This document shows, piece after piece, positions 1 to 64,000 of a stretch of 64,000 bases of DNA. Position 1 is the first letter of the stretch, and each line of letters opens with the position of its first letter. Below the pieces are notes generated by a model, which saw nothing but the letters and a program-made list of their open reading frames with translations, did not search any database and was not told the origin of the DNA. Both the position numbers and the translations under genes were made by a program. The stretch spans positions 13,454,001-13,518,000 of the forward strand of contig OZ176050.1 of the NCBI GenBank assembly GCA_964247055.1, given 5' to 3'. This stretch comes from Paragordius varius (Eukaryota; Animalia; Nematomorpha).

Positions 1-685
1 AAAACATTTAGGTTAGAAGAATACATTTTACCAAAACTTTTGATGGTATAAAATAATATCTATAATCATTTTTATATATTCTTAAAAAGGATCAGCATTA
101 TTACATTTAAATGTTCGACGATTTTTTTACCAAAATGGCCCGCTGTCCACATAGGTTCACAACTGTTTTCGACGCTTTACTTTTTAATATGCAACAGTAT
201 AATAATTTATGTAATCCCTATTATCCAATGATGAACAAACCTTTTGATCATTTTCATCAACAGCTGACTGCTTAGATTCAGTTTTTTAGTATTCTCTTAT
301 GTGCACGGAAATACCCAATTCTGTCGGATTTATAAAGCTGGGTTGCCTCCTAACCAAAATAAAAAAGCATAGCTTTCAAAACCCAATTAATTCTGTATAT
401 AAATTGTTTTAGCGCATCAGGATTAACGATTATGCTTGTTGTCATGAGAAAATACATTAGCTTATGGTAGAAAATTCCAAATAGTTGCCCATTAAACAAT
501 TTTTTTCTGTATTTTAATATTAATTTTGTCAGATAACTAATAAAATTATATTTACACCATACGCTATTGTAATTTGCATTGACATTAGAACACAAAAAGA
601 TTATGCATAAGTTGACTAATTGATTTTGATAGGACAAAGATCCTTGATTAAACCAAAATGTAATTATCATTAATAAGCTAAAATA

Positions 686-720
<35 letters not shown>

Positions 721-3700
721 CACCTTTTCTCATTATTTATTTATAGTGTAATGTGTTTTAATTAGGATAGCTTAGGAAATAATTATGCTGAATAATAAGG
801 GTAAAGGAACTTCATTTAACTTTAATGATTTTTTTGTTTAATTTTAAAGGAGGAACGTAAATAAACTTGTGATGCAACCACCTCGTTAGATAGTTAGTAT
901 TGGAAGAAAGATAATCAATTTTAATTAATTCCGTTTACATTCCTATCGGTTTTTAGAACTTATTCCAAATATTTTTTTAGATATTCGAGGGAGCTTTTGG
1001 GTATATTTTTTTATCATAGGAAATTTAATGTGGCTCAATTTTTTTTAATAAAAGTTAGCTTTACTTTGATAATGCAATCTCAACGAAAGAAATAAATTGT
1101 TTCAAAATCCATAAGTCGTCGTATAAAATAAGGATAAGTGAAATTCAGCACATAGAACCAGAAAATTAATGATATATATATTTTTCGATAAAAAACAATC
1201 AATTAAAGATTTATATCTGAACTATGCCTTTTAAAACCTATTAAAAAGCTAACATGGATTTTATAAACGTGGAATTACTATTACTGATGTTACCGCTTAA
1301 GTTTAAAGATTTTGATTATAAAACTTTGAATAAAACCGGTCTAATCATAAATATTTGCGATGATTGCTTCCTTTAATTTTCATATGATAAAAATTTGCAT
1401 AAGTAATTTATTATTTTATCATGGCCTTTCATCTATTTTCAGTTGTACTTTCAAAAACATTTTTTCATATAATTTTTGTTGATTTTACCATGACACATTG
1501 ACGAATATATTTTATGATAAAAAAATATCAAGATTCTCATAGCGCTTTTGATTTTGGGTCTTATAAGTAACTTAAGAAATTTAATACCACTTTTGTGGTT
1601 ATTGCTCCTCGAAAAATCGCAAAATTGCGCACAAAATGCTAACTAAATTTTACCTGAAAGCTATGCCTTATTCCAAAAAATATCCAAATACATCTTATGC
1701 TATATATATATAAAGATCAAAATAATATTTATATTAAATTTATGTGGGCTCCTAAAACCTCATGTTTTCGGACTCCTCTAAAACAGACAAGTTTTCTTAT
1801 GATAAACGCAAAAATGCCAAGGTCGCCCGATTAATATATGCTAGATTCTGAAAAAATATTATATGAAACATATGATATTTTACTCAAATAATAATTTTAA
1901 GCTTTGTTTTAGGATGTTTTATGGTATAAGTGTGCTGGAAATGTAAAAAGGCTTTAACATAAGACTTTTCTATCTAATTCAATTATGGTAAATCTAACAC
2001 TTCAAAAAAATTTAAAGGCAAACAAATCTTTTAATCGAAAATCGGAGTAAAATAAATACGTAGCTTTAGCCTTATATTTATTTAAAGGTGTTCTTTTAAT
2101 TTAAAGAGCTTTTATACAGTTTGAAAAACCATAAATTAAGTTTCATAAATTTTTCTGATAATTGAATTTTTAAGAAGAATATCCACAATTAAAAACTTTT
2201 TTTGATGTGATAATTTAGTTTTAGCATATTAATATTATCGCGAAATCTCTGGATTTTTTGTTTTTTAAGAACATTTTCCCATATTAGAGTTGAAAGTTCG
2301 AGACTTAGGGACTCACATCTAAATATGTAAAAATAATATAATGTTTGTTTTGCTTTTTGTGTATAATTTATTTATTAAAGTATTTTGAAATAAATCATTT
2401 TGCTTTCATTATAAAAATATTTTTAAAAATTTGCAATTTTTTGATCACCACAAAAGTGAGAATAATTTTCTTAAATCACTCGTAAGGGCAAAACTTAAAG
2501 CACCATTAAAATCCTGAAATATTCGTCTTTAAAAATTAATCACCAGCATATTTGCTTGTGTGCACTGTATTATTACAAGATATTCCCACACATATATATA
2601 TATATATATGCATTTTTATATATCTGTAGATTAAATACTAAGAATGGCTACCATAAAACGTGTCTACAAATGGTTAGCAAAATCTCTAATTTTCTGTATG
2701 TTATTGATTAATTTTAACCAAGAGTTGCTACCTCAATCTAAATTATGTGTTCAAGCCCGGAGTCTCATTGATAGAATTTCTTTCAATGATTACGACCAGG
2801 AGTATGCACCAAAATTTAAACGAAAAAAAATGACAAGAAAATTTAAAGCTGGGAAGGAACCTATGCCATTTATCATGGGAAGCTTTTCAAATATTCTTGC
2901 TTAAATCGAATTACATGTCGAAATTTAAAACTGTTCTTATCTAAAATTCGATTCACTTTTGCAATGAAATAAAAATAAACAATTACAGTGTCGTAAATGT
3001 GTTATGTAACTTATATTACTAAATAAATATAGTTTTAATTAACATATAATTAATATTTTTATGTGAAAAAATTATCATTTTAATTTATTAAAATCAAGTG
3101 GAATAAAAGAAAATATCATGCAAAATTTTATTGATATAATACAGTCGTATTCACCTAAATATTTCTAAGGGCCGCAAAAAATAATTGTCTTGTCTCAAGA
3201 GCCATGCACTATGTATAACCTAAAATTTTATAGTAACACATAAGAAGATATTTATACTCGAATAAAGTATATAAAATTTAATATATGAATCAGGGCCATA
3301 AAAAAGCATTTTTAGGGCTGCATACGGTCTGTGGCGCATGGTATGAGTATTTGTATAATATATGAGAATATTAATAAATTCATAGCAAGAACATTTTAAT
3401 CATGTTTTCGAACTAAAACACTTCATTATTTTTCTTTTACTTTACCCCAAGGTTTTGATAAAACCGGAGTTGGTTCTTAAAATTTAAAAATGTAACAAAA
3501 TTTTTAAAATTTTGGATTCGCAATCAAAATGGCTCAAACAACGGAGGTCCATGAAAACAGAATTAAGGTTTTCGTTCAATGTAATACCGGTTGTGAACCA
3601 TACTTTTTACCCTTATTATATGTGTAAATATTTAATAACTCATGCATCTCTCAACGCCCCAAGATTGGCATACTAATAAGGATATCATTTTTTGACAGCA

Positions 3701-4214
3701 CAACCATATTTCACATATGATTATAATATTGAGAAGTTATTTAATGACTTAGCCTTATAAATATTTTTTTAGTTTAATCCAATAAAACCTCAAATTACAC
3801 CTCAATCATTTGATATTTATTCTTAACATGTCGAATTCCTAATAAACCTTTATTCACTGTAAAAATAATTGTGTTTCTGAGCTAAATAAATTTGATTTGT
3901 TTTTGGCATGGTTAATCCTTTTTCTGTTTCCTTACCCTAGTAAACATTTAAAAAATATAAAATTTTGTTTAATTTTAAAGGAGGGCTGGTTTTAATTTAT
4001 TAAAAGTAATCGTTTAAAAAATTATCACACTTTCATAAAAATGACAAAATTTAAACAATACTAAAATAAAATTTAAAGATTTACGGGGATGACGTGTTTA
4101 AGAAAGAATAACCTTATAGGGCAGCTCTCCCTAAGCGATAATTGTTTATCTTAAAAAGTAATTAAGGAAAGCAAAATCTAAAAATATGCATTTTATAGCT
4201 TTTTAGCGCAGTTA

Positions 4215-5535
4215 TAGAATCTTTATAAATGGGTGGCTTTGGGATCTGTTTCCGGAAAACCTACAGACCCATTCAAATACAAATGTCGAAAAAATATAAT
4301 CATTAATGAATACCCCGACAATAGCTTCCCCCTTTTTTTATTAGGTCCCTAGTTCAGGCCCACCCCGTGTAAAAAACGGGTTTTTTTGAAAACAGTAGTC
4401 CACAAAAATCGTGTCTTTGAGACAATTTTCCGGAGAACGTGTTGGACCATTCAATTTTAAATATAAAATTTGTTTAGTTATTTTCGATTGCGCCCAACAT
4501 AGTCGGGTCGCTTTTTTAATTTAGGCCCTCTTTTTACCTGGTCCCCCTGTAAAATGCCACTTTCTAAAAAAAATAAGTCCACAAAAATAATTGTTTGAAT
4601 CTATTTTTCGCCCAAAGTATGAGACCGTAAAAATTCAATAAGAATTCCAGGTATTCCCTGTTAAAAGGCAAAAATTTTAGTCAAGCGTTTCTTTGATGAT
4701 AGCTGCTGGTTAAGGAAACCCGCTAAAAACTGACCCATCATATCGAAATAAAGTGCTTTTGGGGCTAAATTTCAGAAAACCTATCACGCCATATGAGTTC
4801 TATAGCTGCTTAAAATATTACCCGTAACAAGGCAAAAATTTAGATCGTGCCGTTTCTTAAAATTAGTCGTTAATTAGGTACTTCGCGCAGTGAAAAATGC
4901 GCCACCATAGAATGATTTTTTAATTTAAGGCAATTTTTCCAAAAACTAATGAGAGAATATGGAATCAATCATGATTCCAGGTATTCTCCGTAAAAAGGTC
5001 AAAAATTTAATCAAGCGCATTTTTGTATTAGCCTCTGGGTAAGATGCTACCCGCCAAAAACTGCGCCACTATATAGAAATTGCGTTGTTTTGGAACTAAT
5101 ATAAAGTAAACTTATGCCATAGGAGCTCATTTTAAGTTCGAAATATTACCCTTAACTAGGTAAAAAGGCCAGGCTTTTTTATTAGCTGTTAATTTGGTGC
5201 CTTTATGCCCTAGAAATATGCCATCATATAACCATTATTTAGTGTTGAAAATTTTTCGAATAACCCATGAGACTATGGTCTCAAAGATTATTCCAAATAT
5301 TTTCCCTATAAAGGCAAAAAATTTAGCATAGCGCTTTTTCCATATAGGTCATGGGTAGGGGTATACCGGTTTAAAACTGAGATGCCATCTAAAATGGCGT
5401 GGCTTTGGAGCTAATTTTCAAAAAACTTAAGAATCTATACGAGTTCAATAAAGGCTTTAAATATTACCCATAAAAAGGTCAAACTTATAGTATAGCGTTT
5501 TCCGTTAGCCGTCAATTTGGGCCTTTGCACCAGTA
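4215..5535. repeat. Diverged tandem array, ~320-bp dimer of ~160-bp monomers, with a leading segment also found at 44475-44860
   Basis: The motif attccaggtattc..aaaaggcaaaaattt recurs at ~4646, ~4972 and ~5289; the related aaatattaccc..aagg recurs at ~4812, ~5141 and ~5458. Confidence 0.85.
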
Positions 5536-5549
5536 AACAATATATTAAT

Positions 5550-5790
5550 TAAATAAAGACGATATTTTGCAAAAATTTTGTAAAATAAAAATGGCGTCGA
5601 AATAGTTTGACATGAAACTTTTTTTTCAAAACAAAATTTTGATTAGATATTTTGGCATATTTATATAATTTTTATTAGGATAGAAGCATTAATTTAAATT
5701 GGGGCCGTGTCTTTCAGTAATTTTTTATAAAACCTAACTTAGATACCCCAATTTGAATCGAAGTGTTAAAAATAAGCTGTTCATTTTGAT
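5550..5790. repeat. Dispersed repeat, second copy at ~36310-36560
   Basis: Shared gacgatattttgcaaaaa..aaaatggcgtcgaa..ttttggcatatttatataatttttattaggatagaagcatt. Confidence 0.85.
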
Positions 5791-6128
5791 GGCAAATATT
5801 AATTTGTAGATTTACAAAACTGATAAACACTTAAGTATTATATATTCATATATAATATTTTTTATTTATATTTGGTCAAATACTTTTTATTATTGTAGTG
5901 TATTTCGATATACAACTCTCTGGGACAAATAACACCACATAATTTTTTTAAAAATTTTTAAAGGAAGCTAATTTATTGACTTATTCAATACATGGCTGGA
6001 GAAATTGCAAAATCTTATTACAAACTTGTTTTAAATACCTTTACTATCCTATTTATTTCGGAAGATATATATTGACTGATTACGCATTGTTGGCATATGA
6101 TAACACGAAGGTAAAAGTATAAAAAAGC

Positions 6129-8826
6129 ATGCCTAAAAAATTCAAGAGTAACAATTACGACAAACATCAATTAATTATTATACTTGAGAAGGCATCTTTA
6201 GAGCTGATAAAAGTATATATTTTGAATTATTTATTAGGTAGGTAAAGATAATCAATTACTAAACATCGATAAACATAAAGGTATTGTAAATAAGAAAAAT
6301 CATGATCTTGCGAATTTGAGACCAGACATTGTACACCAAGTAAAAAACATAATATTAATTTTAGTGTTTATTAATGCTTATGGATAGTCCTTTGAATTTA
6401 TCGGGACATTTAAAAGTTTACATACACACTCAATCGAATATTTTGATAGAAATTAATCCACTTACCCGAATTCCCAGAACTTTTGATAGATTTTGTGGAC
6501 TGATGGGTAGTTTATATCGTGATGATTTTTAAAAAATGTGTCTTTAAGTTATCAGTTAGCATATTGTTTTTATTATAATTTAAATTAATTTCATTTGGCA
6601 GCAATTATTTATCCTAATAAAAATAATTTTTCTTGTCGGAATACAAACAGATATTTAAAATAATATTGAAGATGTTTTACAACATATAATAGGGCAACTT
6701 ATAAAGTCATCGTTGCAGTATAAGATTGATAAACCTTATGAATGAATTTTAACTAATCAAAAAACTCCGGTTTTAATTTTTTTAAAGCTTGCTACTATTA
6801 ATATTATATATTGTTTTGAGTTAAAAGTGAATTAAAAATCGTTTTTACATAGTATTACGTAATTTATTAACATGATTTAAGGAAAATTGGATTTTGCATT
6901 CCTAATCACTATTTTAATTGCTAAACACTTAATCACTTTTTCAGATTTGAAAAAAAATTATGATATTGATATATATTTAAAAATATTCATTCATGGCTCT
7001 ATAAGCGCATATTTAAAAAATAATAATATTTTAATGAATGTAAAATAATATCTAATACTTTTTACCACCCAATAATTTATCTGTATTTTATGTTGAATCC
7101 CCAAACTAGCAAAAACATTTGCTGAAAAATAAATTTAATTAATTTTTATTTAAACACCAATTTTTATTTAATGATTTCAAATGTTGTTTGTTCCATCTAT
7201 TATTAATCCAAATTTTACATCGTTGAAGTTCCAATGCAACGAATAAAGCTCATTTATTTGACAGATAATTATATTGTTTTTGATGATTATTTTGGTTTAA
7301 TACCTTATATTAATATTATATTTGCAAATTACTATGGTCAAAAAAACACCTAAATAAATATTATTTGTTTAAATATATTTCAAATGAAATTTTACATAAA
7401 TTAATTAATAAATACTTTTTATTATATACAGTTCGCATTTTAATGGTTGCTTATTTCACACTATAGCTGGACGGCTATTTACAACACGTGTGTGAAAAAA
7501 ACAAAATGTTAATAAACAATTTTTTTTCCTTTTTCCATACACTACTGTTCTTGCGAATCGCCCAACTATAGTGTGTGAAAGAAGCAACCATTAAAATGCA
7601 TACTGTAAAGCTAAAAAATCTCAGTTACAAATTTTATTTAGTTCAACTTTTACAAGATTTATCCATACAATCAGCCCAAAACAATGAAACATTGTTAAAA
7701 ATTATAAAGAATCCAGTTACTAATTACTTACCGCTCGATTTCAAAAAGTTTGGTACCTCATGCAATGCTGCAACAATCCTTAAACAAAATGAATTCGTTG
7801 AATTTGTACAGGGCTCTGATAACGGTTTCGTGTTTGTCATAGGAGCCATGGCCCATGGCTCAGTATTTTACATATGATTTTTTTCATTTTTCAAATTAAG
7901 TTTGGTTATTCAAACTAAATTTGAATTTTTCTATATTTAATTGTTGGTTTTGAATAAAATCAGAATTTTTGTATTCCTTAATGATTAAAGGTTTAAAATG
8001 TTAAACACATAGTCAAACCTCTTGATTCTATACATAATTTTTTAGCTATCTTATTACTTTATTTTGTAAAAAAATATATTTTTGGATACTTTCACGTGCA
8101 TAAATGGTCTGAAAATTGTTTTTTTATTGGAAAAATTTGATAACATGTTGAAAAGGCTTAACTTAGATTAAATCATTATTGTAGCTTTGTTATAAATTTT
8201 TTTCCGTATATTTTTAATTTTATGCTGGTATGGTATGTTGATATTTACTAACTATAAATTTAGCAAAATATATTTTACCGTCCATTGAGGTTTGACTGTT
8301 TAAATCTTAAAGGTATACACATGCTTTATTTTCTTTTATATAACCTTAAAATTTAATTATTCCATTGATTTAATACTTTGTAAATTACAAAATATTATAG
8401 TAAAAATTTAATAGGACAAAACGTAAAAATCTAAAGACATATATTTTTTTCTAAAAGACAACCATACTTTTGAAACCTTAATTTTTCCTCTATAAATTAT
8501 CTAATTACGAATGTAAGATATAAAATTGATTGTGTTAGTAATATATATCTATATTTTACACTTTTCAATATTAAATAATGAGTTATAATAAAAAAAATCA
8601 AGGTATTAAACATATGGTTGCCTTTTAAAAAAAATATTCATCTATATATTTTTACATTTTGTCCGTATAATTTCAATTTTTACTGAAAATAAAAATTATA
8701 TATATGTTTTAGATAAATGTCGATTACACCGAAGATCAGATTAGTATGAGTCAATACCCCCTTTCTGCAGCTCTAACATGCTCCAAAATATGCAACCTAT
8801 TTGAACAAGCTTGGAATATTTTTTGA
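6129..8826 (+). CDS. EMG1: Ribosomal RNA small subunit methyltransferase NEP1/EMG1 (SPOUT family), 5 exons
   Basis: Exons 6129-6212, 6238-6339, 6365-6506, 7642-7862, 8713-8826 join in phase with GT-AG introns. Motifs [61 protein letters not shown] and [12 protein letters not shown] match EMG1. Confidence 0.97.
7429..7605. mobile_element. TA-flanked MITE family M (TIR CAGTATGCATTTTAATGGTTGCTTATTTCACAC), Tc1/mariner-like
   Basis: ~35-bp TIRs with TA on both sides, located in EMG1 intron 3. Other copies at 54093-54290, 55284-55487, 55951-56114 and ~58369-58536. Confidence 0.85.
8398..8685. mobile_element. TA-flanked MITE family T (TIR CAGTAAAAA.TGAAATTATACGGACAAAACGTAAAAA)
   Basis: Inverted termini and shared interior with 21617-21897, 24681-24914, 41246-41493, 52910-53215 and 58207-58875. 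Confidence 0.8.
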
Positions 8827-9221
8827 TATATTATAAATTTATGTCAATTTTTTATAATGTTATATATTTTTTTTCGTAAAAAAATGGGCGAAAAATATAT
8901 GTTATAAAATAAAATTCATAAATGATTATTTTCTATTAATAAGGCTTGTTCTAGGATTACCGTGAATTTTAACCTTGCAAATTTTAATAAAAAATCGAAC
9001 GATTTGATAAAATATTAATGAATGATCAAATGTGTCAAAATTAATGTTAAGATTTGAATTAAATTTTCGCGATAATTATATATTTAATCGCTTTGATTCC
9101 ATATAATCGTAAAAAATCAAGGTTAACCGCATTTTAGAATAGGCCTTCATTTAAATATATATATATATATAATATATACTCTAAAATTATTTAATATCAT
9201 GTCATAAAAGGTAAAAAATAT

Positions 9222-12200
9222 TTATTTGATAATATCTTTGACAAGTATGTCTTGATTTGAAACAGCAGGGCGCAATTTATCGTAATCAAGAATCCATTTT
9301 CCTAAATTTCCGGATCTAAATGCACTTACAAAAAGAGTGGCGGCAGATTCAATATCGGGCTTGTATTCATAAAATTTGGGTTTCGTTCCACCTGTTTAAT
9401 AAAAAAAAAAACCATTAAATGCATAATATAACCGTCAAGAATAAAACCGTCAAAAAACTTTAAATACTTCATATAAAAATAAAAATATATACTGTCATCA
9501 GATTGATTTCGATGTGATGTTCTCAAGGTTGATGAGATAGTATTATTGATGGCAGGTGTAATTGGACATTTAATAAAAAACCCATTTGCAAAAGCCAAAC
9601 GAATTAACCAACTTATTATATCATCGGTCGGTCCAGTATCCGTTAACATATCCAAATAGGGTTCAAAGTTTAACAAAGTATCATCGCAATTATTATTAAC
9701 GAGGATGTCTTTTTTCTTATTATCAAAAAATTTCTTTTTTAAAGCCTTTTCTAATTCTCTATAATTGTAGTTTTGACCATTTTTAAGTTGTGTCAGTTGG
9801 TCAATAGTATTTGAATCAATGGGTAAATTTAAAGCCCTATTGTCCGTATAATAATTTGGTTTGTGACGAGAACAATACATTTTATCGAGATCAGCTGATT
9901 TATTCAACCAAAAAAGGAGATAATCTGCAATGTTTCTCAAACCTACCACGTCATCCCTAAAGGTTGAACAAAGGGCAAGACGCATAGCAGTTTCTAAATC
10001 AGGGATTTTAGGCGCCATTATTCCGGGCGTATCAATGACAAAAATCTTTGGACTGGGGTAAACGAGGATTTTGTTTAGGACAGACCGTGTAACTCCGGCA
10101 TATGGACCTTTATATGAATAAAAAATTATTAGAATAAAGATGGATGATTCGTTTATATAATAGATTTTAATATCTAAACACACACATACACATTTTGATA
10201 TAGGAGGCCTGCGAGAAACATCAAAAATTTTACGAAGTTTGATGAAAATTATTTTTGCTAAACAAATTTTCTAATGAATCTTTCCAAATTATGGCAATGA
10301 ACCAACAAAATATAACTAGTTGTTTTTACAATCCTATGTCCTAAATCTAATAAAATAGTTGTTAATACCCATATATATATATATTCGAATTCGGCCCGCG
10401 AAGCCAATTGTGGTAGACACCCCTGATATAGAACAAATTTTGGGGCGTTTGTTTAAATACCTTAGAGATAATATAAAGATGTATTATGATATAAAAAATT
10501 GGTTATTTACAGTTTAATACAAATCATGTTAGTATCTAAAAAGAATTTTATTAAATATAAATCGATTATCGTAAATAAAAACATTTTTAATTGGCAATTT
10601 TTCGTCTGTTTTCAACGTCATAAAATTGAAATAAAAACTCATTAGTTCGTTTTAATCGATTGAGAAAAATTTTCAGGTAATTTTTGGCGTAATGGACACG
10701 CATTATTACCAAAATTTTTACTGTTTTTACTTTAACACAACTATATAGTATAGACCTTAAAATTCATCACGGACCTCAAAACATGTATAAAATCAGAGAG
10801 AAGCCTTATTAAACAATTTCTAAAACCATGTGTGATACACCATTTACAGTTAATTTTACCCTTAAACAATTCAAATTCACCCTTGGAACTATTGGAATTC
10901 ACCCTAAAATTATTGTATTTTTTAAGATTAAATACTATCTATATTTTATATTAAAAAAAAAATTTTGTTTCTAATCAAAATAATACTAAAAAAATAATAA
11001 ACTTTGCCATAAAATTCATTTCATATTAATGATGAGTTATATTAGCCATAATTTATTTTTAGGGTGAATTTGAATTAAGGGTGAATTAAATTGTTCAAGG
11101 CTTAATTTGAATCGTTCAAGGGTGAATTTAAATTGTTCAAGGGAGAATTTAAATTGTTCGAGGGTGAATTTTAATTGTAAATGATATATATCTAAAAAAC
11201 TGCTGTTTGTACAATTAATTGGTTACTAAAATAAATTTAGCACAAATTATATAATCATATATTTTGGTGAAAGAAAAACCCTTAAAATGTGACAAAAAGA
11301 AATAAAAGTGTAATCAAGTAAACCTTCCGGAGTAGCGCTTTTTTTATGGAGATAAATGTGTCGGAAAGCATTTAACAGCGATGATTTGCCGACATTTGGG
11401 ACACCCATGATCATTAGGTTGAAATCTTTGCAATCTTCCCGATTATATCTAACTATCCATAAAACGAAAAAATATTAAAAATTCAAAATTTAATTAATCA
11501 AATATTCAAATAAATGCAGGTTATATGATTATTATTAAGAATGAAATGCTTTTGAAAAAATTGATAAAAAATTGCAAAAATCCGTTTTGAAACGGTTAAT
11601 GCATCGTAATCTGATGGTTATAAATTTTTTTACTCTTTTTATCCTTTTTTCGTTATATAATTAAATGTTACCTTGTTTAATATTGTTTACTAATATATTT
11701 GAATCATAAAATCATATTTTTTTAGATTCCAAGAAATTAACAAAATTTTTTTTGATATTTCTGGTAATATAGCTAAAATAATAATAGAAAACCACGGACC
11801 AAAAACAAAAAAGTCAGAACCAAAAGTTAAATTAAATTTTTCGACAAATCATAATTGAAAATATAGAACCGAAACGAAAAACATTTTTGGTTTATCATTT
11901 TTGCTATAATAAACAATATAACCTATCATTCGTCTTAAAATAATGGATGACGGTTGGTATGATTTTCTTTAAGGTAATATCCTGCAAATTTTTGGCATTG
12001 GTATATAACACATCAATAATGCCATCGTCCTCGCTTTGTATTTGCCGTCTGATATCCGCTTGATGACTCATTGGAATCAGATCTTTTTTATTTAAAACTA
12101 TTACGATAAAATATTCATGTTATACCTAAGATTCTTGGTTTAATACCCAACAAATTTTTGAGGTTAGGATTCCGACCGCTAAATGGGATTCTAGCGTCAT

Positions 12201-12345
12201 GAACTTCAATTAAAAAATCCATAGCTCTCAATTTAGCTTGCATTTGTTTGAAACCTTAAAGGTTATTTATTATTAATGCCTTACTGTTCATCATATGCCG
12301 CGGATACCAAGATATTTTTTCTTGCAATTCAAACGCACGCCGCAT
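9222..12345 (-). CDS. MTG1: Mitochondrial ribosome-associated GTPase 1 (circularly permuted YlqF/RbgA family), 6 exons
   Basis: Exons 12345-12285, 12254-12126, 12097-11923, 11448-11324, 10107-9493, 9391-9222 are all phase-compatible. Motifs WYPRHM, IEVHDARIPFSGRNP, LNKKDL, GVPNVGKSS (P-loop), DTPG, ADYLLFWLNK and FRSGNLG. Confidence 0.95.
10840..11184. mobile_element. TATA|CCATTT...AAATGG|TATA element, subfamily A (21-bp aattcacccttgaacaattca subrepeats)
   Basis: Inverted termini with tandem 21-mers. Other copies at 15451-15712, 19811-20031, 22592-22876, 39709-39968 and 53566-53675. Confidence 0.85.
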
Positions 12346-12438
12346 CGTTTATGCTCCACCTTTTGTTATCATACACTCATTTACGCAATATGATAAATAC
12401 GACACCTCACTCTGCTTGAGAATCGCAAATTTTTGCAA
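12346..12438. promoter_or_regulatory. Compact bidirectional promoter / 5' UTR region between MTG1 and EPS8
   Basis: 93 bp between the divergent first in-frame ATGs, each with an in-frame stop shortly upstream. Promoter function is inferred from geometry only. Confidence 0.55.
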
Positions 12439-15400
12439 ATGTATACTTTGGATCATTTAGCAACATTTTCATGTGGACAAAATCAAAGTTAAATTATTTT
12501 TTGAAATATTTAATTTTAGGTCTACATCATCCCTTAGATGCAATAAACAAATTACGTGTGCTTGAAAAATCGAGCGGTATATGGACACAGCGTATGAAGA
12601 TACGATTGGACAAAAAGGATTTACATATATGTAGCTTTGATGATGGGGTAAACTATCTTAGAATATATTTCTTAAATTTGTTTATAATCTTATAATTTAC
12701 CATTATTTAGAGTACGACCGAGAAATTCTCACTCAACAAAATTCATGAACCCACAGCAGTTGTGACAGACGATCCCATGGAAGTCTACAACAATATTCTT
12801 ATGTTTACCGTTCCTTTAGCAGATGGAAGCAAAAAGAAAATTAATACGCTATCTGAAATTCATTTATTCCAATGTCTGTCTGTATCGGTAAAAAAATTTA
12901 CATTTCGAATTTTATCGATTTTATGTTTGAGAATATCATTATTTATATCATTATTTATATTTTTAAGGACATTTATTATACGTAATTACATATCAAGTTT
13001 ATATCATATATGTTTGCATTTTATGGTCTGTTTAAAGAAGAGGTATTAAGTGATTTTATTGTTATAATTTAACAAGTATTACATACTACTGGTTGGTTGG
13101 TTACCTTTAATATTTTTATCTCTTTTTCTCATCTTTAATTTTTATGTATATCTTGTGTTAATACATGTATGTATGTCTATAAAATTGTTGCAAAAAAACT
13201 ATTATTTTCCCATATAATCGCATCATAAGACCTGTACTATTTTCATAATTTTTGCTTCGAGTTTTTTTTCAAAAATATTCGCTGATTAATTCTTAGTATT
13301 CAACGAGACTTTAATCATAACAAATCCTTAACTTTAAGTATAATTTGTCGAAAACTTTTTATATGTAAAATTCTTCAGTCCTTCAAACATATTACGTTTA
13401 TGGTGGAAAAATTTATGACTTTTAGTTTTCATAATTTAATCCCTCTTTTTTATTATTACATCGTGGAATTGAAAAAATGTGTTTTATTACAACATATATA
13501 TTAGTATTTTTACACCTTTGACTATCTAAGAATTATCTTTTCATTTTTTTGTTCAATAAAGTGACTTTTTTATATAGGTTTGTTTAACTCAACAAGGGAG
13601 AAATAATCCTTTTAAAGCTAGCCGGCTATGTTTAACTTTTTTTTCCAAGCCTAATATTTGTCATGCGTAGTAGTTTAAACTCATTATAAAACAATATAAA
13701 ATTTATATATGCATTTTTTATAAAAAAAGAGGATTTTTTAATAATATTAATTTTATTTTTATTAATGACACTATGAAAAAAATAAAGAACATAAAAGTAC
13801 TTTTAATAAGCGTATATATATATACAGTAGCGTATGGCATAAAACAATATTAGTCCATAAAAGAATAAAGAAATGCTTTTTTTAAACTCTTGTAGAAAGT
13901 TTTGTGTTTTTGTTGATTTTGTTGTTTTATTGTTGTTAACAAATAGAGGTCAAGTCGGTAAGTCTCTTTTTTAATGTTTGAATTATACATTATAACATAT
14001 AATATTGAATAATCTTTTGCTATACAATACAGTATGAGTAAAATATATATATTGTTAGAAAGTTACTAATTATTGCCTAATAGCATATTCAGCAAAGAAA
14101 ATTATTATTGGCCATTAATAAATTGTAAAAAGTGAAAAAAATAACTAAAAGCCAAATATACTGCCCCCTTTGTTGTTTGTATGTGCTATTTGGCAATAAG
14201 TAATAACTTTCTAGCAATGTATATGCACTACTGTAGTTTTTTGAAATTTTGTGTAAAAGGAATTTTAAATTACATTGATAGAGATTTTTTGTCCCAAAAC
14301 ATGCGTAATATGTTTAGATATTAAGGCTTTTCCAATCAGATCCAAATTTTTCTGTATTAGGTTTTTTTTTCAAAATCAAATTTAAGATATACATTATATT
14401 ATAATAATCACAATCAACCAGTTGTATCGAATATTTTAATTTTTTAAAATATCATAAATTGAGAATGTGTAAATTCAAGCAATAATCTAATTTATTTTTG
14501 GTTTAAAATTACTAATTTATTTTTGGTTTACGACAAAATATATACCATTCATATGAACGGAAAGTTGTTTTTTTTGTTTAATTTTTGTAAATATACAGAA
14601 AAAGACAAAAATGAGCAAACAAATAAAATGGCAAAAGAAATATAGGGCATTATAAATTTAATTGGACATGCAAATTGATGGGTGGGTGGGTGGATTTTTG
14701 TGTGAATACTTTATGTTTTTATTTTTTTGTCCTAGTTTACTTTTTTGGGTGTAGTTTTATATCCCACAGGTCAATTTTATAATTAAACTACAGTTTTAAA
14801 AGTTATTTTAGTTAAAATTTAATTATCAAACATTGTTCTCCTGTATTATTAGATGAAAAAACTTATACTTTTGACAGTTTTGTGACTTCTAGAGCTTAAA
14901 ATTGGTACAGCTCAAAAATACGATTAAAACAAACAGCTGATATAATCAAAATATAACTAGTTTTTGCTGGTTAAATATAGCCTGAAAGCTTTTTAAAGCT
15001 ATATTTATTTACATTTTCCACATATTATATATCATTAGCGATATAAAAAATTTATAGGGAAAAAATGGCGACAAAAAAGCTTGATATGAGGATTTATAAT
15101 TTTATCTTTTTTAATAAAAAATATTTTTTTGTATAATGCGCCTAAAAGGCTAACGAAAGCTTATTTTTAAATTCGGCTTAATAGTAAATGCTTTTTAAGA
15201 TGTTTAAAATTTAAATAGCTCTGGTATATAAAATTACAACAAAAGGTAATGGAGTTTTAAGCCAATATAGTATTTATGTGTGCATTTAAATTTTTTATGT
15301 CCCTATCTATCACCAGAGAATTTATTAAAATATTTTGTAAAAAACATTATATATGATGGAAATGACGGATTGATATAATTTTTTCTAATTTATTATGAAA

Positions 15401-16888
15401 TCCCCGTAATATAAAAAATTAAAATAATTTTTTTTTAAATTTAATACATACCATTTACAATGCAAATTAACCCTTCAAATCAAATTCGCCCTTGAATAAT
15501 TCATATTCTCCCTAAAAATAAATTGCATGTCTTTGGGCTACTATAACTCATCATTAATATGAAATATATTTTTACGACATTGTATATTATTTTTTCAGCA
15601 TTATATTAATTTTAAACAAAATTCCATATTTTAAATATATTAAAAAATATAGGTAATTTTCAATTTTTTAAAAAAACATAATTTATTTAGGGTTAATTTG
15701 AACTGTAAATGGTATATATTAAAATATGAAAAAACCGTTCGCCAATAGTAATCATAGATTAGTTTCGTATTTAGTAAAAAGAATTATTTTAGTCAGTTTA
15801 ATTTTACTTATTATTTCACGGATTTGAGAGTTATTATTATACACGATAATAATTTTATCAATCTTTTTCAATGGTGAATTTGTAAATAATTAAATTTTTA
15901 AAAACTTCCAAATTAAAATATATAATTTCTTTTACAATTTTTACGATTAATTTTGGGAAAATCTTCAAAAAATTTACCGGAAAAAAATTTGTGATGATAC
16001 CTTTTGTGATTCTTTGTTATAGTTAGACAAATAATTTTTTTTAAATATTTTTAGCTTTTTTCAATAATATATATACTCAAAATTATTTGGTTTAATAATA
16101 AATAATCAAACAATACGACATGACAGTTTTTTGTGAATATGTGATATTTTCCTGTTTTTTTATTCCTTCCTTTCAAACACAAAACTGAGCGCTAAATATC
16201 TCTAAATTGATTTTCTCAAAAAACAAGAGAAAAGGTAGGCGCGCGCACAGGTAACACATTTTTACGAATATATATATATTGTTTCATACCTGTTTCAAGT
16301 TTCAAACTATTGAATGTTTAGTTGTTATGTTTTTTTGGTATGCATTGTTTGCAATTGCAAATAATTAATTTTTATTTAGCATACCTGTTATACGAACAAA
16401 CAAACAAATCGAAATAAGAATATTAGTTAGTATTTAGTTTTTTTGGTGAAAATTCAAATTTTTTTATCATTCTAAAACCAAACACTTTTATTAAACTTCA
16501 CTAAGTTGGAAGAAACATAAAACTATATATGGTTTTTACTCTTCTCTCCTTTTAACAAAATTGAATAAATTATTACTTTTTGTATATTAATATAATCTGA
16601 CGACTAAATCTCTTGAAATTTTTGGCTAGAAAATACATATTTTTTATTTGAATACATACCTAGCTTAGATTAGCTTAAATAAATAATGCAAAAAAAAATT
16701 TTTTTCGTAATGCTCTACTTTTGTTTTATATAGGTAGGTAGGTAGATATATTAGCATAGCATATTTTGAATAACTTTCTTATATTTCTCTACCTGCCTTT
16801 ACAACATTTAGTTTTTAGATTTTATTTTTCGTATACATTGTTGCGCAAATAAACCGGAAAATTGGAGTTTTCCTTATTCTGAAATATA

Positions 16889-16930
<42 letters not shown>

Positions 16931-16966
16931 GCATAGAATTAGGATTGAAATGCATTTTTATCACAG

Positions 16967-17004
<38 letters not shown>

Positions 17005-18043
17005 TGTGTTTGTTTTGTCATAAATCCTGAACAAATATGACAGTAAAAACATAAATTATTTGACTAAAAAATATTTTTTGAGAGATGAAAATTGTTATTA
17101 ATTTTGCGTTCCTAAGATTTTTTAAAACATTCCTTGATTGAAAAAAAGTTATAAACTTAGTTTTATCAGGCATGTTAATAAAAAGCGAATCAATTAAAGC
17201 ATATATATTAGTAAAAATCTTGAAAATTGTATAAAATTTTTTATAAATTTATATTAATCTTTTTATTTCTTGAATGTGAAAGTTAAATAATAATAGGCTT
17301 TTTTCATTTTTGAAACTCATGTGTGTGTCATTATAAAGTTTGGCTATTTATGATTGTAGAAAAATAATTAGGCTATCTATGAATTTATAAAAATGGAATT
17401 CCGAATTCCAGAGACCTTCATTCATTTTTTGCACCAAAAATTCCTAAGAATCTAAATTAAAATTGAAATGCCATATTTTTATTTTAAAAAAAAACTAGAA
17501 ATTCGATTTTTTCGATGTCATCGGGTATTATTGTTATAGTGTGGTTGAATGTTAATTGATGTTTGCCGATATCTAATATAATTATTGAACATTATCATTA
17601 AATTTTCTGTATTTTCTGTTACACGTTTCATACTTTATCCATATTGAGTAATTATATAAAATTTTTTAAAATTAACTTAAATTTAATGTGCAACCTTATA
17701 TAATAATATTTAAAATGTTATTTTATATAAAAATATTCAAATAAACATTTTTATGTGTTTAGTTTATTAGCTTTATTTTCTTTATAATTTTTTTATTTTT
17801 TGATAGGCACAAGAAATCGTTGATGAAATCAATCGATTGAAATCCGGTTCCAAAAGCAAGAAAACGCCCAAAAGGTAAATTAATTTTTCTAATGAGTGAA
17901 TATTTTAATCAATAAGTTATACTGCTGTAAATATATTTTTTTATCAAAAATTGAAAAATATTAACATTTTCATAAGTTATATTGAATAAAAATATTATAG
18001 CCGAAATAATCGAAAGTTTATAATTGGTTTTATTTAATATTTA

Positions 18044-18075
<32 letters not shown>

Positions 18076-21000
18076 AGGGTTAAGGTATATTAAGTATTAA
18101 AATTGAAATTTTCTACAATTCCAATATAAATATTGCCGAATTTTATGTATTTGTAATATGCTTAAACGCAGACGATATATGAACATATATCGTCAATCAT
18201 CTTTGCCTAAGTTTTTAAAGATATAATTAAAAATACCATAAATGGTTCGGATATTTATCCCTTTTTAATTAATTTAAAATTATTACTGGACTCGCGAAAG
18301 TTTTAACATTCGCCTGCCCGGGCTGACAGTGATGATAGAAAATATACCCAGTTTCACGAACTCTGGTCCAATATACTGCTCATTTTAAAACAATGGGATA
18401 TTAATTTAATTTTCCAAGCACCAAATTATATCCTGTCACATTTTTCCACATGCGATATGACCAAAAAAATACGCATAATTGCAACAACCTAAATTCACAT
18501 TTTCATACTTTTTTTAGCTACTATGTCCCTCCACAATTTGGTTCTACTTTTAATTCTGCCGGCGGTCCTTTCATGCAACACCCTGCCAACATTGGTGGCG
18601 CAGCATTTGGGGCCAGTAAATCCCTTATGAATATCCACGAATATTATGGTAACAATTCAAATACGAACGCTGCTTTCACACCAATAGTTTCGCCTGTCAC
18701 ACCTCAATACCCCCCTCATTATTTGAATGGCATCGGGGGTTTAATCGCCCCCCCAAATGGTTCGCCTTATTCTATGAATAATCATTCTTTACAACATCAA
18801 CAACAACAGCACACTTCTATGCAATATATACCAATTAATAACCTTTCACATCATCGCATATACAATAATTCTAATGCAAATTCCCCTCTCTCTCATACAG
18901 CAGCAATGTACACCAATCATAATAATGTTATTAATGATCGCCATAACACGAGTTTCATGTCAGAAAAACAAGCACATTATATACAAGAAGAAACAGACTC
19001 TAAAGGGAATGTGAGATGTAGGACGACGACTCAAGAACCACGCTTGTCAATTCACAATTATGCGTATCGGAAAGCAGCTTTGAATCATACCAATAATAAT
19101 CAGCTGTCATCAAGGAGTTACAATGATTTACATAACATTCAAAACCAACAAAATGTACATGCTACAAATTATAATAGCCATAATTTTAACAATAAACCAA
19201 ATCCGAATCCTCCCTTGTCTCCTGCATCATTCTCAATGATATCCGCCTCAACACATAAAAGTATTGTGCATGATATTAAAATTAAACTAGAGATAACTTT
19301 GAATTGATTTTAAAAAATTCCAAAGATTTTAAATAGGACAATATAAAAGAGTATCAAATTTGTTTCATAATATACATAAAAAGATTAAAGTTTTCAAGTT
19401 TTATTGTATGACAGTTGAATGATTATAAAATACTACATAATTTTTTGAATGTAAGATTAAAATAGTTTAAAATAAAACAATTTGTTTGATGGTAGAGGGA
19501 AAATTTTAATTTGGTTTAATGAATTTTCCTCTTTATTTATTCATCATAATATTTAAAATTTTGCTCTTTAGAATTTCCCAATCAACACCCTAACTCAAAC
19601 AATTACAATGGACATAATAGTTTACAAAAAGCGACGGATCATCGATCGAATAATGGCAACAATTTTTCACATTTTGCACCAGATGATGGAACTGAATCCA
19701 TTATATCACAACAAACTGAACATGATGTGGTAATATTTTGAAATTTTTAAACTTTGTAAAAAGTTAGATTTTGAAAAAGGATTAATGATTTTATCTCGAA
19801 TATAATATATTATTTACAGTTCAAATTCAACCGTGAACAATTCGAATTCACCTTAAAATATATATAAGATTAAAAATAAGCTATTCTGTTTAAAATTAAA
19901 TGCTAAAAAAATAATAAACTATGTCATAAAGATATATTTCATTTCAATAATGATGATTTATATTAGCCCGATAACTTATTTTTTGGGGGGCAAATTCGAA
20001 TCGTTTAAGGCTGAATTTGAACTGTAAATGGTATATATAAATTTTTTATCATTGTTTCCGCATTTATTGCCGAATCAATTATGATTAATATAACTTTTTT
20101 TACGATTAGTATATATATCTATTTACTGCTTCATCCAAAATTAATATTATTAAGTAATTTTAGAGCTTATAATAACATTTTTAGTTTATTTTCAAGGTTA
20201 CAGCTACACACCTGTGTACGAATTATGTAAATGTTTTTATAACTCTATAAGTATAAAAGAATGAGATTCGTAATTAATTTATTATCAAAATTGTCAAAGT
20301 CATCGTCCACATTATTTACTGTATTTAGTTTTATATAACAATTCACCATTAGAATATTTTTTTTCATTAGAATATATTATTATTATCGATTTATTTTTAG
20401 TTAATGCTTAACCATTGTTTCGATGACATTGAAAATTTTGTGTCAAAGATCCAGCATTCAAGTGCCGCCCTGCGTGAATTGGAAAAACGCAAAGCCATGT
20501 CCAAAAAGAATCCAAAAATTATGGCTGGAAGTATATAATATGCAGCGAAAATTAACCTAATATAAACGAGCTTTCTTAAAAAATTTATTTTTTCGTTCAA
20601 TGGGGGTATAAATATTTGTTAAAGAATGGAAAAAACAAGAGCTCTATGGTAGTATTAACAATATCATAATCATCAAAAAATTATAAGAATTACCATAGAG
20701 CTTTTGTTTTTTCCATTCTTTACTACCAAATATTTATACCCCCATTTAACGAAAAAAATAAATTTTTGATAAAATAAAGGATACATGACTGTAATAAACG
20801 AGCTTACTTAAAAAATTATTATATTAGTTTTTTGATATTTTGTTATAATTGACTATTTAGTTATTTGCTTTAATCAGCTAAAATTATATGAATTTATTGG
20901 GGTGAATTTTCGATTAAGTACTAGTAATCTTTGTCAAACGTAAAAACTAAAATTAAAATATAAACTAAAAATTAAAGTATAAAGTTAAAATATTTTATGA

Positions 21001-24000
21001 TATGTTTGCTAATTGATTAAAAAACTATTTCTGAACCGACTTACTAAAGGGTTTGAATGTGTGAAAGGAAAAACAACCATATTTTACAGTAGCGGGATAA
21101 AATATTTTAACTTTATACTTTAATTTTTAGTTTATATTTTAATTTTATTACTTACGTTTGACAAAGATTACTAGTGGTTATCGATAATTCACCCCAATAA
21201 ATTCATATAATTTTAGCTAAATTACAATTGCACAATAATAACAAAATAGTCAATTATAGCAAATATAAAAAAAAACTAATATAATAATTTTTTAAGTAAG
21301 GTAATAAAACATTTTGATACGAACGAACCATTCTCAAAGCTAATTATAGTTTTATTTTATATGATTCAATTTATATCATTATTTTATATTTATATTATAT
21401 AGGTGGAATGTTAAGTTTACGAGCTAAACCACCGAATGAGGCTGAATTCATTGATATTTTACAGAAATTTAAATTGGCCTTCAATTTGTTGGCCCGACTG
21501 AAGAATTGCATTAGGGACCCGAGTGCCCCTGAATTGGTGCATTTTCTTATTCGCCCGCTTGAAATGATTGTAGTTTACCTTAAAGTAAGCTCTACTACTT
21601 TTTTATGCATTTACAACAGTAAAAAACGGGGAAATATAAAGACAAATATTTTGTTTTAAAAAGACAGGCCCATATTTTTTGTTTGATTTTTTTTAAAGAT
21701 ATAACTAACTCATTGTTTTAAACTACTACAAAGTATAGGATAGAAAGTAAATTAGCACAATCAATTATGTATTTTACTATTGTAATTAAATTATATTTAT
21801 AGGATAAATTAAGGTTTAAAAAAGTATGGTTTTTTTGAAAATAAAAAATGTGTCTTTATATTTTTACATTTTGTCCGTATGATTTCAATTTTTACTGTAA
21901 TAAAATGTTTTTACTCTCTTGGATAATTTATTAAAAGTTTTATTTTGGTTACAAGAAGATTTCGAATAAAATTATTGATTATGGAGAAAAATATGTCAAG
22001 TAGTTATTTTAATTAATATAATTTTAGTGTGATTTATTTTGTTTATAGACCTGGTTTAATTTAAGACTTATTAAGATCATTTTGTATTTTAAAATGGGAT
22101 ATAGTCCTTATAAAAAGCAAATTGTATTTATTTACTAGTGCTTAATCAACAAAATAACCTTTGTTGAAAAATAAAAAATTATCACTTTTTAAGCCACATT
22201 TTTTAGCCAAGTTTTAAAAGTATTTTTGTTTTTATATCTTTACGTTTTGTCCGTATAATTTCACTTTTTACTGTATTATATGTTAAATAAAACCTTAATG
22301 ATAAATAAAAAAATTTATTTTCTTCAATATATTTTTTAAAAATCTTTTATCCAATGTATCATATAGCAACATAACAATGGTTCGAGTGAATTAACACAAC
22401 ACATTGTTACACCCCTGCTTACAACCAAAGCTATTGATTTGCTCAACGAATGTTTAACCAACAAAGAGGTCACTTTCTGGAAAACTTTGGGGGAGGCTTG
22501 GAATTTTGCTCAGTAAAACATAAAACTCTACTTAATAATATAATCTTGCTTGTTTAATTAATATTATTGAATCAAACATTTTTAATGTATACCATTTCCA
22601 ATTCAAATTTACCCTTGAACAATTGAATTTACCCTTGAACAAGTCAAACTCATCCTAAAAATATATTATGAGTTTTCGAGATAATATTACTCATCATTAA
22701 TATGAAATATATTTTTAAGACATAGTTTATTATTTTCTCAGTATAATATTAATTTTAAATAGAATTTTATATTTAAAAAATATTAAAATATAAAGGTAAT
22801 TTTTAATCTTAAAAAACACATAATTTATTTTAGGGTGAATATGAATTGTTCGAGGGTGAATTTGAACTGTAAATGCTATAATTAACTCTCGATTGGTTAC
22901 ACCAACCAAAAAGCTTGATATGTATCTTCATAATCTTTATGGAGTTTTATATATGTAGACAAAAATATTTAATGATATATATATATAATCTAAATTCAAA
23001 TAAACATATAATTTGATTATCAATGCATTTAATAACCTTATACCATAATTTACATATATAACTTTATAAAAAATTCTAAAACTTTTTCATAAAATATAAT
23101 ATGTCATATATAGGGATCATTTTCATGGATATGCTCAAAACTTTTCTCCCGTTTTTAATGATGGTTGGCAAGCCCGATACCAGAGTTCCGAAATCGATAA
23201 AATGAGTGAAATATCGGTTATTTTCCATTTAAATATTTTTACTAATTTCAATATTCATAATTAAAACAAATTCTTGATGTGAAGAGTAAAAAGTTTTGAT
23301 AGGGAGCTAACAATTTTAAATTGATAGATACTGTCACATTTTCATAGAATCGTCATATTTTATATACTTTTTATTATATAGCCTATACTATGTTGTAAGG
23401 CTTGAAAATTTTTATGTAGTTTAGGGTTTTTTACCATATATTACCAACTTACTCGTTTAGCTCATGTTAAAAAATTAAGATAAGTTAGTATGGTTGATTT
23501 TATAAAATAATTGACAACTTTCAATTTAACCTTGTTAATTTAAAAAAATTTATATTTTGCTCTATAAATGTTTTCACTAAGACTAAGTAATGGTAATAAT
23601 TTTTTTATTTCCCTTGAAAAACTTTACTACATAAGACAAAACATCATTTAATGTTAAGGTATAAAAAAAATCTGTAATTTTCTTTATAGAATGGACTTAT
23701 TCGACCATCAAGTGGTCGACTACCTCACCATACTACTAATGGTCAAAAAAGCCCAAGTTTAACCAACAATTCAAACAGTCAAAGGCAGCTGCTTAGATCT
23801 TCTCCGGCCTCCCCATTGAGTATGGAACAGGATAGTGGGTATAAATTTATACCGCATTATTTATGATAGGAGTTTTAATTTTATGATTTTTATTAGGCTT
23901 AATTTATGAAAACTATGCGATAGTTTATCAAAAAATATTTGGTGAATATGGCAGAAATTGTTTAATTTTTAATTTCTTTCAAACAAATTCAATTGTTTTA

Positions 24001-25726
24001 CGTACTATGCTGGAATCTTGATTTACATACCATATTACTTTTTTTGTCCATAATCCAAAATTTTTAATCATTTAACTCTAATACTTAAACACGATAAAGT
24101 TGTAATTCGAAATTCTGCAATATAATTAAAATATGCTAAACACTATTTAACTAATGATTATTATGTAATAAAAGCTTTATCACATCATCCAATCAAACTT
24201 CAAACAATAACAACACTGAAACAAAAAATCATTTTAACATCAACAATAATAATGGGCCAGCTTATCAAACTGTAAACAAGACGCGTTCACCCTTACCCCC
24301 TATACCTACCTCTAATGCTAATTCTAATTCTACAACATCAAAATTAACAAAACCATTCAATAATAAATTTGTTGAAAAATGTGATTTTCAACGTACCACC
24401 GATGATAAAAGCAATGATGAAAGCAATTTAAGTAGCAATACCAACAGTTTTTATTACCATAACAATGATGGAAACGGGGCTTACAGTGATATACAGTAAA
24501 AATTTTGAATTATAAAGTTTAAGACATATGTATTACGTCTACAGAGAGACAGTTATATTTTTTGAGAAACTTGTTGATTTAATCTCTAGATAGGATATAA
24601 TATTATCTATTACCAATTTTTATCTCTTTCACTACTTTTGCAATGGATATAGTAAAAATGATGATGGGTACAGGGATATACAGTAAAAGTTTAAATTATA
24701 TAGTTACAAAACTTACTTAAAAAAGACAAATTTTTAAATTATATATTTAATCCTTAATTTTAAATACCCTTTCATGATATGTATGTTACCATTAACATCT
24801 CTTTCCCTTAATTTGTAACCCAAAAAAGTAAGTTATAAATGAAATTTAAGGTTTAAAATATATGGTTGTTTGTGTTTTAATTTTTACGTTTTGTTATAAT
24901 TTCTCTTTTAACTGTAAGATCTACACCACCAGTTCCTAATCAAAATGCTGGCGGACAACACTTTATGAGGAGGAATGTGTTGGATCAAAAAGCCGAATTT
25001 TGTGAATACTTGAGAGAAACACGAAGCAAAGCCTATGAGGTTATGTTTGATCGTGAAAGCAAAAATCCCAAGGAATTAACTGTTTCCAAGGGGGAAATTT
25101 TACAGGTAATACATATTTTAAAGCATTCTAATATCACATTAAAGTTTACATGATATTATGTTCATAAAAATCTATGTTTTGCTTTTTTCTGTTAACAAAG
25201 TAATTTAAAGCATTATTAAACTGGAAATTTTGATATTAATGTATAAACATTTAAGGAGGAATTACTTTGAGATTATAGCACAAGTTTTGACATGCCAAGT
25301 GTAATATAATCATTAAAATAAAGTTAGATCACTGAAACATTTAGAGTTGATAAAAAAAGTCACAAAAATTGAAATTTTACAGGCAAATTGTAAAATAACG
25401 ACAATTTTTTTTTCAAAACACTTATTTTAAACCTTGATTATTTTTAAATATATAATTGAGTCTTTACCAATTTACATTTATATTAAAACAAAACGATAAT
25501 TCATATTTAATAAAAATAAGATTTAAAAAACGCGGTTTTCTTTTGGAAAAAAATAAGGTTTGTCGTTATACTTTTACACTTTGTTTATATAATTTTCATT
25601 TTTTATTCTTTATCTCCCCAGATACTTGATGATAACCGTAATTGGTGGAAAGCAAGGAATTACTTGAATGAGATTGGATATGTCCCATATACTATTCTTC
25701 GACCATATTCCTTTTTTGATTCATAA
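12439..25726 (+). CDS. EPS8: EPS8-family (arouser-like) adaptor: PTB, central conserved region, SH3; 14 exons
   Basis: Exons 12439-12487, 12520-12647, 12711-12887, 17807-17874, 18518-19260, 19572-19729, 20401-20530, 21403-21584, 22367-22512, 23114-23216, 23690-23838, 24175-24495, 24919-25105, 25622-25726 splice in frame. PTB: HLATF..GIWTQRM..YNNILMF..IHLFQC. Central: [42 protein letters not shown]3: [32 protein letters not shown]. Confidence 0.93.
15451..15712. mobile_element. Subfamily A copy
   Basis: cata|ccatttacaatgc ... aactgtaaatgg|tata. Confidence 0.85.
16899..17002. repeat. (TA)n microsatellites
   Basis: Two TA runs here; others at ~691-717, ~18050-18075 and ~55505-55545. Confidence 0.95.
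19811..20031. mobile_element. Subfamily A copy
   Basis: tatttacagttcaaattc ... gaactgtaaatgg|tata. Confidence 0.8.
20577..20767. repeat. Fold-back (about 78-bp arms) in EPS8 intron 7
   Basis: ttttttcgttcaatgggggtataaatatttg..agctctatggta is mirrored by taccatagagct..caaatatttataccccatttaacgaaaaaa. Confidence 0.9.
20803..21300. repeat. Fold-back (about 200-bp arms) in EPS8 intron 7
   Basis: cttacttaaaaaattattatattag..tattggggtgaatt..ctagtaatctttgtcaaacgtaa..aaagttaaaatatttt is mirrored at 21087-21300. Confidence 0.9.
21617..21897. mobile_element. MITE family T copy (EPS8 intron 8)
   Basis: cagtaaaaaacggggaaatataaagac ... ttttgtccgtatgatttcaatttttactg|ta; another right end at ~22272. Confidence 0.75.
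22592..22876. mobile_element. Subfamily A copy
   Basis: tata|ccatttccaattcaaatttacccttgaac ... gaactgtaaatgc|tata. Confidence 0.85.
24494..24914. mobile_element. MITE family T, partly duplicated, spanning an EPS8 intron
   Basis: ta|cagtaaaa at 24494 and 24681; right end tttttacgttttgttataatttctcttttaactg|ta at 24914; aaggtttaaaatatatggttg is shared with copy 8398-8685. Confidence 0.75.
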
Positions 25727-28354
25727 TAAAGGAACCCAATTTTTATTTACCACCTGATATTTATCTTTTAACATTCCATTCAACCCAAAACATATCCAAT
25801 TAATTAAAGTTAATTATATGAAAATTATTTTGTTTGCTTATTATTTACAATAATTTATGCAGAGAGACACGTTCTGATTTTTTTATCACATATATACTTT
25901 AAATTTTAATCACACTTTTCAAACACCAACTGATATTTATTTTGGAATATTTATTGTCACCAAATTTTACATTTGATTGACAAAAACATATCAACCAATT
26001 ATTTAAAATAGAGAATGTATTGTGAATGCATATTATAATTATATAAAACCATAAGAATCCATCCAAAAAAATATTAATAATTATACTAGCCACCATTCAT
26101 ATTTTTTCGTTATGAATCACATGATTTGAAATTTTTATTTTGGTTTATAAACTCTGATTTTTCCATTATATATTTATTTCATAATAATAATAATAATATG
26201 AATCAAAATTATACCATTACAATAAATTATTGCGCAAAAATACATCGGTATATAGCTTTTTAATGTGAGAAAAAATCCTGTATATTCTGTTTGACTTGGG
26301 AGCTGTGTGCATAAGTTTTGGCTGTTAACATGTGCTAATTTTAAAATTATATAAATAATTTGAAATTTTATGATCTATGGACTAAACTAGGTATCCCACA
26401 AGTTATAACTATTTGACTGTATCCTATCTTTATAAAGTTAAATCAGTCCAAGTAAAATATTGCCTTTTTTTACCTGTTAAAGCCGTATTATTGGAAGAAA
26501 ATTCTAAAATATTTGTTATTATCAAATAAATTTTTAAAATGACCCAATAAGAAGTTTATTCAAAAATCTTAATTTTATGATAGATATATTCCAAATTGAT
26601 AGTGATAAAATTTAACCACTGCCCAATTTAATGGCTTCTCACAGAATCCAATATATATAGTTTAAGGCACGTTACAACCTTTTAGACTAATCGATCACAT
26701 TTAACTGATCAACTATCAGTTGTGTTGTATATTGATATTCAGATGGCGGTTTGTCTCACCATTTAATATGAAAATTTCATAATAAAATGATTATATGAAG
26801 GTATATTCTATTTGCTCAAATTTTGTATTATTAATTATAATTGGAACATTATAATTATATATTTTAAGATCTTGTTAATGATAATATTTAATAAGTAAAA
26901 AATTATTTATTAAATATTAATTTGGCTTTGTATAGTGTGAAATTAATCTCCTTGATATCAAATAAATAAAATTTCCGTAAGGTATTTTTGCATGATACAT
27001 ACAAGGATGTAGGATTAATTAATGGATATGTTATTTACATAAAACAAAAATATAAAAAAATAGACTATGCAAATATTATCATCACTAAAATTTTTTGTAT
27101 CATATATACAAAAAATATAATTATAATTTGCATATGTAAAAGATGAATATATTATAATGTAAAAATACCTAGGAAAAGTAACCTGTCTTAATTTACTTTT
27201 TCAAATGTCAAGTCTAATTTTTGCCTTTTGTAAGATTGAATTAGCACGGTATTTATGAAAATTTTATTTTTGAACCATGCTCTTATTTGGGTTGAAATTA
27301 TTTAACTACACCTTCCATTAAAACAGTGGCACTTAAACCCTGCCTTAGTGCTATTTCATGGTCCTGAATATTTATTTATAAACGTATTTTTAAAAATATT
27401 TGAAAATGTGTCAAACGCCTATGATATTTTATCAATATTATATGGTGCACGGCCCTTGACACCAGGTTTTTCTTGCCGCCCTATAAAAAATTTTGGTGCA
27501 TTGCTCTAAATTTTTTAAAACCCCATCTCTGTTTTCCATATAACTAAAATGACATCTAGAGCCAAAAATATTATAGATTTTCTATAGGCCTATCTTTGAT
27601 TTAGTATAGGGAGTTTTTCTGACTTTTAAGCCTATGTTTTCACAAACACTAATTTTTTAATATTGATTTGTTTAATATACAAGCTCTCACCTAGATCATA
27701 ATGTTGATCCGGCTTATTCTGTATGAACGATGAGTCCACAACATGAACAAAACGCGTCTCACATAATAGCTTGAGATAACACTAATTTTGCTTGTGCCAT
27801 ATGGTTATGGTATGAAAACTATTGTTTTTGATAAAAAAAATTGTTTGTGCGTGGATATTCTCTTAAAAAAATATACCTTAAGAACATTGAATAACAGCGC
27901 ATCGTAATTCGAGCATTTTTTCAACTGCTAAAATATCTAGTCAATTAAAACATCGGTGATGGTTGTCCAAGCAATGTTATTGTACTGAATTCTTACCTCC
28001 AATATGCTCTTTCATCTAAGAACCTCTCTTTTAAAATGCTCAACGTATACTTACAGTTTTTACAGTTCAGTCATTATACTGTTTTTGATTTGATGCCCCG
28101 AGTTTTAAACACAATGGGTTTGTTATAAATACAGTAGTTATGTGAAAGATTATCTAAGTGGGTAAAACTTCCACTGCGGGGTAAACAATATTTTTGCGAC
28201 GTTTGAGATTCTGACTTATGTTTAATAAATATGCTCGATAGTGTACCTTCAATATGATTGGTATCTTTGGACGAATCGATTGTCAATTACAACATTGTTT
28301 ATCATATACACTGCATATCGGGGCTATAAAAAACAACCTGATGAGTTATATATA

Positions 28355-29505
28355 TATACATACTAATAGGACACCGTATCAGGATTATTATGGCCCCATT
28401 GGTTTGGGACGTTACGAGTGATTTTAGAAAGTTATTTACAGTTTTCCGGTGAGTGCTCCATATCAAAAATGGCAAGCAAACTTTTTTATAAATAATTTCT
28501 TTGGCCAAAGCTAAATGCTTCATTCCAAAAAATATCACTAATATATATATCATAAGTTACATAAAAAATCACGACAATATTCTCAAAATATTTTAATTTT
28601 TGGATGTAGGCTCCGAAAGTTCCGAATTTTTTCGCTTTTAGTTTTCTTTAAAAACACTCAAAAATGCCGAAGTGCGCGATAAAAATTTTAATGCTAAATT
28701 TTGATATCAACTAAAAATATTTTTTTTTAAAAAAATGCATACTTTTTCAAAAATTTAATTGCAAAAATTAATGAAGCGTACTCAAACTATTTTGCGGGAT
28801 AATGGAAACGGTATTAAAAGCAAGATATTATAAAAACACTCTCCCTATATAAGTGGATTTCTTCCTTAGAATTTTAATTAAAACATTTGTTCGTCTTCAA
28901 GATTATATAAAATTAAATTTTTTTTACAAAAATTCACCAAAATTATAATGCAACGAAACTTTAAATTGAAATTCTGAGGCAATAAAAATGTTCAGTACCA
29001 TCCAATTATATGTAAAAAAATTATCCTACAATTTTTTATACCGTTTCTATCATGCCTTAAAATAGTGTGAAGTACGCTTCAAAAAAATTTTACTAAAAAT
29101 CAAGTTTTTGAAAAGATTATGCTTTTTTAATAAAAAATTTTTAGTTTACAAAATTTAGCACATATAGAAAAATTTTATTGGCTAAAACCGACGTATTTGC
29201 ATTGATTGAGAGAACTAGCCCATTTTAGAATAGCACAAAATTTGGGACTCTCGCAGCCCACATCTAAAAAATAAAATATTTTAAAAAGATTGCTTTGCTT
29301 TTTATATGTAATTTATGATATATTTTAGTGATATTTTTTGGGATGAAACATTTAGCTTTGTCCAAAAAAATTATGTGCGCAAATTTTGCCATTTTCTGAT
29401 ATGGAGCACCTAGCACAAAAGTGTAAATAATTTTCTAAATTATTCATAACGGCCAAAACCAAATGCAATGATAATCCTGATACATTTTCTTATCAAAATA
29501 TATAT
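28355..29505. mobile_element. ~1.1-kb element with long imperfect inverted arms (family L)
   Basis: gtatcaggattat..gtgctccatatca..gctaaatgcttcattcc on the left; mirrored gatatggagcac..gataatcctgatac on the right. Other copies at 36670-37735 and 63545-63880 (one arm). Confidence 0.75.
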
Positions 29506-30756
29506 ATTTCAACAGATTATTTTTTGTGGACACTATGTATATGGCATTAGTTGAGCGTTTATAAGCATGAATGCATTAATCTGTTATAAAACCTCCTGTT
29601 TTTTGATTGATCAAAAACCCAGGCTTATTGCTACATATTTTGTATTTAGCGCTCAATGTTGCTTATTTTTGAATGATCACGCATTTTTGTTAAACAATCT
29701 AAAATAAAAGGTATCTTAGAAAATATATATTAAACATACTGTTTTTGAGTAATTAACATAAAACAAAGTTTGGTGTGCACAATTAACCTTATTAAGCGTG
29801 ATGAGTTGCAAATTAAAAGCGAACTTGCGCAATAAATTACCTTATATATTGCGACTTCTGTATATAATTTGATATTATGCAAAATTGTAATTCTGTTCTG
29901 TCTAGGAAACTAAGATTAGATTTGATAACACTGATAATGACTTAACATAAAAACCTTAAAACCTAATTAAATTCTTGTAATTTAATTATTATATCTAATT
30001 ATCATCATATTCTGGATGAAATTGGCGAATAGAAGACACCATAATAACTTTCATTATTTTTATATCAATATCAAAACATTGGCGGACTTATTTAATGTAT
30101 ATTCATTCACCACTTTACTCATAATTGTTTGGACCTGTATTGGTAAAGTTTATTTACATTTCATGGAAATTATTTATCTTTGCTTTTGATCGCAATTTAT
30201 AAAGTGGTCTCTTTTTCTAAGATTATTTGATAACAATAATTTGTTAATTAAAGGTTTTATTGCACAAAACAATTTGTAGTATTTAAAAGTAAGAAGTTAC
30301 AAACAGTTTTACTATTCTATAATATTTCATTAATTGTGCCCCATAATTCATTGATTAAGCTTCTTAGGCGACATAATTTTAGTATATACGATTTAAAAAT
30401 GCGCTTTTGTGTTCTTTTGTTGAAAAGTTCTTAGACCAAATTTAACGTGTTTCATGAGTAAGGCGTTTTATTAGTTTTGGACAAACGGTTTCGCCCCTGT
30501 ATAGGCATTTTGATGTAAAAAATTTATACAGCTAAGGTTTTTTCTATCAACAGTCTCTGCCAAATCCCATTGTATTTAATTCTTTACTGACCACTTCAAC
30601 TTCATCATCTTTATATAATTAACACTTAAATTGAAATTTATTAACTTCTAACAATTATACGAACAATATTTTGCTTCTGAAGACCGAAATATGTTTAAAA
30701 AAATGTTTTGTCCGATAATATGTGAATAAATTAGTGTTAAATTTAATATTCTTGAG

Positions 30757-31329
30757 CAGGGGTGTCCAACACCCGGCTTTGCAAGAATTTTTTAAGGCCC
30801 GCAAAAAATTTGAGAAATAACAAATAAATACAACATTTTATGATTTAATAAGATAATTTAGTAAGTATAAAATTTATATCATTTGTTTTAATACATTATT
30901 ATATTATAGTTATTGCATTTATTAACATCATTGATTCGAAGGGTTATTTTAAAAGCGTTTTATTTATATATGTATATATACCGCATATACCCTAATCTAT
31001 TTGGTAAGTACTATGGATTTAAGATAAAAAATATCATTTATTTTACATTTTTAATGACGAATACGTACAACTATATTTAGAGTTAGGTTAAAACTAACAT
31101 CTTGATTTTTAAAATTATTGGAAAATTTTGAATTATCTTTCCAGAATTTAGCCAACGGGTTAAATACATTAATAAAATAATTACTTGATATATAGTGGTC
31201 GTAATTTATTTACAATCCCATGAATGAAATGTAATAAAATATTTATTGAGTCCGTTTGTAGTTTTTTCAATGCGATCCTCCAATTTAAGCAGAAAATGCG
31301 ACCCGCAAAGCCATTTGCGGACACACCTG
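30757..31329. mobile_element. hAT-type MITE (CAGGGGTGTCCAA termini)
   Basis: caggggtgtccaac ... gcggacacacctg. Related ends at ~10424, 42645-42902 and 58570-58823; TSDs degenerate or not recognisable. Confidence 0.65.
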
Positions 31330-31497
31330 CTTTACATATTGAGGGACATTAATAATTTTCAATGGTGTGAAAAATATTGAGTTTGCTTGATGGAAGGAAA
31401 AAAAATATTTTCGATTAATTTCATTAAATAATCGATTCAAAATAATGATAATAATATTTTTTTTACATATTTTTTGCATCAAATTATTAAAAAAAAG

Positions 31498-31569
31498 TTC
31501 CCGTACCGGGAATCGAACCCGGGCCGCCTGGGTGAAAACCAGGAATCCTAGCCGCTAGACCATACGGGA
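31498..31569 (-). tRNA. tRNA-Glu, anticodon UUC
   Basis: Reverse complement TCCCGTATGGTCTAGCGGCTAGGATTCCTGGTTTTCACCCAGGCGGCCCGGGTTCGATTCCCGGTACGGGA: full cloverleaf, anticodon loop TT-TTC-AC, T-loop GGTTCGATTCC, followed by an oligo-T Pol III terminator. Confidence 0.97.
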
Positions 31570-31912
31570 GATGTTTAAAGCTAATCAGTTAAGATTTATA
31601 TAACAATTGTATATATTGAAAAATAATTTCCGTAGACAGAGATTGCAAGCGCATTTTATTGGAGATGTATCCATTTTTTATTTGAGATCCTAGTCGATTA
31701 ACGACTGTTATTATTTACGTAATAAAACTTTCCTAATGGCGGACCTTTACGGGACACCTTTGTAATGATTAGTAACTCTTGATTAAAATAAACTAATTTA
31801 CGTTTATAACCCATTTTTATTCCTAATTTTTCCATATATCTAATATCAATTATTTCCATACTCCACCAATGGAACTATATATTATATCTAACCAAATTAT
31901 TTTATCTATTAG

Positions 31913-34015
31913 GTGTTAACGGGCAATTATCATGGACGTATATTCATGTGCCTCGAGATCGATATTTAGGAAACCTAACCAAAAATTTCATATTCAAAAT
32001 ACATGGTGAAGTTTACAGTCGTGGTGAAAATATCTTATTGATTCGCAATTTTCTATACGACGGGACTAAACCATACCGGGCACCATGTAAGTACAAAAAA
32101 TGTTTTATTCATAACAAAATTCCAAGTGCTTTTAAAGGTAGTTAATATTAGTATTAGCAATCTGTAAGTATACTCTGATTTACAAGTTTCGCAATTTCGA
32201 AACTTTATAGGATTTATTTATCGAGAATTATCAACCTTGGCAACGATCATTATCTACAAAGGATATACACTCTTTTCGGCGCATTTTTATTTAATGTGTA
32301 GTCTATATTTAATTACTTTATGGGGATTATAATTAATTTAGATTTAATATGATTAAAACTTTGAAAAATGAAAAACATTTTATTTTGGAGTAACTTAATA
32401 TTCCCAATCCAAATATAAATGAACTATCTTTAATATTTATGATGTTGCGCCAATATGTATGCATTCTATAACCATTAAGTCGCATTATCAAAAATTATGT
32501 TAAATTCATATTATTTAATGATGTTTTGACAGCAAGTTTACTACATTAATCAACTGATTGTTTGAATTGAAAAGAGGGACCAAATTTTAAATTGTTGAAG
32601 TTACTAACTTTAAAAAAGTTTTTACCCAATGTTAATAAAATCCTTTAATCGGCCATGTCTTTAATTTTTATTACATATTCTGGGACAAAAAACTTTAAAT
32701 AATTTAGGTAAAAATTTTAATTGTAATAATGTTTACCTAGCTTTTCATTAATATATTAATAAATTCAAAATATTTTTCTGCTCTTGTGAATTACAAAAAA
32801 CTCTTATTTTACCGTTTTACACATTTTTTAATTAATTATGACCATGTGTTATAAATTAATTGGTTGTGGGAGCTAGAAGATTAACGACCGTTAGCCATCT
32901 TTCTCCACTCGATTCTGTCTCGGCCTTTAGGGAGATTTGTAGGGATATTTTGGAAAGTGATAAAATTTCGTCCGTCCAACGAATACGTCTTCGGTCTTAT
33001 CCTCTCTCGCTGTTTACTTTACCTACATTATATCCTTTTCCAAAAAATATCTACGAATTATATGCCCAAAGTCCCCAAATTTTTGGGTTATTTGTGTATT
33101 GCTTCTGTTTGCGATATCGATGTTTTTTACTTTGTCTTTCCATGTATGAACTAAATTCATACAACAAAACATTTCAAGAGTTTTTTCGTTTTTAATACTT
33201 TACCTTATCCTTAAAATACTGAATATCGTAGTGACGATCCATGAAACTCCTTTATACACAGGCTCCTACCTCTACCAGGCCTTTCGTATAAAAAATTTAA
33301 TAAATACTCTATACAGCGGAATATATATTCGATTATTAAGCCAATTTTTATTATAATCAAAGCTTATACCTCGTTGCAATATATTGCCTCAGTAAAATTT
33401 CTAGATTAAACGTATGTATGCATATATTTTAGTACCAAGATTTATTATTGGATTACGGAAGCGCGTGACAAATGCCATTGTGGATTATCCTCCAAGTGTA
33501 TCCCATCTCCCCAATGTTAAGGATGGTCTAATTATTCCAAATGAAATAGGAGTGTATATCTTTTTTACTAATCACAATATATATTTTACTATTAGTTGAA
33601 TGTTAAACATTCATTGCGGTATATAATTTTGAAAACATAAGCGGAAACCGTGCAACTAATCCTTCTAACTTAGATTAACAATCAAATATATTATATTTAA
33701 ACTAATTGCAACGCAAATATTCTAACGCATATGATGGCTTTTATATTTGCTTATAAATTAGCTAATATCTATTTAAACGTTAGAGTCGATAGCTTTAGAA
33801 CTAAATACAATACAACCGAATTAGCATTAACTCTTCCTTTCGGCGTGCAGGCTAGTAATCTCAAATGGTTTTCAATTTTTAGTTTGGAATATGGAGTATT
33901 TATTTTTCTTTTAAATAATTTTGTTAATATTGAATATAATTTTATTTTTTATCTTTTAGTTACCGTATGCAACCATTCATTTTTAGACGATAGAATACCT
34001 TCGAAACCTGGATAG
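31913..34015 (+). CDS. DM13-domain (Skeletor-like) protein; start and end unresolved
   Basis: Exons 31913-32086, 33433-33553, 33784-33895 join in phase: YLGNL..IHGEVYS..LLIRNFLYDG..PRFIIG..DGLIIPNE..YNTTELALTLP..LKWFSIF, the DM13 pattern. No in-frame ATG was found upstream, and the exon from 33960 hits TAG after 8 codons unless a T-run is one base longer. Confidence 0.7.
32870..33200 (-). mobile_element. 3' fragment of an RTE-clade non-LTR retrotransposon ORF, decayed, in DM13 gene intron 1
   Basis: Minus-strand translation EMFC..WKDKVKN..FGHIIRR..LEK / GKVNSERG*..RRIRWTDEI / RDRIEWRKM matches the characteristic RTE C-terminus (FGHI.RR..LEK..GK.EG.R.RGR.R.RW.D...DR..WR), with stops and frameshifts. 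Confidence 0.75.
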
Positions 34016-36669
34016 TTTTATTAATAAATATACTATTTTCACATCGTTTTGTTAGAAATCAATAATCATATAATGGAAACTTTTAAATATCTTGAGCCTA
34101 GGGTTTAAATCAAAGGTAAAATTTAAAATAAAATATATCAACTGAAACGTGGTGTTTTAACAAATAATATCAGAGGTTCGTATGATTAGAACCTAACTCT
34201 TAAAACCGAAGTCTCTATTGCAATGTAGCAATATCAGTCTAGGTGTGGTGCGAAATTAAACAGTGAAGTTTGAAAAAAATTTAAAGTTGTAAAATATTAC
34301 GTATTTTTTATAAAACTGATCATGCATTGGGACAAATATTTAAACGTTCGATGATTTGATCATTTAGGCTCGCTTAAATCAAAGATTATATAATGCCTTT
34401 ATATATTTAAATTATATATTCTATTTATTTTTCAAAATATCTGGTTAAAAAGTTAAAATTTATATCATACAAATTTTAAGAGTTTTAGCAGTGTTTCAAA
34501 CCAGTTCGAATAAAGTTGAATGGATTTGATTTTCAATATTTTAATAAAACCAGGCTTTTGGGATGATAACCCTGTGCACAAAATCTGCTGGTACAAAAAA
34601 TCCTGAATTTGGTTGAATAGAAGCTTGATTCCAAAATATACAATAATATATATCATAAAGTGGGGGGGGGGTGATAAGATTCGCACTTGACTTGCAAGTC
34701 AACCGGGGAAATTAAGTTTACTTAAGCTAGCAAGTGCACATTTAAAGATAAGTGTAAAAAACATTTAAATCAAGTTTTGTTTAGCGAATGTAACAATTTT
34801 TTGCCACTCAATTTAAATTTTACGGAAATCAGTTTAATTCCTTTTAGCCAAAATATACGGAATAAGGCATTCAAAATAACCAATGCAATAAATTTATTAA
34901 AGTTCTAGAATCGCGGTATGCAGAGAATTTGTAAGTTGATAAAACCATTTGCCCTCAGAATACTCTTTATTATTTACCACAAGTTTGGCATTTTTTTAAT
35001 TATACATTATAATTATATTCTAATAAACACCGGAATTATCACGAGATAGTTCTTTTTATGGGCTATTTTTATCATCGAGAGTCCAGTACGGATTCGAATA
35101 TCTCTCCAACTGCTTTACGTTTTGTTACCTTTTTTAGAATTTTGCATAATGGGTTCTACAATATAATAACATATCATATTCAATTCATTATTGAGATCAC
35201 ATTTGAAATAAATTCATAATTTACATGTTTTAATAACATGAATTAACATTATGCATTTATGAATTTATTTTAAACGAAGATTTGGCAATTTTAAACAAGG
35301 TCAATAGATAATATACCCTCATTACTTTCAAGATATATTTATTAGTCAATTGAATTTCATAGCGATAATCAATTGTTAATAATGCCCTATATACATTAGC
35401 AGATTTTTCTAAAAAATTTTGTATCTACCCAATTTGAGGTTATTTAGCCAAAAATTATAATTTATTAGCAAAGTTTCCACACTTAGTATATTTAAAAAGC
35501 AAATTTATATTTTTATGCTTTTAAGATGTGGGCTCTGAAAGCAAATTAAACCAATTTTTTAACCATAAGTGCTAAAAGTCGAGATTTTGCGACAAGATTT
35601 TAATAGTTGATGAATTATGGCATCAAAAAAAATGTTTTATTGAAAGCATACTTTGTTAAAAATTAATTTAACAAAATTTTGATGCCGTACTTTATGGCAC
35701 TTCACATGGCAAAAACGGTAGAAATTTTTTTTTATTAAAACACCCTTTCTATATAATTCAGGACGCTCACTTCACAATTTTGATTTAAACATCAGTTCGT
35801 CTTTAATTTTTAGTTAAAATTAAAAACTGGTTCCAAAAATGTGCCTAAATTAATACAAATACAAATTTTAAATTAAAATTTTGCAATGATAGAAGTGCCT
35901 TTTTCCCTTATATAAAAAGTCTACTATAATAAAAGTGTTTTTATGCCGTTTTTACCATGAACACCATAAAATACCAACAAAATATGCATTTTTTAGTCCT
36001 TCGATTCAAATTGGGTAGTTAAATACCCCAAGCCTGTTTAAAATTAAATTCTTTAAAAAGTATGGAAGGAATCCAAACCATGGCAAAATTTTGCACTTAT
36101 ATTACATTAATAAACCGAAATATAGAAATATTTTTATTTAAAAATAGTTGATATTACTTATTTTAATTTAAACCTAAAGGTAAAAATTTCGTCAATGTGA
36201 CATGTGTTAAATGGTAAAATTGAAAAATATTACAAAATAAACCTCTTTTTCTACTTCTATCGATGTTAGATCTAATTCAAATTCAAAATTAGCTTTAATT
36301 TTACCCTTAAAATAAAATGAAGACGATATTTTGCAAAAAAATGTTCAAAATAAAAATGGCGTCGAAGTAGAGATGGAACTTTTTTTTTCAAAACAAAATT
36401 TTATTTAGCTATTTTGGCATATTTATATAATTTTTATTAGGATAGAAGCATTTTAAATTGGAACCGTTTCCTTCAGTAGTTTTTTAAAATCCCAACTTAA
36501 ACTTAGTCTGGGGTATTTAGATATCCTAATTCGAATCGAAATGTATTTAAAAAACCTAACCCATTTCGGAGGCCAAAAATGAACTTTGGAGCTCACATCA
36601 GTTATAATTTTATAAAAACACTTGGTGTGCTTTTTAAACACTGTAAGCAAAAATAACCTGATGAAATAA

Positions 36670-37735
36670 ATATATCCTGATAGGAATATGTATCAGGATT
36701 ATCGGTCCCCTTAATGTTGGCCATTAGGAGTAATTCGTGAAAGAAATTCACATTTTTAAATATTTTTTTTGGTGAAAGCTAACCTGCTTCATTCCAAAAA
36801 AATATTATTAAATTATATCGTAAAATGAATATAAAGGAAAACATCATTAAAAAAAATTTGATAAGGGCTTGAGAGTTCCAATTTTTTTGCTCCTCTAAAA
36901 GGGGCTAATTTGGCCTGATGTGCGATAAAATTTTGAATATTTACTATATTTAAATATCATCTATTTTTTTTAAAAAAATCCATCTTTTTTTTCAAAATTT
37001 AATTTTCATCAAAACTATGTTAAAGCGTTTCATACTAATTTGATGCGTGATAGAAACGGATTAAAACGCTTTAAGATATTATAAAATCACTTTTATCAGA
37101 GTTTTAGTTTAAAAGTTTGTTTGGTTTCAATTTTTTGTAAAATCACCTTTTTGTTTGACAAAAATTTAAAGACAAACAAATATTTTGCTCTAAATTAAGA
37201 AATGATAAAAATATACGTTATTTTATAGGATAAAAAATGATATTAAACGTAAAAAATAAAAATAAATGATAGAATCCGTCAAACAAGCTACCAAAACATT
37301 TTTTTAAATACAGTTTATTAAGGTTTAATTAATTATTTAGTGAATAGAAGTTAGTTAAGTATCCTGATAAAATAGGTTTTAGTATACGTTTATGCCCAAA
37401 AATAGTAGCAAAAAATATTAAATTTAGCATTTCTTTAATTTGTGCCATCACGCCATTTTTGCCTTTATGATAAGTGAATAAGTCCATTTTAAAAAGTAAC
37501 TCTTTGCCCCTATAGAAAAATTAAATTTTTTGAGGGTATTGTTTTACTTTTTATATATAGTTTAGGCTATATTTTTTGTGAGATTTTTTGGATCAAGCAT
37601 ATGCTAAAATTTGAAAAATGTCCGCAAATTTGCTATTTTCTGATATGGAGCACTTAACAAAAAAGTGTAAACTATTTTCTAAAAAGTAGATAAATCCAAA
37701 AGCACATGATAATCCTGACACAATATCCGATATAT
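36670..37735. mobile_element. Family L copy
   Basis: gtatcaggattatc ... ctgatatggagcactt ... gataatcctgacac. Confidence 0.72.
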
Positions 37736-38416
37736 ATATATATATTTTATTTTAATTTTTATACAATAGTTTGAACAAATATCTTTTACCTCTTTCTCAT
37801 ATAATATTGTAAATTTTTGGGTAATTATACATCTTATATCAGTTTGAACAAAACACTGTTTTGAAAGTTTGTTTAATAATTGTAAAATATTCTCTTGTAG
37901 ATTAGTAAAACTAATATTTGTTGACAGTTTTGGGTACTAAAACACGATCGAACATACATTAAAACCAAAAATAATCAAGGTTCTGCTGGTAAAATAAAGA
38001 TTAAAACCTTTTTAAAGTTAATTATTTACATTTTATAAATATAAATTACATATTTTTGGATGTAGCATTAACTTATAGATAAAGAGCGGAAAAATAGAGA
38101 TGAGGTTTTTTTACCGAAATTTATGAAAAATATGTATAATGAGCCTAAAAGGCTAAAGAAAATATATTTAATTTGGCTTAGTACATTAAATACTTTTTAT
38201 ATTGTATTCAAATTTCGAAGTGATCTGGGATGTAAAACCATTTAAAAAGTTATTGAATGTTAATATTTAAGATAATTCATAAAGTGTGTCTATGAAACAT
38301 CAATTTTCGGCTTTGCGAATAAAAAAAATAACGACGCTTTTTCTTCTGAGAAATGTCTTGCGCATTCTCCCATATGAAATTATCAAAGAAGTCAACTGAT
38401 TTAAAAAAATAATCTA

Positions 38417-41000
38417 ATGGGGCACATGGTTTTGCCGTTGGAGGATCTTACAATGGCTGGAATAGGCCCTTTAACATTAAACGAGGATCTTTTCTTTAAG
38501 GATATGGAAATTTTTTTTGAACATCATCGATCACTATTTTCTAAGGCTCTTTCAAATGACAATTATAATTGTAGCAAAGTATAATGATGCATCTTTACAT
38601 TTTTAGTGTCAAAAAATAATTAACGGTTTTGTTTACTATACGTGCCATCGCAATTTAACCAAAACTTTTGTTCCAACTTATCATGAAGATTGTTTCAATT
38701 GCGATGCTTGTAATGTCCCGTTTGACACCATATTTTATCACACCCCAGATTTCAAAAACGTGTATTGCGGTAAACACTTTTATGAAAAGTTTATGCCAAG
38801 ATGTGGTTATTGTGATAAAGTAGATTGTTTTATAATTTTTATCAGATTATTTATTCGGATAAATATGTCGTGACAGAAGATAATACATATTGGCACGTGG
38901 ATCATTTCTTTTGTCAAAATTGTCATGTTTTGCTTATTGATAAGGGGGATGAATCTTGCGATACAAATTATGTTATTTGGGAAACTCCAAACAGGAATAT
39001 ATATTTATGTTTTGATTGCTCCTACAATATCAATGAATGCATAGACAGTTTTCAGGCCGAAAACGGCGCTACTTTAAGTGATCAATTATTACAAAAATTA
39101 AAAATTACCGGCCATAATAATGAAAACCAAGAATCGAATTCAGTTTTGAGTCTTGGGAATAGTTGCTCAACCGATTTAAATAAATCAACTGGCCTTTATT
39201 ATTGGGATAATGAGGCCATCGACGATTTGGATTGCATTTCTCAAGCCCACACAAGTATACATAATTCAGATCAAGGTAATTTATTTTTTGTTTTTTAATT
39301 CAAAAATTTAAGCAATTTTTGCCTTTTTTATTTGCATACTTTAGGGTTAATTTTTAAAGAGATTTTCTTTAATATACGTAATTAAAAATGGCAAAGATTC
39401 TTAAATACTGTAATTTATTTTTAGGCAAAAATAGTAGCAATTCGGAAATCGATACTCAAACTCAGAATAATTTAATGTTATTCAAAGATGAAAAAGAATC
39501 CTATTATGAATACCCGTAAGAATATAAATTTTAACCATTAAAATTGTTCATTAATAATATCAATTTTTTTTAATTATTGGATTATATTTTTTTGTTTTTT
39601 CGCTTGTATTTTATTAAACATTATATAAGAATATAAAGGGTTGAAAAAGGTAATGAATATAAAACAATATACTTGTTAGAAGCTTTACATAAATCTCTAC
39701 ATCATATACCATTTACAGTTCTTAACAATTCAAATTCACTCCACACTAAAATAAAAAATGTGTTTTTTTAAAAATTAAAATTACCTTTATTTTTTAATAT
39801 TTTTAAACTATATAATTCTGTTAAAAATTAATATAATGCTGAAAAAATAATAAATTATATCGTAAAAATTTATTTCATATTGATGATGTTCTATATTAGC
39901 CCGAAAACATATAATTTATTTTTAGGGTGACTTTGAATTCTTTAAGGGTGAATTTAAATTTTAAATGGTATAATACATTATAATCATAAGAGTGGGGTGC
40001 GTTATTATGTTACTAAAAACAATTTAATCAATTTACTGTGAGGTCTTAAAATTTTTACCGGTTAAAAGCCTTTTATGCGTTTTATATTTTATATACAACG
40101 CTATATAAATCAATTTATAGTTTTAAGAATATATTTTCTTCAAAACAAAATAACAAATGTGATAAAACCCATATTTTACAGATACAGTAGCGAATAATAA
40201 TTGACAAAAATAGTTTAAAATTACATTTTTTTCCTATATTTGAACACTATTTATGTTTGTTTGGTTGTTTAATTATGGACAAACTTACTTATATTATATA
40301 CACTACTGTATATTATAGAATTAATGCGAACGAGCAGTCCGTGCAGGAAATTAATAAGCAGGAATTTGATTTGGAAAGTGAAACAACCACCTCGTCTCAA
40401 ACCAGTTCATCATTTGATATTTTACGGGAGTTTCGTCAATTAAAGCAACATTCTCAAACTGTGCAACAACTTGACTCTTTTAAAACTTCTGCGTCTCCTT
40501 GTAAAAAATTATTAAATGATAATATGTCGACGACATCTTTTTTAGTTACACCATCTCCCTTAAATAGAACAAAAAGTTTCAAAACTTCTTTGTTGAAACG
40601 TTTTTTTACACCAAACTCGAACCATAATAACTATGTTAAAGAAAACGTCGTTAAAAATAACGCTGGCATAAATGACAAAACTGTTTCACCCCACATAAAT
40701 TTGTTACAGTATTATGAAAATGAGGTCTTGTCCGAATCCTTAAACTCTTCGAATAAAGTTAAGCGATTACCTAGTAAAAAACCTAATATCACGCATCATG
40801 TTTCCAAATTAAAGTCCCGAAATCAAGATTTTGAAATGATGTCTTCGAGTTTTACTTATTTAGGTCCACCAAAATCATCAAACAAATCAACTATCGTTGA
40901 GAAAAATAAAACTATTTTTCCAGCTTTGCATAAAATAACGAGCCCACCTAGTACTTTGGACAAGATTTTAGAGGAATATGCGTGTGAGGAGTCAGATTAA
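38417..41000 (+). CDS. Two-LIM-domain protein of the prickle/testin/espinas type with a low-complexity C-terminal tail
   Basis: Exons 38417-38578, 38607-38819, 38846-39275, 39425-39515, 40319-41000 are in phase. LIM1 CSKC..HEDCFNCDAC..YCGKH, then PRCGYCDKII..WHVDHFFCQNC..CFDC. Confidence 0.82.
39709..39968. mobile_element. Subfamily A copy
   Basis: tata|ccatttacagtt ... ttttaaatgg|tata. Confidence 0.85.
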
Positions 41001-41245
41001 AATATGTTTACTGCATTTATCACTTAAAATTTGGCTTTTATATATGCATTTTACATTTTTAGTTAGTAATATATTTTTATATTTATGCAATAAATAGTAC
41101 ATTTCTATTAAATAAAGCACTCAATACTTATGCACGTTAAAAAATTGGCCTGGGTTTTTTTAAAGCATCTTCGTTGAGTCGTCTATTGTAGTGTTTCCAA
41201 AAGATAGAAATGTTATTTTGGAAGTGATCGGTTGGTTCACTTTTA

Positions 41246-41493
41246 CATTAAAAGTTAAAATTATACAGACAAAACGTATAACTTAAAGAGAATATTGTTT
41301 AATAAGCCTTCTCAAAACTTTAAATGGTTTAACACATAAACAACAAGGACAACCATAGGGAATGTAACTAATTTACATTACTCTGAATCCACGATAGATT
41401 GAAAAAATTAAGGTTTAAGTATGGTTATCTTTTGTGAAAGCCAGATTTGTCTTATAATTTTACGTTTTGTTTTTATAAAATTAATGTTTACTG
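41246..41493. mobile_element. MITE family T copy
   Basis: aaaattatacagacaaaacgta ... tacgttttgtttttataaaattaatgtttactg|ta. Confidence 0.7.
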
Positions 41494-42183
41494 TAATTGA
41501 CCGTAGTATCTGAGACCTTTTTGTCTATTTTTTCTATTATGTCGCTTTTGATATTTGTGTTATAAAACTGAAAAAAACGTTGCAATGCTCGTCATTAATG
41601 GGAATCAAAATACCGGTTTTTATGATAACGGGTCGCGTGGCTGTTTTTTACCCCGCAAGTTTAGAGAGCAAAATACATCGTCAACTTTTTAACGGATGTA
41701 CCAAGTCAAATGAACTTACAAATAATCCAGTTAGATAATAAAAATAACCTTTATTAAATTTAGTTTTCTTTCCACAAAATTGCTTTATTTAGGGTTTGAT
41801 AAGTATCGATTAACTCAGTGCATGCCTCTTATCATTAGATGAATGATAATTATAAAATATTGTTTTATTATTTTACTGATAAATTTTGAGCTGTGCTCAA
41901 TTCTTTTTTCAGAGTTTTTAAAAAACCCCTATCACGACAGTTTCTTTCTCGTTATTTTTGGGAACGTAAAATGTTTGTAAATATTATAATATGGTACGGC
42001 CACCAAAAAAATTTATGGCAGATTTTTGGTGAATACGCTTCTTGATTTATTTTTTGTAGTTTTATTTTACATTTGCAAGCATATATAAATATTACTTAAG
42101 ATGTATCAGTAAAAGGGTGTAGCACATCCAAGTCACCAAGACTAAAAAGACGTTCCTTACTGTCCTTTAAACACCAATATATA

Positions 42184-42412
42184 CCATTTTCAGCCCAAAT
42201 AACATTTTTTCAAGCAAACGCAATATTTTTACAAGCAAAGACAAATTTTTCCAAACAAACACAATATTTTTTAAGCAGAGACAACATATTTTCAGGCACA
42301 AACAACATTTTTTCAACCAAAGACAACTAAAAAAATCTTGGCTAGGAAAAATGTTATCTTTGGTTGAAAAGATGTTGCATTTGGTTGAAAAAGTGTTGTT
42401 GACTGAAAAAAA
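42184..42412. mobile_element. TATA|CCATTT element, subfamily C (~21-bp caacattttttcaagcaaaga subrepeats)
   Basis: tata|ccattttcagcc followed by about 6 direct ~21-mers, then about 3 inverted ones; right end degenerate. Confidence 0.6.
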
Positions 42413-44245
42413 TATAATAAACCAAATACAGCCGTTTAGTTGTTTCGTATATGAGTGCTTCCGGGCATATTACGATGTGTTTTAAATATGTGACATGGGA
42501 ATCAGTTTTATCTGAGAAATATTTGGATATTGTATCATAAAAATTTAAGGGGTCAGCTATTATAATTATAAGATCTTTAAAAAATACTACTAAAAGTAAA
42601 TTATAAATTTGTCAATATGTTTATTATTAAGTATCTCCATATAGCAAGGGTTCTCCAACATGCGGTCCAAAATATTTCTGCAGCCGACGAGAAATTATAA
42701 ATACAAAACGTAATCTAAGTGAGATTGATTTTCTTAAACAAATTTTCTGAATAAATTTTTCCGATTTTGGGCAATAATGTTTTAATAAACAGTTTTATAT
42801 TTCAAATCTAATAAAATATACGTTAAAGCCCATATCAAATGCGACTCGTCGTATTTTTAATTTAACATGGGGCCCGCGAAACTTTTATGTTGATCACCCC
42901 TACCTTATATAGCGCATACTCGATTAAATCTATCCATAATTTAATCATTCTGCATAATACAATGTTACATTGGATTTATTCCCTACACCAATTATTTTGT
43001 CATACTTAATGTTGAATATACTAAGGCATATTTTATTTAATGACTGTTGTCAAATCCTTAAAACAATGATAAACAAAAATTACTGATGAGTGCTAACAAG
43101 CACGATAGTCTGCGATTACTATTAACGAAAGGGTTTCATATATCGTTTTTTATTAATAAATATCTTTCAATAATTTTCTATTTAATTTTCGTTTATCATT
43201 ATTTTACAGATTTAACAACTGTTATTACAAAACATAATCAATCCGTTACCATTATAATATTTTAATTGGATAAGTTTGTTTTTATCAGTGAGATCGGAGT
43301 TCCTTACTTTTTTAAAATAAATATATAACTCTATAATAAATCAAATGCCTTTAGTTGCCTGATATTTTTAACTGTTTTCCCTTAAAAATATCAAAGATTA
43401 GATTTTAATAAGAAAGCATCTATTTGTTAAATAATTTTGAAATTCTTAAAAAATTTAATTGACATTTTAACAGTCAACATACCCATATTAATTATCACAA
43501 TATTTAAATATTATTTTAAATTTAAATAAATAATGGTCACTAATTTTATATCAATGAAAACCTTTGTGATTTGAACATAGCCCACAAATCACGAAATTAT
43601 TAATTGTTATTTTGCATAATACATTGTAATTAATTACGGAGAATAGAATGCGGCATCTATTTATAAGTTAGAAGATTATTAGGACTTGATTGAAGTTGGC
43701 CACTTAGATACAGGATAATAGGATATATTAATTGCATTTAGTGACCTTCTGAAACCCAAACTTGTAGACAGTGTTGAATATATTCCAGTTTTAACGCATA
43801 CTCTTCAGTCACACATATAAAACTGTCTGTTTGGAAATTCATATGATGTATATAACAGTTTCAAACCAATCAGAGTTGGTAGAATAACAGAAAATTATAG
43901 CAAAATTTGACTAAATGTTATACCTCATAACAATCCTTGGTCAGGATCCTTTAACTTAATATTTTTTACTGCGGATGTAATCTCCTTATGTGCTAGAAAA
44001 TCATTATAAGTTTAGAGTCAATGGCCTTGGTTAAATTTTAATACGATCCCCAATATTTCACCAACTGTATTTGGTTCAAAAATTCTCTGCATTTCTGCTT
44101 ACAGGTGGTAAGGACAATCAACAAATTTGGGTTCCACAGAAATCTAACTAGTTCGAAAGTCCAACTATTATCAACTCCTCTTACTGTGTAATATATTGTA
44201 ATTGCCCATATAGATAAAAATCTATGTAAAAAACAATGTAGTAGG

Positions 44246-45482
44246 CAGTAGCGTACCGAGCATTTGCGGCAAAAGCCAATAATACAATTTAGTAAAAAAT
44301 ACAAACGTTGTAACCTAATCACCATAGATAAGACATCACAGTCATATAAATTTTAAATTTATATTTATGTCTATATCAGGGCTTCTTAAACTATGGGTCG
44401 CGTAGCAAAATTATGGGGTCGCGAGTGATAAAATTTATCAAAAATTGTTTTTTAACTTGTAAAATCTATATGTTTATAAAAATGGAAAATGCGGCTTTGT
44501 ATGTTTTCGGAAAACCGGTAGACCCATTATATCCAAATGTCGAAATTATATAATCATTAATGAATGCCCCGACAATAGCTTCGTCTTTTTTTGAATTAGG
44601 CCCCCAGTTCGGGTCCATCCCGTGTAAAAAACGGGTTTTGAAAAATCGTGTCTTTGAGACAATTATCCTGAGTGTTGGACCATTTGATTTCACATATACT
44701 TTTTTTACTTATTTCAATTGCGCCAAACATAGTCGGCTCGCTTTTTTATCGGCCCCCTTTTTACCCGCTCCCCCCGTAAAATGCCATTTTTTTCAAAAAA
44801 ATTGTCCGCAAAAATAATTTTTTGAATTATTTTTCGCCCTAGGTATGAGACCGTTTGGCCCAAGTAAACGATATATTAGTATGAATGCACCGTTTTAAAA
44901 TTTTATGAGATCATAGCTATTAAATAATGTTTCGAAATACTTTTTTATAGCGCCCCCCCCCCCCCCCCCGAGATTTTCGCTAGTTATATATAAAAATGTT
45001 TTTGTTGCATATATTGAATTGATCTTATGATAATGGCGAACAATAATGATTTAAAAAATAATTGGAAATCTAGGAGAATTTTACAATACATAAACAGAAT
45101 TATAATGCATTTTATTTAATAAAATATTAATTATATGATTTTATCACTTGGAAAGGAAAAAAGCAACTAAGAGAAAAAATATCTTTAATGTAAAAATTTT
45201 TCTGGCTTGGATATTGCAAAATATCAATTATATTATTAAAATCTATATTTTTCTTTTTCCACTCTCAACAATGTTAAGTCATTCTGTTTTATGGTACTAA
45301 TTAGGTGAATAATATAGAGTATATATTTTAAGGATTAATACTTAATTGCTGAAAAATCTCATTTGAAAGTTCTTATTATTTTTGCATAATTAAAATTTAA
45401 TTTTAAAAAATCATTTAGGCGCCCCTAAATAACGGCGCCCGGGGCATGATGCACCCCCTTGCCCCCCCTCGGTACGCCCCTG
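44246..45482. mobile_element. Non-autonomous hAT element with perfect 8-bp TSD and nested insertions
   Basis: TSD gtagtagg at 44238-44245 and 45483-45490; TIRs CAGTAGCGTACCGAG / CTCGGTACGCCCCTG (13/15 match). Confidence 0.88.
44475..44860. repeat. Dispersed repeat, copy of 4215-4630, nested in a hAT element
   Basis: Near-identical ggaaaacc..gaccc..ccccgacaatagctt..cccgtgtaaaaaacggg..gtatgagaccgt. Confidence 0.9.
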
Positions 45483-46486
45483 GTAGTAGGAATCATGGAT
45501 ATGAGAAATAATACTTATCTATCAGTTCGGCATCCAATAGATATAGAGGAGATTAAGATGTTTGTCGGTATCGTCTTTAAGGCACACTCCTTGTTCATAT
45601 TCAACTACTGCGGCCGACACGATTTAAGGGCATACGAATTAAGAGATAAGTGAGTGTGTACAAAATGGTCGCCAAAAAAAGGGCTGAAAGAAAGATTTCT
45701 GTCTTAAAAGCTATGCACCATATAATACTTATAAATATTTTATAGCTATCTGACTTTGCAGATTACTTTAGATAATTATATAAAAACAGTAAATAAATAA
45801 TTCAGGGCCATAATAGGCCGTAGCGGTCGTGCCAATGTAGCTCAACATCATGCTGTCGCTATAACAAATTTGCCATCCCTTAATACTGGCTCCTTTTTTT
45901 AAAGGTAGATAGTCCTATTGTTAAATGTTTATAAAATAAGGTGCGATGGTTGATAAGCATGTATAGGTAAATCAAGGTAAGTACCTGGATATTTTATATT
46001 AATATGTATTTTATCATAACTAAAATCTATGATTTTAAAGTATCAATATATCAGATAAGTTAATACGACTTTAATTTTTTTACAAAATTATATTTAGCTT
46101 AATAAATTATATCCATGTCTTGTCATAGACATTTAGAGCAGTATATGCCTGTGCGTCATCCAGATATCCAGAAAAAGGTGTCACTGGCTCGCTCCTTACC
46201 GTCACCATCGACACATGACCTATGGCTTTCCTATGCTTTAACACGCCTTAGGGCAGACCTGGAACATCTGCGGCACAGGTTTGGTAGTTTTATATAAACA
46301 CTGAATTCTTATCATTGAGGAGTTCAATGTATTAAAAAAATATGTAATCTTTCCATTACATCTTACAGACGTTCGGTAAGGTCAAGCGACATCTTTGAAT
46401 TGGATAGGCTACACCCTGATAACCCCCTTAATATTTCTTAAAATAATTATTAGATATATTACGCATAAATTCTCTTCTTTTCATGT

Positions 46487-46558
46487 GGTCCCATGGTGTA
46501 ATGGCTAGCACTTTGGACTTTGAATCCAACAATCCGAGTTCGAATCTCGGTGGGACCT
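46487..46558 (+). tRNA. tRNA-Gln, anticodon UUG
   Basis: GGTCCCATGGTGTAATGGCTAGCACTTTGGACTTTGAATCCAACAATCCGAGTTCGAATCTCGGTGGGACCT: canonical cloverleaf, anticodon loop CT-TTG-AA, T-run terminator at 46561. Confidence 0.97.
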
Positions 46559-47387
46559 AATTTTTTATTTTTTTAGATTAAATTTTTACCACATATCTTG
46601 TGAAGATATTCTTAATATATCCTTTATTTAGCAAGCGATTGAAATTATGATTTTTTGCATGAATCACCCAATTTTTTTGACATGGCAAAACGTTTAAAAT
46701 AACAAATGTACAAACTTTTTAAACATTGTTAACATTACAAAATTAAAAATTAATTTAACATAGATCGAAACCGGAATTGATTAGTTTTTTTGGTTCGGGT
46801 TATTAACGGTTTCAAGCGAATTTTTTTGCCAAGGTTTATTTTTACCCAGTTATTTTAATCTATAAATTAGCAATAATTAATATTTTAGAATGCGATTAAA
46901 TAGCTATAAATAATTCAAAGTTATTTTTTATTTTTTTAAGTAATTTTTAATGTAATTATAAAAAAAATGATAAAATGGAAATTATTTTTTTAATACGGTT
47001 TTGGTTAAAAAAGGTATCGATTTTAGGTACTAAACGAAGCTCCTCTAATACATCCAATCTCTGATAATCTATTAGGGCAGTATTGTAAAAACTAAAAGAA
47101 AAATGTTTTTTTTTTCAAAAAAGGCAGCCATACTTTACTGCCTTGATTTTTTCTATATAATTAAGTTACAACAAAATATATAATTAAGTTATGTTACTCT
47201 AATTAACATCCTTATTTCGCACCAATAATATGAGTTTCAAAAACGTATTTGTTTAAAAATATAATAAAGTAGAGCATTTTTGAGCCTTACGAGACTCATC
47301 CTTATGATATGCTTAAAAAGCTAAAACACATTATAATTTTAGGTGTTTTCTCGCAATGATTGCTCCGCATATTAAAATGTTAATATA

Positions 47388-47819
47388 CCATTTGCATTTC
47401 AATAGTGTCCTTGAACAGTTCAAGTTGGTCCTTGAACAGTTCAAGTTGGTCCTTTTTTCAATTGAACAAAATTATTGACTTTTAAATGTTTTTAATGAAA
47501 AATTTCAATTAATAACCCAGAAAACTTATATATTTTTTCATTTCGTGTTAAAATCTTATAAATATCCAAAATTATTGTAAGAAATTAATAAAGATATACG
47601 GTTTCTCAAAGATTAAGAGTTGATATCGATTTAAAATTTATGTTAAATAATTAAAAATAGGTAAAAACAATAAAATAGATGAATTATTAACGATTTAACT
47701 TATAAAAGTTAAAAACAAAATAAAAAAGTCAAAGGACCAACTTGAAGTGTTCAAGGACCAACTTGAATTGTTCAAGGATCAACTTGAAGTGTTCAAGGAC
47801 ACTCTTGAAGTGCAAATGG
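47388..47819. mobile_element. TATA|CCATTT element, subfamily B (21-bp gtccttgaacagttcaagttg subrepeats)
   Basis: tata|ccatttgcatttc ... gtgcaaatgg|tata; second copy at 56992-57528. Confidence 0.87.
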
Positions 47820-48575
47820 TATATACAGATTTTTAGATACTGTTAATCCCATAACTATAGCTGCGCGGATTTTTAGTCTAAAATTGTTCGGCATATTTAT
47901 TTTTAATAAAATACATATTAAATTATATTACTTTTTTTGTAATATCATATTTTAGAGCAATGCCCAAATTTTTTGTCTATCCGCCCTTTCCCGATTTAGA
48001 TTGAGTTTTTTTTAATTATTTCTCCATTTTCTGCCGTTATATCAGACACAGTCTTGAGCTAAAAGCTAACAAAAAAATCTCTGTGTCGAAAGATTTCAAA
48101 ATAAATCAGACAAATTTGAACTTGTAGTGCGGTTAAAAACTGCACAGGTACCGGTTCTAAACATATATGCTGGATCCAATTAAATTTTCCAGGTTTCGTT
48201 TTATGTGTTTAAGTTCCGGGCTAAGATTAATCCTTCTCCCATTGATTTTTTTCAATGAATACATTTAATTGAACAAAAAATAAAAATTGAAACCAATTTT
48301 TAAGTCTATAATATTTTAGTATATACATAGTGTAATTATTGATTTGGATAATATATTAAAAACCGAATTTATTGAATGAATGCAACAAAATACAATATGT
48401 AAATAAATTATGGCTTCATAAAAGTTAATTAATTTAATTTTGGGTGTAATCAGAAAATAAATAGAATTATATATTAAGGGGAAAAACAAAAATTATTAGT
48501 TGTAAGATAATATAAAATTTAGTTTTTGTTGTTTTTTCCATAAATAAACTATTCATGTTTCAATTATCTATCTAT

Positions 48576-60244
<11,669 letters not shown>

Positions 60245-60326
60245 TCTACTCAGTCAGTAAAGCTTTGCCTGGATAAACAACCCAACTGTTGTAAGGTGTG
60301 TTATTATGAACACATGAATACGGGGC
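60245..60326. promoter_or_regulatory. Compact bidirectional promoter / 5' UTR region between the NAK kinase and TDP1
   Basis: 82 bp between divergent ATGs; inferred from geometry only. Confidence 0.55.
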
Positions 60327-63109
60327 ATGGAACAAAAAAGAAAAAAGTCTGAAAAAATGTCTTCAACAGATAAATCCAAAAGATTAAAGAAAAATGGCCC
60401 TTTATTTTATCATTTCAACAAAATTAGTGGTAAAACAACAATAAAAACTGGAGATGACATATCATTGGAAGATATAATGGATTTGGATAAGGATGAATAT
60501 CAAGAATCGGTTCATTTTAATTATTGCATTGATTTGGATTGGTTAATTATGCAATATCCAAAAGAAAATAGGTAAAGTTTCAAATAATATAATAATTTTT
60601 TAGACTTAAACCAATAACCATTGTTCATGGTTTTAAAGGTGGTGATAAGCAAGCTCTTGAATCCTCAGGGAAAAAATACAATTTTCATTTTGTTCAAGCC
60701 AAACTCAATATTCCATTCGGTACACACCATTCAAAAATGATTCTAATAAAATATTCTCATGGTTTACGAATTGTTATAATGACGGGTAGATATTTTTTAA
60801 AGAATTATGTTTTAGTATATTATAAATTTAATGCCTTTTATCTAGCAAACATTATTCAAGACGATTGGGAGCTAAAAACACAAGGAATTTGGTTAAGTCC
60901 GTTATTTCCGCATGTCACCAAAAATACGAATGAAATTGATTTTCAAAATGATATGTGTGAATACCTTAATGCCTACAATTCCACCGAATTAAATAGTGAA
61001 CACTTATTTTTTTTCACCTTAATTTTATACGTTTTCCGGAAAATTGTCTTTTTACGTAATATGTATAGCCTATAACAAATACCATTTTTTTATAAAATGT
61101 GTTTTTTCTCTATGTTTCATAACTAAGTTTTCATCCCAAAATTACGCTAAACATATGCGAATTAATTACCAAATTATTAAGGCAAATATTGTTAATATTT
61201 TATATTGTTCATACAACTAATTTTAAAAAGATTTTATACCTCTTACACCAAAAAATTCTATTCTCAAAATATGAATTCTTAAATATTTTCTATTAATGAC
61301 GTGTTTTAATAGAATGGGCAAAGTCCATAAGTCAATGTGATATGTCCGTGTTAAAGGATCAAAATATCCATCTTATTGCCTCGGTTCCTGGCAGACATTT
61401 AATAGCAAACACATCAAATTCAACATCAACACATTGTTGGGGACTTGCTAAATTAAATTACATTTTAAGTTCGAAAAATCCTGAAAACAAAATGAAACCC
61501 TCGTCAAAAAAAGATGATGATAATAATATAATTATTGCTCAATGTTCTAGCATTGGGTCTTTGGGATCTAGTATCGATTCTTGGGTTATGTCACAATTTA
61601 TGCCAATCGCTTTGGCGAAAACGAAAAACCATAATGAAATGGATGACAAAACTCCTGGCTCATCAAAGTCTAAAGTTGCAAATAGTTTGAATAACTTATT
61701 ATCTCACCAAACTATACCATCTTCCAAATTTCATTTGGTATAATTATTATCATATAGAAAATAATAATTTAGGAGTTTTACAAGTCTGTGTTTGATATCT
61801 GTTATTATTTCTAATTAAATTTACGATTTTCGAATTTTAATTTATTAAAGATTATCTAAATGTTCTAATACTCTTCTTATTCTTTAATTTTTTTGTGAAA
61901 TATTTTTTCGTAAAAGAGGTTTATTTGGTATTTTCACCGATATCTAGTTTATAAAAGAATAAAATATTGGTTTAACATTTCATTTTTATAAATACAACCG
62001 AATTTAAAGCCTATGCGCCTTTTTTTATATAATATAATATAAAATTTGCAAAATGACAAGCAATTTTATTAAGTAAAATTCGTTTGATTTATAATATTTA
62101 ATTGCGAATGTATTTAAATGATGTACAATATAACATAATTTTTAGTTTTAATTTTTTTATTTTAACATTTTTAGATATTCCCATCCGTTGATAATGTACG
62201 TGAAAGCCTTGAAGGCTACATCGCGGGTGGATCTTTACCCTATTCCTATCACACTCATTCGCGACAACTTTACCTCTCGAATTACATGTGTGAATGGAAA
62301 TGTGAAACGTGGAATAGAACACGAGCCTCACCTCACATAAAATCTTATGCCCGAGTTAACATTAAAACGCATCAAGTGGAATGGTTTATATTAACTAGGT
62401 AGGTAGTTTTTAATTTTTAGAGGTTTTTTATTAACTGAGTAAGTTTTTGTGTTTAAAGTTATATATATGGATTTTGTCCTCTATTAACTCGGTTTTATTA
62501 TTGTCGCTGTTTTTACTTAAAATTATTTCGTTTTTTGCATTTTTATGTGTTGTATTTAGGGTTGGGTTTGATCGGTTAGGAATGAATATGTGAACGCTAT
62601 ATCTGTTTTAGAAAAGAATTATTAAAAAAAAATTACCTGATTGTTAAAAATAAACGGTATTAAAATTGAATTTAATGTAAATTTTAATTCATTTGCTCTA
62701 ATATTATTAGTTAATTTCGTATTTTTTCATCATACATTTGCATTTGTTTTAATAAGTGTTGTGTACTTACTAGAACATTTTTTTATAAACGATGAAAACC
62801 AAATTCAATCTTTCGTGCATATAAATAAAATGTTTCAAAATAATGTGTACGTTCAGTGCAAACTTATCAAAAGCTGCGTGGGGAACGTTCGAAAAAAATG
62901 GGACTCAAATAGCAATCCGTTCATATGAACTTGGTATTTTATTTTTACCGCGTAACCCCTTATCTGAATCAAAGGAAACGCTTGGTCCAGCCCAACAAAT
63001 TTTACCCTATGATCTGCCCTTAACTAAATACAAACCGGGTCAAAACCCGTGGTTAGTTGATCTCAATTATGATGAGTGTGATGGATTGGGTCACACATGG
63101 CCCCTTTAA
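60327..63109 (+). CDS. TDP1: Tyrosyl-DNA phosphodiesterase 1, 6 exons
   Basis: Exons 60327-60571, 60604-60785, 60846-60995, 61313-61737, 62175-62398, 62857-63109 are in phase. Both catalytic HxK motifs (GTHHSK, PHIKSY), plus FNYCIDLDWL, KTQGIWLSP, LIASVPGRH, SLEGYIAGGSLPY and SANLSKAAWG..IRSYELGILFLP. Confidence 0.96.
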
Positions 63110-63544
63110 ATACTTATTTCATAGTCTATAATTATTAAAATTTTGTAAATTATAAAGAATTATATATGAATAAATTATTTACTAACTATGAATTATGGTT
63201 ACAATATATCGAAAATATAATTTTTATTGAAACTCTGCACTCTTCGAAGAAAATGCAATTTTTTTAATGTGGATATTTATTATTGACAGTTATAGGATTT
63301 AATTTTTTGAATATATGTTTAGGGTTTGAAGTTGTATGCTACAATGTTTAAAAATATTTTAATCAACTTGAGGCGATGGAAATGTTTCGAATTATATAGA
63401 TTAAGTTTTTTTATATCTAACAGCGTTGTACCGTTTATATCACTCAAATATAAAATACGCTTCAACAAAATGTTGCTAAAAATTAAATTTTTCAAAATAT
63501 GCATTTTTTTAAAATATTTTTTTCATATCGAATTCAATATCTAA

Positions 63545-63880
63545 AAAAAATTATCATGCAATCTAGGCATTTTTGCGTTTATTTTAAGAGTAATAGCCGA
63601 TTTTAGAAAAGCAAAGTTTTTTGAAGCTTTCGGAACCCACATCTTAAAATTAAAATTTTAAAATATTGTTTTGCTTTTTATTATTATATATATTAGTGAT
63701 ATTTTTTGGAATGAAGCATTTAGCTTTCGCCAAAAAAAATTTATTTAAAAAAAATGCCCGCAAATTTTGAAATTTTCTGAAAGGAAGACTTATTACAAAA
63801 GTGTAAATTACTTTTAAGTCAGTCGTAGGCCAAAACCAAGCTCCATGATAATCTTGATATAATTGTTACCTATCAGAATA
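63545..63880. mobile_element. Family L right-arm fragment
   Basis: gaacccacatct..gaatgaagcatttagcttt..gcaaattttg..gataatcttgatat. Confidence 0.7.
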
Positions 63881-64000
63881 CATATATTTTTCATCAAATA
63901 TTTTTTTGTGTAATAACTCTCGTAATTGAACAGTAAATAATGCTCATATGTTTTGTTATCTTAAATTTTGGCATTTGTATGCAAATTTAATTTAAATCTT

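Follow-up and report, generated by a model that had tools for sequence, protein, structure and literature searches.

The origin of new introns in animals has been an open question for a long time, and the EPS8 locus described here provides a case in which the gain of an intron can be put to the test. In the 64-kb window, that is, the whole stretch of DNA that was analysed, two coding exons of an EPS8-family gene are separated by a predicted intron whose edges coincide with the termini of a MITE family, here called family T. The initial annotation had attributed this intron to the insertion of a single such element. The question is whether a MITE entered a continuous coding exon and has since been spliced out of the transcript as an intron.

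The EPS8-like gene and its predicted intron

The window is very AT-rich, with ~26% GC; the published genome of Gordionus montsenyensis has 26.9% GC and 64% repeats, with DNA transposons predominating (bioRxiv 10.1101/2023.06.26.546503). The gene was assigned to the EPS8 family based on an EPS8 spectrin-like domain followed by an SH3 domain, both encoded on the + strand. Three exons matched Pfam PF22975 (EPS8_2nd) with E-values of 7.8e-10, 2.8e-19 and 8.9e-13, and one downstream exon matched SH3_1 with an E-value of 2.5e-4, just under the curated cut-off. All EPS8 exons seen were intact. Exon 1 of the pair considered here (Table 1) is flanked by exons matching EPS8_2nd (the match at 2.8e-19) and SH3. 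It is preceded by an acceptor AG at 24173–24174, and its frame runs for 113 codons without a stop in a genome of 26% GC, the stop of the open reading frame being the TAA at 24497–24499. Since this exon is of low complexity and no homologues were detectable by word search, its boundary is a prediction from the reading frames alone.

Table 1. Coordinates of the features of the EPS8 locus, numbered from the first letter of the window
Feature	Position	Strand	Basis
EPS8-like exon 1 (321-nt low-complexity linker, EPS8 spectrin-like domain to SH3)	24175–24495	+	ends GAT ATA CA
TA beside the first family-T terminus (target-site TA as copied at the end of the exon)	24492–24493	+	read directly
I1, partial family-T 5′ end; bases 3–4 (24496–24497) are the predicted donor GT	24494–24643	+	gapped PWM, motif order
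Predicted GT-AG intron, 423 nt, phase 2	24496–24918	+	reading frames of both exons
Candidate in-frame micro-exon, 30 nt	24653–24682	+	AG 24651–24652, GT 24683–24684; stop-free in phase
Echo of the last ~30 nt of the exon (AATGATGATGGGTACAGGGATA + TA), just before the complete MITE	24654–24680 (~27 nt)	+	repeat D4
5′ TA target-site duplication of I2	24679–24680	+	read directly
I2, complete 234-nt family-T MITE	24681–24914	+	PWM, blastn, nhmmer, TIR pairing
3′ TA target-site duplication of I2	24915–24916	+	read directly
Host AG, predicted acceptor, directly after the target-site duplication	24917–24918	+	read directly
EPS8-like exon 2 (start of SH3 region)	24919–25105	+	ORF; following exon matches Pfam SH3_1

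The letters initially given for the two intron edges (TA, TIR and GT donor on the 5′ side; TIR, TA and AG on the 3′ side) were confirmed letter by letter. The end of exon 1 reads GATA-TA-CA/GTAAAAA (GAT A-TA-CA/GTAAAAATT, its TA being at 24492–24493), where the slash marks the predicted splice site. The first family-T terminus begins with CAGTAAAAATT at 24494 and has its GT at 24496–24497. At the 3′ end of the intron, TTTTAACTG extends up to 24914 (CTG at 24912–24914) and is followed by TA, AG and then the ATCT of exon 2. Among the AGs in 24881–24930, only the one at 24917–24918 keeps the SH3 frame, and no other in-phase donor/acceptor pair for this intron was seen on inspection by eye. A candidate branch point, TTTTTAC, lies in the 3′ TIR ~32 nt upstream of the AG, together with a T-rich tract. 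With an A at position −3, the acceptor is a weak splice site; an AAG acceptor was also found at another site of the gene (24174).

Splicing at these sites is predicted to yield GAT ATA CAA TCT, and the empty-site join reads GAT ATA AGA TCT, both as originally described. The latter is free of stops over 190 codons across the joint (112 + 78). That removal of the element restores the reading frame is automatic from the 2-nt shift between element and intron and provides no independent evidence. An ancestral intron of only 22 nt (GT 24496 to AG 24517) was considered as well; its reading stops after 25 codons and it found no support.

Family T

Within the 64 kb, at least 12 copies or fragments of family T were identified by blastn and with a profile built from five copies. 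The elements measure 234–308 nt, have no coding capacity and occur in many copies. Their TIRs are at least 45 nt long and start with CAGTAAAAATTGAAATTATACGGACAAAACGTAA, and both ends read alike outward. As the sequence CA/GTAAAA is read outward at both ends, either insertion orientation offers a donor, in agreement with the initial annotation; GT was present at bases 3–4 in 8/9 reference ends. TA was found on both sides of three copies (24681–24914, 41246–41493 and 58207–58875) and on the readable side of the copies at 21897 and 22273. Other flanks were seen on one side of the copy at 52910–53215 (CA) and at the copy ending at 8685 (AA), which may be mutated sites. The CAGT start agrees with the ends of Tc1-like elements. 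Judged by its copies, TIRs and mostly TA flanks, family T is a real and abundant TA-targeting Tc1-like MITE (Tc1/mariner-type, Stowaway-like), and this part of the earlier proposal is supported in silico.

The summed contig depth in two DNA runs was 10^5–10^6 over other family-T copies compared to 10^2–10^3 for unique sequence, which indicates that the family is very abundant. Being so abundant, its ends must sometimes fall near splice sites by chance. The copies in the window are mostly intronic or intergenic and mostly not at exon edges. One copy, at 25362–25609, is contained in a clearly longer intron, its end lying ~12 nt from the acceptor that follows. A second example of the donor geometry had been put forward at 58198–58875, where a family-T terminus indeed gives the donor (58875) of a NAK-like kinase gene; the empty site there, however, is out of frame. 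Empty-site joins were also made at six other family-T copies, and none of them gave a reading with good support on each side of the joint. At 58207–58875, the longest such reading comprised 118 codons, with only 19 on one side, and was not in the kinase frame.

Composite structure of the intron

The interval 24494–24914 had been described as one element. Contrary to this, its 3′ TIR pairs with the terminus at 24681, which has a TA of its own, and the end of the exon is repeated in between, so that a single element spanning the interval was rejected. From its sequence, the interval is instead a composite of three parts. Three family-T ends were located inside the intron, two 5′ and one 3′. Among 127,954 positions scored with the gapped PWM for family-T ends, 24494 ranked 21st, 24681 ranked 11th and 24914 ranked 25th. 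The anatomy of the interval and the family membership of these three termini were established at this level of analysis.

The first part, I1, contains the family motifs in family order over ~75 nt; beyond this, the similarity is not above chance. The third part, I2, is a complete MITE. It matched the copy at 58205–58288 (blastn E 1e-8), and its segment 24811–24912 matched the family-T profile (nhmmer E 2.4e-4). Its divergence from the family consensus is ~16–20%. Over their 22-nt arms (24679–24700 and 24895–24916), the TIRs of I2 show 77% complementarity, and they form a pair in the MFE fold as well as in the centroid fold. The RNA fold of the intron as a whole is unremarkable (z = −0.95). Nothing but TA and AG stands between the 3′ TIR of I2 and exon 2.

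The second part, located directly upstream of I2, repeats the end of exon 1. In repeat D4, positions 24669–24692 are identical to 24482–24505 at 22/24 positions, at a spacing of 187 nt. Immediately before the 5′ TA of I2, 9/10 flank bases are the same as at the real exon end, and the similarity extends ~35 nt into the exon (AATGATG...GGG...TACAG.GATA). This junction echo scored 19 at best, the mean of the null being 9.6. The other family-T copies have flanks unrelated to the echo, which shows that the echoed flank does not belong to the element. The other donors of the EPS8 gene showed no comparable echo of their exon ends, the donor at 25105 giving a weaker 13-nt match.

The lengths of the parts add up: the 423 nt of the present intron equal the 236 nt of a MITE-made intron (the MITE shifted by 2) plus the 187 nt of a tandem copy of the junction. 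In their interiors, I1 and I2 resemble each other no better than random window segments do (44/492 reach the same likeness) or than family members do. The 187-nt duplication can therefore be considered secure only around the junction, over ~35–60 nt. Two independent insertions at one site were also considered and rejected, as the second 5′ TIR is preceded by a copy of the exon flank and not by a 3′ TIR.

Alleles and database searches

Six sequencing runs contained the stretch, all of them as DNA contigs; in the runs presumed to be RNA, word matching found ~0 of its sequence words. Two of these runs were identical to the window. A second sample with the same species label, represented by two contig runs, carried an allele ~10% diverged with the same structure over 24434–24771. 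Past 24771, the contigs of this allele continue for 129–280 nt unlike the window. Over the part seen in both, the intron appears to be common to the two samples and not polymorphic.

For the protein and relative searches, the EPS8 exons were queried one by one. A word search with exon 1 for protein fragments crossing the junction found nothing, and a HMMER search with exon 2 against 1.8 billion proteins returned just three spurious repeat proteins. The metagenome contigs scanned contained 0 exact matches to either the empty-site or the spliced junction, and a metagenome scan for relatives of exon 2 gave none. Altogether, the word search, HMMER and the two metagenome scans yielded no intron-free allele, cDNA or relative.

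Probable insertion into a continuous exon

As the exon-end echo directly precedes its 5′ TA, the MITE would once have abutted coding sequence on the 5′ side. Abutting the exon-end copy at one end and exon 2 at the other, it is best read as having been inserted into a continuous exon, and the copy of the exon end beside it may be taken as internal evidence for its landing in coding sequence. From this anatomy we infer that the MITE entered an exon, that the events followed the order given below and that splicing takes place. Our favoured explanation, which we consider probable on the sequence evidence, is that a MITE was inserted in a formerly continuous EPS8 exon and became spliced as an intron, and that the junction was later duplicated.

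In this scheme, the exon before insertion would have been uninterrupted, with a sequence like ...GATATAAGATCT..., and a family-T MITE would have entered it at a TA (...GAT A-TA-AG ATC T...). The transcript would have stayed usable, the element being removable as a GT-AG intron. Its donor would be the GT at TIR bases 3–4 and its acceptor the host AG right after the duplicated TA, with the T-rich 3′ TIR providing the branch-point-like TTTTTAC and a pyrimidine tract. In the spliced product, two element bases would replace two host bases (R to Q) and the frame would be kept. A tandem duplication of ~187 nt would later have copied the junction, namely ~30 nt from the end of the exon and the 5′ part of the MITE, so that the present intron would begin at the TIR of the upstream copy and enclose the exon-end echo (236 + 187 = 423 nt). 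Of the introner geometry first proposed, the succession of complete MITE, TA and acceptor AG holds in silico, but the element is composite, comprising a 236-nt MITE intron and a 187-nt duplication.

The 190-codon join is the only well-supported one among the 7 family-T copies, although it is partly implied by the geometry itself. When neutral change of 15–20% was simulated, the 169 flanking codons stayed stop-free in only 0.5–1.6% of trials, which indicates that the gene was kept under selection with the element inside. Selection on the gene with the element in place would in turn require removal of the element at the RNA level.

Alternative explanations

The present intron could comprise two introns separated by a micro-exon, intron A at 24496–24652 (157 nt) and intron B at 24683–24918 (236 nt), with the echo spliced in either always or alternatively. 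This would be a variant of the main explanation rather than its opposite: intron A would be the product of the junction duplication and intron B a pure MITE intron. The AG upstream of the candidate micro-exon follows a T/C-rich tract, and the echo is followed by the same CA/GTAAAA donor as the real exon. The 30 nt are in phase and open, and their length difference relative to the real exon end is 6 nt, a multiple of 3. Between the two copies the junction is 92% conserved, compared to ~64% elsewhere, as if both donors had been kept. However, ten open codons are expected by chance with a probability of ~40% at such base composition, a length difference divisible by 3 has a 1 in 3 chance, and gene conversion with the real exon could equally have kept the junction alike. 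We regard the micro-exon as possible but rather doubtful.

It is unlikely that an older intron was here first and that the MITE landed inside it, its coincidence with the intron edges being due to chance or later deletions. The density of family T (at least 12 copies in 64 kb, mostly in introns or between genes) is in keeping with such a history, as are two of its copies: the one at 25362–25609, which lies close to an acceptor without making an intron, and the one at 58198–58875, where the donor-at-TIR geometry is seen without a simple exon insertion, the empty site being out of frame. Yet no non-MITE intron sequence is left at the EPS8 locus, with TA and AG alone between TIR and exon 2, and the 5′ TIR is preceded by a TA and the copy of the exon end. 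A deletion reaching exactly to both element ends would be needed.

Less likely still is an exonic MITE that was removed, now or at first, by spliceosome-independent 'SOS splicing' dependent on TIR pairing, or by a hybrid of this process and the spliceosome, which would make the GT-AG geometry secondary. SOS splicing, which TIR pairing triggers, acts on Tc1 in C. elegans and, in human cells, on mariner elements (Zhao et al. 2025, PMC12779559). Exonic Tc1, Tc3 and Tc4 are excised from mRNA in or near their ITRs, for which ITR pairing is needed, and rescue of function is known for poorly conserved regions (PMC12779559). The insertion studied here sits in a low-complexity linker, and the predicted fold brings the two TIRs of I2 together as a pair. 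On the other hand, the known SOS junctions are heterogeneous, partly in frame and rarely GU-AG (PMC12779559), whereas a clean in-frame GT-AG pair is found here exactly at the element edges, which points to the spliceosome. Furthermore, the TIRs are now just 77% complementary over 22 nt, the fold of the whole intron does not stand out (z = −0.95) and the upstream copy of the donor lies 187 nt outside the hairpin.

It is highly improbable that the gene is dead or has been modelled wrongly, with the MITE interrupting a decaying exon and no splicing, for although no transcript or protein of the gene was found in the databases searched, all its exons seen are intact, and 169 flanking codons would remain stop-free without selection with a probability of only 0.5–1.6%.

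Comparison with known systems

The preferred reading, a MITE inserted into a continuous exon and spliced from it, shares its geometry with the introners derived from DNA transposons, which carry a single splice site and co-opt the second one at the TSD (PMC11282704, PMC9860276). In a survey of 3,325 genomes, introners were found in two animal groups only (Gozashti et al. 2022, PMC9860276). The EPS8 element is like those of Micromonas pusilla and Aureococcus in being a short non-autonomous TIR element with a TSD, with one splice site inside and one co-opted, and in its insertion into coding sequence leaving a frame-preserving intron, here in silico only. It differs in being an animal Tc1-like, TA-targeting MITE whose copies are mostly intronic or intergenic, and not a specialised introner. 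Of the near-identical intron copies in many genes that mark introners, none was seen for family T in the window, where one further copy supplies a donor (58875), with its empty site out of frame.

Introns made from MITEs within genes are also known from another animal, Fritillaria borealis. According to the account of Henriet et al. 2019 given in PMC11282704, these introns are species-specific, mostly AG-AC or AG-AT, and need an altered spliceosome. The EPS8 intron, as predicted, differs from them in being canonical GT-AG.

Gain or growth of introns by tandem duplication of a segment bearing a splice site has reportedly been proposed by Rogers in 1989 and described by Hellsten et al. in 2011. 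The EPS8 intron is similar in that the exon end and donor are copied within it, and intron A would be a duplication-made intron if the echo were spliced in. It differs in that its donor is derived from a transposon and in that the predicted intron extends beyond the second copy, as far as the distal end of the MITE.

Removal of Tc1-type elements from C. elegans mRNAs is said to have been reported by Rushforth and Anderson in 1996. Nematomorpha and nematodes are regarded as sister phyla. The EPS8 MITE shares with Tc1, Tc3 and Tc4 the TA target and the CAGT termini and, on the preferred reading, an exonic position in a poorly conserved protein region of an ecdysozoan worm, where it would be tolerated through its removal from the RNA in or near the inverted repeats. 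The C. elegans insertions are young, having arisen in the laboratory or in strains, and their junctions are heterogeneous and mostly non-GU-AG, whereas the EPS8 MITE is old and probably fixed, with one clean predicted GT-AG pair. In biological terms, the nearest precedent for the EPS8 MITE is this removal of Tc1 from nematode exons at the RNA level. Zhao et al. speculate that spliceosomal sites are present in the Tc1 ITRs (PMC12779559, Extended Data Fig. 9 legend).

More tentatively, and with less confidence than in the insertion itself, family T might act as a functioning introner in an animal phylum, probably the Nematomorpha, with termini that double as splice signals, many introns created genome-wide and copies of the exon-edge/MITE-terminus junction inflating those introns. 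If so, the junction copies would be a by-product of transposition or repair, and a single genome would document how introns are born as well as how they grow. Introner-like intron gain is a known kind of event, to which a nematomorph case would add a new member, and the EPS8 locus would connect introners with the way in which nematodes are known to remove Tc1-type elements at the RNA level.

Family-T elements in the kinase gene and the following EPS8 intron

The NAK-like kinase gene carries an intron occupied by a composite of family T, the abundant TA-flanked Tc1-like MITE, and the PIIHRDLK motif follows directly after this intron. Between the two element termini lies ~480 nt of non-family sequence. 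The donor corresponds to bases 3-4 of the terminal inverted repeat (TIR), read as TA CC|GTAAAAA, and the acceptor (AAAATAG|) lies 7 nt beyond the TA at the opposite end of the element. When the empty-site join was constructed by removing the element and one TA in silico, the result was out of the kinase frame. Therefore, the composite is not a simple exon insertion.

For the family-T copy in the EPS8 intron after the main one, the degraded 3' end stops ~12 nt short of the acceptor, and the 5' TIR contains an exact 13-nt match, GAAATTTTACAGG, to the end and donor of the preceding exon at 25094-25106. This match could be due to chance, to an echo (a copy of the exon end inside the intron) or to gene conversion.

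Features of the family-T elements and the EPS8 locus (positions within the window)
Feature	Positions	Strand	Location
Composite family-T element (termini 58207 and 58875)	58198-58875	minus	Intron of NAK-like kinase gene
Further family-T copy	25362-25609		Following EPS8 intron (25106-25621)
Third likeness to the exon-end/TIR junction, GGATATA-GTAAAAATGATGA	24645-24664		Repeat family D3, main EPS8 intron
Repeat distinct from family T	22636-22969		EPS8 intron
300-codon open frame, N/Q/P/H-rich	18405-19304	+	Upstream of EPS8 exons

Other features of the EPS8 locus

In the main EPS8 intron, the D3 repeat resembled the exon-end/TIR junction with 83% identity over 18 nt, the CA being missing. It may be an additional short echo, with 31-nt spacing, or a chance likeness in AT-rich sequence.

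The DNA contigs of a second sample with the same species label (X4 and X5) were ~10% different from the window at 24434-24771, and their match to it ended at 24771. Among the differences listed, almost none lay in the end of the exon or the initial ~50 bases of the intron, with more found deeper in. Possible explanations are a haplotype that has diverged strongly, a cryptic species, and a difference in structure within the MITE.

The open frame upstream of the EPS8 exons gave no matches when searched against Pfam, and could be an N-terminal low-complexity EPS8 exon or a separate gene.

Within the examined stretch, contig depth peaked at the repeat distinct from family T, reaching 2.7 million in X4, and numerous inversion and back-joint contigs were observed there. 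This repeat probably represents a further MITE or foldback element of very high abundance.
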